A stretch of DNA of 64,000 nt, from assembly GCA_050185215.1 (NCBI GenBank), contig JBFWZP010000012.1:11439-75438 (forward strand), given 5' to 3'. Below are positions 1 through 64,000 of the stretch, in pieces (within the stretch, counting starts at the first letter, position 1; the number at the start of each line of letters is the position of its first letter). Origin of the DNA: Dehalococcoidia bacterium. Lineage in GTDB: Bacteria; Chloroflexota; Dehalococcoidia; Tepidiformales; Tepidiformaceae. The position numbers and the translations under genes were made by a program. The notes beneath the pieces are model-generated. The model saw nothing but the letters and a program-made list of their open reading frames with translations. It searched no databases and was not told where the DNA came from.

Positions 1-632
1 ATGGCCTGGTCTCGAACCTCCTCCTGGTGATGGGTGTCGCCGGCGCGGCGCCCGGGCGCAGCTTCGTCCTTCTCGCCGGCGTGGGCGGGCTCCTCGCGGG
101 TGCTATCAGCATGGCCCTGGGCGAATGGATTAGCGTCCGGAGTTCAGCGGAAGCGTTCGCCCGCCAGGTTTCAATCGAACGCGAAGAACTCGAAGCGAAT
201 CCCGAAGAAGAGGCGGAGGAACTCTTCCTTATTTATAGAGCGAAGGGGCTGAACGAAGAGGAAGCCCGCCGAATGGCGAATCGCATCATCGGAAACCACG
301 ACATCGCGCTCGATACCCTCACCCGCGAGGAACTTGGCATGTCCGAATCCGAGGCTGGCAATGCATGGGTCGCCGGCGGCACGTCCTTCTCGACATTTGC
401 TGTGGGCGCCGTCCTCCCTATCCTCCCGTGGCTGTTCATTGGCGGTTCGGCCGGCATCGCCGTCAGTGCCGTCCTCAGTGCGGCCGGCCTGTTCCTCACG
501 GGCGCCATCACCACCCTGTTCACCGGCCGGAGCATTCTCTTCTCCGGCGCGAGGATGGTGCTCTTTGGTGCCGCCGGGGCGGTGCTTTCCTTCGTTGTCG
601 GAGGTCTTATCGGAGCCGGGACGGGCGTTTAG
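1..632 (+). CDS. VIT1/CCC1-family iron/manganese transporter; 5' end runs off the window
   Basis: The frame is open from base 3, so the GTG at 27 is probably internal. Translation shows GVAGA...GEWISVRSS...EELFLIYRAKGL...ALDTLTREELG followed by C-terminal hydrophobic helices, which is the typical VIT1 layout. Confidence 0.75.
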   Translation, partial: GLVSNLLLVMGVAGAAPGRSFVLLAGVGGLLAGAISMALGEWISVRSSAEAFARQVSIEREELEANPEEEAEELFLIYRAKGLNEEEARRMANRIIGNHDIALDTLTREELGMSESEAGNAWVAGGTSFSTFAVGAVLPILPWLFIGGSAGIAVSAVLSAAGLFLTGAITTLFTGRSILFSGARMVLFGAAGAVLSFVVGGLIGAGTGV

Positions 633-638
633 TTGATC

Positions 639-1136
639 CTAGACTGCGATTTCGATTGCCAGCCGGTGGTCGACAGTCCTGATCGACGTGACGCGGTAAT
701 CGGCCCCCGCGGCGATAGCATCCAGGCGCTGGTTCAGCGGGCGCTCCATCGCCTTCGCCACGTCTTCAGGCTGGGCGATTTCTCCGAGCGACGAATCAAC
801 CACGTCCAATTCCAGGCGTCCATCCACGATATTGGGGTTCACCGTGATCCTCGCGCGAAATCCCACACCCAGCCCGCCTGCCGTGATCGCCGCCCGGATG
901 ATCCCATTCGACCCGACCGCCACTTCCACTACCGGTTGGTCGCCGAAGCCCTGGAATCCGTCAAGTTCCTGAGAGAACAGCTGTGCCAGTGCGACTTCGC
1001 TCAGCACGAGAGCGACATTGCCGCCACCGGCCCCTTCGGCATCGGTAGAGCTGCCGTTGGTGTCGATGGAGAAGAACAGAACGGTCGCGATGACCCCGCA
1101 AAGTCCGCCGAGGGCCAGGAAAAGCAGGGGTCTCAT
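639..1136 (-). CDS. hypothetical membrane-anchored protein (possibly DUF2993-like)
   Basis: The ORF is 639..1199. The Arg-rich first 21 codons look spurious. The internal start MRPLLFLALGGLCGVIATVLFF gives a signal/anchor helix followed by a soluble domain. I recognised no specific family. Confidence 0.5.
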   Translation of the reverse strand: MRPLLFLALGGLCGVIATVLFFSIDTNGSSTDAEGAGGGNVALVLSEVALAQLFSQELDGFQGFGDQPVVEVAVGSNGIIRAAITAGGLGVGFRARITVNPNIVDGRLELDVVDSSLGEIAQPEDVAKAMERPLNQRLDAIAAGADYRVTSIRTVDHRLAIEIAV

Positions 1137-1207
1137 CGGCCGATTACGATGCGACCTCACACGGAATGGGGCAACCCGGCAGCCTCGGCGCCGGCACACC
1201 GCGCTGC

Positions 1208-1236
1208 TTGCACAAATCGCGCGCCGTTGGCATACT
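1208..1236 (+). promoter_or_regulatory. sigma70-like promoter for the 5S rRNA gene
   Basis: The -35 is TTGCAC (1208-1213), the spacer is 17 nt, and the -10 is CATACT (1231-1236). The -10 ends 7 nt before the predicted 5S 5' end. Confidence 0.45.
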
Positions 1237-1242
1237 GATGGT

Positions 1243-1359
1243 TCTGGTGGCTAGAGCGAGGTGGTCCCACCCGTTCCCATCCCGAACACGGTTAGTGAAA
1301 CGCCTCAGCGCTGACGATACTGCCCGGGCAACTGGGTGGGAAAATAGGCCGCCGCCGGT
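1243..1359 (+). rRNA. rrf: 5S ribosomal RNA, not linked to a 23S gene
   Basis: The sequence contains the conserved 5S core CCCACCCGUUCCCAUCCCGAACACGG...GUGAAACG...AGCGC.GA.GAUACUG...GGGAAAAUAGG. Helix I pairs CUGGUGGC (1244-1251) with GCCGCCGG (1351-1358), including two G-U pairs. Length is about 117 nt. Confidence 0.9.
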
Positions 1360-1368
1360 CAATAGAAG

Positions 1369-1392
1369 AACCGCCCGAACAGGCGGTTTTTT
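1369..1392 (+). terminator. intrinsic terminator after the 5S rRNA
   Basis: The stem is AACCGCC (1369-1375) paired with GGCGGTT (1382-1388), with a 6-nt loop. It runs into TTTTTT. Confidence 0.7.
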
Positions 1393-1593
1393 CGTCTCCA
1401 TCCGGACGATGCCTTCGAATCTCCCGAATGTTTCCTTTGCGCGTGGGAAAAGCCCCGAACGCTTCGCGCACGGCCGCGGCGACTGATTTCCCGGAAGGAT
1501 CAGCCGCTGCTACAATCGGGACAAGATCCCAAATTTCCACCCTGGTCGTATTGCCTCTACGGAGGCCTCCCGGCCCACCAATCGGAGCCCAAA

Positions 1594-3222
1594 TTGTCAG
1601 CAGATACCGCCCAGCCAGAAACCCCAGAAGCCGAAATGGACATGGGGGCGCTCCTCGAAATGGAGGACGCCCAGCCGGGGCAGCTTCGCCGCGGCGAAAT
1701 TGTCGAGGGGATGGTCATGGGCGCGTCTCCCGATGGCCTGATGTTGGATGTCGGCACCAAGACTGAAGCCGTCATCCCGCAGGGCGAGATGCTCTCCCTT
1801 GGCGTCGATGGCGCCGCCAAGCTCAAGGCAGGCGACACCGTCAAGGTCATGGTCCTTCAGCCTTCCTCGTCCGAAGGCCACGCGATCGTCTCGCTCGACC
1901 GCGCCCGCGGCGAAGAAGGGTGGGACACCCTGGCCGCCCGCCACGAATCCGGCGAAATCTTCGATGCCCAGGTCACCGGCCATAATCGTGGCGGGATCCT
2001 GGTCAACGTCGATGGTGTGAACGCCTTTGTGCCGCTCTCGCAGATCGATAGCGTCCGCCGCGATGATCCCGATGCCTCCAGCCAGTTGGCCAACCTCGTC
2101 GGCACATCCATTCGCCTGAAGGTCATCGAGCTCAACCGCAAGCGGAACCGAGTCATCCTGTCCGAGCGCGCGGCTATGGCCGAGATTCGCAAGGAACAGA
2201 AAGATCGCGTCCTCGACGAACTCCAGGAAGGCGAAATCTGTACTGGCAAGGTCTCGTCCATCACCGATTTCGGCGTCTTCGTCGATCTCGGGGGCGCCGA
2301 CGGCCTCGCCCACATGACGGAACTCACCTGGGAGCGCGGCAAGAAGGCCCGCGACCTCTACAACGTCGGTGACGAAGTCCAGGCGTACATTCTGAAGATC
2401 GACCGCGAGACCAAGAAGATCTCGCTTTCGCTCAAGCGTGCCCAGCCCGAGAAATGGGACAGCACCGTCGATCGCTTCGTCATCGGCCAGATCCTCATCG
2501 GCCGGGTGACCAAGCTCATGGCGTTTGGCGCGTTCGTCCGCCTCGACGGCCCGGTCGAAGGTCTGATTCACATTTCCGAGCTTTCGAACCGGCGCATTCA
2601 ACATCCGAAGGATGTCGTGAAAGAAGGCGATGTCGTCCCGGTGAAGCTGGTCCGCATTGAAAAGGACCGCCACCGCCTCGGCCTCAGCCTTCGCCAGGCG
2701 CGCAACGATGCCGAAGCCATGGGCTTCCAGTTCGATGCCAACGGCGCCGTCATCGACTATCCCGATGATGTCCGCGAGCAATTCCAGTTGCCTGCGCGCG
2801 ATGCTTCTATCCCGGTTCGCAAGCAACCGAAGACCGCTCAGGAGGCCATCGAGCAGGCCGTCTCGCGCGACCCCGAGCCGATCTCGGCCTTCGCGCACGC
2901 GTTCTCGCGAGCGCTGGAGAATGCCGAAGGCGGAGTCACCGTCACCGACGCGCCGGCCGAAGAGCCAGCCGTAGCGGAGGCTTCCGAAGTGGCTGCCCCA
3001 TCCGAACAGGCAGTAGCGGAGACTGCGGAAGTCGTCGAAGCTGAAGTGGCTACGCCGGCAACCGCTGCCGCTGAAGATGCGGGGGCTGCCGTAGCTGAAA
3101 CTCAGGATTCTTCCGAGGCGACAGCGGAACCCGCAGTTGCCGAAAATGAAGCCGTACCGGACGGCTCAGAAACAAAACAAGCAGCACCTTCATCCGAGGA
3201 GGAGTCTGCTGGCGGTTCGTAG
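1594..3222 (+). CDS. rpsA: 30S ribosomal protein S1 with four S1 domains and an acidic Ala/Glu-rich C-terminal tail
   Basis: Four repeats of the S1 OB-fold pattern are present (GEIVEGMV..., GEIFDAQV..., GEICTGKV..., GQILIGRV...). The TTG start at 1594 has GGAG 6 nt upstream. An ATG at 1636 is an alternative start. Confidence 0.9.
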   Translation: MSADTAQPETPEAEMDMGALLEMEDAQPGQLRRGEIVEGMVMGASPDGLMLDVGTKTEAVIPQGEMLSLGVDGAAKLKAGDTVKVMVLQPSSSEGHAIVSLDRARGEEGWDTLAARHESGEIFDAQVTGHNRGGILVNVDGVNAFVPLSQIDSVRRDDPDASSQLANLVGTSIRLKVIELNRKRNRVILSERAAMAEIRKEQKDRVLDELQEGEICTGKVSSITDFGVFVDLGGADGLAHMTELTWERGKKARDLYNVGDEVQAYILKIDRETKKISLSLKRAQPEKWDSTVDRFVIGQILIGRVTKLMAFGAFVRLDGPVEGLIHISELSNRRIQHPKDVVKEGDVVPVKLVRIEKDRHRLGLSLRQARNDAEAMGFQFDANGAVIDYPDDVREQFQLPARDASIPVRKQPKTAQEAIEQAVSRDPEPISAFAHAFSRALENAEGGVTVTDAPAEEPAVAEASEVAAPSEQAVAETAEVVEAEVATPATAAAEDAGAAVAETQDSSEATAEPAVAENEAVPDGSETKQAAPSSEEESAGGS

Positions 3223-3260
3223 TCGTTCCCTGGGCGTACCCAGTGGGTTTGGAGAAGCAC

Positions 3261-5741
3261 ATGGCCGATAGGTTCGATAAATTCACCGAACGAGCGAGGC
3301 GTGTGCTGACGCTCGCGCAAGAAGAGGCGCATCGCTTCAACCATAACTACATCGGCACCGAGCACATTCTCCTGGGCCTGGTGCGCGAAGGCGACGGCGT
3401 GGCCGCAAAAGTGCTCGCCAACCTTGGAGTCGAGCTCAACAAGGTCCGCTCCGCCGTCGAATTCATCATCGGCCGCGGCGACCGCACCGTTCTCGGCGAA
3501 ATCGGCCTGACCCCACGCGCCAAAAAGGTCATCGAACTCGCCGTCGACGAAGCCCGCCGGCTCTCCCACAGCTATATCGGCACCGAGCACCTGCTCCTCG
3601 GCCTCGTCCGCGAAGGCGAAGGTATCGCTGCCGGTGTGCTCGAGAGCCTGGGCGTAAACCTCGAACGAGTCCGCGCCGAAACCACCCGCATCCTCAGCCA
3701 GTCGGCCCCCCAGGCGGCCGGCGGAGCTACTGCCGGTGCCGGCGCTCGCCAGGCAACCCGCACCCCCACCGTCGATCAGCTCGGCGCCGACCTCACCCAG
3801 GCCGCGCGAAACAACCAGCTCGATCCGGTCATCGGCCGCTCGAACGAACTCGAGCGCGTCGTCCAGATTCTCTCCCGGCGAACTAAAAACAATCCGGTGC
3901 TCATCGGCGAGCCTGGCGTCGGTAAGACCGCCATCGCCGAACTTCTCGCGCAGCGCATCGTCAGCGGCGACGTGCCGGAGACTCTCCAGGGCAAGCGCCT
4001 CATCACGCTCGATATCGGCTCGCTCGTCGCGGGCACCAAGTATCGGGGCGAATTCGAGGAGCGCCTGAAGAAGGTTATCGAGGAGATCAAGGGCGCCGGC
4101 AACTGCATCCTCTTCATCGACGAGTTGCATATGCTCGTCGGTGCGGGCGCGGCCGAGGGCGCGGTTGACGCCGCGAACATCCTCAAGCCATCGCTCGCCC
4201 GGGGCGAACTCCAGTGCATCGGCGCCACCACGCTCGATGAATTCCGCAAGCACATTGAGCGCGACGCGGCCCTCGAACGGCGCTTCCAGCCGGTCATGGT
4301 CGAGCAGCCCTCGGTCGAGGAGACAATCGAGATCCTCAAGGGCATCCGCCCGCGCTATGAGGAGCACCACAAGTTAAAGATTAGCGATGCGGCCCTCGTC
4401 GGGGCCGCCGAGCTCTCTTCCCGCTACGTCAGTGACCGGTTCCTACCGGACAAGGCCATTGACCTCATCGACGAGGCATCGAGCCGCGTCCGAATCCGCC
4501 GCGCTGCCACCCCACCCTCGCTCAAAGAAGCGATGAAGGGCCTCGAGAGCCTGCGCCGCGAAAAGGACCAGGCGATCGCTTCGCAACAGTACGAATACGC
4601 CGCCGAACTCCGCGACCGCGAACTCAAGCTCCAGGACAAGATCAAGGAGATGGGCGAGTGGGAAGAGGGCGAAGAAGGCATCGCGACTCCTGTCGTTACG
4701 GAAGAGGACATCTCCGAGGTCGTCTCGATGTGGACCGGCATCCCGGTTGCTCGAATCGCCAGCGAAGAGAGTGCCCGCCTCCTCAAAATGGAAGAGCAGC
4801 TCCGCGGCCGGGTCATCGGCCAGGACGAAGCGATCGAGACCATCGCTCGCGCCGTCCGTCGCGCCCGCGCCGGCCTGAAGGACCCGCGCCGCCCGATCGG
4901 TGTGTTCTTGTTCTGCGGCCCTACCGGCGTCGGCAAGACGGAACTGGCCCGCGCTCTCGCCGAATTCATGTTCGACTCCCAGGACAACATGATTAAGCTC
5001 GACATGAGCGAATTCAGCGAGAAGCACACGGTTTCGCGCCTGGTCGGAGCGCCTCCCGGCTACGTCGGTTACGACGACGGTGGCCAGCTGACCGATACCG
5101 TGCGCCGCAAGTCCTACTGCCTCATCCTTCTCGACGAGATCGAAAAGGCACACCCGGAAGTCTTCAACCTGCTCCTGCAGATCTTCGATGAAGGCCGCCT
5201 GGCCGATGCGAAGGGCCGCAAGGTCGACTTCCGCAACACCATCATCATCATGACCTCGAACGTCGGGTCCGACCTCATCAAGAAGGATTCCGGCCTCGGC
5301 TTTGCGACCGCACAGGACGACATCAAGTCCGGTGAGGATCGCTACCAGCGCATGAAGGAGAAGGTGCTCACGGAACTGAAGAACGTCTTCAAGCCCGAGT
5401 TCCTGAACCGAATCGATAGCACGGTCGTCTTCCGCTCGCTCAGCCGCGAGGACATCCGCCGCATCGTTGATAACGAGCTTCGCAAGGTCGAAAAGCAGCT
5501 GATGCTCAAGGGCGTGACCATGGAAGTCACGGATGCCGGCAAGGACTGGCTCGGCGACAAGGGTTACGACCCGGTCTTCGGCGCCCGGCCGCTCCGCAGG
5601 GTCATCCAGGACAACATCGAAGATCGGCTCAGTGAGCTGCTCCTCTCCGGCGAATTCGGTTCGGGCGATTCCGTCCGCATCGATGCCGAAGAAGGCGAGC
5701 TCAAGATCGAGCCAGTTCGCGAGCCGGCTGCTGTCGGTTAG
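3261..5741 (+). CDS. clpC: ATP-dependent Clp protease ATP-binding subunit ClpC
   Basis: The N-terminus [16 protein letters not shown] carries two Clp_N repeats ([13 protein letters not shown] and [13 protein letters not shown]). There are two Walker A motifs ([16 protein letters not shown]) and a UVR-like linker [20 protein letters not shown] precedes the ATG at 3261. Confidence 0.93.
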
Positions 5742-5765
5742 CGCTTAACCAGCTCCAAAACGTCG

Positions 5766-5791
5766 GCCGACCGGGTATCAGCCCGGTCGGC
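5766..5791 (+). terminator. 10-bp GC-rich hairpin downstream of clpC (possible terminator or attenuator; no U-tract)
   Basis: The stem is GCCGACCGGG (5766-5775) paired with CCCGGTCGGC (5782-5791), with loop TATCAG. The sequence that follows is TGGCTGGC rather than a T-run. Confidence 0.4.
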
Positions 5792-5800
5792 TGGCTGGCA

Positions 5801-5829
5801 TTGACGAATCTGGGGAATTTCTCTAACAT
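5801..5829 (+). promoter_or_regulatory. sigma70-like promoter upstream of rpoB
   Basis: The -35 is TTGACG (5801-5806), the spacer is 17 nt, and the -10 is TAACAT (5824-5829). It lies in the only AT-richer stretch between clpC and rpoB. Confidence 0.45.
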
Positions 5830-5932
5830 TTGTATTTGGCTTGCCATGCCCAGTCTTCCCAGTGCATCGGTTTGTCCACACGCTATTCCTAACGTGTCCA
5901 TCGCCCAGTAGTCCTGAAGGAGTTGCCACAGG

Positions 5933-9773
<3,841 letters not shown>

Positions 9774-9790
<17 letters not shown>

Positions 9791-12700
9791 TTTCAACCAG
9801 GTTCGCATCGCCCTCGCCAGCCCCGAGCAGATTCGCTCGTGGAGCTACGGCGAGGTCACGAAGCCTGAGACCATCAACTACCGCACGCTGAAGCCGGAGA
9901 AGGACGGGCTCTTCTGCGAGAAGATTTTCGGCCCCACCAAGGACTTCGAGTGCTACTGCGGTAAGTACAAGCGCGTCCGCTACAAGGGCATCATCTGCGA
10001 TAAGTGCGGTGTCGAAGTCGCTCGCGCCAAGGTTCGCCGCGAGCGCATGGGCCATATCGAACTCGCCAGCGCCGTCAGCCACATCTGGTTCGTGAAGGGC
10101 ACACCGAGCAAGCTCGGCCTCCTTCTCGACATGTCGCCGCGTAACCTCGAGCGCGTCCTCTACTTCGCCCAGTACATGATCATTGAGGTCGACGAGGAAG
10201 CCCGGAACCGCGAACTCGAACATCTCCGCTCCGAGATGCAGAACGTAGTCGAAGAGCGCGTGGCCGACATCCGGCCTCGCCGCGAACAACTCGAAAAGCA
10301 ACTCGAAGAGGCGAATACCGAGCTTCAGGCGAAGGTCGCCGAGAAGCAGCAGCAGATCGGCAGCGAGCGCCAACTCTCCCGCGACGCCCTGGCGGCCTCG
10401 GTCCAGCGTGGCGTCGAAACGGCGGAAGCCGCGCGCGGCAACACCCTCGAATCCGAGATCTCACTTCTCGGCGATGTCATCCTCGAAGCCGGCGTTAAGG
10501 TCACTGCGGCGATGGTCAACCGTGTCCAGCGCGAAGGCGACAAGAAACTTGCGGCCTTCGACAAGGAGACCGCCAAGCTCCAGGGCCTCGAAGGCAACGC
10601 CGCGGACTCCGCCCTCGACGACGCCAAGGCTGCTCTCTTCGATGAGCTTCACCCCCTTCAGCAGAAGGAAAAGCAGCTCCGCGACGAAGTCGAGGAGCAG
10701 TACCGCGAGCGACTGAAGGACCTTGAGGACCTCAAGGACCCGATCCGCGACGACCAGGTCGTCCTCATTACTGAGACACGTTACCGCGAACTGTCCGACC
10801 TCTTCGGCCACGTCTTCACCGCGGGTATGGGAGCCGAAGCCGTCCTCGAAGTCCTCCGCCGCGTGGACCTGGACGCAATGCGCGCTCGCCTGAAGCAGGA
10901 AATCATTACCGCCAGCGGCATGCGCCGTAAAAAGGCCACCAAGCGCCTCAACGTTGTCGAAGCGCTGAAGAACTCGGGCAACAAGCCCGAGTGGATGGTC
11001 TTTCAGGTGCTTCCAGTTCTCCCGCCGGACCTTCGCCCGATGGTCCAGCTCGATGGCGGCCGCTTCGCAACCAGCGACCTGAACGACCTCTATCGCCGCG
11101 TGATCAACCGGAACAACCGCCTCAAGCGTCTTCTGGATCTCGGTGCCCCCGAAATCATCATTCGAAACGAAAAGCGCATGCTCCAGGAGGCCGTCGATAG
11201 CCTTATCGACAATGGCCGCCGTGGCCGCGCCGTTTCCGGCAGCGGAAACCACAAGCTCAAGAGCCTGTCCGACATGCTCAAAGGCAAGCAAGGCCGCTTC
11301 CGTCAGAATCTCCTCGGCAAGCGCGTCGACTACTCTGGCCGCTCGGTCATCGTGGTCGGCCCGGAACTCAAGCTGCACCAGTGCGGCCTGCCGAAGCGCA
11401 TGGCGCTCGAGCTCTTCAAGCCGTTCGTGATGCATTCGCTCGTGGCCAAGGGCCTCGCGCACAACATCAAGAGCGCGAAGCGCATCGTTGAACGCGCCCG
11501 CCCCGAAGTCTGGGACGTCCTCGATGAGGTCATCCACGACCGGCCGGTGCTCCTCAACCGCGCCCCCACGCTCCACCGCCTCGGTATCCAGGCATTCCAG
11601 CCGGTGCTGATCGAAGGTTCGGCCATCCAGCTTCACCCGCTCGTCTGCTCGGCGTTCAACGCGGACTTCGACGGCGACCAGATGGCCGTCCACGTGCCGC
11701 TCAGCCGCGAGGCTGTCGCCGAAGCGAAGCAGATCCTGATGTCGAACCGGAACCTGCTTTCGCCCGCCAGCGGTGACCCGATCGTTGCCCCGTCCCTGGA
11801 TATGGTGCTCGGTTGTTACTACATGACCGACATCGATACCAAGGCGAAGGGCGGCTACAAGGAAGTCAAGGGCCAGCAGCCCGAAGGCGTGTTCGGCTCG
11901 CTCGCCGAAGCCAAGCTCGCGTTTGACCTCGGTATGCTCGACCTCCGCGCACCCATCCGCGTCCGCACCGAGCGGATCGTCGATGGCAACGGTGGCACTG
12001 TCGATGAGCCGACGCTCGACGAGGACGGCAATCCGAAGTCTCGCTTCATCGAGACCACCGTCGGCCGAATCATCTTCAACGAAGTGCTCCCGGAAGGCAT
12101 GCACTTCCAGAACGTGATCATGGACCGCCCGAACCTCCGGAAGGTGGTCTCCACCTGCTACCGCACCATGGGTAGCGAAGAGACCGGCGAAGTCGTCGAC
12201 CGGATCAAGGCCACCGGCTTCCACTACGCCACCCGTTCGGGCATCACCATCGCCATCCACGAGATCCAGGTGCCGAAGAACAAGGAGACCCTCCTCACCG
12301 AGGCGGATGCCAAGGTCGAAGAGCTCCGCGAGCAGTACCAGATGGGCCTCATCACCGACGACGAGCGCTACCAGGAGACGGTCGCGATCTGGGCCGATAC
12401 CACGACCAAGATCGAAACCGCCATCAAGGAGCGCATGCCGGAGTACGGTTCGCTGAACGCAATGGCCAGCTCGGGGACGAAGGGTAACATCACCCAGATT
12501 CGCCAGATGGCCGGCATGCGCGGTCTCATGACCGACCCGAACGGCAAGGTCATCGAGCTCCCGATCCGCGGCTCATTCCGCGAGGGCCTCACCGTTCTCG
12601 AATACTTCATCTCCACCCACGGCGCCCGCAAGGGTCTCGCCGACACCGCTCTCCGCACCGCGGACTCCGGGTATCTCACCCGGCGCCTCATCGATGTCTC

Positions 12701-14228
12701 GCAGGATGTCATCATCCTCGAAGAAGATTGCGGCACCACCAGTGGCCTCTGGATTGAACGCGACGTGAACGGCGACACCGCCGATTCGCTTCGCGCCCGC
12801 ATTCTCGGCCGGTACGCCGCCATGGACATCGTCGACGAGTCCACCGGTGAAGTTATCTGCGCCCGGGGCGAAGAGATTAACGAAGCGGTCTCCGATGAGA
12901 TCGACGCGCGCAAGATCATGCGCGTGTTCGTCCGCACGCCGATGTCCTGCGAGGCCGAGCGCGGGCTTTGCGCCCCGTGCTACGGTCGTGACCTTGCCCG
13001 TGGCACGCTCGTAAAAGAGCGCACCGCGGTTGGGATCATCGCAGCCCAGTCCATTGGCGAACCGGGAACTCAGCTCACCATGCGTACGTTCCACACCGGT
13101 GGCGTCGCATCCCAGACCGACATCACCAGCGGTCTCCCTCGCGTCGAAGAGCTGTTCGAGGCCCGCGCCCCCAAGGGCGAGGCCATCATCAGCGAAACCG
13201 ACGGCGTAGTGGAGCTCGTACAGGAAAACGAACGCCGCGTCGTTCGCGTCAGCAACGTCGATACCCTCGTGGAGGAATACACCATCCCCGCCAAAGGCAA
13301 GGCGCTGGTGGAAGACGGCGAACGCATCGTCGCCGGTGCGCCGGTCGCACAGGGCCCAGAAGCCAAGGGCGCGAAGGGCACCGAGGTGGCTGAACAGGTC
13401 ATCTCGCGAATCTCCGGGGTCGTTCGTCTGTCCGGCAAGAACAAGCTCTCGGTCGTCTACGAAGAGCGCGAAGAGCGCGAGTACGCCATCCCGGCGGCCG
13501 CTCGCCTGCTCGTCGAAAACGGCCAGATGGTCTACGCCGGCGACCAATTGACCGAGGGTGCTCGCAACCCGCAGCACATCCTCCACATCCAGGGCCGCGA
13601 TGCCGTCCGCAAGTACATGGTTGATGAAGTCCAGAAGGTCTATAAGTCCCAGGGCGTAAACATCAACGACAAGCACATCGAAGTGATCACGCGCCAGATG
13701 CTCCGGCGTGTGAAGGTCGACCACCCGGGCGACACCGGCCTCCTGCCGGGTGACCTCGTTGATCGCCGTTCCTTCGAGGAACTGAACAACAAGATCATCG
13801 CCGAAGGCGGCGAGCCGGCAACGGCCCAGCCGGTCCTCCTCGGCGTGACGAAGGCTTCGCTGAACACCGATTCGTGGCTCGCAGCGGCCTCCTTCCAGGA
13901 GACCACCCGCGTGCTCACGAACGCCTCGGTCGAAGGCTCCACGGACAAGCTCCTTGGCCTCAAGGAGAACGTCATCATCGGTAAGCTCATCCCGGCGCGA
14001 AGCGAAATCGAAGTGCCGAAGCGTGAGCACTACGCCGAACTCGATGTGCCCGAGTCCCTCCTCCTCGAAGAGGAAGAGGACCTCGAGCGCATCCTTGCCG
14101 AACGCGAAGCCACCGCCTACCGGCGGCCCGGCGCGGTCGGCCTGCTTGATGACGACGACGAAGAAATCGGCGCCCTCCCCATTGATGAGGACGAAGACTT
14201 CACCATCGGCGGCTCGGACGACGACTAG
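9774..14228 (+). CDS. rpoC: DNA-directed RNA polymerase subunit beta-prime
   Basis: The ATG at 9774 gives [28 protein letters not shown]. The zinc-binding CYCGKYK..CDKCG and catalytic NADFDGDQM motifs are present. The ORF-track start at 9582 is an off-target extension inside rpoB. The gene overlaps the rpoB stop by 17 nt. Confidence 0.97.
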
Positions 14229-14255
14229 CCGTCCAACCCAGCGACCATACAAGAC

Positions 14256-14288
14256 GGGCCCCTCGCAAGAGGGGCCCGTTTTCGTTTT
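14256..14288 (+). terminator. intrinsic terminator of rpoBC
   Basis: The stem is GGGCCCCTC paired with GAGGGGCCC, with loop GCAA. It is followed by GTTTTCGTTTT. Confidence 0.8.
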
Positions 14289-14294
14289 GGTTGT

Positions 14295-14585
14295 CTACGG
14301 ATCTCGGAGAATGTCGTGAGTTCCGATCCGCCGCCAGATAATGTGCGGCTCGCCCTCGGTGAGTTCCTGGCCATACTCGAATGTCGCTCGGCCGTCGTTC
14401 GCCCACGTCAGCTCGAAGATGCCCCGATGGCCTGACATCCGTTTGAGTCGCAGCCCCCGCTGCCAGCGTCCGCTGCGGAACGATTCGACAAGCTCCGGGA
14501 TGTGTTGCAGGAAGGCCTTCTGCTGGTCCGGGGTGAGATTCCGAAACTCTGCCATGAACCGCTCATGCCATGCGAAGGTTGGCAC
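14295..14585 (-). CDS. RelE/ParE-superfamily type II toxin (putative)
   Basis: The 96-aa product has a C-terminal pattern LKRMSGHRGIFELTWANDGRATFEY...IIWRRIGTHDI, resembling the RelE/ParE 'Lkg..g.yrlRvgdyR..y......i.v..igHR' layout. Its GTG start shares one base with the upstream stop codon. Confidence 0.55.
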   Translation of the reverse strand: MPTFAWHERFMAEFRNLTPDQQKAFLQHIPELVESFRSGRWQRGLRLKRMSGHRGIFELTWANDGRATFEYGQELTEGEPHIIWRRIGTHDILRDP

Positions 14586-14908
14586 TAACGGCGATCCGCC
14601 TCGGCTTCACGCTTGAGTGTCTCGATGAAGTCTTCTGCGCTTCGGGCTTCGGCTCTTGTTGAACGTGAGGGTCCCGAACGGCCGACGTCGCTGTCGGCCT
14701 CAAGGTGACCATCCGAAAGAACCTTGAGCGTGACCGAGTCGCCCAACTCCGGTGCGATCATCTGTGCCAATGATGCGGGGATCACGATCGTCCCGTCTCG
14801 GCGCACCTGAACCGTTTGCTCCGCGATCGGGTACGGCCAACGCGAAACGTCGTCGGGTGCGCTTTCGTTAGAACGCGGGTGCAAGTTCAACGGCCGTCGA
14901 ATTGCCAT
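14585..14908 (-). CDS. AbrB/MazE/SpoVT-type antitoxin (putative)
   Basis: The 107-aa product contains a swapped-hairpin-like segment VQVRRDGTIVIPASLAQMIAPELGDSVTLKV. It sits directly upstream of, and overlaps, the toxin-like ORF. Confidence 0.5.
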   Translation of the reverse strand: MAIRRPLNLHPRSNESAPDDVSRWPYPIAEQTVQVRRDGTIVIPASLAQMIAPELGDSVTLKVLSDGHLEADSDVGRSGPSRSTRAEARSAEDFIETLKREAEADRR

Positions 14909-14917
14909 GTGACGATC

Positions 14918-16822
14918 TTACACCAGCTCGAGGGCTTCCCCTTCGTACTTCCGCGCGCCGCGACGCAGTTCGACGAGCTTCTCCAGCTTCACCATGCAGT
15001 CCGAGACGCCGTTCTCGCCATTGATCGCGTCGAAATTCTGCATGCCACACACGTTGCAGGCGCCGTGGTGGCAGTCCGCGACCGTTTTCACCGTGTGGAC
15101 GTCCCGCCACTGTCCGCGGAGGTAGCTCTTCGTCACGCCGCAATCTATGTGGTCCCAGGGCAGCGGCTCGCGCGTATCCCACTCGCGATGAGCGAACCAC
15201 TCAGCGTCTACCCCGGTCTTCTCGAACGCCTGCCGCCAGAGCTCGTAGTTGAAGTGTTCGCCCCAGGCGTCGAACTTCGCACCGTTGCGCCATGCTTCGT
15301 AGACGGCGTCGCCGACACGGCGGTCTCCGCGGCTCAGCACGGCTTCGACGAAGCTGTCGCGTGGGTCGTTCCAGCTAAACTCCACCCCAGCGGAGCGGCA
15401 CCCGTCCTTCAGCAAGAAGTGTTTCGGTTGGAGTTCCGCATCGGTGTCCTGGCGAGCCCACTGGAAGGGTGTGTGAGGCTTGGGCACCAAATTGCTCGTG
15501 CTCACCCGGACGCGTGCCCGGCCGCCAACGTATTGTTTGCCGATTGCCTTGACCTTCTTACCCATCTCAACGATGCCGGCGACGTCGTCCATCGTTTCCG
15601 TCGGCAGCCCGACCATGTAGTACATCTTGATGCCGGTCCACCCGCGCTGGAACGCGTTTTCGGCGGCGCCAAGCAGGTCCTCTTCGCTCACCAGCTTGTT
15701 GATGGCGTTGCGGAGCCGCTGGCTCCCGGCCTCGGGCGCGAGCGTGAGCGTGTGCTTCTTTCCCCTGGCCACCGCGTTTGCCACATCTACCGAAAAGCTA
15801 TCGACCCGCGTACTCGGAATGCCGACCTTCAGGTCCTCGAATGTCGAGGTCAGCTGGTTCACCATCGGCACAATCTGGCTGTGGTCCGTGGTGCTCAGCG
15901 AAAGCAGCGAAAGTTCGTCGTAGCCGGTATTCCGCATCAACTGGCGGGCCGCCTCAACCACTTCCTCAGGACTGCGTTCCCTGGTCGGCCGGTAGATCAT
16001 CCCGGCCTGGCAGAAGCGGCACCCCTGGGTGCAACCGCGCTGGATCTCGACTGCAGCCCGGTCATGTACGGTCTGCAAGAACGGAACAATCGGCTTCACC
16101 AGCGCCGGCGGCAGCTTCTCCACGATTCGCCGAGAGATGGCCGCAGGCGCCTCGCCAACGGTCGGTTCGAGCACGGAGAAGTGTCCATCGCCCCCGTAGT
16201 GCGCCTCGTAGAACGCCGGCACGTACACGCCCGGAAGCGAGAGCAGTTCGCGCAAGCGCTCCGCACGGGGTGTCCCGGCTCGTTTCCATTCGCGCACCAT
16301 GTCCGCGAGTTCAATCACGGCATCTTCGCCTTCTCCGAGGAAGAACGCGTCCACGAACGCGGCCAGCGGTTCGGGGTTGAATGCCCCGCTCCCTCCCGCG
16401 ATGACGATCGGGTCATCTTCGCCTCGCTCAACCGACCACACAGGGATCTCGGCCAGGTCGAGCATGTTGAGGACGTTCGTATAGGTCATTTCGTACTGCA
16501 GCGTGAAGCCGAGCACGTCGAACTCTCGAATCGGCGTACGTGTCTCCAGGCTCCAGAGAGGGACTCTGCTCCGCCGCATTTCGCTCTCCATGTCGTCCCA
16601 GGGCGCGAACACACGCTCGCACGAAACGTCGCTCACCTTGTTCAGAAGGTCGTACAGGATCCCGATTCCCATGTTCGACATCCCGATGTCGTACGCGTCG
16701 GGATAGGCCAGCGCGATGTGTACGGCCACGCTGTTCCAGTCTTTGGTCACGCTGTTCCACTCGCCGCCCGTGTAGCGGGCGGGCTTCGAAACGCGGGTCA
16801 ATAGCTCATCAATAGTAGGCAT
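14918..16822 (-). CDS. B12-binding-domain radical SAM protein (TIGR03960-like)
   Basis: The N-terminus reads ELLTRVSKPARYTGGEWNS. The radical SAM motif CTQGCRFCQAGMIYRPTRER follows a Rossmann-like B12-binding region (DVLGFTLQYE...). Confidence 0.8.
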   Translation of the reverse strand: MPTIDELLTRVSKPARYTGGEWNSVTKDWNSVAVHIALAYPDAYDIGMSNMGIGILYDLLNKVSDVSCERVFAPWDDMESEMRRSRVPLWSLETRTPIREFDVLGFTLQYEMTYTNVLNMLDLAEIPVWSVERGEDDPIVIAGGSGAFNPEPLAAFVDAFFLGEGEDAVIELADMVREWKRAGTPRAERLRELLSLPGVYVPAFYEAHYGGDGHFSVLEPTVGEAPAAISRRIVEKLPPALVKPIVPFLQTVHDRAAVEIQRGCTQGCRFCQAGMIYRPTRERSPEEVVEAARQLMRNTGYDELSLLSLSTTDHSQIVPMVNQLTSTFEDLKVGIPSTRVDSFSVDVANAVARGKKHTLTLAPEAGSQRLRNAINKLVSEEDLLGAAENAFQRGWTGIKMYYMVGLPTETMDDVAGIVEMGKKVKAIGKQYVGGRARVRVSTSNLVPKPHTPFQWARQDTDAELQPKHFLLKDGCRSAGVEFSWNDPRDSFVEAVLSRGDRRVGDAVYEAWRNGAKFDAWGEHFNYELWRQAFEKTGVDAEWFAHREWDTREPLPWDHIDCGVTKSYLRGQWRDVHTVKTVADCHHGACNVCGMQNFDAINGENGVSDCMVKLEKLVELRRGARKYEGEALELV

Positions 16823-16942
16823 AGGGCATCTCCTCTACCGGCTTGCGGCGTGCCGGCGCGGGCGAACAACCATGGTAACAGGTGACCCGTAACCAGTTGG
16901 AATACTGACCGAGCGCCCCCGGTGGGTGATACTCCAACAGCA

Positions 16943-17614
16943 ATGAAGTTCGATGCCGTCATCGTCGCTGCCGGCTCCTCAACGCGCTTCGGCAATGAAG
17001 ACAAGCTTTCCGCCGACCTTTGCGGGCGCCCGGTGCTCGCGTGGTCGCTCGCTGCATTCGAAGCCATCGAAGGCCTTGGATGCCTCGTCATCGTCACTGG
17101 GGTGGATAGCGTCCCGGCAGTCACCGCCCTGGCCGAGCGGTGGTGCCCAAAGGTCTGCTTTCGGGTCATCGAAGGCGGCGCCCGCCGCCGCGACAGTGTC
17201 GAAGCCGGCCTTCGCGAATGCACTTCGCGCTACGTCGCCATCCACGATGGCGCCCGTCCAATGCTGACACCCGAACTGTTGGGCCAGGTCCTCAGCGCCG
17301 CCGCGGGCAGGCCCGGCGCGATCGCCGCCACACCGGTCACTGACACGATCAAAGAGGTTTCGAATGGCGTGATTTCAGGCCATCCGGAGCGTTCGCGACT
17401 CTGGGCAGCACACACCCCGCAGGTCGTTCTCCGCCAGGCGTGGCTCGATGCTGCAGCCATGAGCGATAACGATGAAACCGACGACGCCGCGATGCTCAGC
17501 CGCCTCGGACTCGAATGCGCCGTCGTGGATGCCGGGGCGGACAATCTCAAGATCACGCGCCCGGCCGACCTCGAAGTTGCCGCGGCCATCTTGCGCGCTC
17601 GAGGCGCCTTATGA
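16943..17614 (+). CDS. ispD: 2-C-methyl-D-erythritol 4-phosphate cytidylyltransferase
   Basis: The product shows MKFDAVIVAAGSSTRFG...K, GGARRRDSV and VAIHDGARP motifs. Its stop overlaps the ispF start (ATGA). Confidence 0.88.
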   Translation: MKFDAVIVAAGSSTRFGNEDKLSADLCGRPVLAWSLAAFEAIEGLGCLVIVTGVDSVPAVTALAERWCPKVCFRVIEGGARRRDSVEAGLRECTSRYVAIHDGARPMLTPELLGQVLSAAAGRPGAIAATPVTDTIKEVSNGVISGHPERSRLWAAHTPQVVLRQAWLDAAAMSDNDETDDAAMLSRLGLECAVVDAGADNLKITRPADLEVAAAILRARGAL

Positions 17615-18087
17615 CCTTTCGCGTCGGCATCGGCGAAGACCTCCATCGCGTCGACGACGGGCGTACCCTCGTCCTCGGCGGGGTGATCATCGAGGAGGGT
17701 CCGGGCCTCTCCGGCCATAGCGACGCCGATGTCCTCTTCCACGCCATCACCGATGCGGTGCTCGGCGCCGCGGCCCTCGGCGATATCGGTCACTATTTCC
17801 CCCCGTCCGACCCGCGCTACGCCCATGCCGATAGCGCTGATTTCCTCCGCAAGGCGCTCGAACTCGCACGGGCCGAGGGCTGGCAAGTGGAGAATGTCGA
17901 CTCCACCGTCCGCGCCGAACGCCCGAAGCTCGCCCCGTATATCCAGCACATCCGCGAGCGAATCGCCGAGGTAGTCGGCATCGATCTCGCCGCGGTCAGC
18001 GTGAAGGCCAAGTCGGGCGAGGGCCTCGATGCCATTGGCCGGGGCGAGGCGATGGCAGCCACGGCGGTCGTGCTGCTCCAGAGATAA
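17611..18087 (+). CDS. ispF: 2-C-methyl-D-erythritol 2,4-cyclodiphosphate synthase
   Basis: The product reads MTFRVGIGEDLHR...GHSDADVLFHAITDAVLGAAALGDIGHYFP. The ORF-track start at 17515 is an upstream extension inside ispD. Confidence 0.92.
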   Translation: MTFRVGIGEDLHRVDDGRTLVLGGVIIEEGPGLSGHSDADVLFHAITDAVLGAAALGDIGHYFPPSDPRYAHADSADFLRKALELARAEGWQVENVDSTVRAERPKLAPYIQHIRERIAEVVGIDLAAVSVKAKSGEGLDAIGRGEAMAATAVVLLQR

Positions 18088-18125
18088 TCATCGCCCCTAG
18101 GTTAAGCGGGCCGTACGCTCGATCG

Positions 18126-18719
18126 GTGGCCAAAACCATCATGGATGTCGGATTAACTCTGGTCACCGCGCCGATATGGCTCCCAGCCATGCTTGTGGCG
18201 GCGGCCGTGCTGGCAATCGAACTGCGGGGCAATCCAGTCTTCGTCCAGGAGCGAGTTGGCCTTCACGGTAAGCCCTTCCGCATGGTGAAACTGCGCACCA
18301 TGCGGCATGCCCGCCCCGGCGAGGAAGACCACTACCCCGTCTCCGATTTCAGCGAATTCGTATTTGCGCCGACGGACCGGCCAAACCCGAGGATCACGCG
18401 CTTCGGCGCCATCGCGCGAAAAACTTCGCTGGACGAACTCCCGAACCTTGTCAACGTCCTGAAACGCGAGATGTCGCTGGTCGGCCCCCGGCCCGAGATT
18501 CCCGAAATCGTCGAGCAGTATCCGCCCGAATATCATCGTAGGCACGACGTGCTTCCGGGCATCGCCGGGTTGGCCCAGATGAATGGTCGCTCGGATTTGA
18601 CCTACGATGAAACCGTTACCTACGATCTCGAGTACGTGGATCACCATTCGGTGCCAACCGATTTCAAGATCCTCTGGGGCACCGCCCTTGGTGTCCTCCG
18701 CGGAAGCGGCGCCCGATGA
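18126..18719 (+). CDS. small monotopic phosphoglycosyl transferase (bacterial sugar transferase, PglC/WbaP-C-like)
   Basis: A single N-terminal re-entrant helix is followed by PVFVQERVG..GKPFRMVKLRTM and SLDELPNLVNVLKREMSLVGPRP. The start is GTG at 18126 or ATG at 18141. Confidence 0.85.
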   Translation: MAKTIMDVGLTLVTAPIWLPAMLVAAAVLAIELRGNPVFVQERVGLHGKPFRMVKLRTMRHARPGEEDHYPVSDFSEFVFAPTDRPNPRITRFGAIARKTSLDELPNLVNVLKREMSLVGPRPEIPEIVEQYPPEYHRRHDVLPGIAGLAQMNGRSDLTYDETVTYDLEYVDHHSVPTDFKILWGTALGVLRGSGAR

Positions 18720-20611
18720 CAAGCGATTCCACCTCAATTTCCCAACGAATTTTCACAGGCGATAACGCCCGCGCCCTCGGTGCGATGGTGCTCGATGTCA
18801 TGGTCATCGCCCTGGCGTACGCCGCGGCGCTGTTGCTCCGCTTCGATGCCGAAGTCCCGCATCAGAACTCCCGCTTCGTCCTCGAAGTGTTCCCGCTGAT
18901 CGCGGCCGTCTACATCGTCGCGAACATCGTGTTCGGCGTATATCGAACCATGTGGGCCTACGGCAGTCTCGGCGATATCCTCGCCCTGTTCCGGCCAGTG
19001 TTGTTCGCCACGGTCGTCATCTTTGCGGTGAACTTCTGGGATAACGAACGCGACCTTCCGCTTTCAGTAGTCCTTATCGCGGGCGAGCTCATCTTCCCGG
19101 GCATGGCCTTCGTGAAAATGCGCGGACGGCTGTTGTCGAGGCTCCCCCGCGTCGCGATGGCCTCGCAGCGCCTCCTCATCATCGGCGCCGGGCACACCGG
19201 CCAGGCTCTCGCCCGCGAATTGCAGAACAGCCCCGGACTGAACTACCAGCCGATCGGTTACCTCGACGACGACCCGCGCAAACTCAACCGGCGTATGCAC
19301 GGTCTCCGCGTCTTCGGGTCCGTCGCCGAACTCGATGCCCAGATTCACGACCATGCAGTCAACGCGGTCGCGATTGCTATCCCACGCGCGCCCGGTTCAG
19401 TCGTGCGCTCGATCGTCGCGACGTGCCAGGCTGCAGGGGTGCCCGTCCGCATAGTCCCCGGCGTCGAACGATGGATCTCCAGCGGCCACACGAACGACGC
19501 CCTGCGCGAACTCACCCTCGACGACCTTCTTGGGCGCGAACCCGTTCAGATCGACTACGTCGCCTGCAGTCAGTCGGTGAAGGACAACATCGTCCTGGTC
19601 ACCGGTGCCGCCGGCTCCATCGGGTCCGAACTCTGCCGCCAGGTCGCCACCTTCCAGCCGATGGAACTCCACCTCCTCGACAACAACGAGAGTGGCCTGT
19701 TTGACCTGGCCGCCGAGATTTCCGGCATCTCGCCCCAGACCACGATCCGCCTCTGGCCTGCGAACGTGGTCGACGAGCGCAAGGTGGAAGAAGTGTTCAA
19801 CACTGTCCGCCCGAACCTCGTCTATCACGCCGCCGCCTATAAACACGTGCCCATGCTCGAAACCAACCCGGACGAGGCCTTCCGCGTGAACGTCCTCGGG
19901 ACGCTCAACGTGGCGAACGCCGCCAAGACCTTCGAGACCGGCACCTTTGTGCTTATCTCGACCGACAAGGCCGTTCGCCCGACGAGCGTGATGGGCGCCA
20001 CCAAGCGAATCGCAGAACTCCTCGTCCTCGCGCTCTCCCGCACCAGTGAGAACACCAAGTTCGTCGCCGTCCGCTTCGGCAACGTCATGGGCAGCCGTGG
20101 CTCGGCGCCGCTCACATTCATGCGCCAGATCGAGCGCGGCGGCCCCGTCACCATCACCCACCCCGACATGATGCGCTACTTCATCAGCATCCCCGAGGCC
20201 GTCAGCCTCGTGATCCAGGCGGGCACGTTCGGTGGCCGGGGCAACATTTACATGCTCGACATGGGCCAGGAAATCAACATGCTTGAGCTCGCCGAGCGCA
20301 TGATCCGCCTTCGTGGCCTCCGCCCGGGCCAGGACATTGAAGTCATCTTCACAGGCCCCCGGCCCGGCGAAAAACTGCGCGAAGAACTCGTCGCCGACTT
20401 CGAAAAGATGCAGTCGACCGAACATCCGAAAGTCATGCGCCTGAGTGCGACTGCCGAGGTCACCGAAGCCGAGATTCGCCGTCTCATCGAAGAGGTGGAA
20501 GCCGTCGGCTGGAGTGACAAGGAAGAACTGCGCCGCCGCATCCATCTCGTCGCTCGCCGATATTCCAACGACTCAGACGAGGTGCCGGCGGTGGAGCCCG
20601 CGAAACCATGA
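18716..20611 (+). CDS. membrane-anchored nucleotide-sugar 4,6-dehydratase (CapD/PglF/WbpM family)
   Basis: Four N-terminal hydrophobic helices are followed by a Rossmann region [10 protein letters not shown] and an SDR region [14 protein letters not shown]...YKHVP...STDKAV (Polysacc_synt_2 pattern). It overlaps the upstream gene by 4 nt. Confidence 0.85.
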
Positions 20612-21195
20612 CGAGCTTTCGCGTGCACCCCACTGCCGAGGTCAGCGACCAGGCTTCGATCGGCTACGGCGCCAGCATCTGGCACCAGGCCCAGGTTCGC
20701 GAACGTGCATCGGTCGGCGCCGGTTCCATCATCGGCAAAGGCGTGTATATCGGGGCTGACGTTTCCGTTGGCGCGAACTGCAAGGTCCAGAACTACTCCT
20801 GCGTCTACGAGGGCAACACCCTCGAAGATGGTGTGTTCGTCGGCCCCGAAGTGGTCTTCACGAACGACCGCTACCCCCGCGCCATCAATCCGGACGGCAC
20901 CATCAAGGCCGCGAGCGACTGGGAACTCGAAGGCACGCTGGTAAAGTACGGCGCCGCCATCGGCTCCCGTTCGGTGATCCTCCCCGGCCTCACAATCGGC
21001 CGGTGGGCGCTGGTCGCGGCCGGCTCCGTCGTCACAAAAGATGTCCCGGACCACGCGATCGTCGCCGGCAACCCCGCCCGCCCGCGGGGCTGGGTATGCG
21101 CCTGCGCCCGGCCCTTATCAGACCAATTGAAATGCCCCGAATGCGGACGGCGGTACCAGCGCACAGACGCTGGTCTTGTTACCCTCGAACAGTGA
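20608..21195 (+). CDS. left-handed beta-helix N-acetyltransferase (WbpD/WlbB-like) with a C-terminal Cys4 zinc-ribbon tail
   Basis: Hexapeptide repeats begin at [25 protein letters not shown] and run through [11 protein letters not shown] to [14 protein letters not shown]. The tail [17 protein letters not shown] follows. It overlaps the upstream gene by 4 nt. Confidence 0.8.
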
Positions 21196-21211
21196 GCCCT
21201 ACCGCGCCGGG

Positions 21212-21260
21212 CTCCCCTCTCCCGCGACGCAGGAGTCGGGAGAGGGGCATGGGGTGAGGG
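21212..21260 (+). repeat. REP-like palindromic intergenic element, copy 1
   Basis: The sequence is CTCCCCTCTCCCG-n12-CGGGAGAGGGGCATGGGGTGAGGG. The 11-bp stem is perfect. It lies inside the sugar operon, immediately upstream of the next gene's AAGGAG. Confidence 0.7.
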
Positions 21261-21273
21261 CAAGGAGATAGCG

Positions 21274-22365
21274 ATGACCACCACCGAACGCCAGTTCATT
21301 TCCGTCGCCAAACCACTTATCGGCGAAGCCGAGAAGAAGGCCGTGATGGAAGTCCTCGATTCCGGCCATCTCGCCCAGGGACCACGCACCGAAGCGTTCG
21401 AAAAAGCATTCGCCGACTACATCGGCGTGAAGCACGCGATTGGTGTCAACAGCGGCACGGCCGCCCTTATCGTGGCCCTCCAGGCCCACGGCATCGGGCC
21501 CGGTGACGAGGTCATCACGACCCCTTTCAGCTTCATCGCCACAGCGACCAGCATCATCGCCTGCGGCGCGACACCAGTCTTCGTCGATGTGGATCCGTTC
21601 GACTTCAATCTCGACCCGGACAAGGTCGAGGAGGCGATCACCGAGAACACAAAAGCCGTGATGCCGGTGCACATCTTCGGACACCCCGCGCGCATCAAGG
21701 AACTCCAGGAACTCTGCGACGACAACAACCTGGCGCTCGTGGAAGACGCCGCGCAGGCACACGGCGCCGAACACCTCGGTCGACGAGTCGGGACATACGG
21801 CACTGGCTGTTTCAGCTTCTATCCCACGAAGAATATGACCACGGGCGAAGGCGGCATCATCACCACAAACGACGATGAGGTCGCGCGCATGTGCCGCATC
21901 ATCCGCAGCCACGGCCAGGAGCAGCGCTACAAGCACGACTACTTCGGCCTCAACTGGCGCATGCAGGACCTCAACGCCGCCATCGGCCTCGTCCAGATGG
22001 ATTACATCGAGGACTGGAACCAGGCCCGCATCGCGAACGCCGAGAAACTCTCGAGCCTCATCCGCTCGGTCGAAACGCCCCGGGTGCGCGAAGGCGACCG
22101 CCACGTCTTTCACCAGTACACCATCCGCGTCACCGGCGACCGCGACGCCTTCCAGGCGAAGCTCCAGGAAGCCGGAATCGGCAGTGCCGTCCACTACCCA
22201 ATCCCGATCCACCACCAGCCGATCATGGAAAAGATGGGCCTAAGCGACTTCGACTGCCCCGTGGCCGATGCTGCTGCCGAGCGCGTCCTCTCGATACCGG
22301 TTCATCCCTCCCTCGGCCCCGAAGACGTCGAGTACATCGCCAGCGTGATCAACCGGATCGGGTAG
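21274..22365 (+). CDS. DegT/DnrJ/EryC1/StrS-family PLP-dependent sugar aminotransferase (WbpE/PglE-like)
   Basis: The product shows ISVAKPLIGEAEKKAVMEVLDSGHLAQGP, VNSGTAAL, and FSFYPTKNMTTGEGG (the PLP lysine motif). Confidence 0.88.
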   Translation: MTTTERQFISVAKPLIGEAEKKAVMEVLDSGHLAQGPRTEAFEKAFADYIGVKHAIGVNSGTAALIVALQAHGIGPGDEVITTPFSFIATATSIIACGATPVFVDVDPFDFNLDPDKVEEAITENTKAVMPVHIFGHPARIKELQELCDDNNLALVEDAAQAHGAEHLGRRVGTYGTGCFSFYPTKNMTTGEGGIITTNDDEVARMCRIIRSHGQEQRYKHDYFGLNWRMQDLNAAIGLVQMDYIEDWNQARIANAEKLSSLIRSVETPRVREGDRHVFHQYTIRVTGDRDAFQAKLQEAGIGSAVHYPIPIHHQPIMEKMGLSDFDCPVADAAAERVLSIPVHPSLGPEDVEYIASVINRIG

Positions 22366-22368
22366 GAC

Positions 22369-22725
22369 ATGGCCTCGACCTCGCAGCAGGAGACAGTGGA
22401 ACAGTACTTCGAAGGTTTCCGTCGCAGCGACCGCCCGTCGATCCTTTCCTTACTGACGGACGACGTTCATTGGGACCTTCCAGGCTTTCGCCATTTGGTC
22501 GGCAAGGAAGACTTCGAGGGAGAAATCGTCAACGATGCCTTCGAAGAAAACCCTCGGCTGACCATTGACCGCATCTTCGAGGATCGCAACACCGTCATAG
22601 TGGTTGGCACCGGCGAGGGGGAACAGAAGGACGGCGGTGTGTTTCGATTCGCGTTCTGCGACTTGTTCACGTTTCGTGGCGAGCTCATAAGCCGCGTCGA
22701 ATCCTACCTCGTGCCGATCAGCTGA
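22369..22725 (+). CDS. SnoaL/NTF2-like fold protein
   Basis: The 118-aa product begins ETVEQYFEGFRRSD...LLTDDVHWDLPG and ends FCDLFTFRGELISRVESY, the typical SnoaL-like alpha+beta barrel pattern. Confidence 0.6.
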   Translation: MASTSQQETVEQYFEGFRRSDRPSILSLLTDDVHWDLPGFRHLVGKEDFEGEIVNDAFEENPRLTIDRIFEDRNTVIVVGTGEGEQKDGGVFRFAFCDLFTFRGELISRVESYLVPIS

Positions 22726-22767
22726 TTTCGGTTCCCCGTTCCCCGTTCCCTGCTAACCTGAATCTCA

Positions 22768-23781
22768 ATGACCCGCACCCTCCGCGCTGCCGTCATCGGC
22801 CTCGGCTCCATGGGCGCCAACCATGCCCGCGTCCTTTCGGATATCGCCGGCGTTGAACTCGTCGCCGTGGCTGATGCGAACCCCGAGGCCGTGGCCAAAG
22901 CCATTGCTGGCAGGCCCATCCCGGGCTTCCCCGACGCCGCGTCGCTTCTCGCCGAATCGAAGCCCGACATGGTGTCGATCGTCGTCCCCACGCAACTCCA
23001 CGAAGAAGTCGCGCTGCAGGCGATATCCGCCGGGGCTCACGTGCTGGTCGAAAAACCCATCGCCGCAACCCTCGATGCCGCGCGCCGAATCGCGAACGCC
23101 GCGGCGGACGCCGGTGTGGTCCTCACCGTCGGTCACATCGAGCGTTTTAATCCGGCGATCCAGGAACTCAAGCGCCGGCTCGATGCTGGCCAGGGTGGCA
23201 ACGTCCTGCAACTGCGTGGCCGTCGCGTCGGCCCGTTCCCGCACCGCATTCGCGACGTAGGTGTCATCCACGACCTTGGCCCGCACGACATCGACATCAT
23301 GCGTTACCTCCTCGGTGACGAAATCGAGCGGGTTTTCGCCGAATCACGCAGCCACATCGCCACCGGCAACGAAGACATGTTCTCCGGCCTCATCCGCTTC
23401 CGCGGCGGTGCCATGGGTATGCTCGATATCAACTGGCTCACGCCCACCAAGGAACGTTCGCTCACCGTCCTCTGCGAAAAAGGCATGTTTGTCGCGGATT
23501 ACGCGGCCCAGTCGCTCGCCTTCTACGAGAATTTCGACGCTGCAGCCCGTGAGGGCCGCTATGCGAGCGTTACCGAGGGCCCGATGACTCGCTACCCCAT
23601 TCCGAACCGTGAGCCGCTCAGGGTCGAACTGGAGGCTTTCAGGGATGCTGTCCTCGCGGGCGGGCCGGCGCCGGTGAGCGCCCTCGACGGCATGATGGCC
23701 CTCGCCGTCGCCGAAGCCCTCGTCCGCTCGGGCCAATCCGGCATGCCGGTCCAGGTCGAGCAGGTCGTCGCCGTCGCATGA
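22768..23781 (+). CDS. Gfo/Idh/MocA-family NAD-dependent sugar oxidoreductase (WbpB-like candidate)
   Basis: The N-terminal Rossmann region is LRAAVIGLGSMGANHARV. EKP (LVEKPIA) and GHIERFNP motifs are present. Confidence 0.8.
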   Translation: MTRTLRAAVIGLGSMGANHARVLSDIAGVELVAVADANPEAVAKAIAGRPIPGFPDAASLLAESKPDMVSIVVPTQLHEEVALQAISAGAHVLVEKPIAATLDAARRIANAAADAGVVLTVGHIERFNPAIQELKRRLDAGQGGNVLQLRGRRVGPFPHRIRDVGVIHDLGPHDIDIMRYLLGDEIERVFAESRSHIATGNEDMFSGLIRFRGGAMGMLDINWLTPTKERSLTVLCEKGMFVADYAAQSLAFYENFDAAAREGRYASVTEGPMTRYPIPNREPLRVELEAFRDAVLAGGPAPVSALDGMMALAVAEALVRSGQSGMPVQVEQVVAVA

Positions 23782-25043
23782 ATGTGGCTGTCGTCGGCAT
23801 CGGCCGCATCGGGCTCCCCGTAGCCGCGACCATTGCCTCTCGGGGCCATCAAGTCCTCGGCTGCGACGTAAACGTTGCCCTCGTCGAACGCGTGAACCGC
23901 GCCGAAAACCCGATCCCCGATGAAGCCGGTCTCGACGCCATGCTTCGTGAGGTCATCGCCGCTGGCACCTTGAAGGCCACGACTGAGACGGCAAAAGCCG
24001 TCGCGGAGTCCCAGGTCGTGCTCTTTGCGGTCCGCGTGGACGTCGATGCCCAGGGCCGAGCCGACCTTCAGTACCTCTTCGCAGCCGCGGAAGAGGCTGC
24101 GAAAGGTCTCCAGCCTGGCACCCTCTGCATCTTCGATACCACTCTCCCGGTCGGTACCACGCGCAACGAGCTGGCGCCGCGTCTCGAAGCAACCGGCAAG
24201 AAACTCGGCGTCGATTTCCACGTCGCGTTCAGCCCGGAGCGGCTTCTCATGGGGCGCGTTATCGAAGACCTGACCAAGTACCCGAAGGTGGTCGGTGGCG
24301 TCGATCCCGGGGCGGGCGCCAGGGCCGCCGCCTTCTATCGCGAAGTCTTCGGCGGCGAAGTCCTCGAACTCGGCAGTGCCGAAGCCGCCGAACTGAGCAA
24401 GCTCGCCGAGGGTAGCTATCGCGACCTCAATATCGCCCTCGCCAACGAACTGGCGATGATTGCAGATGTCCACGGCATCGACATCACGGAGGTCATCGCC
24501 GCCGCGAACTCGCAGCCGTACTCGCATATTCACGTGCCCGGCACAGGCGTTGGCGGGCACTGCATCCCCGTTTACCCCCGCTTCCTCATGCAGGGCGAAG
24601 GGCCCAGCGATTTGCCCGAACTCGGCCGCCGTGTGAACGACGCCATGCCCGGTTACGTGGTGGAGCGTGCCGGCCGCCTCGTGGGCGGCCTGTCCGGGAA
24701 GCGCGTGCTCATCATGGGCCTCACCTTCCGGCCGGATGTCGCCGTAACCTTCCACACGAACGCCGTCGACCTCCTCCGCGAGTTCGAATCTCGGGGCTCC
24801 ATCGTCTTCGGCCACGACCCGCTTCTCAGCGAAGCCGGCCTCCGCGAACTCGGATTCGAACCAGCTGAGGCGCTCGCCGGCTTCGACATTGCGGTCGTCC
24901 ACAGCAATCACAAGCACTACCGGGCGGTCGATTGGGCCGGCCTCGCCCCTCTCGTCGTCGATGCACGAAATGCCCTCGACCGTGCTGAAATCGAAGCCGC
25001 GGGAGTCAACTATCTCGGTGTTGGCCGCCCGGCTACCGCCTGA
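23778..25043 (+). CDS. UDP-sugar 6-dehydrogenase family (WbpA/WecC-like)
   Basis: The product begins MNVAVVGIGRIGLPVA and carries the catalytic-region pattern GTGVGGHCIPVYP. It overlaps the upstream gene by 4 nt. Confidence 0.85.
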   Translation: MNVAVVGIGRIGLPVAATIASRGHQVLGCDVNVALVERVNRAENPIPDEAGLDAMLREVIAAGTLKATTETAKAVAESQVVLFAVRVDVDAQGRADLQYLFAAAEEAAKGLQPGTLCIFDTTLPVGTTRNELAPRLEATGKKLGVDFHVAFSPERLLMGRVIEDLTKYPKVVGGVDPGAGARAAAFYREVFGGEVLELGSAEAAELSKLAEGSYRDLNIALANELAMIADVHGIDITEVIAAANSQPYSHIHVPGTGVGGHCIPVYPRFLMQGEGPSDLPELGRRVNDAMPGYVVERAGRLVGGLSGKRVLIMGLTFRPDVAVTFHTNAVDLLREFESRGSIVFGHDPLLSEAGLRELGFEPAEALAGFDIAVVHSNHKHYRAVDWAGLAPLVVDARNALDRAEIEAAGVNYLGVGRPATA

Positions 25044-25048
25044 TCTGT

Positions 25049-25099
25049 CCTCGCCCGCAAAGACAGATGTCGGGAGAGCAACTGCGTTGGAGGTGAGGG
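25049..25099 (+). repeat. degenerate REP-like element, possible copy 4
   Basis: The sequence is CCTCGCCCG-n13-CGGGAGAG...GGAGGTGAGGG. It shares the arm and tail motifs but is diverged. An alternative 7-bp hairpin ATCTGTC/GACAGAT (25043-25068) overlaps it. Confidence 0.35.
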
Positions 25100-25107
25100 C
25101 CGGCGAT

Positions 25108-26871
25108 TCACCGCCCCCGGAACGTCGGATCCGTCTGGTCGATCCAGCAGTCCGCGAACCGGTGCTGATAACCATCCGAGGTATCCAGCGGAAAACCTTT
25201 TACGTAGGGCCACGAAAGAGCGACCACCCGCTCGCTCACCAGGTTCACGCCGGCGTTTAAGGTCAACAACCGGCGCTGGATGTTGTAGCCAATTTCGCGG
25301 CGCGCCGCCTTGTCCAGTTCCACGCGTTCCGCATCAATCATCGACGTGACCTCATCATCGCGGAGCGGGAAGCTGTTCTTCGAACCGTTGGCATGGAAAT
25401 ACGGGTAGACCCAGTCGTCCAGGTCTATCCACCCGTTGTCGGGTGCCGCCACCCAGGGAGCTTCGCCGGTCAGCAGAAGGCTCGAAAGCTGTGTCAGCGG
25501 GATCGGCACCACCCTTACCTGGTCCAGCCCCAGGTTCGCGGCGAGCTGATCGCGGATGGTCGCACCAAACTCCAGCGCGGCCTCCGTGTCATCCAAAACG
25601 AAGAGCGGAAGTTCATCCTTCACCGTCTTTTCGCTCTTGAATGCATCGAGCAATGCCCTGGCTTCGCCGATGTCTTGCTGGCGCCCGCCATCACCGGGCC
25701 GGTATCCCGCGAGCGTCGTCAGCTCACTTTCTGGTAGCGCCCAGTCCGTCATCGGCCAGCTGATCCACGGGTTTATCCCTCCGGAGCCGCCGAAGAACTT
25801 GTCGATCATCGCCCGCCGGTCCAGCGCAATCGTGACCGCGGTGCGGAAGCGGATGTCGTTGTACGGGTCGTTCACCAGCGAGAAGCGCATGCCGAAGAAC
25901 TGCGAGTGCCCCATGGTCGTTTCGGTCAGCTGTGGGATGGCCTTTTTCAGCCGGTCGGCGAGGATTCGGCCCACCATTGCGGCATCGATCTCACGTGTTC
26001 GCAGTACACCTTCGACGTCCGCCGTCGATGTCGGCTGCACCAGCGAGATGCCGTCGAGATTCGGACGCCGGTCGCCGCCGTACCAGTCCGGGTTGCGGCG
26101 AACGCTGGCGTGCTTGCCATCGACCCACTCCACCCACTGGAATGGCCCGCTGCCGACCTGTGAATTCGCATCGATATCGTTGCGGTCCCCCGCGATCTCC
26201 GGCGCGACGATGAAGCTGTGAACGTCCGCGAAGCGGTGATGAATCGACGCCAATGGCGACTTCAGCTTCACTGTCACAGTCGTTGCCGACGTGGCCTCAA
26301 CCGAGTCCACGATCGACCACTGCGCCTTCCGCACAAAGCTCTGATCATCCCCAATCTGGCGGTCGATCGAGAACTTCACATCGTCGGCGGTCACCGCCCG
26401 GCCTTTGAGCGGTGCCAGGTCCTGCCAGCGAGCGTTCGGGTTCAGCTGGAACACGAGCGTCTGGGCGTCCGGCTGCTCGGGCATCTTCGTCGCGAGGTCG
26501 GGCACGATGACGCCCTTGGCCTGGTCCTGGTAATTCAGCAGCCGGCTGAAGACCAGCGCCTGCTGGCCATAGAACGGCCCCGCCTGCGACTTGTGTGGGT
26601 CGAAAGACTGATCGCGCACCACGAAACCCGTATAGCGAAGGGTCTCGCCGCGCTTGCCGTCCTGGGTCCGTGGGGTGGGCGTCGGGGTGACTTCCGGAGT
26701 CTCGTCTTCGATTTCAGTCGGTGTGAGAATCCCCGAGTCGTCACCGCTGCCGCCGCTGCACCGAAGCGCTGCCAATCCAGCCGCGCTTGCCGTGGCGGTC
26801 ATTGCCCCCAGCATCCAGCGGCGGGAAACGCGCTTCTCCCCGAGCCGTTTCCTCGTCATGCCTGATTCCAT
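25108..26871 (-). CDS. ABC transporter substrate-binding protein, family 5 (peptide/nickel type), with a Tat-like signal
   Basis: The N-terminus SRRWMLGAMTATASAAGLAAL has a twin-arginine pattern. The 587-aa body shows SBP_bac_5-like motifs (LRYTGF..., WQDL.PL..R.VTADDVKFS). Confidence 0.75.
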   Translation of the reverse strand: MESGMTRKRLGEKRVSRRWMLGAMTATASAAGLAALRCSGGSGDDSGILTPTEIEDETPEVTPTPTPRTQDGKRGETLRYTGFVVRDQSFDPHKSQAGPFYGQQALVFSRLLNYQDQAKGVIVPDLATKMPEQPDAQTLVFQLNPNARWQDLAPLKGRAVTADDVKFSIDRQIGDDQSFVRKAQWSIVDSVEATSATTVTVKLKSPLASIHHRFADVHSFIVAPEIAGDRNDIDANSQVGSGPFQWVEWVDGKHASVRRNPDWYGGDRRPNLDGISLVQPTSTADVEGVLRTREIDAAMVGRILADRLKKAIPQLTETTMGHSQFFGMRFSLVNDPYNDIRFRTAVTIALDRRAMIDKFFGGSGGINPWISWPMTDWALPESELTTLAGYRPGDGGRQQDIGEARALLDAFKSEKTVKDELPLFVLDDTEAALEFGATIRDQLAANLGLDQVRVVPIPLTQLSSLLLTGEAPWVAAPDNGWIDLDDWVYPYFHANGSKNSFPLRDDEVTSMIDAERVELDKAARREIGYNIQRRLLTLNAGVNLVSERVVALSWPYVKGFPLDTSDGYQHRFADCWIDQTDPTFRGR

Positions 26872-26927
26872 ACTATCGCGAGGTGGTCTTAGAGACCGCG
26901 AAGCCGCATTTACCCGGGAGGAAACCG

Positions 26928-27215
26928 ATGGCGCGCACGAAGCTCAGTCCCGCCAAAGTCGCCGAAGGGCTTGCCCACCTCAAAGGCTGGAAGTCCGACG
27001 CCGACCTTGCCATTACCAAGAAGTTCACCTTCAAAGACCATATCGCTGCCCTCGGCTTCGTCGTGAAGGTCGCCACTACCGCGGAAACTATCGACCATCA
27101 CCCCGAGATCAGCTGGGTCTACAACAACGTCGCGATCCGCCTGAGCACCCACGATGCCGGCGGGGTGACCGCGAGAGATTTCGATCTCGCGGCCAGGATC
27201 GACGCCCTGAAGTAG
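26928..27215 (+). CDS. phhB: pterin-4-alpha-carbinolamine dehydratase
   Basis: The product reads MARTKLSPAKVAEGLAHLKGWK...FTFKDHIAALGFVVKVATTAETIDHHPEISWVYNNV. The ORF-track start at 26787 is an upstream extension. Confidence 0.85.
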   Translation: MARTKLSPAKVAEGLAHLKGWKSDADLAITKKFTFKDHIAALGFVVKVATTAETIDHHPEISWVYNNVAIRLSTHDAGGVTARDFDLAARIDALK

Positions 27216-27226
27216 CGAGAAACGAA

Positions 27227-27248
27227 GAAGGCCGCATTAGCGGCCTTC
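27227..27248. terminator. hairpin between convergent genes (likely terminator, better U-tract on the minus strand)
   Basis: The stem is GAAGGCCGC paired with GCGGCCTTC, with loop ATTA. The minus-strand reading is followed by TTCGTTTC. Confidence 0.6.
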
Positions 27249-27272
27249 GTACTGTTGGAACCCTCGGGGAAC

Positions 27273-27791
27273 CTAAACCGAGAAGCCGCTGGCTTCCTTT
27301 ATCTTCCGCGCCGCCGTCACGATCTCCTTCTCCTCGGGGGTCAGATCCTCAAACGGTTTCAGGACCTCGTTCTTCAACGGGAAGATGTGGATCGAATCCC
27401 AGCCACAAACGTCCTCACAGAGGCGGCAGCCCGTGCACTTCTTTTCGTCGAGGGTGCTTACTCCGAAGAAGTCGTCGATCCGGTCCGTGTGTTTCAAGCT
27501 CAGTGCATCGAACGGGCAGATGTTGATGCAAAGCTCACACCCCGAACCGATGCACTTCTCTTCGATGACGACCGCCTTCGGCCAGTCGTTCTTCTTGAAC
27601 GTCGCGCATACGTTTCCGAACGTGTCGAGAATGGCCTCCGGCGGGCAGACGATGCCGCAGGCGCCGCAGTCGATGCACAGGGTGGGGTCGATAACGTGGA
27701 GTTGGTTGCGCTCACCGGTGATCGCGTTCGTTGGACAACGCTTCGTGCAGGCAGTGCATCCGATGCAGGTCTCGACAATGGAATACGGCAA
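27273..27791 (-). CDS. polyferredoxin-like protein with four 4Fe-4S-type Cys motifs
   Basis: The four Cys clusters are CIGCTACTKRCP, CIDCGACGIVCP, CIGSGCELCINICP and CTGCRLCEDVCG. Confidence 0.85.
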   Translation of the reverse strand: MPYSIVETCIGCTACTKRCPTNAITGERNQLHVIDPTLCIDCGACGIVCPPEAILDTFGNVCATFKKNDWPKAVVIEEKCIGSGCELCINICPFDALSLKHTDRIDDFFGVSTLDEKKCTGCRLCEDVCGWDSIHIFPLKNEVLKPFEDLTPEEKEIVTAARKIKEASGFSV

Positions 27792-27833
27792 ATGAAAACC
27801 CTCACAAAGGGGTTGGTTGTGCCTCCAGTCTAG

Positions 27834-28382
27834 TCATTTGCGCCGGGCTGTTCCACTCAGTGCCAACTTCACCATCTCGTTCGCGTGCCCGTCGAAGGGA
27901 AACAGCTGCCTGCGCACCATTCTCAGCGAATGAAGGATCCCCAGGTGCGCGATGTGTTTTGCCTCGGTGCTGTACGACATGCTCACGCTTCGCTCGGCGA
28001 AAACCTCCTGGTCTCGAACATAATGCTGCTGGCCGGGCAGCACGATCACATCGAGGTCAAGGTCGATGAAGTCCATCCGGTGCTGCCAACGAATCGCCGG
28101 AAACGCGGCATCGCACTTCGCATCGACGAATCGGCCCCGCTCGTCGAACCAGAAGAGAATGCTGACCGGCTCCTCGAAGCCGATGTAGTGAAGCCCGAGG
28201 CCGCTTGGGGCCTCTCGGGCTGTGGCGTTCGACTCCCGCTTCTCGTGCCGGCCCGGATCATGGAGCACGACTGCCCAGCCTGGGAGTTCGGCCAGTACTT
28301 CCCCATCCCACTCATAGCGCACCGAGCCATCGAACTTTAGCTTCCGCACAACGATATCGTTCCTGCTCACGCTCGACCTCAA
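27834..28382 (-). CDS. DUF402-domain protein (FomD/Ntdp-like nucleoside di/triphosphatase fold)
   Basis: The DUF402-like core reads RFVDAKCDAAFPA...MDFIDLDLDVIVLPG...YVRDQEVF. The TTG start at 28382 overlaps the upstream stop (TTGA); GTG at 28370 is an alternative. Confidence 0.6.
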   Translation of the reverse strand: MRSSVSRNDIVVRKLKFDGSVRYEWDGEVLAELPGWAVVLHDPGRHEKRESNATAREAPSGLGLHYIGFEEPVSILFWFDERGRFVDAKCDAAFPAIRWQHRMDFIDLDLDVIVLPGQQHYVRDQEVFAERSVSMSYSTEAKHIAHLGILHSLRMVRRQLFPFDGHANEMVKLALSGTARRK

Positions 28383-28678
28383 CTTTTCGGAGGGTGGCGC
28401 TTCAGGGTCGCGATTTCGTCATCTTCCAGGTACTGGTTCAAGGCTTCCTTCAGCGTCCGGATCTCAGGGAAACCGCCTTCGGTCTTCGTCGAAGCGATGA
28501 GGTTGCCATTCACTCGTACTTCGAAGATCCCGCCATGCGCGGGCACAAGCGTCAGCCCCGAAACAAAGTCGCCGTACGTGTGCAGGAGTTCCTGCGCCAC
28601 CCAGGTTGCCCGCGGGAGGAAGTTGCAGCGCGAGCAATAGGCGATCTCCACCGCCAGCCGCTTTCCTGGGTCGCTCAT
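28379..28678 (-). CDS. Rdx (SelW/SelT/SelH)-family thioredoxin-like protein, Cys form
   Basis: The product begins MSDPGKRLAVEIAYCSRCNFLPRATWVAQELL and continues GGIFEV.VNG.LI.S.K..GGFPE. A CxxC sits where selenoprotein W homologues have CxxU. The ATG overlaps the nitroreductase stop (ATGA). Confidence 0.75.
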   Translation of the reverse strand: MSDPGKRLAVEIAYCSRCNFLPRATWVAQELLHTYGDFVSGLTLVPAHGGIFEVRVNGNLIASTKTEGGFPEIRTLKEALNQYLEDDEIATLKRHPPKS

Positions 28679-29316
28679 GCCCGTTTCGCGCCCCACTGCT
28701 CCCAGTACGTGATGTCTTCCACCGGCCTCCGGAATCCCGACCCAAATTTGCCCTTCGGCCAGCCCACCGGGATGAGCGCCGCCGTCTCCACTGATTCCGG
28801 AATCCCGAGCAGCTCCCGAATCTCCTTCTGATGCGCTCGGTGCACCGTCGTCAGCGCAGTCCCCAGGCCCAGTGCGCGTGCCGCCAGCATCAGGTTCTGT
28901 ACCGCCGGGTAAATGCTCGATCCGGACGTGATGTCGCCGTTGCCGGTCAGCGAGCAGGCGAACAAGAGCACCGGGACCTCGTGCATGTGCTCGGCGAGGT
29001 ATGTGGCACTCTTCATCACGCGCTCGTTGCTTGCAGCTTCTTCTGGGGGCAAGTTCGCCCCGGCTCCGTAGCCCGATGCAACCGCCTTCGACCAGCTCTC
29101 GTTGTACCAGCCCTGGATTTTCTTCTTCTTCTCAGCATCGGTAACCACCAGCCAGCGCCAGCCCTGGCGGTTACCACCGCTCGGTGCGCGCGTGGCTGCC
29201 CAGAGGATCTTCTTGATGTACTCCTTCGGTACCGGGTCGGGCTTCAGCCGGCGCATCGCGCGCTGGGTTCCTATGACTTCGAAGAAGTCGCTCTCGACGA
29301 CGGCAGGTTCAGGCAT
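28675..29316 (-). CDS. nitroreductase-family flavoprotein
   Basis: The start MPEPAV is preceded by GGAG. The product contains RAMRRLKPDPVPKEYIKKILWAATRAPSGGNRQGWRWLVV and a late ALGLGTALTT motif. Confidence 0.8.
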   Translation of the reverse strand: MPEPAVVESDFFEVIGTQRAMRRLKPDPVPKEYIKKILWAATRAPSGGNRQGWRWLVVTDAEKKKKIQGWYNESWSKAVASGYGAGANLPPEEAASNERVMKSATYLAEHMHEVPVLLFACSLTGNGDITSGSSIYPAVQNLMLAARALGLGTALTTVHRAHQKEIRELLGIPESVETAALIPVGWPKGKFGSGFRRPVEDITYWEQWGAKRA

Positions 29317-29383
29317 AGTGGGCTCCAGGACACGATTTGGCCTCCGATGGTACGCCATGGAAGATGCGTTCGGACGGGCCGGC

Positions 29384-32300
29384 TTACTTCACGCGGTAGA
29401 TGACGTCCTCGCCGTTCCGGAAGACTTCTTCGAGGTTCGTCATCTCTGCGAACTTGGCGATCCCTTCTTCGCTTCCGTGGAACCGCTCTTCCGCGCCAAC
29501 AATCACGTAACTGACGTTGTACTTCTGCAGGTACGATGTCGCGAAGACAGGATCCGGAACGCGATAGAACTGTTCCGTATCGAACCTGCGCTGCTGCACG
29601 AGGTCGGCATAGTCTGTGCGCTGCTGGATCTGATGCCAGTCCCAGCCGATCACCGCGGGCAGCCCCGTGTATTCCGAAATCCGCCCTGTCCAGTGATACA
29701 GCCCGCCGACGGCTTCGACGATGACCGGTGAGCCCTCCACGTTGTTCCGCAGCCAATCGATCAGCACCTTGTCGTCTTCGAGCACAATCGGCGTATCGGC
29801 AGAAGGATCGCCATCGACGGTTTCGACGTAGACCGCGCCGGGAAGGAATGCGAACCCGTTGAGTGTCGGGGCCGTATCGTGGAAGCGCGCGTTCTGACGA
29901 GCAGCGGTCCCTGAAATCAAGAACAGGCTGGCTCCGAACATCAGGCCGACCAGCACCGACGTGCCTGCAACTGCCGAGATCGTCCTCCCGGCGCGGGGCT
30001 TCGGCCGCCAGCCATGAGCATCCCAGAGGTACGAGCCCACGTACCAGGCCGCGAAGCCGCTTGCCAGCGCGAACAGCTGCCATGCCTGCAGCCCGAACTT
30101 GAATACCGTGTTCATTCGTTCGATGTCGCCCTTGAGGGTGACGATATCGACGCCTACCGCGACGCCGAAGGCGAGGATGAACAGGGCAGTCGTCAGCGTC
30201 CGGGCGAAGTCGGGCTCTCGGCGGTTGAATTCCAGCCACAACAGGTTGAATAGGAACACCTCGAAGACCGCGCCGAACGCGATCGTCGTCAGCCCGAACG
30301 GCCACGTCGCGGCCACGAGGCCGCTGAGGAAAATCACCAGCGATGCGAGTTCGAGCCAGCCGTTCACCATTGCCAGGACCGGGTTGCGGCCGTGGTCGAA
30401 GTCACGCGCGGCCAGCTCTTCGCGGTAGCGCACGGCGATGAACGCAACCGCGAAGGCCACGTAGACGCCGAATTGCACGAAGAACTGGTGCGCCTTCGTG
30501 GTCGCGACGGCCCGCCTGATTCCGGGGTCGAAGGTCTCGAAATGGGCCGTGTACGGCGCGTACGCAACGCTGGCCAGCACGCCCGCAAGGGCGAGATGCG
30601 CCACGGCGTCCCAGAATCGCTGCTGCCACCGCCCTTCGGTTCGCAACATCTGGCCGAGTGGTATCCCCACCACGGTCATCAGCACCACCGTGGGGAAGTC
30701 CCAGGTGTGGACTGTCCGCACGAGCCCGACGGCCAGCCCCAACACACCCGCCAACACCCAGCTCTGCGCGCGCATCCTGCTGCGCACGCTCGCACAGTAG
30801 CCGATGAGCAAAGTCACCACCGCCCCGAAGAACGGCAACCCCATCAGGTGCGGGTGAAGGTCTCCAAACAGCATCGACCAGTATGGGAACTCCGTGATGT
30901 CGATGACCCCGAAATGCACCCGTGAGCTTCGCCACCAGTCGAACGGCGGCAGCTTCGTGCCATCGATCAGCCAGGCCTTCAGTCCGCCGATGATCCCAAC
31001 TGCGCCACCGATTACGGGTGTGCCCTCGGCCAGGCTCCAGGTATTCACGGACTGAAGGCGCTCGATCCACTGGTGCGCGCCGTCCAGGTTCCCGATCCCG
31101 ATCAACAAGATAGCCCCGAGGACGCCCGCGAGGATTGCGGGTCTCCGCGAGACTTTCGCCGTTACAGCTCTTGCTTTGGTCCCCAGGCCCACCAGCGAAT
31201 GCACCACCGTGAAGGCCACACTGGAGGCCAGTGCCGCATACGTTGGCACCCCAAGGTTGAACGCCACCTCGGGAACAATCTTGAGCGCTCGAATGGGCAC
31301 GCTCAGGAAGAACCACCCCATGTAGTAGTAGTTCAGCGAGCCACCGGCGAACCACGGGTCGTACGGCGGCATGGTGGTCGAACGGGTGACCGCCGTCAGG
31401 TACGCGATCTCCATCGGTTTCTCGCCGCCCTGCGGGTGATGCCAGAGGTCCGGGTTGTACGCCCGGATGAGCAGGAACACGAAGAACGCGGCAAGGAACA
31501 CCGCATCTACCGCCAACCAGGAGGCCCAGTGTTCCTTCACGTCAGCGAGCAGCGCCTCGCGCCGGATAACGGCGACCGCCACCCCGAGGATCGCGACGCT
31601 CGCGAACACCACCCAGACCAGGCTGCCGGAGTAGTGCACCGTCCCCCAGGCCACCAGCATCCACGTCGTTAACGCCACCGAGGTGATTCCCAACAGTTTG
31701 CTCAGGCCGTATCCGCGTGCCGGTAGTGCCCGCAACAGCCAAGTAACCCACGGCACGGTCGCGACAGCGGCAACTTCCAGCCAGACCAGCCACCAGAGCC
31801 ACGGCAGGTGGCTTGCCCAGCCATTGGCGTCGAACACGTCCGTGAACGTTCCGCCGGATTGTTGTACTTCGGCCTCTTCCGGCGTGAACTGCAGCCCGTT
31901 TGTGCGTCCCTGCCTCGGCAGGAGATTCACCGCCCGTTCAGGGTGTGCCTCATCGAGGAGAGCGATCGCGCGCTGGGCGTCAAAGGCATCGGTCTTCTTG
32001 TAAATCCGCACCTCGGGGTGGTCGTACACCGTGAACGACTCCTCCGCCCCGGAGTCGTCGATCGAAAGGCCCAGGAACGTGGGGTGCACCTTGAAGGTCG
32101 CAACTCGCTCGAAGCCAAGCTCGCCCGAATCCAGCAGCTGGTAATAGCGCAACGTCGCCGGGTACTCGCGCTCCAGCTTCTTCACCGAATCCCGCACGCG
32201 GTTCGAAGTGATGGCGACATAATCGGCACTGATCAGTCCGCCAGCGTTCGGGTTCCCGGGGTCGCCCAACACCAGCTTCTCGACCTTTTCCAGCGAGTCC

Positions 32301-34045
32301 GTGTCGTAGGGAGAGGTCTCGACGATCCGGTAGGTTCCGTTCTCGCCGGGAATCGAGTACGGGATAGTGTCGTCCCAGAGTTCGCCGGTGATGGCCTTTC
32401 CCGCGGGCACGTTGTCGTAAATCCACTGGCTTGCGGCGATCCTGGGGTGCTCCTGCGAGTACACGGACTGGAAGGCCAGAGCCCACCACGCCGAAGCGAC
32501 GAAAACCACCACGACGGCGCCAGCGGCAGCCCAGCGAGTTGCCTGGTCCCTCCTACTTCGCCTCACGGGTGGCGCGGGCGTGTCGCTGGAGTGCTGCAAC
32601 GGCTTGCCAGCGGCGTCGTGCAGGGTCGCGAACCCGGCCAGCCCTCGGCGCACGGGCAACCGCACGGTCCGCTCCGGCCGCCGGGACCAGTTCCACAACG
32701 TCACGCAGCCCCATGCAGCGAAAAGTGCCAGCAGCGGATACATGGGCAGGAAGTAGCGCATGAACGCCACGAACCGTGGACCCTGGAACAGGAACACGGT
32801 CGCCAGCATGGCCAGGGGCACCGCCATCGAGACGTCTCGCTTGCGGAACATCACCACGCCCGAAGCCACGCTTCCGGCGATGGCGGCGACACCAAGGGCG
32901 GGCCCGAGGCCCCACAGCACGAGATTCCTCAGGGGGGTCAGGAACGGTGTGGTCCCCGCGAACTGCACGAAGGGTGGGAAGTCGGCATTTCCTTTCTGGA
33001 AATCCCGCTCCCGGTTGATGTCGTCCAGCCACCGCTGGTTGAACGCCATATCCCAGAAGTGCGGCCCGTTGAATGCATAGGGCTGCGCGATCCGGAACAC
33101 CACCAGCGCCATGGCTCCCGCCATGCAGAGCATCGAAACGTCGTAGGCCCACTGCCAGGGAGGCGCGCTCGCCTGTCCCTTCGCTGACGCAGGCTGCCAG
33201 CGCAGCCCGAACCTCGGAACATCACGAAGCGCGATGCGCAGGCCCAGTGCCAGCACCGGCGCCACCGCGAAGACCGCCGCGTTCACCTTGCACGCGCCCG
33301 CAAGCCCAAGGGCGATGCCGATGCCCGCTGCATAACCCCAGGCTGGCCCTTCCCCCGCGCGCACCCAGCGCACGCTGAGTAGCACCGTCAGCGTGCCAAA
33401 GAAGGCCAGGTACGGGTCCATCGTCCAGAAGTGCGCGAGTTGCGTCGGCAACACCGAAAGCGCGTATAGCAGCGCCGCCAACACGCCAATCTTCCGGTTG
33501 AACACGCTCGACCCAAGCAAAAAGACCAGCAGGATTGTCGCGGTATCGAATGCGGCCGTGACCCTGCGTCCCCACTCCACGGTGTGCTCGTACGAATTGC
33601 CAGGACCCGAGGGATCATCGCCTGCCATCGTCGCCACCGCTTTCACCAGGAAAAGCGGAAACGTTCCATAGACGTACGAATTCGTCTGACCGTCGTTGTA
33701 CGGGTTGAGCGGGCTGTTTTCGGTGTCGAAGTAGCCACCGACCGAGTCGGGCCAGTCCAGCCGGTCCGAGACAAGCGAAAGGAACCGCTCGTCCGGATGC
33801 ATCTGAAGCGGAGCCGAGGCGCCTTCCGGCTGGTCCCACCCGAGGCCATGGAAACGGATCGCTCCGCCCAGGATCACAATCGCGATAAGGGCCAGGGGCC
33901 AGAGGCGCGCAAAACTCAGGGCTCCCTCAAATTCGAGGAGCGCCGCGGCCCGTCTGCGAGGCAAGGGTTCGCGCTCGAGCGGCGTTTCGGCCAAGCGCCC
34001 TCCCGTTCCGCCAGTTCCCCCAAGGATACCTGCGGCACCGCCCAA
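29384..34045 (-). CDS. giant polytopic membrane protein: GT39/PMT_2-like (GT-C) N-terminal half fused to a DUF2298 'Chlor_Arch_YYY' C-terminal half
   Basis: The continuous ORF is 29384..34240 (1618 aa) with dozens of hydrophobic helices. An HPDERF loop follows the first helix. The NYYYMGWFF motif and the TLRYYQLLDSGELGFERVATFKV...VYDHPEVRIYKK module are present. The start is uncertain. The maximal ORF overlaps the divergent gene at 34111, so TTG at 34045 (or 33994) is more plausible. Confidence 0.8.
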   Translation of the reverse strand: MGGAAGILGGTGGTGGRLAETPLEREPLPRRRAAALLEFEGALSFARLWPLALIAIVILGGAIRFHGLGWDQPEGASAPLQMHPDERFLSLVSDRLDWPDSVGGYFDTENSPLNPYNDGQTNSYVYGTFPLFLVKAVATMAGDDPSGPGNSYEHTVEWGRRVTAAFDTATILLVFLLGSSVFNRKIGVLAALLYALSVLPTQLAHFWTMDPYLAFFGTLTVLLSVRWVRAGEGPAWGYAAGIGIALGLAGACKVNAAVFAVAPVLALGLRIALRDVPRFGLRWQPASAKGQASAPPWQWAYDVSMLCMAGAMALVVFRIAQPYAFNGPHFWDMAFNQRWLDDINRERDFQKGNADFPPFVQFAGTTPFLTPLRNLVLWGLGPALGVAAIAGSVASGVVMFRKRDVSMAVPLAMLATVFLFQGPRFVAFMRYFLPMYPLLALFAAWGCVTLWNWSRRPERTVRLPVRRGLAGFATLHDAAGKPLQHSSDTPAPPVRRSRRDQATRWAAAGAVVVVFVASAWWALAFQSVYSQEHPRIAASQWIYDNVPAGKAITGELWDDTIPYSIPGENGTYRIVETSPYDTDSLEKVEKLVLGDPGNPNAGGLISADYVAITSNRVRDSVKKLEREYPATLRYYQLLDSGELGFERVATFKVHPTFLGLSIDDSGAEESFTVYDHPEVRIYKKTDAFDAQRAIALLDEAHPERAVNLLPRQGRTNGLQFTPEEAEVQQSGGTFTDVFDANGWASHLPWLWWLVWLEVAAVATVPWVTWLLRALPARGYGLSKLLGITSVALTTWMLVAWGTVHYSGSLVWVVFASVAILGVAVAVIRREALLADVKEHWASWLAVDAVFLAAFFVFLLIRAYNPDLWHHPQGGEKPMEIAYLTAVTRSTTMPPYDPWFAGGSLNYYYMGWFFLSVPIRALKIVPEVAFNLGVPTYAALASSVAFTVVHSLVGLGTKARAVTAKVSRRPAILAGVLGAILLIGIGNLDGAHQWIERLQSVNTWSLAEGTPVIGGAVGIIGGLKAWLIDGTKLPPFDWWRSSRVHFGVIDITEFPYWSMLFGDLHPHLMGLPFFGAVVTLLIGYCASVRSRMRAQSWVLAGVLGLAVGLVRTVHTWDFPTVVLMTVVGIPLGQMLRTEGRWQQRFWDAVAHLALAGVLASVAYAPYTAHFETFDPGIRRAVATTKAHQFFVQFGVYVAFAVAFIAVRYREELAARDFDHGRNPVLAMVNGWLELASLVIFLSGLVAATWPFGLTTIAFGAVFEVFLFNLLWLEFNRREPDFARTLTTALFILAFGVAVGVDIVTLKGDIERMNTVFKFGLQAWQLFALASGFAAWYVGSYLWDAHGWRPKPRAGRTISAVAGTSVLVGLMFGASLFLISGTAARQNARFHDTAPTLNGFAFLPGAVYVETVDGDPSADTPIVLEDDKVLIDWLRNNVEGSPVIVEAVGGLYHWTGRISEYTGLPAVIGWDWHQIQQRTDYADLVQQRRFDTEQFYRVPDPVFATSYLQKYNVSYVIVGAEERFHGSEEGIAKFAEMTNLEEVFRNGEDVIYRVK

Positions 34046-34110
34046 AGACGAAAGGACGGCATCGAAACAGGAAAGAGTGAGACCACGCCTTTCGGCGTAC
34101 GATTGCCGGC

Positions 34111-34755
34111 ATGACCACTGACTCGGTGTTTCATTGGGCGCGGATCGCCGCTCCCGGAACCAACTTCGCCGTCCTCGGCCGCCAGATCGAAGAACAAACA
34201 TTGCCGGCACTCGAAGCCCTTGGGGGCAAGCGCTGGGCACTCGCTAACGGCCTCTTCGGCCTGTGGAACCACGAGGTGATCCTCGTGACCGTCTGGCCAG
34301 GGGGCAGCGACCCGGCGCCACACGTCGCCCGGAATCTCCCCCCGGGCGCATCGGTCGGCGAATCCTATGACTTCATCCCAACCGTGAGGCCGGACTCCGA
34401 TGCCCTGCTGTCCCGGCCGGGGATCTATGTCCATCGACTGTTTGGCGTTGATGCAGCGAACGTCGACCAGTTTGTTGATCTCTCTGATACAGCCTGGAAA
34501 ACGTTCGAAAACGCGGACGAGTACCGCTCGCAGCCCCAGGGGCTCTTTCGCCAGCGCCGACATCCGGAGTTCGGCGGACTCATGCTGCTCGTCACCTGGT
34601 ACGACCGTCTGGAGTCCTGGGAGCGCTCTCGCACCCCTCCTCCGGAGGCTGCCGCGAACTTCCGTGAGCGGTCCATGATAACCACTCGCTCCGTTGCGTT
34701 CCCGACGCGCCTCCTCGGCGCGAATCCTGCAGCCAGGGGAATGGGGGCGGGCTAA
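34111..34755 (+). CDS. hypothetical protein, possibly NIPSNAP-like tandem ferredoxin-like domains
   Basis: Two similar halves each end in a W..W.....(S)WE.SR-type pattern (LFGLWNHEVILVTVW; LMLLVTWYDRLESWERSR). The family call is tentative. Confidence 0.4.
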   Translation: MTTDSVFHWARIAAPGTNFAVLGRQIEEQTLPALEALGGKRWALANGLFGLWNHEVILVTVWPGGSDPAPHVARNLPPGASVGESYDFIPTVRPDSDALLSRPGIYVHRLFGVDAANVDQFVDLSDTAWKTFENADEYRSQPQGLFRQRRHPEFGGLMLLVTWYDRLESWERSRTPPPEAAANFRERSMITTRSVAFPTRLLGANPAARGMGAG

Positions 34756-34833
34756 GGGCCTGGAGAAGTTCGATCGCTCGCACACGCGTAAGTGGTTGAC
34801 ATTCGTTTTTGTGTAGGCCAAGGTCGCCGCATT

Positions 34834-35541
34834 GTGTTTTGCGGGTCCTGTGGAAAGGAACTGGCCGAAGGCGCCGCCTTCTGCGGTTCGTGTGGGGCAA
34901 AGCTCCGCGGCGAATCTTCCGTCACCACGATCCATACTTCTCGCCGCCCTCGTGCGTGGCTCTTTGCAGGTGGGGCAGGCGTGGCTGCGGTCGTGGCTGC
35001 TGCGGGCGCCTGGCTTCTCTTCGCCGGCGGAAGCAGCGAGGCGCCACCGGTGGACGACAGGGTCGTGGCGGATATCGAGTCGGTACTCGCCGGGCTCCCT
35101 CACGCAGAAGGCGAGACCGATATCGATCAGATGCGCTCGCTCCTCGGCCCGCCCGATGCATTCACCCTATTCCTCGAGTCGGATGCCGAGGGACACACCG
35201 GCCGCCGCGAGGAGTGGTACTACTTCGACTACCTTTCCGTATATTCGTTCCTCGATGGCAAGCTCGAAACGAACCTCCCGCTTGCCGATGCCGCCGACTT
35301 CACCGTGCTTCCTCGGCGTTGGGATCCCGGAATGTTCGACCTGGGCGTCGAGTGGCCTGATCTGGCCGATGTGATCGGCGATCCCGCCCGCTTCGAATCC
35401 TACGAATTCGAGCCTGAATACGAGGTGCCCGGCACCTACTACGTCGGAAACCAGCTACTGCTTCTCTTCGATGACGAAGGGAAACTCTACTACGTGGAGG
35501 CCATTCCCCTCGAACCCGACGACGGGGGCGAGCCGTCATGA
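34834..35541 (+). CDS. zinc-ribbon membrane protein with an extracytoplasmic domain of unknown function
   Basis: A GTG start gives (M)FCGSCGKELAEGAAFCGSCGAKL, then a TM helix WLFAGGAGVAAVVAAAGAWLLFAG, then an acidic domain of about 170 aa. The ORF-track start at 34792 is also possible. Confidence 0.6.
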   Translation: MFCGSCGKELAEGAAFCGSCGAKLRGESSVTTIHTSRRPRAWLFAGGAGVAAVVAAAGAWLLFAGGSSEAPPVDDRVVADIESVLAGLPHAEGETDIDQMRSLLGPPDAFTLFLESDAEGHTGRREEWYYFDYLSVYSFLDGKLETNLPLADAADFTVLPRRWDPGMFDLGVEWPDLADVIGDPARFESYEFEPEYEVPGTYYVGNQLLLLFDDEGKLYYVEAIPLEPDDGGEPS

Positions 35542-37409
35542 CGCGAAGATTCCGGCTCTGGCTCGCCTCCATGGCGCTGGCCGTTGTCCTCGGGAGTGGC
35601 GTCGGCGCGGCGGCCCACCAGGCGAGCGCCATCACCCCACTCGATGCGGTCGTAGGCAAGTTCATCGCCCGCACCATCGCCGCCAAGCACGCGGAACGGC
35701 GCGATCGCGCCGATATCAATGAACGCCGCGACCAGGAGCTCGCTCAGGTTGATGTCCAATCCAAGGTGATCGACCGCAACGAGTCGATCGGCCGGATCAC
35801 TCCCGAAGAGGCCAAACGGCAGCGTGCCCAGGTCGCCCTCCTGAAGATGGCCATCGAGGAGCGCGCCAAACGCGAACGCCAAATCGTCTCCTTCGAAACT
35901 CGCCGCCGCATCGACGCCAACCTCAAGAGTTCGTTCAAGGATGCGGTCACGTTCGGAACGGGGGCCGATCCCAAGGCGGTCGAGTTCCTCAGTGGCTTAA
36001 TCGATGGGAAGAAGCCGCTCGACGCCGCTTTCGATGCTCTCCAGGCTGGCCCGCCGGAAGACCCGCTCAAGCCGTTCCGCGACCTGAAGGACCAGCTCAA
36101 GGAAGTCGACAAGGCCGCAAGGGCACTCGGTGGAAAGAAGGCAGTCGACCTCCGCGCGCGAATTCGCGCCGTCATCGACGAGTTGAACCCGATTTCCGAA
36201 GGCGATGCCCCGCCCCCGGATGACAAACTCGCGCGCCTGAAGGACCTGGACGCGGAGGTCACGAAGGCGGCCGAGCAAGCCAGGGACATCCTCAAAGACC
36301 TCTTCCCTGGCAGCCCCGGCATCGATCGATCCCGGTTCGAAGGCAACGAACGCTGGCAGCAACTCGATGCGGCCGTGGAAGATGCGGAGAAGGGGGCAGC
36401 AACGCAGGAAGTCGTTTCGAGCATCCTCCGGCGCGCCACCGAAGAGGTCGCACAGCAGGCTGCCGAATCTGGTCGCGAACTGACACCGGAGGAAATTGAC
36501 CGCATTGCCGGAGAGGTTCTCGGCGGATGGGTCGATGGCCGGCAGGCCGGAACTGGTGCCGATGCCCCGGAGCTGGACCTTGGCAACCTCGCGCGCACCG
36601 CACTCGCCGAAGACGACGCTACTCGCGGCATCCTCCCGGCGAACCCGGATGAAGAAGCGTCCCCCTCGGCCACTACAGGCTCTGAAGGCACGAGAGAAGC
36701 TTCTCCCTCAAGTTCTCCCGAGGCTTCCCCAGGAAGTGCAACCATCGCACCAGACACGCCAGGTCCCACATCGGCGAACCCAACCGCTGCGCCGACCTCG
36801 GCGCCGAAACCGACAAGCACTGTGGCCGCCCAGCCGACTGCCAGGCCCGTCCCCACCAGGGCGCCGACACCACTTCCGACCGCAAAGCCCACGTCGACTC
36901 CGACGAAGCCGCCAACCTCGACGCCCGTGCCAGCCCCAACGGTTCCCGCGCCCTATGTCCTGACCGGAACGTTCACGCTGACCCAATCCGACTCAGGATG
37001 CTCCTTCAGCGCATCGCCATTTACTTCTGGCTCGGTCAGCATGAACATCGATGCGGCCACGGGCGCGGTTTCCGGGACGATGAACGGCGGTGGGAGCGGA
37101 TCTCGAAACCTGAATTGCCAGGGCTCCACCGGCACGCTCACCTGGAGCCAGGGCTACACCATCACGTTCGGCGGCACCATCTCCGCCAGTGGCGCGCTCT
37201 CCGTGAGCGGTACCATCGCCGGCAGTGGGAGTTCGGTCTGGAGCAACTGCAAGGATGGCGGCCAGCCGGTCAGTTGTCCCGCCAACGGAGGTGGTGGCTA
37301 CTCTTTCCCGGTGGTGATCTCCGGGGCAGCGCCGAAAGGCGGCGGCAGCGGCGGAATACAGGTCCTGCAGATCGGGCTCGCCACCAGCGGTTCCTGGAAC
37401 GCCAACTAG
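35538..37409 (+). CDS. secreted protein of unknown function: signal peptide, charged helical region, Pro/Thr/Ala linker, Gly/Ser/Thr-rich Cys-containing C-terminal domain
   Basis: The signal peptide reads MTRRFRLWLASMALAVVLGSGVGAAAHQASA. About 330 aa rich in E/K/R/A/D/L follow, then about 100 aa of P/T/S/A linker, then about 170 aa with four Cys. The ATG overlaps the upstream stop (ATGA). Confidence 0.6.
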   Translation: MTRRFRLWLASMALAVVLGSGVGAAAHQASAITPLDAVVGKFIARTIAAKHAERRDRADINERRDQELAQVDVQSKVIDRNESIGRITPEEAKRQRAQVALLKMAIEERAKRERQIVSFETRRRIDANLKSSFKDAVTFGTGADPKAVEFLSGLIDGKKPLDAAFDALQAGPPEDPLKPFRDLKDQLKEVDKAARALGGKKAVDLRARIRAVIDELNPISEGDAPPPDDKLARLKDLDAEVTKAAEQARDILKDLFPGSPGIDRSRFEGNERWQQLDAAVEDAEKGAATQEVVSSILRRATEEVAQQAAESGRELTPEEIDRIAGEVLGGWVDGRQAGTGADAPELDLGNLARTALAEDDATRGILPANPDEEASPSATTGSEGTREASPSSSPEASPGSATIAPDTPGPTSANPTAAPTSAPKPTSTVAAQPTARPVPTRAPTPLPTAKPTSTPTKPPTSTPVPAPTVPAPYVLTGTFTLTQSDSGCSFSASPFTSGSVSMNIDAATGAVSGTMNGGGSGSRNLNCQGSTGTLTWSQGYTITFGGTISASGALSVSGTIAGSGSSVWSNCKDGGQPVSCPANGGGGYSFPVVISGAAPKGGGSGGIQVLQIGLATSGSWNAN

Positions 37410-38701
37410 AACGAGCGCCCCACGACGCCACCAACTCGCAGCTCTTGGATGGCTGTTTCGTCGAATCCCAGTTGGCTCAGCACTTCGTCCGTGTGCTCAT
37501 CGAGCTGCGGCGGGGGCGCGGTGACACGTGTGGGGGTGCCGTCCATCTTCACGACCGGTCCGAAGGTCCGGTAGGGTCCGAACAGTGGGTGTTCGATTTC
37601 CACGATGTACTCGTTCTCGAGTAGTTGCTCGTCGGTGAACACATCGGGAGGGAAGTTCAGCGGACCGCACGGCACTTTGCCCGCGCGTAGCAATCGCAGC
37701 CACTCGTTGCTCGTTTTTGAGGCAAAGAGCGCTTCGACTTCAGCAACAAGCGCAACGAGCCGTTCGGTCGCTTGTTCCGTCCCAAGTTCGAAACCCGGTT
37801 CGCTGCGCGGGTCCTTCACCCCGGTCACCGCCCGGAATCGAGCGTTCAACTGGGGGCTCAGGCAGCCGATGGAGATGAATCCATCGGCTGTGCGGTAGTG
37901 TCGGAAGTAGATGTTCGCGAACCCGCCGCGCGTGTAGTGGTTCTCCCAGATCGAGCGCTGCGCTTCGAAACCCTCGCCATTTGCTCGTGCCGTCGCGATT
38001 GCCGCGCGATACCGCTCCTCTACCGGCGGGTCAGTGACTCCAAACCAGCTAAGCAACTGGTTCCCAAGGGCCATCGCGGTGCCGAGCAGCGAAGTTTCTA
38101 CGCGCTGGCCCTCTCCGGTCAGGTCCCGGTGTCGCAACGCGGCCACCACCCCGAGCGCCGAGAACGCGCCAGTGCCCATATCGTTAAAGGCGGGCCGGAT
38201 GTTGATCGGCACCCCGTTGCGTTCCCGCGCCGTCAGCACCGCCGTCCCCGACATGCCCTGCACGATAACGTCGTAACCCGGTTCGCCGCCGAACGGTCCT
38301 TTGCTCCCCAGTGGTACGTGTTCGAGAAACACCAGCTTCGGGTTCATCGCCCTGAAGTGCTCGTAGGTCAGTCCGTAACGGGGAAGGTCGGCGGGTTTCA
38401 TCGAAACCATCACCACGTCGGCCCACGCCGCCAGCTTCTCGAGTACTGGTCGCGCTTCGGGTTTCGTCACGTCGAGGCAGATCGAACGCTTGCCCCGGTT
38501 GATGAGCGTGAAGCCCTTGCTTTCGCCGTCGAGGATGGGTTCCATCGTGTGCCGGATGCCGTCGCCGGCAGGCGGCTCGATCTTGACTACGTCGGCGCCC
38601 ATGTCGGCGAGGAGGATCCCCGCGAACGGCACCGCCAGCGCCTGTGCCAACTCCACGACCTTTACGCCCGCGAGGGCGCCCGGAGGAAAGGGGTTTGTCA
38701 T
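37406..38701 (-). CDS. family III CoA-transferase (CaiB/BaiF family)
   Basis: The N-terminus reads GALAGVKVVELAQALAVPFAGILLADMGADVVKIEPP..GD. The 431-aa length fits the family. Confidence 0.85.
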   Translation of the reverse strand: MTNPFPPGALAGVKVVELAQALAVPFAGILLADMGADVVKIEPPAGDGIRHTMEPILDGESKGFTLINRGKRSICLDVTKPEARPVLEKLAAWADVVMVSMKPADLPRYGLTYEHFRAMNPKLVFLEHVPLGSKGPFGGEPGYDVIVQGMSGTAVLTARERNGVPINIRPAFNDMGTGAFSALGVVAALRHRDLTGEGQRVETSLLGTAMALGNQLLSWFGVTDPPVEERYRAAIATARANGEGFEAQRSIWENHYTRGGFANIYFRHYRTADGFISIGCLSPQLNARFRAVTGVKDPRSEPGFELGTEQATERLVALVAEVEALFASKTSNEWLRLLRAGKVPCGPLNFPPDVFTDEQLLENEYIVEIEHPLFGPYRTFGPVVKMDGTPTRVTAPPPQLDEHTDEVLSQLGFDETAIQELRVGGVVGRSF

Positions 38702-38988
38702 GTCAGGCGAGTCTACGTGGCCTCGACCAAAGTGGCGAAATCGTGGCCACCGCCAGTGAACATCGCGATTCGAGTTCGCTTAAAGAGATCCAGGCCAACC
38801 CTTGCATTCGTACGGAGATAGTAGAAGGGCAGAGCCAGGAGAGGGGAAACATACCCTGGCCCTGCCCGGAGGGAACGGGCTGGCGGTGGTGACGACTCCG
38901 CCGCCAGCACATTTGTCACTCTACTCCGCGAATAGGTGCCCGCGTAAAGGGCTTTTCGTCTTCACTACCGCATTTTTACGTCACGTTC

Positions 38989-39447
38989 TTAACCCTGGAA
39001 GCCCGTAACCCGGTGCGAAAGGTCACAATACGGTTTGTTGGCCGAGTTGCCGCACCGGCAGAGCGCCATCCTCCGCGCCTCCCGGGTTGTCCTCCCCGCG
39101 GCATCGATCACCTCTACTTCTCCTCGGACGAATAACGGTCCATTCCTGCGCGGCTGCACCGATGTCGGCGATGTCGGCGCTTCCTGTGGCGCTCCGTCGC
39201 TCCGATGGTAGGTAAGCGCGCCCGTGGGACACCTGGAGACCGCCTCGGCGATTTCGTCCGCGGGAGTTCCAGCGGCCTTCACCCAGGGTCGGGCGTTGGG
39301 ATCGAAGACGCCCGGCAGCAAACGAATACACTCGGCAACGTGGATGCAAAGTTTCGGCTCCCATCCCACAACGATGCCTTCGCCCTCGTAGCTCCTTCGG
39401 ACGTCCGCGGCGTAGCGCTCCTCCGAAGCCCGTTCTTCCGATGTCAC
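38989..39447 (-). CDS. iron-sulfur protein: divergent 4Fe-4S mono-cluster domain fused to a CDGSH-type domain
   Basis: The first domain shows KLCIHVAECIRLLPGVFD...RCPTGAL. The C-terminal ALCRCGNSANKPYCDLSH matches C-x-C-x2-S-x3-P-x-C-D-x-S-H. Confidence 0.7.
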   Translation of the reverse strand: MTSEERASEERYAADVRRSYEGEGIVVGWEPKLCIHVAECIRLLPGVFDPNARPWVKAAGTPADEIAEAVSRCPTGALTYHRSDGAPQEAPTSPTSVQPRRNGPLFVRGEVEVIDAAGRTTREARRMALCRCGNSANKPYCDLSHRVTGFQG

Positions 39448-39467
39448 ACGCAGTCCCCGGGTGTGGA

Positions 39468-39770
39468 TTACGCCGGCTGTTCTATCACCAGGTCCTCGTA
39501 CTCCGGATGGCGTTTGATGTACGAGGCGACGAACGGGCAGCGCGGTACAACTTTAAGTCCTTTGGAGCGCGAATCGTCCAGGGCAAACCTCGTAAGCCGC
39601 CCGCCAATTCCCTTGCCCTCGAGTTCCTTGTCCACCTCCATGTAAATCAGCACGATGTGGTCGTCGCTCCGGCTGTAGTCGAGGGTTCCTCCGTGATTGT
39701 CGACGGTGACTTCGAACCGGCTCTTGGTGGTGTTGTCGGTGACGGTCAGGTTGTCGTCTTCAGTAGCCAT
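39468..39770 (-). CDS. small GNAT-family acetyltransferase (YjdJ/GNAT_2-like)
   Basis: The 100-aa product starts at MATEDD and reads ...SRFEV.VD...G.LDY....DHIVLIYMEVDKELEGKGIGGRLTRFALDDSRSKGLKVVPRCPFV. The long upstream part of ORF 39468..40148 is Arg-rich and looks spurious. Confidence 0.7.
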   Translation of the reverse strand: MATEDDNLTVTDNTTKSRFEVTVDNHGGTLDYSRSDDHIVLIYMEVDKELEGKGIGGRLTRFALDDSRSKGLKVVPRCPFVASYIKRHPEYEDLVIEQPA

Positions 39771-39910
39771 GCTTCGATCGTATCGAAGCCGTCTACGTTT
39801 TCGCCGTGTCCGAACGGGCACAATCGCTGGCCGAAACGCTCCTCGTCTGGCCCTGTTCGCGTTCGCCAAGGGACTCCATGCTGTTCTCACCCAGGATTCG
39901 GGAGGAATCG

Positions 39911-40465
39911 ATGTCACGTATCCGGCCGCTTTCACAGGATGAGGCACATGAGGATGCCCGCGGGGCGTTCGATCAGGATATGCGCCGCTTCGGTCTCGTC
40001 CTGAACCCCACGGGCGTCCTTGCGTACCGTCCTCCGGTCCTGGCCGCTGCCCGCGCCCTGGGCGCCTCGGTTGGCAAAGGCGGCGTCCTCGAACCCGAAC
40101 TCCGGATACTCGTCTGCGTCCGCGTCGCCTCGCTGGTCGGATGCCCATTCTGAGTGGACATTAATGCTGCCGGCGGCAGCAAACTCGGCATATCCGACGA
40201 AAAGATCGCTGACCTCGCTAACTACGCCAGCAGCTCCCACTACTCTGAGCGCGAGCGCACCGCCCTCGAACTGGCCGACGCGATGTCGGCGGCAGCCGTC
40301 GAGGTATCGGACGAGCTCTTTTCACGCCTCCGAGGGCACTTCGATGAAGCTGAACTCGTGGAACTCTCAGCAACTGCTGCCATGGAGAACTTCCGCGCCC
40401 GCTTCAACCGCGTCTTCCAGATCGAGCCGAACGCGCTTTACTGCCCGATCGATGGCAGCAAGTAA
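39911..40465 (+). CDS. carboxymuconolactone decarboxylase (CMD)/AhpD-like protein with an in-frame TGA at 40151-40153: candidate selenoprotein (C-P-F-U), otherwise a nonsense pseudogene
   Basis: ORFs 39806..40153 and 40154..40465 are in the same frame and separated only by TGA. GGAGGA precedes the ATG at 39911. The joined product (about 184 aa) reads ...RILVCVRVASLVGCPF[TGA]VDINAAGGSKLGISDEKI...ERERTALELADAM..., with the TGA at the second Cys of the family's CxxC motif. Confidence 0.6.
40165..40181 (+). promoter_or_regulatory. candidate bacterial SECIS-like hairpin
   Basis: TGCTGCC-GGC-GGCAGCA forms a perfect 7-bp stem with a G-rich apical loop. It starts 11 nt after the in-frame TGA. Confidence 0.45.
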
Positions 40466-40510
40466 TCTACTGGGGTCAATCCGAAATCGGAAATCAACGA
40501 TCCGAAATCG

Positions 40511-41527
40511 CTAGAGTCCCTTGTCCACCAGGAAGCTGCAGAGGTCGCTGATTCGGCACGCGTAGCCCCACTCGTTGTCGTACCAGGCAGCCACCTTCAC
40601 CAGGTTGCCCCCAACGACGTTGGTTGACATACCGTCGACGATGCTCGATCGCTCGTCGCCCTTCATGTCCATCGAAACCACCGGGTCCATCGTGAAGCCG
40701 AGGATGCCCTTCATCTTCTCGCCCGAGGTCTCGCGGAGGATGTTGTTTAGTTCGTCCTTCGTCGTGTCCTTCTCGGTCAGTGCGACCACTTCGACGATCG
40801 AGACCGTTGGCGTTGGCACGCGATACGCGAGCCCATCGAGAATCCCGTCGACTTCCGGGATCACCAGCCGCAAAGCCTTCGCCGCGCCGGTGGAAGTGGG
40901 CACGATGTTGAGGCCGCCCGCGCGCATCTCCCGCATGTCGCTCCCGGCCGCCTTGTCCAGGATCTGCTGGCTGTTCGTATAGCTGTGGATCGTCGTCATC
41001 TGGCCTTTTTGCATGCCCAGGTTGTCGACGATCACCTTCACCACCGGGGCGAGGCCGTTGGTTGTGCAGCTCGCGTTCGAAACGACGTGATGAGCCGCCG
41101 GGTTGTACTTGTCCGCATTCACCCCGAGGACGATCGTGAAGTCCTCGTTTTTGGCGGGAGCACTGATAACTACCTTTTTCACGGAATCACGCCGATGCGC
41201 CACGGCCTTCGTGGCATCGGTGAACAGGCCGGTGGATTCCACGACGATATCGGCGCCGACACTCCCCCAAGGGATTGCTCCCGGATCGCGCTCCGAAAAC
41301 ACCTTGATCGCCCGCCCATCGACGACGATAGCGTCGGACTCCGAGCGAATTTCTTTGTGCCAGCGGCCATAGTTGCTGTCGTACTTCAACAAGTTCGCGT
41401 TCACATCGGTCGCAACGAGGTCGTTGATGGCAACGACTTCAAGTTTGCCCGGGTAGCGGTCGGTGATTGCTTTCAGAACCTGGCGCCCGATGCGCCCGAA
41501 ACCGTTGATGCCAACCTTCGTCACCAC
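40511..41527 (-). CDS. gap: type I glyceraldehyde-3-phosphate dehydrogenase
   Basis: The product shows VGINGFGRIGR, the active site SNASCTTNGLAP, and WYDNEWGY. The GTG start is preceded by GGAGG. Confidence 0.95.
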   Translation of the reverse strand: MVTKVGINGFGRIGRQVLKAITDRYPGKLEVVAINDLVATDVNANLLKYDSNYGRWHKEIRSESDAIVVDGRAIKVFSERDPGAIPWGSVGADIVVESTGLFTDATKAVAHRRDSVKKVVISAPAKNEDFTIVLGVNADKYNPAAHHVVSNASCTTNGLAPVVKVIVDNLGMQKGQMTTIHSYTNSQQILDKAAGSDMREMRAGGLNIVPTSTGAAKALRLVIPEVDGILDGLAYRVPTPTVSIVEVVALTEKDTTKDELNNILRETSGEKMKGILGFTMDPVVSMDMKGDERSSIVDGMSTNVVGGNLVKVAAWYDNEWGYACRISDLCSFLVDKGL

Positions 41528-41867
41528 GTCAGTAAACCTCCAGAACGCGACTAAGCCTACGTATCGTCTCTTAACAGGCTACATCCTGCACGCTTCCGTT
41601 GCTGTCGAGCGAACGTGACGTTGGTCACTCTGAGATTGTTTTGCGACATCACCAGCGGTTCCGGACGAAATAAACCTCCCGTGGCACAGGTGTTCGTCGT
41701 CCGGCCGCGGGCGTGGCCGCGCGCCCGCCCGAAACCTGTTGGTCACTTTTCTGATGGATCGATAGGTCTGCGCTATGGGTTTTGGAAGATCCATCGGCAA
41801 GTCGCAATAGCTGGCAATTTCGCTTTCTCCGAATCTGGATCTAGCCACAGGAAGGGAGACCTGAGAA

Positions 41868-41978
41868 ATGAACAAGCGAATTGTTGTGTGCCCCAACTGC
41901 GATCTGCACTTCACGAGCGCCCGGGAAAAGACGTACTGCCCGGGATGCCACCAGATGGTGGAAGCAGTCGCCGCTTAA
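41868..41978 (+). CDS. possible 36-aa zinc-ribbon micro-protein
   Basis: The sequence is MNKRIVVCPNCDLHFTSAREKTYCPGCHQMVEAVAA, with two CxxC pairs. GGAAGGGAGA lies 8-17 nt upstream of the ATG. It is too short for the ORF track. There is no homology evidence. Confidence 0.35.
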   Translation: MNKRIVVCPNCDLHFTSAREKTYCPGCHQMVEAVAA

Positions 41979-41989
41979 GCAAAACCCGG

Positions 41990-42922
41990 TTAGCTCTTCA
42001 CGAAGAGTGATCGAATGCCGCCCGTGATGCGCTCGCGCCACGGGCGGTTGTCTTTGGGTTCATTGTCGAATTCGCCGCTGCGCACCTTTGGATACTCCGA
42101 AGCCACCTGGGCGCCGAAGAGCATGATGTTTGAACTCAGGTTCACCCACAGAAGCAGGCCCACGCCAGCGCCCAGCGTCCCGAGAACCGCGTCGTAATTG
42201 CCGAAATTCCGCAGGTAGAACGAAAACCCGAACTTGGCAGCTTCGAACAGCACAGTCGCTACGGCCGCCCCGGGCCACACATCCCCCAGTCCCAGCCGGG
42301 TCGCAGGCACAATCCAGTAAAGCGTCAGGAACGCCGCGAATGAAAGCAGGGTGGAAATGCCAATCGTCGCCAGTGACCAGGCAGCGGACTGGCTCGCGAT
42401 GATTTCCACCACGGGCACGTCATCCAGCGCCGACCGGGCGAATGTGGCGATACCGGTCAGGACAATCGAGCCGATGAAGAATGGCGCCAGCGCAAGAACC
42501 ATTCCAAGGTCCAGCAACTTCTGCTGCACCACTGGCCGCGGCGCATCGACGTTGTAGGCGATATTGATCGACCGCCGGATTGCCCCGAACAGGGAGCTGG
42601 CGCTCCAGGCCGTGAGCAGCAGTCCCGCGCCACCGATCACACCTGAGGACGGCTGTCCGAGCCCCGCGACCAGGTCCTGCAGGTCGCTTCGCCCCTGGAC
42701 CGCGTCCAACGGCACGGCATCGAGGATCGCGTCCACGAGGTCCTTTTGCAGGTTCGCATCCCGCAGTACGAGCCCGGTTATGCCGCTGACGAACAGGAGC
42801 AGCGGGAATATGGCGAAAAGCGCGTAGTACGAGATCCCCGCCGCGAGGTGGGTGCAGTGGTCCTGTGAGAATTCCTTTGCCGACCGGCGCACAAGGATGA
42901 GCAATCGCCGGCCATTGAGCAT
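41990..42922 (-). CDS. YihY/BrkB-family inner membrane protein
   Basis: From the internal ATG the product reads MLNGRRLLILVRRSAKEFSQDHCTHLAAGISYYALFAIFPLLL, followed by six hydrophobic helices. The upstream 102 codons of the ORF are Gly/Arg-rich and unlikely to be coding. Confidence 0.8.
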   Translation of the reverse strand: MLNGRRLLILVRRSAKEFSQDHCTHLAAGISYYALFAIFPLLLFVSGITGLVLRDANLQKDLVDAILDAVPLDAVQGRSDLQDLVAGLGQPSSGVIGGAGLLLTAWSASSLFGAIRRSINIAYNVDAPRPVVQQKLLDLGMVLALAPFFIGSIVLTGIATFARSALDDVPVVEIIASQSAAWSLATIGISTLLSFAAFLTLYWIVPATRLGLGDVWPGAAVATVLFEAAKFGFSFYLRNFGNYDAVLGTLGAGVGLLLWVNLSSNIMLFGAQVASEYPKVRSGEFDNEPKDNRPWRERITGGIRSLFVKS

Positions 42923-43014
42923 CAGTACCTCAGAAATCGGATGGTGTGACGGCTGAAAAGTCGAGCCGCCTCCTTTCATTTTGAACGTAGCTGTCAACCG
43001 TCGAGCGCCAGCGA

Positions 43015-43716
43015 TCAGCCTCGACCCGAACTCGGCCAGTCCCGCAACACGACGGGCTGCATGTCCCCCGGCGCTGCGACTGCCGGCTCTTCCGTAGATT
43101 CGGCTACCGCCGCTCCCCATGCCGCGAAGTAGGCCCGCAAACCTAGCGCCTTCGCCGCCTCGATATCGAACCGATCGGAGGCGGTGTAGGCCGAACGCAC
43201 TGGTTCCGCCTCCAGGAACGTCAGGCACTGCTGGATCCTCGCGCCCGCATCCCAGCGCTCCCCTGCGGGTGTGGCAGCCACGACCGCGAGGAAACGGTCG
43301 AGGCCGGTGCTCTGCACCTGCTTCACCGAGAGCGAATGCGGTAACCGGGAGATCGCGCCCAACTCGATCCTCTCGCCCCGGAGGGCATCGAGCGCCATCC
43401 CGACCCCTTCATGCACCAGGAGCTTCTTCATCGCGCTGCGACCGAACATCGTCGCGCAGAGGTCTTCGCACCGCATCGCGTCATCCGGCTCGGGGATCAG
43501 GATGCGTAATGCGTCCCGCCACGGCCGGGTGTGGTACTCGTCCACCAGCTCGCCGGCGTCCAGGCGTCGTCCCATCGCCGCCGCTATCGATTCTTCGATG
43601 CAGTATCGCCATGCGTTGCGCGAATCGATGAGGCAGCGGTCGAGGTCGAAGATTATTGCCCGCGGGTGCGGCCGGAGGCCGCCAGCCAGGCCCACGGCTA
43701 GCCCCCGAGGCCGCAC
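43015..43716 (-). CDS. HAD-superfamily hydrolase
   Basis: Motif I is AIIFDLDRCLIDS near the N-terminus. The start is GTG at 43716 or GTG at 43695. Confidence 0.7.
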   Translation of the reverse strand: MRPRGLAVGLAGGLRPHPRAIIFDLDRCLIDSRNAWRYCIEESIAAAMGRRLDAGELVDEYHTRPWRDALRILIPEPDDAMRCEDLCATMFGRSAMKKLLVHEGVGMALDALRGERIELGAISRLPHSLSVKQVQSTGLDRFLAVVAATPAGERWDAGARIQQCLTFLEAEPVRSAYTASDRFDIEAAKALGLRAYFAAWGAAVAESTEEPAVAAPGDMQPVVLRDWPSSGRG

Positions 43717-44312
43717 CGTTTGCGAGCGGCCTGGTATTCCTCAGGGGTGTTGAAGCCGAGGTCGAGGAGATCGCCCGCGTCCACTTCGCCGACTTCCGAA
43801 GCATGCGCACGAAGGACCGCGTGCAGGCCTTCCGTCTCGTCAGTCACGCCCATCAACTCCTCGCGCAGCCGGCCCGAGGCGACCACCGGGTGGCCCCGGC
43901 TGCCATTGTGCACCGGCCGCGTGATTGCACTTTCCGGCCGGTGGCCGGCAATCAGCGTCCGCAGGAACGAGGCTGGCCGAGGGCTATCGATATCCGCGAT
44001 GACGATCGCGTCGGCATCGCGAGACACCGCCTTGGCGCCAATGCGGAGCGATCCCGCGCGGCCATGCTGGTAGCGCGGGTTCAACATCGTTCGGCAGTCC
44101 AGGGCCTTCATTCGCCGCGAAACGCTGTCGGCCTTGTGCCCCAGCACGACGATTACCTCATCGCAGCCCGCTTCCTTGAGTTGCCGCACCTGATAGCAGA
44201 CGAGCGGTTCGCCATCCCAATCGAGAAGAGCTTTTGTTTCGCCCATCCGGGTGGACATGCCAGCTGCAAGGAGTATCGCGGAGATCACGGAGTTCGAGTC
44301 TAGGCCAGCCAT
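43698..44312 (-). CDS. MobA/MocA-like nucleotidyltransferase (molybdenum cofactor cytidylyl/guanylyl-transferase family)
   Basis: The product reads SAILLAAGMSTRMGETKALL...G.PLV.....L...G.DEVIVVLG. Confidence 0.7.
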   Translation of the reverse strand: MAGLDSNSVISAILLAAGMSTRMGETKALLDWDGEPLVCYQVRQLKEAGCDEVIVVLGHKADSVSRRMKALDCRTMLNPRYQHGRAGSLRIGAKAVSRDADAIVIADIDSPRPASFLRTLIAGHRPESAITRPVHNGSRGHPVVASGRLREELMGVTDETEGLHAVLRAHASEVGEVDAGDLLDLGFNTPEEYQAARKRCGLGG

Positions 44313-44333
44313 TGGCTACTCGCCATTGGACCG

Positions 44334-44915
44334 TCAAGCCTGCGAAAGGTTCAACCGGACCAGGGGCCGGCCTTTCGCCTGCCGCGCGACCTCCGTGAAG
44401 CCCGCCGCGAGGAACACCGGTAGCAACCCGACATAGGCGGCGTCGGCCGAGGGACGCCCGTCCGCCAGGTCTTTCGGGTAGGCTTCGAGGATAGTGGCGC
44501 CGTTCGCCTGCGCCTGTTCAATGGCTGCGGCGAGTAGCCGGCCCATGGCTCCCATCCCGCGAAAATCCCTGTGCACGAAGAAGCACACCACCGACCACAC
44601 CTCAGCGTCGTCGATCCTTCGCGCCGCCTTCGATCGTTCGAGCCTCGGGTAGGCAGCTCGTGCTTGCACCGCTACCCAGCCCGCGGGGGCGCCGCCCGCG
44701 TAGAGGATGAGCCCCGGCACGTTGCCTGAACTCACGAGCTCGCACATCGCCCGTTTGTTCGGCTCGCCCCGGCTGGCCTCGTACTCCTTCCCGGTCTGCC
44801 GGAACCACATGCACCAGCAGCCACCGTATCCGCCCGCCCGCCCAAACAGCTGCTCGAAATCGCTCCAGCGTTCGGGCGTCAATGCGTGCACGGTCCATTC
44901 GACGGAATCGGGCAT
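44334..44915 (-). CDS. GNAT-family N-acetyltransferase
   Basis: The acetyl-CoA binding region is VCFFVHRDFRGMGAMGRLLAAAIEQAQANGATILEAYP. Confidence 0.75.
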   Translation of the reverse strand: MPDSVEWTVHALTPERWSDFEQLFGRAGGYGGCWCMWFRQTGKEYEASRGEPNKRAMCELVSSGNVPGLILYAGGAPAGWVAVQARAAYPRLERSKAARRIDDAEVWSVVCFFVHRDFRGMGAMGRLLAAAIEQAQANGATILEAYPKDLADGRPSADAAYVGLLPVFLAAGFTEVARQAKGRPLVRLNLSQA

Positions 44916-44952
44916 CTCGAAGGGTGAACGGGCGAGCCGCCGATCCGTAACG

Positions 44953-46104
44953 TTACCGCGCCGAATAAACGATTTCGCCGCCCTTGATAACGTGCTTCAC
45001 GTGCTGGAGCGCGCCGAGATCCCTCGTTGGATCGCCCTCCACCACCAGCACATCGGCCAGTCTTCCGGGTGCGAGCACTCCCCGATCCTTGAGTTCCAGC
45101 AACTCGGCCGAGCGGCTCGTTGCCAGCTTGAGAATCTCCACTGCCGGGTAACCGGTGGCTTCTTGCAGGACCTCCATCCCGCCACCAAGCGCCTCGTGCG
45201 GGACGTTTGGTATGCCGCAGTCGGTGCTCATCAGCACCCGGCAGCCGCCGTCGAGGAGCGCCTTCAATACGCGCCCGCGTTGCTCCTTCCGGCCATCGTC
45301 GGGCCAGTTCCGGAAGCCCACCGACACAGTGGGCGAAACCAGGATGCCCTTCGCGGCAATCTTCCCAATGAGGTCCTCGTCGAACTCGTAGCCTCCCGGC
45401 GTTGTGAACGAACAGTGCTCGATGCAGTCCACACCGGCTTCGGTCGCAACCCGGATGCCCTCGATGCCGTGGGCGTGCGCGGCCACGCGCCGTCGGAGCC
45501 TGTGAGCCTCTTCGATGCAGGCTCGAAGCTCGTCGACAGTGAACTGCGCCTCGAAGGTATTCGTCCTTGGGGTCATGTTGCCGCCGGTTGCCATCACCTT
45601 GATCCAGTCCGTGCCGGCCTTCACATGCTCGCGGACCTGGCGCCGCACGCCGAGCTCGCCATCGCACTCGCCGCCCATGAACCAGCAGTGGCCCCCGGTC
45701 GTCGTGATCGGCGCCCCCGCGACTAGCAGCCGAGGGCCCTCGGTCAGCCCCGCGGCGACGCTCTCGCGAAGCTCAATCCCGAGATCGGTCGGGGACCCAA
45801 GGTCGCGGACCGTTGTGATCCCCGCCCGGAGCATCCGCCTCCCGTAACCGGCCATGCGGAGCAGCATCCGCGCCGGCGTATCGGTGTCGTAGGTGGTTCT
45901 CCACCCCGGGGTGGTGTCGAAACACAGGTGCGCATGGCCCTCGATGAGGCCCGGCATCACCGTGCAACCTGAGACGTCCAGCGTCTCACCGGGGCCACCA
46001 TCTGAATCGGGCAGCGTGTTGCCATCGAGCGCAAGAGGGCGTTCCTCGGCCGTGGCGCCGAGCCCGTCCCAGATCAGTCCACCACGAAGTATCAACCTGC
46101 TCAT
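44953..46104 (-). CDS. amidohydrolase-family metallohydrolase
   Basis: The product shows LILRGG.IWDG...VMPGLIEGHAHL and later histidines (AHAHG, IEHC) typical of the amidohydrolase superfamily. Confidence 0.8.
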   Translation of the reverse strand: MSRLILRGGLIWDGLGATAEERPLALDGNTLPDSDGGPGETLDVSGCTVMPGLIEGHAHLCFDTTPGWRTTYDTDTPARMLLRMAGYGRRMLRAGITTVRDLGSPTDLGIELRESVAAGLTEGPRLLVAGAPITTTGGHCWFMGGECDGELGVRRQVREHVKAGTDWIKVMATGGNMTPRTNTFEAQFTVDELRACIEEAHRLRRRVAAHAHGIEGIRVATEAGVDCIEHCSFTTPGGYEFDEDLIGKIAAKGILVSPTVSVGFRNWPDDGRKEQRGRVLKALLDGGCRVLMSTDCGIPNVPHEALGGGMEVLQEATGYPAVEILKLATSRSAELLELKDRGVLAPGRLADVLVVEGDPTRDLGALQHVKHVIKGGEIVYSAR

Positions 46105-46141
46105 CGGGCCGAATTCTACGCAGACGTGGCACCATGGGCGC

Positions 46142-46870
46142 GTGGAGCCCTGGATCGATACGCATGTGCACTGGGATCGCTACTCGGAACCCGAGCAATC
46201 AGTGATGCTTTCCCGCGCCGTCGAAGCCGAAGTCGGCTTCATCTCCGTGGGCGTCGACGTCGCATCTTCTACGCGCCTCCTTGCCCGCAAGGGTGCCCTC
46301 GGCGTGTGCGTCGGCGTCCACCCGCGGAATGTGGGCCAGCCTTTCGAGCATGAGCTTCGCGAACTGGCGGCACACCCTTCAGTGGTCGCGATCGGCGAGT
46401 GCGGCTTCGATGCCGAAGGTGCGTCTGCAGAGGCGCAGCTTGCGGCCTTCCACGTCCAGTGCAGGCTCGCCCGCGAAAGGAACCTCCCGCTCGTGCTGCA
46501 CATCGATGGCGCGGGTTGCTTCGAACGATTTGCCGAACACTATGGCGAAGTCGATGGGCTTCACCTGGTCCGGCACTACTTCATCGGGGATCAGGCCCAG
46601 GCTGATTGGCATCGCGACCGCGGACACTACCTCTCATTCGGTAATCCTCTACGCCGCTCGCCGGACCTTCGGGAGGTCGCGCGCCACTACCCCGAGCACC
46701 TGCTCCTCATCGAAACCGATAGTTACCCGCTTCCGAACAGGAACACCGAGCCCGCTCACGTCGTCAAGGTCGGCGAAACGCTCGCTCTCCTCAGGGACTG
46801 GCGATTCGCCCAGGCCCGGGAAATCCTGGCCGCCAACACGCGTGCGGCCTTCCCGGCGCTCGCTCTTTAG
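46142..46870 (+). CDS. TatD-family metal-dependent hydrolase
   Basis: A GTG start gives (M)EPWIDTHVHWD... followed by GVHP, IGECGFD and LVLHIDGA motifs. The ORF-track start at 45893 lies inside the divergent amidohydrolase gene. Confidence 0.75.
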   Translation: MEPWIDTHVHWDRYSEPEQSVMLSRAVEAEVGFISVGVDVASSTRLLARKGALGVCVGVHPRNVGQPFEHELRELAAHPSVVAIGECGFDAEGASAEAQLAAFHVQCRLARERNLPLVLHIDGAGCFERFAEHYGEVDGLHLVRHYFIGDQAQADWHRDRGHYLSFGNPLRRSPDLREVARHYPEHLLLIETDSYPLPNRNTEPAHVVKVGETLALLRDWRFAQAREILAANTRAAFPALAL

Positions 46871-46873
46871 AGA

Positions 46874-47806
46874 CTACTTCTCGAAGGTGTTCTCGACGCC
46901 ATAGTCAGCGGCAAGCAGCGCGAGGAAGTCCTTAATCGGCGGCGCCAGGATCCGCCCTCGAAGAACATGAACGCCGACCTCTCGTTGGGCCGGCTGTTCC
47001 ATCTCGTTTATCTCCACCTGCACCAGCGTGCCAGTTTCCAACTCCCGCTTGATCGAGATCTCTGGAAGGATGCTCACTCCCAGGCCGGCTTCTACCAGGT
47101 ATTTGGTGGCCTCCATCAGGTCCAGCTCCATAACTGATTCGGGCACGACTCCGGCTCGCAGGAACATGCTGTAAATCAGGCTGTGGTAGCTCGATCCGCG
47201 CTCGAAGAACAGGAACGGCTCCTTGCCGACTTCTGCGATGGTCGCGTGCCGTTTCTTCGCAAACGGATGGCTTGGAGCCACGACCAGCGCCAGGTCGTCG
47301 TTGTAGAGGTGGAGTGCATCCACTTCCGGGTGCTGGCTCAGCCGCGTCACGGCTACATGAATCTCCCCCGCCAGGAGTTTGTCGATCTGGTCTTCTGTTT
47401 GGCCCGTGGTCATATGGACATGCACACGGGGGCGCTGCTCGCGGAACTGCTTGAGCACGCGCGGCAGCACGTATGTCGCGATGGACGAGCTCGCCCCGAT
47501 CCGGACGTTGCCAATATCCCCGTGACGGACCGCTTCGATCGCGTCGGTGCCTTCCTGCACGGCGGTGAGTGCCCGCTGCGCATGCGGCATGAATGCATGC
47601 CCGGCGTCGGTGAGCGTTACACTCCGGCCCGTGCGCTCGAATAGCCGGTCACCAATTTCGCGTTCGAGCGACTGGATGCGCGCCGTTACGGATGGCTGGG
47701 TGAGGAAGAGGGACTCGGCCGCGCGGCTAAACGATCGGTGGTGGGCCACCTGGATGAAGGCTTCGAGCTGGGCGAGTTCCAAGAGTGCTCCTACCGGGGC
47801 TTGCAC
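46874..47806 (-). CDS. LysR-family transcriptional regulator
   Basis: The N-terminal wHTH reads LELAQLEAFIQVAHHRSFSRAAESLFLTQPSVTARIQSLEREIG. The 310-aa length fits the family. Confidence 0.9.
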   Translation of the reverse strand: MQAPVGALLELAQLEAFIQVAHHRSFSRAAESLFLTQPSVTARIQSLEREIGDRLFERTGRSVTLTDAGHAFMPHAQRALTAVQEGTDAIEAVRHGDIGNVRIGASSSIATYVLPRVLKQFREQRPRVHVHMTTGQTEDQIDKLLAGEIHVAVTRLSQHPEVDALHLYNDDLALVVAPSHPFAKKRHATIAEVGKEPFLFFERGSSYHSLIYSMFLRAGVVPESVMELDLMEATKYLVEAGLGVSILPEISIKRELETGTLVQVEINEMEQPAQREVGVHVLRGRILAPPIKDFLALLAADYGVENTFEK

Positions 47807-47821
47807 CCGGGATGCTGGTGG

Positions 47822-48061
47822 TTAGCGAAAGAAGTTCGCATTGATTTCGATGAAGCGCCGCTGGTCTTCCGCGAGGTCGTTCTCGTCGTGAATCGCACTC
47901 ACCGGACAGGCCAGTTCGCAGGCCGCACAGTCTATACATTGATCCGGGTTGATGTAGTACTGGTCCGCCTCATCTGTCGTGTGGATGCAATCCACCGGGC
48001 AAACGTCTACGCACGAGGCATCTTTCACGCCGATACACGGCTCGGTGATGATGTAAGGCAC
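47822..48061 (-). CDS. 7Fe-type ferredoxin (3Fe-4S plus 4Fe-4S)
   Basis: The product reads MPYIITEPCIGVKDASCVDVCPVDCIH...CIDCAACELACPVSAI. Confidence 0.88.
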   Translation of the reverse strand: MPYIITEPCIGVKDASCVDVCPVDCIHTTDEADQYYINPDQCIDCAACELACPVSAIHDENDLAEDQRRFIEINANFFR

Positions 48062-48075
48062 GGGCGCGGCTCCTG

Positions 48076-48393
48076 TTACTGCGTATCCAGACGGACTCCA
48101 AGTTTATACACAACCACGTCGCCTTCCACTCGCGCCTGGCACGCCAACCGCAATCGCGGATCCTGCACCGAAGTCTGCCCCCGCTGGCGGATGAGATTCG
48201 CGCGTTCGAAGCGGCCCATCTTGCTCAATCGGCCAACACCCGAGACCACGTCCATCGCACAGTTGGTGCATTCTCCATTCCGGTTGCAGCCCACCGGCCA
48301 CCAGTAGCCGGCGGCGTTCGCGGCATCCATCACGGTCTCGTTCGCCGGGGTTTCGAACTCGATGTCGAGTGGTTCCACACGCACGCGGGGCAT
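48076..48393 (-). CDS. 2Fe-2S ferredoxin-domain protein
   Basis: The Cys pattern is C-x5-C-x2-C (GCNRNGECTNCAM) plus a distal LACQ. Confidence 0.7.
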   Translation of the reverse strand: MPRVRVEPLDIEFETPANETVMDAANAAGYWWPVGCNRNGECTNCAMDVVSGVGRLSKMGRFERANLIRQRGQTSVQDPRLRLACQARVEGDVVVYKLGVRLDTQ

Positions 48394-48542
48394 GAATCCA
48401 TTGTGGATTCCGCGGTTTGGCCTGTCGATCGCCCGTTTCCGGCGCGGATTTCAGGAGGTTTTGCCGCCGGTTTACTCCTCTCTGACGTTCCTACGCGGTT
48501 CTAACGGTTCCATTGTGCGGCGCCCCCGAGACGAGGTTTGTG

Positions 48543-49808
48543 ATGAGGAAGTGGAACGGCTGGCGCTTGCCGCTGGCAGGAGGAATCGCCGGGCTCGCCA
48601 TCGGCGCCGCCGCAATGTTCGGTATCGGCTTCGATGGCAGCGCCAGCGCGCTCACGAACTGTTCAGTGAGCGACAACAGCGTCGACGCGGAGGAGCAGGC
48701 CTTCCTTGGCCTGATCAACAACTACCGGGCCCAGAACGGTCTCGGCGCACTCACGATGTCGACCAACTTGAATCGCTCGGCCACCTGGCTGGCGGTCGAT
48801 ATGGGCGCGAAGAACTACTTCTCCCATACCGATTCGCTCGGGCGTTCGCCTTCGACGCGCGCGCAGAACTGCGACTACCCCTCGGGCGCCGGCGAAAACA
48901 TCGCCGCCGGGGGCGCGTGGTCTTCGGCCAGTGCCGTGTTCAACGCCTGGAAGAACTCTTCGGGACATAACGCAAACATGCTCAACGGCTCGTACCGCCA
49001 GATCGGAATCGCCCGTGCCTACACGTCCGGCAGCACCTACGGCTGGTACTGGGTCACAGACTTCGGCCTCGTGAACGACGGCACGAACGGCGGAGGCGGG
49101 TCGAGTGCCACCGCGACGCCTACCCGCACGGCCACCGGGGCTGCAGCGACCGCCACGGCAACGCGAACACCAACACGGGCCGCGGCAACGCCCACGCGGA
49201 CTCCAACAGCAACCCCGACACAGCCGCCGGCATCATCCGGACCGGCTTCGATTTCCAGCCCATCCAGCGGTTCCACGCTCTCCGGTTCAACAGCCACTTT
49301 CCAGTGGCAGGCAGTGTCCGGCGGGCTCGAATACTTCTTCTACGCAGGGACCGCATCTGGCTCGAACAACATCGTTGGCCGCTCGGTTGGGCTTGGCACT
49401 TCGTACACGGCGACAAACCTACCAACATCGGGCGGCAGCATCTACGTCCGCCTCTGGACGCGCTTCTCGAATGGCTGGCAGTACCGCGACTTCGCGTACA
49501 CCGCCGCAAACTCGGGCGGCGGCTCCCAGGCCGCAAAGGCTGTGATGACGAGCCCGTCCAACGGTTCTCACCTCTCCGGGACAACCGTCAGCTTCAGTTG
49601 GACCCCGGGCAGCGGCGCCCAGCAGTACTTCTTCTACCTGGGGACCAGCCAGGGTTCGAACAACCTGCTTGGCGCATCGACGGGGCTGAACACGAGCGTC
49701 ACCCTCGCCAACATGCCGCGTGGCGGTCAGCCCCTGTACGTTCGTCTCTGGACGCGGCTTTCCACCGGCTGGCAGTACAACGACTACATGTACTACGCAG
49801 CTCCTTAG
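48543..49808 (+). CDS. secreted CAP/SCP/PR1-domain protein with a Thr/Pro/Ala linker and two tandem C-terminal domains of unknown family
   Basis: The product has a signal/anchor helix and CAP motifs (LINNYRAQNGL..L, FSHTDS, GENIA, W.NS.GH..NML...Y..IG). A PTRT-rich linker follows. Two paralogous modules of about 90 aa each end in YVRLWTR.S.GWQY.D..Y. Confidence 0.75.
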   Translation: MRKWNGWRLPLAGGIAGLAIGAAAMFGIGFDGSASALTNCSVSDNSVDAEEQAFLGLINNYRAQNGLGALTMSTNLNRSATWLAVDMGAKNYFSHTDSLGRSPSTRAQNCDYPSGAGENIAAGGAWSSASAVFNAWKNSSGHNANMLNGSYRQIGIARAYTSGSTYGWYWVTDFGLVNDGTNGGGGSSATATPTRTATGAAATATATRTPTRAAATPTRTPTATPTQPPASSGPASISSPSSGSTLSGSTATFQWQAVSGGLEYFFYAGTASGSNNIVGRSVGLGTSYTATNLPTSGGSIYVRLWTRFSNGWQYRDFAYTAANSGGGSQAAKAVMTSPSNGSHLSGTTVSFSWTPGSGAQQYFFYLGTSQGSNNLLGASTGLNTSVTLANMPRGGQPLYVRLWTRLSTGWQYNDYMYYAAP

Positions 49809-49829
49809 CCTCTCAGCAAGTTCGCTTTA

Positions 49830-49870
49830 CTCCCCTCTCCCAGGCCTGGGAGAGGGGCCGGGGGTGAGGG
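49830..49870 (+). repeat. REP-like palindromic intergenic element, copy 2
   Basis: The sequence is CTCCCCTCTCCCA-GGCC-TGGGAGAGGGGCCGGGGGTGAGGG. It fills the gap between two convergent genes. Confidence 0.7.
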
Positions 49871-50317
49871 TTACCGCCGGATCCACACCCGGCGGATCAC
49901 CACAGTCTCACTCACGGCCGCCGCATGGGGATACGGGTCGGCAGCCGGCGCCTGCTGCGCCACAGAAACTTCCTTCGAGCGCTCCGGGCGCCGTGACCTT
50001 TTCTCGGATTTCGGGCGGCCGGCGACTGCGTTGAGTGCCTGTTTGCCCGCTTGCTTCGCGAGGAACTTGCCCGTCAGGCTCACGCCTATCTGGAGCGCTG
50101 TCCCGACGGCCATGGCCGTCGCCGCCTTCTTCACCGGAGCCGGCAACGGAGCGCGCTGCCTCGGTTGCCGCGCTGGCAGGCTTGGCGCGGCCGCAACAAT
50201 CGCGGTATCGCGTACGGCGGCGAGGAACATGCCGCATTGGCGGCAGTAGTTGTCGTCGGGCTGGTATTCCGCCTGGCAATCAGGGCAGTTGGGCAAGGTT
50301 TGAGCCATGGCGGGCAT
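49871..50317 (-). CDS. zinc-ribbon protein of unknown function
   Basis: The N-terminus is LPNCPDCQAEYQPDDNYCRQCGMFL. A hydrophobic/amphipathic segment and a basic tail follow. The start is 50317 or 50308. Confidence 0.55.
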   Translation of the reverse strand: MPAMAQTLPNCPDCQAEYQPDDNYCRQCGMFLAAVRDTAIVAAAPSLPARQPRQRAPLPAPVKKAATAMAVGTALQIGVSLTGKFLAKQAGKQALNAVAGRPKSEKRSRRPERSKEVSVAQQAPAADPYPHAAAVSETVVIRRVWIRR

Positions 50318-51120
50318 TATACGGGCCGTGTCGAGTGGACCGCTCGCTCGACCTCTGCCGTCAGATCGATGGGCTCGCCCGGCGGGACAGGTAACGCTCC
50401 CGTCGCAATCGCCCGCAACGTTTCGACCAGGAACGGCCGTTCTCGCGCCACGCCTCGCGCGCGAATATCCGAATACAGGGGCATCGCCATGATTCGGTCC
50501 AGCGTCGAGTCATCGATCTCCTGCCCCGAGACGGCGTTCCAGGCCGATTCGTTCATCTCGTCCTGGATCGCAAACCGGCAGAAGCTGATTGCTGGACCAC
50601 GGTCAACGTTTCCGGTCACCAGGTTCATCATGCACCCCGAATCCAGAGCCTGCGTCCGCATCAATTCAGCGATGACTTCCTGGTACGTACCGATTGGCCC
50701 GTCCGGCAACGCGGGGTGGTCGTTGATGAACGTGAACTGGCCGAACAGCGGCTCCGTCGCGATGAGCATGTATCCGAACATCACTCCGAGACTGAAGTCG
50801 TACTGGCCAAGTGTCTCTGCGACCTGGCGGTCGTAGTCGTAGCGCCACGGCTGCAGTGCCTCGCCCGGCTTGCCGATCCTCCCGCCGACCGACTTCCGAA
50901 AACGCACCGAAGAATTCGTCTCCACCGGGATTCCGCGGGCTTCCACCATCGCGATGAGCCGGTCGGTCGCCTCGTACTCCCCCCGGTCGCGATTGACGAA
51001 CACCACCGCCACGTCAACCGGCAACCCCCTGTCGATGGCATTCAGGGTGTACTCCAGCGCGCCATACGAGCCCGGGCCTCTCCCCGTCGTCAGCCATGCA
51101 ATCCGCAGCACATTCGTCAT
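50317..51120 (-). CDS. formyltransferase-fold protein (PurN paralogue-like) with a C-terminal extension
   Basis: The product begins LRIAWLTTGRGPGS. INDHPALPDGPIG resembles the PurN N-x-H-P-S-L-L-P motif. MMNLVTGNVDRGPAI resembles the Asp-containing H.V...D.GPII motif. Confidence 0.55.
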   Translation of the reverse strand: MTNVLRIAWLTTGRGPGSYGALEYTLNAIDRGLPVDVAVVFVNRDRGEYEATDRLIAMVEARGIPVETNSSVRFRKSVGGRIGKPGEALQPWRYDYDRQVAETLGQYDFSLGVMFGYMLIATEPLFGQFTFINDHPALPDGPIGTYQEVIAELMRTQALDSGCMMNLVTGNVDRGPAISFCRFAIQDEMNESAWNAVSGQEIDDSTLDRIMAMPLYSDIRARGVARERPFLVETLRAIATGALPVPPGEPIDLTAEVERAVHSTRPV

Positions 51121-51126
51121 CTGTCA

Positions 51127-51172
51127 CTCCCCCTCGCCCGCGAAGTCGGGAGGAGGGGCCGGGGGGTGAGGG
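51127..51172 (+). repeat. REP-like palindromic intergenic element, copy 3 (imperfect arms)
   Basis: The sequence is CTCCCCCTCGCCCG-CGAAGT-CGGGAGGAGGGGCCGGGGGGTGAGGG. It lies between xseB and the formyltransferase-like gene. Confidence 0.6.
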
Positions 51173-51175
51173 CTC

Positions 51176-51418
51176 TCACTCCTCTGCCTCGTAGCCGGCT
51201 TCCACTTCCCGAAGCTGGAACTCGTCCTCCTCCATTCGCCCCTGGAGCGTCTTCACCTGCAGTTCGGCCTTCTCGAGAATCGAGCGCAACTGGTCGACGA
51301 GCTTCGCGCCGTCTTCATATAGCGCCAGGGATTCCTCGAGGGGCAGATTGCCCTGCTCGAGCTTTCGCGCCTTCTCTTCAAGCGCGGCGTAAAGGGCCTC
51401 AAAGGTTGGTTCGGCCAT
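51176..51418 (-). CDS. xseB: exodeoxyribonuclease VII small subunit
   Basis: The 80-aa product reads FEALYAALEEKARKLEQGNLPLEESLALYEDGAKLV. It sits directly downstream of xseA. Confidence 0.9.
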   Translation of the reverse strand: MAEPTFEALYAALEEKARKLEQGNLPLEESLALYEDGAKLVDQLRSILEKAELQVKTLQGRMEEDEFQLREVEAGYEAEE

Positions 51419-51421
51419 CAG

Positions 51422-52612
51422 TCAGCTCACCTCCGCCCAGAATGCGCCATCGGCCACCGATACGGATAGCCGCTCGCCCGGTTTCACTTTGCGCGCGCTA
51501 TTGACTACTGGCTTCTTGGTCGCCCCTTCTTTCTGCACGATTGCGAACCCACGTGCCAGCGTCGCCATCGGGTTGAGCGAATCAATCCGCGCCGCCACGT
51601 TCTCGAACCGAGCACGGTCGGTCGAGGTCCGTCGCTCGAGCCCGGCCTGCATTTCGCGGAGGAGCGTGCGGACGCGCCCCGCGAGCTCCTCGGGGTTCGG
51701 GGCACCGTACTGCAGGCGGCGCAACTGAGCCTCCACGCGGCTGGCATGGTCCGCGAGCGCGGCCCGCGCCGCCGAGGCCATCTGCCGGTCGGTGATGCGG
51801 AGCGCCCGTTCGAGTTGGGTGATATCTGGCACCGACCGCTCGGCAGCGGCACTTGGAGTTGGTGCTCGAAGGTCTGCCACCAGGTCCGCGATCGTCACGT
51901 CAGTCTCATGGCCAACGCCCGAAACCACTGGCACCGGGAAGCCGTAGATGGCGCGCGCCACCCGCTCATCGTTGAATGCGGAAAGGTCCTCAGCGCTTCC
52001 TCCTCCCCGCGCCACGATAGCGAGGTCCAGGTCCGGTTCTCGCGCGAGCCGCCGGAGTGCGCCGGTGACCTGGCCGGCCGCCTGGTCGCCCTGCACCAGT
52101 GCCGGCGAGAGCAGCACGGTCGCCAACGGCCAGCGACGAGCGAGCACGTTGCGAATGTCCTGCAGCGCTGCGCCGGTCGGCGATGTGACCACGCCGATCC
52201 GCCGCGGAAACGCCGGCAACGGCCGCTTCCGTGCCGGATCGAAGAGGCCTTCAGCTTCCAGTCGCAGGCGCAGTTCTTCGAACTTCGCTGCAAGGAATCC
52301 GACTCCCTCCGGCCGCACGAAGTCGAGCACGAATTGCAGCTCGCCTCGCTGTGGATAAACCGTGATGCGTCCATGGGCGACTACGCGCTCGCCGTCCTTA
52401 AGCTGGAATCCCGGCATGTTGTCTCGGAACAAGATTGTCCGCAGCGAAGCACCTGCGTCCTTGAGCGAAAAGTATCGGTGGCCCACCTGCGACCGCGTGT
52501 AGTTCGAAACCTCGCCCTGGATCCACAGGTCGCTAAAGAACTCGTTCGATTCGAGCACTTCCCGCAGGAACGAAACCACGGCCGAGACGGAGAGAGCAGA
52601 AGGCGGGTTCAT
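51422..52612 (-). CDS. xseA: exodeoxyribonuclease VII large subunit
   Basis: The N-terminal OB region reads LSVSAVVSFLREVLESNEFFSDLWIQGEVSNYTRSQVGHRYFSLKD. The product then shows IGVVTSPTGAALQD and ARGGGS motifs. Confidence 0.92.
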   Translation of the reverse strand: MNPPSALSVSAVVSFLREVLESNEFFSDLWIQGEVSNYTRSQVGHRYFSLKDAGASLRTILFRDNMPGFQLKDGERVVAHGRITVYPQRGELQFVLDFVRPEGVGFLAAKFEELRLRLEAEGLFDPARKRPLPAFPRRIGVVTSPTGAALQDIRNVLARRWPLATVLLSPALVQGDQAAGQVTGALRRLAREPDLDLAIVARGGGSAEDLSAFNDERVARAIYGFPVPVVSGVGHETDVTIADLVADLRAPTPSAAAERSVPDITQLERALRITDRQMASAARAALADHASRVEAQLRRLQYGAPNPEELAGRVRTLLREMQAGLERRTSTDRARFENVAARIDSLNPMATLARGFAIVQKEGATKKPVVNSARKVKPGERLSVSVADGAFWAEVS

Positions 52613-52657
52613 TGGTGACGTAGAGGATATGGGAGCCTGCCGATCGGTGCAGCGCCA

Positions 52658-53575
52658 TTACCGCGTGAAAGCGATTGCCGACTTCTTCGTCAACTGGATC
52701 AGGTGCTGGGACATCTCGGCGCGGTTGTGCCTCAGCGTGAACGCGGTCCAGTTCATCAGGTAGTACACCTCCCAGGCCGCCACCCTCCGTTCAACGGCCG
52801 CCCAAACGGTGGCTCCTTCGCGATACGCCTCCAGGAACGCGTCACGATGATCCGGAAGGCCCCCCAGCCACGCCTGGAGCGCACCCACGAAACATGCCAG
52901 GTCACGCTCGGGATACCCCGCCCCAATGGTTTCCCAATCGTTGACGGCGAAGGCGTTGCCGCCGTCCATCAACACGTGATTCGCGACGAACGAGTCGTGG
53001 ACAACCGTCACCGGCGGTTCCTGCAGCTGTTCATTGAGACACGCGGCAACGGCGATCAGCGCCTCGCGGGTCTCCCCGTCGGCCGAATCCCACGCCTGCA
53101 CGAGCGACCAGTGCTCCCAGCTGACGTTGGTGGTCACCGCCACGTGCTGAGGCGTGAAGCTATCGACCAGCGAAAGCGGCGCCCTGTGGAGATCACGAAG
53201 AAATGCACCCGCCCTTCGGCAGCCTTCTTCCGCCCAGCTCATTCCGCCGGCGATCGCCTGACCGAGATCGATGTCGGTGACGAACTCGAGGGTCATCCAT
53301 GGAGCGGATGGCCCGTCGTCTCGAAAATGTTCGAGCCGGGGAACTGCGAGTCCTGCCGCGGCGAGACGTTCCAGCGCCGTTGCCTCCTGCCGCACGGAAG
53401 AATAGAGGTGTTCCCCTCCGGCCAGCTTGAACACCTTCGGGCTTACCGCACCGTCGAATTCCAGCTTGCAGACGTAGTTGTTTTCGCTGTGCAACTTGCG
53501 CACACGCGGTCGCACCCCATACAGGCTCTCCGCTAGCCGGGCTATCTCCTCGTTGCGGCCGGTGTCTTCGTCCAT
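52658..53575 (-). CDS. phosphotransferase-family (APH/choline-kinase-like) protein
   Basis: The kinase-like core reads VVHDSFVANHVLMDGGNAFAVNDWE (H.D...N...D motifs). The substrate cannot be inferred. Confidence 0.65.
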   Translation of the reverse strand: MDEDTGRNEEIARLAESLYGVRPRVRKLHSENNYVCKLEFDGAVSPKVFKLAGGEHLYSSVRQEATALERLAAAGLAVPRLEHFRDDGPSAPWMTLEFVTDIDLGQAIAGGMSWAEEGCRRAGAFLRDLHRAPLSLVDSFTPQHVAVTTNVSWEHWSLVQAWDSADGETREALIAVAACLNEQLQEPPVTVVHDSFVANHVLMDGGNAFAVNDWETIGAGYPERDLACFVGALQAWLGGLPDHRDAFLEAYREGATVWAAVERRVAAWEVYYLMNWTAFTLRHNRAEMSQHLIQLTKKSAIAFTR

Positions 53576-54302
53576 GGCGAAATTATCCCAGCCAACACGG
53601 AAGTTGCGCTGCCGAAGTAGACTGGCTTCGAACGGACGGGACGAAGTGGCTACGGGTTCGATTCATCACTGGGCGGGAATCGCCTCTCTTCATCTCAAGG
53701 CAGGGGAGAAACTCCCGGGATTTGCCCAGATCATCATCGAGGCTGCCGAAGACAGGCTGACCGCCTGGGATGGTCAGTTCTTCGCCGGCGTGGCAATTCC
53801 CGAACTCCACCGGGCCACCTCTGCCGAGCTTGTCCTGCCCGGAGACGGGGTGGCTCACGCGACCGTCGCCGCTAACGCCGGTGGGGTGTTCTCAATCTCC
53901 GGCCAGGAGCAATGGCCGGGCTGGGAGGAACTCCTCAAGAACGCCGAAGAACCACCGGCCCCCGAATTCTTCGTGCGCGACGGGTTCGTCGAGGTTCGAG
54001 CGGCCCCGGTGATTTCGCCTGCGAATTGGGTGCCCGCCGATAGCTTTCCCATTCGCCAGGGTCAACGAATGCTGGTCGACTACCGGCCGGTCACCCAGAT
54101 TTTCGTGCCCTTCACGTCGTTCCTCGATGCTGCGGAAACGCTGCAGCGGCTCGGCGCGAGGGTCGCCGTCGTCGCCTCGTCCGGGCTCGCGTTTGGCATA
54201 AGCCGCCAGGCCATCCTCACGGCAGGCCTGGACGAGGAGCACTCATTCCGCGTCTTCTGGGACTACGACGAAGCGCTCGTTTGGCTTTTGGCGGACCGCT
54301 GA
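53574..54302 (+). CDS. hypothetical protein (start uncertain)
   Basis: The ORF has coding-like GC3 bias. I recognised no family. The first ATG overlaps the divergent gene's ATG (CCATGG), so the true start may lie downstream. Confidence 0.4.
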   Translation: MAKLSQPTRKLRCRSRLASNGRDEVATGSIHHWAGIASLHLKAGEKLPGFAQIIIEAAEDRLTAWDGQFFAGVAIPELHRATSAELVLPGDGVAHATVAANAGGVFSISGQEQWPGWEELLKNAEEPPAPEFFVRDGFVEVRAAPVISPANWVPADSFPIRQGQRMLVDYRPVTQIFVPFTSFLDAAETLQRLGARVAVVASSGLAFGISRQAILTAGLDEEHSFRVFWDYDEALVWLLADR

Positions 54303-54327
54303 GCGAACGCTTGCAGACTCCAGGCGC

Positions 54328-54888
54328 CTACTGCACGCGTTCGATGTACGTCCCGAGGTCAGTGTTCACTCGGATCTTCGTGCCCTCTTCGATGAACAAC
54401 GGTACCTGAACCACGAGGCCCGTCTCGAGTGTCGCAGGCTTGTTGCCACCCGTGGCGGTGTCACCCTTGAAGCCCGGATCGGTCTGAGTGACCGTGAGCT
54501 CAACCGAAATCGGCAATTCGATGCCGATCACTTCGTCGCCGAAAAGCACGACCTCGCAGAGGTCGGATTCCTTCAGGTACTTGTTAGCGTCGCCAACCTT
54601 CTCTGCGCCGACCGGGATCTGTTCGTAGGTCTCGGTGTTCATGAAGTAGTAAAATTGGTCGTCGCTGTAGAGGTACTGCATCTCACGGCGCTCGACGCGA
54701 GCCCGCGTGAACTTCGTACCCGACTGCACCGTATGCTCGATGATTGAACCGCTTCGCACGTCGCGCAGTTTGATTTTGACCTGCGCCGAGCCGCGGCCGG
54801 TCTTGATGTGGGCGTAATCCATGATCGCGAAGAGCTTGCCATCCATTTCGATGGTCGCGCCCTTCTTCAGTTCAGCGGTGGATATCAC
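54328..54888 (-). CDS. efp: elongation factor P
   Basis: The GTG start is preceded by AGGAG. The product reads ISTAELKKGATIEMDGKLFAIMDYAHIKTGRGSAQVKIKLRDV...GDTATGGNKPATLETG. The rest of ORF 54328..55104 is an upstream extension. Confidence 0.93.
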   Translation of the reverse strand: MISTAELKKGATIEMDGKLFAIMDYAHIKTGRGSAQVKIKLRDVRSGSIIEHTVQSGTKFTRARVERREMQYLYSDDQFYYFMNTETYEQIPVGAEKVGDANKYLKESDLCEVVLFGDEVIGIELPISVELTVTQTDPGFKGDTATGGNKPATLETGLVVQVPLFIEEGTKIRVNTDLGTYIERVQ

Positions 54889-54892
54889 GTCG

Positions 54893-56032
54893 TCAGACTC
54901 CTGCGGGGGTGAGTTTTCTGGCCTTACTGAGCACTCGCGCCTTGCCGTTTTCGAGAACGACGATGTCTTCGATGCGAACGCCGCCCCAGCCGGGGAGGTA
55001 GATGCCTGGCTCAATGGTAAACACCATTCCCTCTTCCAAGGTATCCGACGAGCTACTGCCGAGGTAGGGATCTTCGTGAACTGCCAGCCCCACCCCGTGC
55101 CCAAGCCCGTGTCCGAAGCGCTCGCCGTATCCGGCCTTCTCGATAACCGAGCGCGCGAGGCGGTCCGCGTCCACGCACTTCATGCCCGCTTCCACACCTT
55201 CGATCGCCGCCTGCTGGGCCTCGTAGACAATGGCATAGATCTCCCGGAACTTCGCATCCTGCTCGCCGAGGACGATGGTCCGCGTCAGGTCGCTGCAATA
55301 GCCGCCAAACTTCGCCCCCATGTCGATCACGATCGGGCGGCCCGAGCCCACCGCCGTTGGTGTCGGATTGGCGTGGGGCATCGCCCCATTCGGCCCACCG
55401 GCGAGGATCGTGTCGAACGAGACCGAAGTCCCGCCTTCGGCTTTCACGTTCGCGGCGAACATCTCAGCGGCAACCAGTTCGCTCGTCTCGGGCGCGATAG
55501 CCGATTCCAACTGTTCGAAGGCCCGGTCGGAGATGTCGATCGCCGCCTGCAGGAGTCGTAGTTCATTCGGGTCTTTCACTCTTCGAAGCTTCCCGAGGAT
55601 ATCCGGCGCCGGCAGCCACTTCGGCCGGTCCTTCGTCGGAAGCGTACGGGCCAGCGATGTCAGCGAGCGCCTCGCCGCCCAGGTCAGGTCATGCGTCGAG
55701 AGCCCCACGCGCTTTCCGGCAATCCCCGACTCGCCGACGAACTTCGCGAACCATTCCTTACGAGCGCCAAGCGCCGGGAAAACAGCGAATCCCCGCGGCG
55801 CGCATTCCGCCTCCGCCTGTTCGGTGTAGCGGAAGTCGGCGGCGACTATCGCCTTCTCCTTTGTCACCAGCACAACCCCCGCCGAGCCCGTGAATCCGGC
55901 CGTGTAGTACCGCGATTCCATCCCAAGGTGCTCTTCCCCCGGCGCCGAAATCATCAACGCCTCGAGATTCGCTTCCGCGAGCGCCTCCCGAATCCGGTCC
56001 AGTCGCTGGCGCGCCACCTCCGAAACCGTCAT
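54893..56032 (-). CDS. M24-family Xaa-Pro aminopeptidase
   Basis: The creatinase-like N-domain is followed by metal ligands in DMGAKFGGYCSDLTRT, HGLGHGVGL.VHE and VFTIEPG.Y. The ATG overlaps the aroQ stop (ATGA). Confidence 0.88.
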   Translation of the reverse strand: MTVSEVARQRLDRIREALAEANLEALMISAPGEEHLGMESRYYTAGFTGSAGVVLVTKEKAIVAADFRYTEQAEAECAPRGFAVFPALGARKEWFAKFVGESGIAGKRVGLSTHDLTWAARRSLTSLARTLPTKDRPKWLPAPDILGKLRRVKDPNELRLLQAAIDISDRAFEQLESAIAPETSELVAAEMFAANVKAEGGTSVSFDTILAGGPNGAMPHANPTPTAVGSGRPIVIDMGAKFGGYCSDLTRTIVLGEQDAKFREIYAIVYEAQQAAIEGVEAGMKCVDADRLARSVIEKAGYGERFGHGLGHGVGLAVHEDPYLGSSSSDTLEEGMVFTIEPGIYLPGWGGVRIEDIVVLENGKARVLSKARKLTPAGV

Positions 56033-56469
56033 TTCCCGGCTCCAAGGTAGTCGAGCAGCAGGTTCGTAGCCACGGTGTACCCGGACCTGCCGAGTCCGGT
56101 CACCTGCCCGAGGCACACCGGTGCAATCATCGAGCGGTGTCGAAATCCCTCGCGGGCATGGGTGTTCGAAATATGCACTTCCACGACCGGGATCTGGATG
56201 GCCTCGATCGCGTCGTGCAGCGCCACCGACGTGTGCGTGTACGCCCCGGCATTGAGCACCACGCCGTGCGCAAACTTTCGGTGCTCATGCAGGAAGTCGA
56301 TGATCGAGCCTTCGTGGTTGCTCTGAAAGCTCAGTACCGTCGCACCGCGCGCTCCGGCCGCCGCCGCAACATCCGCCTCGATGTCGAGGAGCGTCGTCGT
56401 CCCGTACACCTCGGGCTTCCGCTCGCCAAGCAAATTGAGGTTCGGCCCATGCACCAGCAGGAGGTTCAT
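56029..56469 (-). CDS. aroQ: type II 3-dehydroquinate dehydratase
   Basis: The product reads LLLVHGPNLNLLGERKPEVYG...FQSNHEG.IID..H...........NAGAYTHTSVAL.DA. Confidence 0.93.
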   Translation of the reverse strand: MNLLLVHGPNLNLLGERKPEVYGTTTLLDIEADVAAAAGARGATVLSFQSNHEGSIIDFLHEHRKFAHGVVLNAGAYTHTSVALHDAIEAIQIPVVEVHISNTHAREGFRHRSMIAPVCLGQVTGLGRSGYTVATNLLLDYLGAGK

Positions 56470-56508
56470 CCGGCTGATTTTCGATTGAGCGCGAACAGTT
56501 TGTCGATC

Positions 56509-56967
56509 CTAAAAGCCCGGGATGCGCTTGAGTTTTGGCCAGCGGCCTTCTTCCTTCAGCCTGGCCGCCACGTCAGCCGGTGGTTCCCAGATCGCTTCGA
56601 GTTCATTTCCATCCGGGTCGTGGAACATCACATTGCACTGCCCATCGCTGTAGCCAACGATTTTCACGTTCTTTGCGACGAGTCTCTCGTGCAGAGCTTC
56701 CAACTCCTCGAACGATGCCATTTCCCAGGCCATGTGGTACATCCCGACGCGCTTCTGGTCGGGTCCTTCGGCTCCGTCCGGCAGCGGGAAGAGCGCGATC
56801 TCGTGTGAGGCGTCGGGCCGGGCGCCAAGGAACGCCACCTTGCCCTTGTTCTTCAACGTAAGCCCGAGCGCATCGCGATAGAACTCCACAGCCCGGTCGA
56901 CATCCCGGACGCGAAGGGCTATGTGGCCGAGCATTGTGGGGACGCCTGTGACGGTTGTGCTGGTCAT
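56509..56967 (-). CDS. VOC-family (glyoxalase / extradiol dioxygenase fold) protein
   Basis: The product shows LGHIALRVRDVDRAVEFYRDALGL and HMAWEM...FHDPDGNELE. The start is taken at the internal ATG (MTSTTV). Confidence 0.75.
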   Translation of the reverse strand: MTSTTVTGVPTMLGHIALRVRDVDRAVEFYRDALGLTLKNKGKVAFLGARPDASHEIALFPLPDGAEGPDQKRVGMYHMAWEMASFEELEALHERLVAKNVKIVGYSDGQCNVMFHDPDGNELEAIWEPPADVAARLKEEGRWPKLKRIPGF

Positions 56968-57093
56968 GGAGAGCCTCTTGCAACCACGCTGGGTAACGAA
57001 GTGGAAGCAAGCTACGCGCGGTAGCCGGGTCCTGTCAAAGCCGCGCTCGCGCCGCGGCCGTCGCGCCGGTATGGTCGGCGGCATCACACGCAG

Positions 57094-58341
57094 TTGCCCA
57101 CTGGAGGCTACTTGGAACAGCTACGAGTTGAGACCGCGGCCGGTCTGATTCAAGGAACGTTCGACTCCCGGTTCGCCGAGGTCGCCCGGCAGTTCGAAAA
57201 GAACTTCCACGAACGTGACGAACGCGGCGCATCCGTGTGCGTCACGCTTGACGGCCAAACGGTGGTGGACCTCTGGGGCGGGAAGCAGACGGCGGACAAG
57301 GAGTGGGCCAGGGACACCGTGTGCACCGTGTTCTCGTGCACCAAGGGCGCGGTAGCGATCGCTGCCCACCTGCTCGCGAGCCGAGGCCAACTCGATGTCG
57401 ATGCTCCGGTGGCGAAGTACTGGCCAGAATTCGCGAGGAACGGCAAGGAGCAGGCCACTGTCCGCATGATGTTGGACCACTCCGTTGGCCTGCCAGCGAT
57501 CCGCGAACCGTTGAAAGAGCGAGCCTGCTGCGACTGGGACTACATGGTCCAGCGGCTCGCGGAGGAAGAACCCTTCTGGAAGCCAGGCGTCCGCAACGGC
57601 TACCACATGATCAACTTCGGCTGGACCGTAGGCGAACTCGTCCGGCGCGTCTCCGGCAAATCCCTCGGCACGTTCTTCCACGAAGAGGTTGCCGTGCCCA
57701 CGGGGGCCGAATTCTGGATTGGCGCGCCAGAGGAGGTCGAGGAGCGAATCGCACCGGTCATCCCCTACGCGCCGCAGCCGGGTGACGTGCCCGGCGACTT
57801 CACTCTCGCGCTGCTTTCAGATCCCAAGTCGATCTCAGCGCTCTCGCTCCTGAACGGCGGTGGCTTCGATCCCAATGCGCGCGAATGCCACGCGGCGGAG
57901 ATTGGCGGCGCCGGAGGCATTTCAAATGGACGAGGACTGGCGCGCATCTACGCGCCGCTGGCCTGTGGCGGGTCGTTGAATGGCGTCACGCTCGCCGATC
58001 CCGTGACGTTGGGGCGAATGGGCGAAGTGTCGTCAGCGACAAAGGAAGACGCGACGCTTCTCATCCCCACGCGATTCGCCCTCGGATTCATGAAGTCGAT
58101 GGACAACCGCAACTGGAAGCCAGGGAACACCGACAGTGCCATCCTCTCTTCGGCCGCGTTCGGACATGTCGGTGCGGGCGGAAGCATCGGTTTCGCCGAC
58201 CCGGCGGAGGGCATGAGCTTCGGCTACGCCATGTCCCGCATGGGCAAGGGGATCTTGCTCAACGACCGCGGCCAGTCGCTCGTCGACGCGGCCTATCGGT
58301 CGCGGGGGAAGACGACAAACGCGGGTGGGGTGTGGATATAG
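57094..58341 (+). CDS. serine hydrolase of the beta-lactamase/esterase (class C / EstB-like) family
   Basis: The S-x-x-K motif is in VFSCTKG. The surrounding pattern is GASVCVTLDGQTVVDLWGG...W..DT. The start is TTG at 57094 or TTG at 57112. Confidence 0.8.
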   Translation: MPTGGYLEQLRVETAAGLIQGTFDSRFAEVARQFEKNFHERDERGASVCVTLDGQTVVDLWGGKQTADKEWARDTVCTVFSCTKGAVAIAAHLLASRGQLDVDAPVAKYWPEFARNGKEQATVRMMLDHSVGLPAIREPLKERACCDWDYMVQRLAEEEPFWKPGVRNGYHMINFGWTVGELVRRVSGKSLGTFFHEEVAVPTGAEFWIGAPEEVEERIAPVIPYAPQPGDVPGDFTLALLSDPKSISALSLLNGGGFDPNARECHAAEIGGAGGISNGRGLARIYAPLACGGSLNGVTLADPVTLGRMGEVSSATKEDATLLIPTRFALGFMKSMDNRNWKPGNTDSAILSSAAFGHVGAGGSIGFADPAEGMSFGYAMSRMGKGILLNDRGQSLVDAAYRSRGKTTNAGGVWI

Positions 58342-58344
58342 TCG

Positions 58345-59325
58345 TTAGGCCGAACGGGTCCGCTTTCGCCTCGGACCTTCGAGCGCCTGTTCGGCGAGCT
58401 TCTCCCACGCGTCGTTGCTGACCTTCGCCTGCCGCGCCTGCGAAACGTGGGTGTAGATCTGCGTCGTGTTCGCCGAGCTGTGACCTAACAGGTCCTGGAC
58501 GATTCGAAGGTCGGCGCCGCCGTCCAACAGGTGCGTCGCAAACGAATGCCGCAGCAGGTGGGGATGAACGTCCCCGGCGATTCCCGCGGCCATGGCGTGT
58601 CGCTTAATGAGTGACTGCACAGAGCGCGCCGTAAGGCGGCCACCGAACCGGTTGAGGAATAGCGGGCTGCCATCAGAGGCGCGAGTTGGCTGTCGCCTCT
58701 TTCCGGCAAGCTCGGCCCTCCCGAACTCGAGATACCGTTCGAGCGCCTGCATCGCGGGTTCTCCGAACAGCACCAGGCGTTCCTTCGCGCCTTTCCCATG
58801 GATGATCGCCGCACCTTCGCCCAGGTCTACCTGGTGGACTTCGAGCGAGACCAGTTCCGAGATTCGCAAACCGCCGGCATAGAGAAGTTCAAACATCGCC
58901 CGATCGCGAAGCCCTGCCGCGGTTTCGGGGTCCGGCGCTCTCAGCAACGCATCGAGGACCGCGGGGTCCAGCACCTTCGGAAGCCGCTTGGGCCGTTTCG
59001 GCAGGGCGACCCCGTACAGCAGGTCGCGTTCAGTCGCGCCCTCCTGGAACAGGTACTTGTAGAAGCCATGGACGGTGCTCGTGCGCCGGGTGATAGAAGC
59101 CGCGACCATCCCGCCGTCCTTCAGCTCAGTGAGGTACTCCCGGAACGTCGCTCGGCTGGTGCGCAGCGGTTCAAGCTTTCGTGTTTCGCACCAGGCGAGG
59201 AAGTTTCCGATGTCGTTGCGGTAGTTGCGCAGCGTGTATCCCGAACGGTTTCCGGCCGAAAGTTCCCGCAGATATGAATCGAGATACGCTTCCGCAGTCT
59301 TGTGTGCAGCAACGTCGCTTGGCAT
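58345..59325 (-). CDS. tyrosine site-specific recombinase, XerC/XerD family
   Basis: The N-terminal SAM-like domain is followed by a catalytic region with ...GLRISEL...HGKG.KER..., HLLRHSFATHLL and LLGHSS..TTQIYTHV. Confidence 0.88.
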   Translation of the reverse strand: MPSDVAAHKTAEAYLDSYLRELSAGNRSGYTLRNYRNDIGNFLAWCETRKLEPLRTSRATFREYLTELKDGGMVAASITRRTSTVHGFYKYLFQEGATERDLLYGVALPKRPKRLPKVLDPAVLDALLRAPDPETAAGLRDRAMFELLYAGGLRISELVSLEVHQVDLGEGAAIIHGKGAKERLVLFGEPAMQALERYLEFGRAELAGKRRQPTRASDGSPLFLNRFGGRLTARSVQSLIKRHAMAAGIAGDVHPHLLRHSFATHLLDGGADLRIVQDLLGHSSANTTQIYTHVSQARQAKVSNDAWEKLAEQALEGPRRKRTRSA

Positions 59326-59398
59326 AACGCGATTCTGAAGTGTTAAGCCGATAGGGAGAAGCCGCCCGTGGATCGCGTCGACGGTTTACGATTCCGCC

Positions 59399-60181
59399 AT
59401 GTCTCACGATGACGTGGTCGCCCACAATCGCACCGCCTGGGATCGGCAGGTCGCCGCCGGAGACGAATGGACCGTCGGCGCCTCGCCCGAAACCATCGCC
59501 GCCGTTCGCGCGGGCGACTTCTCGGGAGTCGTCCTGATTGGCCACAAGCCCGTGCCGCGCGACTGGCTGCCGGCGAACCTGCACGGTGTTGATGCCCTCT
59601 GTCTGGCCTCCGGTGGTGGTCAGCAGGGACCGCAACTCGCTGCCGCCGGCGCGAACGTCACCGTCTTCGACAACTCGCCCGGCCAGCTCGAACGCGACCG
59701 TCAGGTCGCCGCCCGCGAGGGCCTTACCACTCGCACCGTTCTCGGCGACATGCGGGACCTCAGCGATTTCGCCGATGCCTCGTTTGACCTGATCCTGAAC
59801 CCCGTCTCCAACGTCTACTGCCCCGAACTTGAGCCCGTTTGGCGCGAATGCTTCCGTGTCCTTCGGCCCGGTGGAACGCTTCTCGCCGGCTTCATGAACC
59901 CCGACATCTACATTTTCGATAGCGACGCCCTCGACGACCGGGACGAGTTAATCGTCCGGCACTCACTCCCCTATTCGGACACTGAGAGCCTGACTCCCGA
60001 GGAACTCGAACAACGATCCGAATGGCCACTGGAGTTCAGCCACACTATGACCGAACAGATCGCTGGTCAGCTCTCCGTGGGCTTCATCATCACCGGGTTC
60101 GATGAGGCGCCGCACCACAGCAACGCCACCGCGAAGTTCATGCCGGGATACTTCGCCACAAGAGCGGTCAAACCCGGTTAG
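59399..60181 (+). CDS. class I SAM-dependent methyltransferase
   Basis: Motif I is ALCLASGGGQQGPQLAAAGANVTVFDNS. The later pattern is LRPGGTLLAGF. Confidence 0.75.
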   Translation: MSHDDVVAHNRTAWDRQVAAGDEWTVGASPETIAAVRAGDFSGVVLIGHKPVPRDWLPANLHGVDALCLASGGGQQGPQLAAAGANVTVFDNSPGQLERDRQVAAREGLTTRTVLGDMRDLSDFADASFDLILNPVSNVYCPELEPVWRECFRVLRPGGTLLAGFMNPDIYIFDSDALDDRDELIVRHSLPYSDTESLTPEELEQRSEWPLEFSHTMTEQIAGQLSVGFIITGFDEAPHHSNATAKFMPGYFATRAVKPG

Positions 60182-62694
60182 CTGGCCTTCCGCGCCCTTG
60201 CTGCGCTTGCATTCGCCTTCCGTTTCGCGAACGCGGCTTTCCCTCGCGCGCTTCGTTCCAACAGCTTCCGGTTCGCTTCTTCGCGCTCCGCCTGTGGGCG
60301 TGCCGGCGCGAGCTTCTCGAGGCTGTTGGTCGTGTAGCTGCAATTCGGGTAGTTCCAGCAGCCCCAGAACTTACCCCGTTTCGTCTGCTTTTCCACGAGC
60401 TGGCCGGTCTCTGGCTCCTCGGGACAAGGTATCCCGACGGGCACTCCGCCCCGGAAGTCGCAAGTACCATTCTCCCGGTTCACGCAGTCCACGTACGCGC
60501 CGTACGGCCCGTTCTTCTGGATCAGCGCACCGCCGTCCTTCGGGCACTTGAAGGCTGTCTCCTTCGGCGCTGCCACGATGAGCGGCTTGCCGTCCTCGCC
60601 CATGGGTAGTGAATTCGTGCACTCCGGGTAGCGCGGGCATGCAAAGAACTTGCCGTTTCGGCCCCACTTAATGACCAGGTTCGCCTGGTTGCAGACGTTG
60701 CAGCGAACGTCCGTCTCTTCTTGCTGCTTGATAGCGCTGACTTCCGCTTCATCCAGCCGGCCCTTGAACGCTGGCCAGAATTCCTTGAGGACATCGTCGT
60801 ATTCGCGGTCGCCCGCAGCAACCTCGTCGAGCTCCTTCTCCATTTCGCCGGTAAAGGGCAGGTCGACGTACTGCTTCATGTGCTGCTCGAGCAGGTCATG
60901 CACGATGAAGCCCAGCTCCTGGGGTACGAGCTGGCGGCCCTGTTTCTCCACGTAGTCACGCTTCAGCACGGTCTGCACGATGCTCGCGTAGGTGCTTGGA
61001 CGTCCGATGCCTTCTTCCTCGAGCGCCCGCACCAGCGATGCCTCAGTGAACCGTGGCGGCGGATCCGTCTGGTGCCTGCGCGGGTCGATGGTGCGCTGAT
61101 TCAGGACATCGCCTTCCGCCAGGTCCGGCAGGGCTGTCACACTGGCCTCGTCGTCGTCGTCCGCCTGGGTGTCGTTCACGTCGGCGCCGTACGCCTTCAG
61201 GTGGCCTTCGAACACGAGCGTGCTCGAACTCGCCCGGAAAGTGCCGGTCACAGCGTTGTTTTCCCGAGCCTCGATTTCCACGGCAACTGTCGCGTACCGG
61301 GCGTCGGTCATCTGGCTGGCCACGAACCGCTGCCAGATCAGCTGGTACACCCGGAACTGGTCGGCGCTTAGCAGGCGCCGCATGCTCTCGGGAGTCGCCG
61401 CCGGATTGGTCGGCCGGATGGCTTCGTGCGCTTCTTGCGCGCCTTTGCTCCGCGTGGAGTACACGCGTTCCTTCTCAGGGATGAACTCACTGCCCCACGT
61501 ACTCGAAACCCAATTCCTCGCCTGGTTCCGAGCGATCGGCGAGATGTTCACCGAGTCTGTCCGCATGTAGGTGATCAGTCCGGCCTGCCCGCCGATGCCT
61601 TCGTAGAGCTCCTGGGCCGTGCCCATGGCTCGCGCCGCGCTCATCCCGAGTCGGTTCACGGCGGCCTGCTGAAACGTGCTCGTCGTGAATGGCGGGACGG
61701 GGCCCCGGCGCTTCTCGCCCTTGGTGACCGAAGCCACCCGGAACTGCGAGCGCTTGAACGTCGCCGTCAGCGAGTTCGCCATCTCTTCGTTCGGGATAGC
61801 TGGTCCGGCAGCGCGGAAGGGTGGCTTCATCGAAGCACCGCGTGTCATCGAGGGGAACGTCGCAAGGTCTGCCTCGAAACCGCGGCCGGCCTTTTCCAGT
61901 CCGGCGTGGATCGACCAGTACTCGGTCGGCACGAAGTTCCGAATCTGCTTCTCGCGGTTCACAATCAGCCCGAGCGCCACGCTCTGGACCCGCCCAGCGC
62001 TCGCGCCCCGGCTCACCTTCTTCTGGACAAACCAGGTCAACGGGAAGCCAATCAGCCGGTCGAGCACGCGGCGCGCCTGCTGCGCATCCACCAGGTCCAT
62101 ATCGATCCGGCCCGGCGCTTTTCGCCCGTGATCGGCGGCGCCATCCACCTGCTCGCCCGTGGCTTCCGCGAACGCTGCTTCGATCGCCGGCTTGGTGATT
62201 TCGTGGAAGACAACCCGAGTGACCTTGTCTTCCGGGATGCCCGCTGCTTCCTTGATGTGCCAGGCGATGGCTTCGCCTTCGCGGTCGGGGTCTGTCGAGA
62301 GGAACACGCGCGAGGCCTTCTTCGCGGCCTCCGCGATGTCTTTTACGACTTCGTTCTTATCCACCCCGCGGCGCTTGTCCTTCACCACGACGTACTTGGG
62401 AGTGAAGTCCAGCTTCTCGACGTTTTCGACGCCGTAGCCATAGGGCGGCAGGTCGCGGACATGGCCAACCGAAGCGATGACTTCGTAGTCGTCGCCAAGT
62501 ATGTTCTTCACGGTCCGGGCCTTGGTCGGGGACTCGACCACCACCAGGTTTCGAGCGCTGCCGCTGTGCCGGGGAGTCTCGGCTGCAGGCGCCGCAGGCG
62601 CTCGCCGCGCCCTCGAGGCGGACGCCGGCCGGCGTGTGGTCTTCGTTCCCGTGGTCCGGGAAGTACCCTTGCGGGTTGCTGTTTGAGTTGCCAA
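60178..62694 (-). CDS. topA: DNA topoisomerase I
   Basis: The Toprim start is LVVVESPTKARTVKNILG...ASVGHVRDLP. The active-site region is ITYMRTDS. C-terminal Cys4 zinc ribbons and a basic tail are present. The start is uncertain: TTG at 62694 gives a 50-aa basic N-extension, and GTG at 62544 is the alternative. The ORF-track start at 62961 overlaps dprA. Confidence 0.92.
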   Translation of the reverse strand: MATQTATRKGTSRTTGTKTTRRPASASRARRAPAAPAAETPRHSGSARNLVVVESPTKARTVKNILGDDYEVIASVGHVRDLPPYGYGVENVEKLDFTPKYVVVKDKRRGVDKNEVVKDIAEAAKKASRVFLSTDPDREGEAIAWHIKEAAGIPEDKVTRVVFHEITKPAIEAAFAEATGEQVDGAADHGRKAPGRIDMDLVDAQQARRVLDRLIGFPLTWFVQKKVSRGASAGRVQSVALGLIVNREKQIRNFVPTEYWSIHAGLEKAGRGFEADLATFPSMTRGASMKPPFRAAGPAIPNEEMANSLTATFKRSQFRVASVTKGEKRRGPVPPFTTSTFQQAAVNRLGMSAARAMGTAQELYEGIGGQAGLITYMRTDSVNISPIARNQARNWVSSTWGSEFIPEKERVYSTRSKGAQEAHEAIRPTNPAATPESMRRLLSADQFRVYQLIWQRFVASQMTDARYATVAVEIEARENNAVTGTFRASSSTLVFEGHLKAYGADVNDTQADDDDEASVTALPDLAEGDVLNQRTIDPRRHQTDPPPRFTEASLVRALEEEGIGRPSTYASIVQTVLKRDYVEKQGRQLVPQELGFIVHDLLEQHMKQYVDLPFTGEMEKELDEVAAGDREYDDVLKEFWPAFKGRLDEAEVSAIKQQEETDVRCNVCNQANLVIKWGRNGKFFACPRYPECTNSLPMGEDGKPLIVAAPKETAFKCPKDGGALIQKNGPYGAYVDCVNRENGTCDFRGGVPVGIPCPEEPETGQLVEKQTKRGKFWGCWNYPNCSYTTNSLEKLAPARPQAEREEANRKLLERSARGKAAFAKRKANASAARARKAS

Positions 62695-62816
62695 AGAAAT
62701 GCCTTTCGCCGGTGTAGTTCGACCGGCGCGTTTTTCGAGAGTAGAGAGCCTGTTCGTTTTCTGTCTAGTGGGTGGGCCCGAAGGGCCCCGCGCGCGATAC
62801 GCGCGGGCGACGCAAA

Positions 62817-63965
62817 TCAGGAAATCGCGTAGGTCATTGCCCCGGCCGACCGAACACGTCCTTCGAGTTCGAGTATCTGGAGCGAACCGCTCACCTGCGC
62901 GATTGGCAGCCCGGCGTTCCGGGCGATCTCGTCGATATGCAGCGGTCCGTCTACCAACCACTTTAACAGTGGGTGGTCATCCTGCTTTACCGGGGCCTTC
63001 TGCTGTTTCGGTGAAGGTGCGGGCCGTTTCTCGAACAGCGCCGGTTGCGATTCGGCCTGCAAGGCGATGGTCGCGGGCACGCCCGTCGCGATCAGGTTCA
63101 GCTCCTCGCACAGTTGTTCCGGCGTCGCTACGAGCTTGGCTGTGTTCTCGCGGATCAGTTGGTTTGTCCCATAGCTCTGGCGGGAGAAGATGCTTCCCGG
63201 GATCGCGAATACGTCACGGCCCTGCTCGAACGCCCAGTTCGCCGTGTGGAGCGCGCCGCTCCCTTCGCCAGCCTCCACCAGCAAAGCTGCTTTCGCCAGC
63301 CCTGAGAGGATGCGGTTCCTCCGGGGGAAATAGTCGCGCCGTGCCGGAATTCCAACCGGATACTCGCTCACGAGACACCCAACCTCTGTGATCCGTTCCG
63401 CCAGCCCGGCATTCTCTCGCGGATAGACCTGGTCGATGCCGCCTGCCAGCACCGCCACCGTCGGAGCGCCGTGCTCGATTGCCACACGATGCGCGATCGC
63501 ATCGACACCTCGTGCCAGCCCGCTGATGATCGCGACGCCTGCATCCGCAAGCACCGAGCAGAAGTGCTCCGCCGCCTGCCGTCCATACGGCGTGACGTGG
63601 CGCGTGCCAACAACCGCCACGGCCTGTTCGAACTGCGGGCCCTGTGCTCCCCGGATGAAGATGACCGGCGGGCTCTGCGGGATGTCACGCAGGCTCGTGG
63701 GGTAGCTCTCGTCCAGCCAGGTAAGCGCGTGTGCTCCGTGTTTCACCATCAGCGAAAGCTCGCGGTCCGCGTCGAAGGTCGATTTGGCTTTCGCCATTGC
63801 CCGCTGGTACTGCGGTTCAAGTCCGGCGCTCTGCACAAGCTCCGATGGCGCGTTCCACGCGGCCTCGATCGTCCCGAACCTCGCCAAAAGCAGCGCGAAA
63901 TTCGTGCTGCCGAGGCCCGCCCGCCTCAGCGCGAGCCAGTAGGGAAGTTCCGGGTGTTGCTCCAC
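62817..63965 (-). CDS. dprA: DNA-processing protein DprA (Smf)
   Basis: The product shows YWLAL....G.G...F..LL..F, the Rossmann-like core VAVVGTRHVTPYG...IISGLARGVDAIAHR, and a C-terminal winged-helix-like tail. It sits in the conserved dprA-topA arrangement. Confidence 0.9.
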   Translation of the reverse strand: MEQHPELPYWLALRRAGLGSTNFALLLARFGTIEAAWNAPSELVQSAGLEPQYQRAMAKAKSTFDADRELSLMVKHGAHALTWLDESYPTSLRDIPQSPPVIFIRGAQGPQFEQAVAVVGTRHVTPYGRQAAEHFCSVLADAGVAIISGLARGVDAIAHRVAIEHGAPTVAVLAGGIDQVYPRENAGLAERITEVGCLVSEYPVGIPARRDYFPRRNRILSGLAKAALLVEAGEGSGALHTANWAFEQGRDVFAIPGSIFSRQSYGTNQLIRENTAKLVATPEQLCEELNLIATGVPATIALQAESQPALFEKRPAPSPKQQKAPVKQDDHPLLKWLVDGPLHIDEIARNAGLPIAQVSGSLQILELEGRVRSAGAMTYAIS

Positions 63966-64000
63966 GCCTGAACTGTACAGGCTAGTGCGCGCCCGCGCCC

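Follow-up and report, generated by a model that had tools for sequence, protein, structure and literature searches.

A predicted AhpD-like selenoprotein gene with a conserved in-frame TGA and a candidate SECIS hairpin in a Dehalococcoidia bacterium

Results

A single gene divided by an in-frame TGA

Positions 39911–40465 on the forward strand of the window, by which we mean the whole 64-kb stretch of DNA that was analysed, very probably hold one gene that belongs to the carboxymuconolactone-decarboxylase (CMD) superfamily, in its AhpD-like/YciW-like branch, and in which an internal TGA encodes selenocysteine (Sec). The comparative data show that: (i) the locus forms a single gene unit; (ii) the TGA is conserved and pairs with Cys in homologues; and (iii) the hairpin that follows it is conserved, covaries and is limited to TGA forms.

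The ORF track cuts the locus into 39806–40153 and 40154–40465, which share a frame and are divided by the TGA at 40151–40153 alone, just as an earlier note on this DNA had described. The same note had proposed that translation from an RBS-preceded ATG at 39911 joins the two ORFs into a product of about 184 residues. Direct reading and translation bear this out: the joined product is 184 aa long and passes through ...ASLVGCPF[TGA]VDIN..., so that the motif reads C78-P-F-U81. The features of the locus are as follows.

39900–39905, forward strand: RBS, GGGAGG, read directly, with a 5-nt spacer to the ATG at 39911
39911–40465, forward strand: predicted selenoprotein coding sequence, 184 codons with the Sec codon counted, followed by TAA
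40031–40279, forward strand: CMD/AhpD-like core domain, residues 41–123 (PF02627)
40142–40144, forward strand: TGC, Cys78, first residue of CxxU (Cys in 80/81 family sequences)
40151–40153, forward strand: in-frame TGA, predicted Sec codon U81 (TGA in 77/80 related loci)
40154–40164, forward strand: 11-nt spacer from TGA to hairpin, comprising codons V82-D83-I84 and two bases of N85
40165–40181, forward strand: predicted SECIS hairpin, 5' arm 40165–40171, loop GGC 40172–40174, 3' arm 40175–40181
40463–40465, forward strand: true stop, TAA

Purine-rich motifs of the GGAG type (GGAGG, GGAG, AGGA) stand ahead of the conserved ATG in most of the orthologues compared, and the upstream sequence is otherwise unconserved among them. 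The distance from the start to the TGA is exactly 80 codons in every orthologue checked, and related genomes match query residues 1–184 in tblastn searches. A scan for promoters and terminators around the gene found nothing.

Protein family, fold and redox centre

Profile matches and sequence alignments to solved structures assign the predicted product a CMD fold. PF02627 (CMD) runs across the TGA from residue 41 to 123 (profile positions 1–83 of 84, E 1.2e-11, 44.9 bits against a gathering cut-off of 23), and neither ORF half is a complete domain, as had been claimed. The best NCBIfam match, NF053654, extends end to end (1–176 of 179, E 8e-46) and scores 156.1 bits, below its cut-off of 310; ten diverse relatives reach 94–164 bits against the same model, all under 310. 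Because the gene and these ten relatives fall below the NF053654 cut-off, we regard the clade in the window as a sister group that lies outside every curated model. TIGR01926 (peroxidase-related enzyme, YciW type, the 'AhpD-like' selenoprotein family of reviews), the second-best NCBIfam match, aligns over 2–173 with 41.4 bits against a cut-off of 81.8.

Residues 41–166 align to the PA0269 structures 2ijc, 2o4d and 7xw1 (E about 1e-11), placing C78 and U81 on Cys48 and Cys51 of PA0269, where the second core helix begins. Like the Cys-type AhpD structures (PA0269 and Atu0492, 2gmy), the predicted protein would have a two-helix core whose second helix opens with the GC-x-x-C position, and it has the conserved Arg ten residues ahead of the second Cys; unlike PA0269, it carries a predicted Sec in place of the second Cys, lacks the Glu/His relay and has an invariant Asp83 instead. 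The canonical relay, for which M. tuberculosis AhpD is the mechanistic reference among Cys-type enzymes, pairs a Glu located 12 residues ahead of the first Cys with a His 4 residues past the second. Here the residue equivalent to the proton-relay Glu of PA0269 (E36) is Ile66, that equivalent to H55 is Asn85, and that equivalent to Tyr50 is Phe80; the Asn that the earlier note had seen in place of the usual His past the CxxC is thus confirmed. Across the family, the Glu position is occupied by T, A, S or R with no conserved Glu, and the His position by N (59), G (14), H (6) or S (2), while Asp83 is invariant and Arg71 conserved. Since the relay Glu and His are missing, the enzymology may differ from that of AhpD.

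The CxxC motif of PA0269 is required for the weak hydroperoxidase activity of that protein (PMC3141380). A distant CMD-fold match by sequence is the Bmp8 debrominase (6ohi, 6ohj; E 8e-8, residues 27–170), a Cys rather than a Sec enzyme, which illustrates that the CMD fold is not confined to AhpC recycling in its chemistry; the neighbourhood of the window gene has neither halogenation nor bmp-type genes. By analogy with Bmp8, the chemistry of the present clade may likewise differ from AhpC recycling.

The TGA column in related sequences

In related loci from species-representative genomes, the column of the TGA holds TGA in 77 of 80 cases and TGC in the other three, all of which are Solirubrobacterales. 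The TGA loci span at least eight bacterial phyla, and were found in Chloroflexota, Burkholderiales, Binataceae, deltaproteobacterial MAGs, Acidobacteriota, Myxococcota, Gemmatimonadota and Thermodesulfobacteriota. In more distant full-length homologues, the second Cys of the CxxC aligns to the TGA (14/14 aligned), the PDB homologues (PA0269 and others) likewise have Cys there, and Cys78 is invariant in the alignment with Cys-type homologues. The suggested BLASTP-type comparison of Sec and Cys at this column therefore agrees with the proposed C-x-x-U at the CxxC position. Among the marks of a Sec gene found here are a UGA within a conserved coding sequence, a UGA/Cys alignment, and UGA-containing orthologues in other organisms.

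Database entries reflect the interruption. The best 120 matches are all fragments of 101–119 aa, and every one of the 13 fragments retrieved from among them begins with V/M-DINAAG, directly after the stop. The best 150 representatives at 50% identity comprise about 100 fragments and about 47 full-length proteins; CxxC is present in almost all of the 35 full-length representatives retrieved, including the 14 that were aligned. Global reassignment of TGA (codes 4 or 25) was considered and discarded: TGA terminates 22 of the 49 long coding-like ORFs in the window, and hence serves there as an ordinary stop.

A conserved hairpin downstream of the TGA

The sequence TGCTGCC-GGC-GGCAGCA at 40165–40181, 11 nt past the TGA, forms a 7-bp stem and is the minimum-energy fold at this position (−10.5 kcal/mol for the hairpin alone), which upholds the hairpin reported in the earlier note. 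The combination of TGA and hairpin motif exceeds chance, but the hairpin by itself does not. The forward strand of the window has 24 perfect 7-bp hairpins, where shuffles give about 19, so that a single one is not unusual, and the local fold z-score at the hairpin is only −1.5. The family motif TGA-N13-CTGCCGKNGGCAG, on the other hand, occurs once in the window against an expectation of 0.00, and at the orthologous position in 66 of 81 related loci (the search set comprised 84 loci in all, three of them E. coli references).

Spacing between TGA and hairpin is identical and free of indels in 77/77 aligned sequences. Over these sequences 95.1% of the stem cells are paired, with 45 cells altered on both sides, a level reached by 0/500 shuffles; RNAalifold recovers the same stem and no conserved lower stem. 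Compensatory changes include pair 24–34, which goes from U-A to C-G in two loci (L027 and L035), and pair 22–36, which switches between G-C and U-A. Four-fold degenerate sites in the stem (columns 24, 27 and 33) are kept in 75–76 of 77 sequences, and no such conservation is seen at column 30, the four-fold site of the loop, which varies freely. The apical loop has the form G-[G/U]-N, the first base being G in 77/77 and the second G or U in 77/77. At the hairpin position the three Cys forms reach only −0.6 to −4.5 kcal/mol, that is, the hairpin is absent from them. The predicted SECIS shapes the encoded peptide at this locus: residues 86 and 90 change in step, as Ala86/Ser90 or Ser86/Arg90, since their codons pair with each other in the stem.

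As far as the bSECIS model is quoted in PMC13188914, it has a loop of 3–9 nt that begins with two G residues, a stem of 4–16 bp, a UGA-to-loop distance of 16–37 nt and an energy of at most −7.5 kcal/mol. The present hairpin, with its GGC loop of 3 nt (or 5), a stem of 7 bp (or 6), 18 nt between UGA and loop and an energy of −10.5 kcal/mol, falls within all of these limits, and 72 of the 77 relatives pass the energy cut-off. For E. coli fdhF, the statement in PMC8659212 that cites Liu et al. 1998 gives a minimal SECIS of a 17-nt upper stem-loop 11 nt after the UGA, the geometry that the earlier note had given. The present hairpin resembles the fdhF element in being a 17-nt stem-loop 11 nt past the UGA with an apical loop of G followed by G/U, and differs from it in having a stem without the bulged U, a shorter loop (3–5 nt) and no conserved lower stem. 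The hairpin is outside any curated RNA family in Rfam: at gathering thresholds the sole match in the whole window is a 5S rRNA, with none for the hairpin, and a local search at permissive E-values returned chance-level matches only.

Selection, orthologues and neighbourhood

Purifying selection is strong on both halves of the gene. Against nine orthologues, dN/dS is 0.04–0.26 for the N-terminal and 0.06–0.21 for the C-terminal half, at a synonymous divergence of 0.5–0.75, and in every locus the halves are adjacent and in frame, which speaks against their existence as independent genes. Gene order is shared with loci L001–L003 throughout the 12 kb examined, 6 kb to either side, and these syntenic orthologues are free of the scattered stops that would have pointed to decay. 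The genes nearby encode a family III CoA-transferase, a CDGSH/ferredoxin protein, a GNAT acetyltransferase and GAPDH. Gene neighbourhood gave no link to AhpC and no conserved neighbour pointing to a partner or substrate, the best neighbour cluster being common to only 8 loci.

Some MAG copies of the gene look damaged: those at L040, L046 and L062 are frameshifted, and the last also lacks the first Cys.

Searches for Sec machinery and further selenoproteins

ARAGORN detected no tRNA-Sec, either in the 64-kb window or among 60 related loci, and tblastn with E. coli SelA, SelB and SelD found no selA, selB or selD in the window or the flanks of 80 related loci; the window is indeed without visible sel genes, as first noted, an absence that is uninformative in 64 kb of a multi-megabase genome. 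Weak matches to the Sel queries at two related loci were set aside, one (L030) being a CysN/CysC fusion and the other (L075) a SelA-like enzyme with an apparent Tat-type signal, neither of them Sec machinery. A scan of the window for other selenoprotein genes, defined by an in-frame TGA between two coding-like segments, gave candidates of which the six checked were rejected as adjacent same-frame genes (such as xseA/xseB or acetyltransferase/DegT) or shadow ORFs.

Discussion

Alternative explanations for the TGA

A Cys codon, TGC or TGT, could have mutated to TGA in a pseudogene or have been misread as TGA through a sequencing or assembly error; TGA and TGC differ by one base, and the damaged-looking MAG copies described above fit decay. 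The comparative data effectively refute this reading, which we consider extremely unlikely: 77 genomes assembled independently share the TGA at this column, and in three of them the gene is a syntenic orthologue with nearly saturated synonymous sites; the low dN/dS extends over both halves; and the hairpin is co-conserved with the TGA and missing from the TGC forms. It is also very unlikely that the locus holds two genes, with termination at the TGA and a restart at the adjacent GTG (TGAGTG coupling) yielding a split CMD protein of 80 and 103 aa. Gene callers and the NCBI record do give two such genes back to back, and the codon after the TGA in the window is GTG. Yet 28 of 81 sequences have an Ile (ATH) or Leu (CTN) codon there, neither of which normally serves as a start, and no conserved RBS precedes the position; moreover, the break would split the redox motif inside a helix, just where homologues have Cys, and would leave the restriction of the hairpin to TGA forms unexplained.

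As a general matter, a hairpin 3' of a stop codon can favour read-through, and if Sec machinery were lacking, the UGA might be read by a near-cognate tRNA-Trp or tRNA-Cys while the hairpin merely slowed the ribosome. The failure to find Sec machinery in the window or the related loci would agree with such read-through, to which we nevertheless assign a very low probability. A G-[G/U]-N loop in all 77 sequences, together with an 18-nt UGA-to-loop distance, is the signature of a SelB-type SECIS, and Cys at the column in homologues makes a classical Sec/Cys pair. The closest curated family, NF053654, is itself flagged '(seleno)protein', and large selenoproteomes are documented in Dehalococcoidia, with MAGs that hold 46–49 selenoproteins in BSepDB (PMC13326102).

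Proposed mechanism

With Sec insertion as the preferred reading, the UGA at 40151–40153 would be decoded by the standard bacterial route, and the hairpin within the coding sequence, with its 6–7-bp stem and G-G/U-N apical loop starting 11 nt after the UGA, would act as the SECIS. By analogy to E. coli fdhF, it would bind SelB together with GTP and Sec-tRNA(Sec) and so deliver Sec at the UGA. The resulting C78-P-F-U81 centre, predicted where the second helix of the conserved pair begins, would most likely shuttle between the selenol/thiol and selenenylsulfide states. The protein would then be a thiol/selenol oxidoreductase, acting either as a weak hydroperoxidase or as the reductant of a partner peroxiredoxin or disulfide.

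Relation to known selenoproteins and annotation

AhpD-like COG2128 selenoproteins with a CxxU motif have been reported repeatedly (PMC1088965, PMC2398784, PMC1794560, PMC13188914), including the family of Zhang, Fomenko and Gladyshev, described from the Sargasso Sea in 2005 and as 'AhpD-like 1' in the GOS survey of 2008. Such proteins have thus been known from metagenomic surveys since 2005, in line with the earlier note, and the novelty suggested in the earlier note was too high, the type being long established. Like the COG2128/TIGR01926-type family, the present protein is a small member of the CMD superfamily with a predicted CxxU, a candidate bSECIS within the coding sequence after the UGA, and widespread Cys homologues; unlike that family, it scores below the TIGR01926 threshold, and so is not a member by the curated cut-off. 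Its relatives come from Chloroflexota, Acidobacteriota, Binataceae and Burkholderiales MAGs, including groundwater, whereas the described family came from marine surveys. It has the same length as NF053654 ('GroundWater_YciW', a YciW-related (seleno)protein), a family for which a selenoprotein form is curated, and it is homologous yet outside the equivalog (156 vs 310 bits).

We regard it as possible rather than probable that these sequences make up a distinct, uncurated and mostly Sec-containing YciW/AhpD-like clade, marked by Asp83 and Arg71 in place of the Glu and His and by a near-invariant SECIS in at least eight phyla, with a chemistry that is perhaps not AhpC-linked. The candidate SECIS of the clade has an almost invariant consensus, CUGCC-GKN-GGCAG, and on this reading part of the distribution over these phyla would apparently have arisen by horizontal transfer, for example in the Burkholderiales copies that resemble those of Chloroflexota.

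The main value of the locus lies in correcting an annotation that is routinely split in two, the family type having been known since 2005, and it leaves existing knowledge of selenoprotein biology unchanged. Public records, including NCBI-annotated MAGs, carry pieces of 80 aa and about 103 aa and give a name to the C-terminal half alone, 'carboxymuconolactone decarboxylase family protein', which is consistent with the lack of a curated model for the clade. Over 100 protein clusters in the large collections are pieces of this kind. Reading the UGA as Sec would restore a full-length redox enzyme and mark the Chloroflexota, Acidobacteriota, Binataceae and Burkholderiales genomes concerned as probable selenium users, and TGA-N13-CTGCCGKNGGCAG can be used as a tag to locate and correct such genes.

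Gene layout and family membership

The ORF list places 39806..40153 and 40154..40465 in one frame with the TGA at 40151-40153 as sole separator, and translation through this TGA from the RBS-preceded ATG at 39911 gives a 184-codon product, both as described in an earlier note on this DNA. The elements of the locus are:

39900-39905, + strand: ribosome-binding motif GGGAGG, read from the sequence, 5' of ATG 39911
39911-40465, + strand: predicted selenoprotein CDS, 184 codons, by translation through the TGA
40165-40181, + strand: hairpin TGCTGCC-GGC-GGCAGCA, 11 nt 3' of the TGA

The stop lies in the context ...VASLVGCPF*VDINAAGGS..., giving the motif C78-P-F-U81. For profile and PDB comparisons of the joined protein, Cys was put at residue 81. 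The Pfam CMD domain PF02627, a check proposed in the note, covers residues 41-123, straight over the TGA, with 44.9 bits (gathering score 23). The best NCBIfam model, NF053654 ('GroundWater_YciW, YciW-related (seleno)protein'), aligns end-to-end (1-176 of 179, E 8e-46), with a score of 156 bits that is below its equivalog cut-off of 310; TIGR01926 (peroxidase-related, YciW type), the second match, is also under cut-off. The top PDB matches are the AhpD-like proteins PA0269 (2ijc, 2o4d, 7xw1; E ~1e-11) and Atu0492, followed by the debrominase Bmp8, and the GC-x-x-C of all three aligns onto GCPF-U. These matches argue that locus 39911-40465 is one gene of the CMD/AhpD superfamily, in a clade beyond the reach of any curated model.

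Consequently, public records split the gene in two. An orthologue in NCBI GCA_050245895.1 (L084, 9758-10312) is deposited as an 80-aa gene next to a 103-aa gene, neither with a Pfam match on record, and the name 'carboxymuconolactone decarboxylase family protein' is given to several MAG proteins of 103-109 aa.

The TGA is conserved between two translated halves

The best 120 matches among 5.8 billion proteins are all 101-119 aa long, their coverage of the query is limited to its C-terminal 55%, and each of the 13 retrieved starts V/M-DINAAG, the residues directly after the stop. These short proteins are the footprint of gene callers restarting past a conserved stop. In a scan of one genome per species, tblastn matches spanning query residues 1 to ~180 defined 80 homologous loci, of which 77 carry a stop at the identical column on in-frame translation, TGA every time, and three, all Solirubrobacterales, carry TGC (Cys). 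The TGA carriers comprise Chloroflexota (Dehalococcoidia, Thermomicrobiales, Tepidiformaceae) as well as Burkholderiales, Binataceae, deltaproteobacterial MAGs, Thermodesulfobacteriota, Acidobacteriota, Myxococcota and Gemmatimonadota. An exhaustive search of 50%-identity cluster representatives with the C-terminal half gave 1460 matches; the best 150 include ~100 short forms and ~47 of full length, and almost all of the 35 full-length representatives retrieved contain CxxC. In the 14 full-length homologues aligned, Cys occupies the TGA column and C78 is invariant, so that the placement of the TGA at the second Cys of CxxC, read from the translation, holds across homologues.

Against nine orthologues, dN/dS is 0.04-0.26 over the 80 codons 5' of the TGA and 0.06-0.21 over the 95 codons 3' of it, with 0.5-0.75 synonymous differences per site, which indicates that the halves on both sides are translated. 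The ATG lies exactly 80 codons 5' of the TGA in every orthologue checked, preceded in most by a GGAG-type ribosome-binding motif; sequence farther 5' is unconserved. The window and three related loci (L001-L003) have a common gene order across the 12 kb compared: CoA-transferase, CDGSH/ferredoxin protein, GNAT acetyltransferase, selenoprotein gene, GAPDH. Given the divergent synonymous sites and the retained gene order, the TGA must have persisted long at a fixed chromosomal position, which excludes a sequencing error or a recent pseudogene. Reinitiation just past the TGA is ruled out as a general explanation, since 28 of 81 sequences continue with an Ile or Leu codon (ATH or CTN), and global reassignment is ruled out because TGA terminates 22 of the 49 long coding-like ORFs in the window.

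Three related loci (L040 7562-8108, L046 10001-10544, L062 3588-4126) keep the TGA and hairpin with a frameshifted C-terminal half, and L062 has also lost the first Cys (GRPF*); either assembly indels in the MAGs or decay of the copies accounts for this.

A probable bacterial SECIS past the TGA

Sequence and folding agree with the note's perfect 7-bp hairpin 11 nt past the TGA: it is the minimum-energy structure at the site, at -10.5 kcal/mol by itself. As a single sequence it is not remarkable on its own, with 24 perfect 7-bp hairpins on the + strand of the window against ~19 in shuffles and a local fold z-score of -1.5, and the case therefore rests on comparative evidence. The hairpin agrees with the published bSECIS model as described in PMC13188914.

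Window hairpin and bSECIS model as described in PMC13188914
Apical loop: model 3-9 nt; window locus 3 nt (or 5)
Upper stem: model 4-16 bp; window locus 7 bp (or 6)
G in first two loop positions: model, required; window locus GGC
UGA to loop: model 16-37 nt; window locus 18 nt
Energy: model -7.5 kcal/mol or lower; window locus -10.5 kcal/mol

It also matches the minimal E. coli fdhF element, a 17-nt upper stem-loop 11 nt from the UGA according to PMC8659212 (citing Liu et al. 1998), as the note had stated.

In an indel-free alignment of 77 TGA-containing sequences, where columns 21-27 form the stem with 31-37, pairing holds in 95.1% of stem cells and 45 cells have changed on both sides, values attained in 0 of 500 shuffles. 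Pairing falls to 30-69% when the register is slid along the alignment, and RNAalifold independently recovered the identical stem. Of 76 distinct sequences, 74 have U-A at pair 24-34 and the other two, L027 and L035, have C-G; pair 22-36 alternates between U-A (38) and G-C (28), with G-U or U-G as intermediates. In the protein, the latter alternation reads Ser86/Arg90 (UCU...AGA) versus Ala86/Ser90 (GCU...AGC), and the two residues alternate together family-wide, as base 1 of codon 86 and base 3 of codon 90 are stem partners (window 40166-40180); this amino-acid covariation is imposed by the RNA. Four-fold degenerate third positions in the stem are near-frozen (T 75/77, C 75/77, C 76/77) whereas the one in the loop, an internal control, takes all four bases freely (C 35, G 22, T 14, A 6), which indicates selection on RNA rather than protein. 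All 77 sequences have G as the first loop base, followed by G or U.

Against an expectation of 0.00, the window contains a single copy of the composite motif TGA-N13-CTGCCGKNGGCAG; in 66 of 81 related loci the motif stands at the orthologous position, and L017 has it in a second paralogue too. Nothing comparable folds at the SECIS site of the three Cys-type loci (-0.6 to -4.5 kcal/mol versus a median of -10.0). Taken together, hairpin 40165-40181 is probably a bacterial SECIS, and as such illustrates in textbook fashion how the element constrains the coding sequence it lies in; we regard the comparative evidence for a selenoprotein as very strong. The note's selenoprotein interpretation is thus supported by the conserved TGA, Cys pairing, selection and SECIS data.

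Predicted active site and function

By homology, the selenoprotein is predicted to have a two-helix AhpD-like core with the redox pair starting the second helix (PMC3141380). With Sec predicted in place of the second Cys, this small oxidoreductase would be expected to cycle between selenol/thiol and selenenylsulfide states. The relay residues of PA0269, Glu E36 and His H55, correspond to Ile66 and to Asn85, the latter four residues past the redox motif where the note had pointed out Asn in place of the usual His. Family-wide, T/A/S/R stands at the Glu position, and the His position has N (59), G (14), H (6) or S (2); Arg71 is R or K in 80/81 and Asp83 is invariant (81/81). The window protein is accordingly not a canonical AhpD, and no AhpC gene or other conserved partner gene lies near the locus. 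The protein most likely reduces peroxide or a disulfide/peroxiredoxin, although it may carry out other CMD-fold chemistry, as in Bmp8.

Known family and selenium machinery

AhpD-like (COG2128) CxxU selenoproteins were reported in 2005 from the Sargasso Sea (27 sequences; PMC1088965) and ranked fourth in abundance among selenoprotein families in the GOS survey (299 sequences; PMC2398784); they also appear in genome surveys, recent reviews and BSepDB. Given this record and the neighbouring curated '(seleno)protein' family NF053654, outside which it falls, the window gene is a genuine but unsurprising selenoprotein of a kind already known, and the main value of the finding is annotation repair.

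As the note had observed for sel genes in the window, no tRNA-Sec, selA, selB or selD was found in the 64 kb or in the flanks of related loci, nor were further selenoprotein candidates in the window. Two weak tblastn matches were rejected as Sec machinery, being CysN/CysC and a SelA-like enzyme with an apparent Tat-type signal. Absence from a 64-kb window says little about the whole genome; we infer Sec competence of the source organism. At class level, PMC13326102 lists Dehalococcoidia MAGs with 46-49 selenoproteins.

Relatives, paralogues and other features

Extra paralogues adjoin the main copy in L017 (316-855) and L015 (7802-8770, minus strand). The second TGA form in L017 (GCAY*ADRNAAGGS) has the identical SECIS motif; in L015, a tandem pair of distant CMD genes consists of a TGA form (GCTY*GNQR) and a Cys form (QCEFCGNQR). 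The Burkholderiales copies (L014, L015, L017) are 48-58% identical to the window protein and have the signature ...INAAGGSEAGAS... in common with a Chloroflexota subgroup (L013, L016), which suggests that the gene and its SECIS were transferred together between phyla.

Several Cys-type relatives of 330-360 aa (L057, which is P0168, and the retrieved proteins P0167, P0181, P0188, P0202 and P0216) carry, N-terminal to the AhpD-like domain and fused to it, a hydrophobic domain of ~150-230 residues that appears to span the membrane several times, a fusion seen in none of the Sec forms examined.

The E. coli gene yciW has a reported sulfur link. In a deltaproteobacterial MAG (L030, 2812-5543), a CysD-like ORF and a CysN/CysC fusion, named by sequence inspection only, lie ~5 kb upstream of the selenoprotein gene; this sulfate-activation pair is not conserved in other loci and may hint at a sulfur link.

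Elsewhere in the window lies one rRNA gene:

1243-1360, + strand: 5S rRNA gene, 80 bits

It is preceded by protein-like ORFs (27-632 and 633-1238), not a 23S rRNA gene, and followed by rpsA, and appears unlinked from the rest of an rRNA operon.
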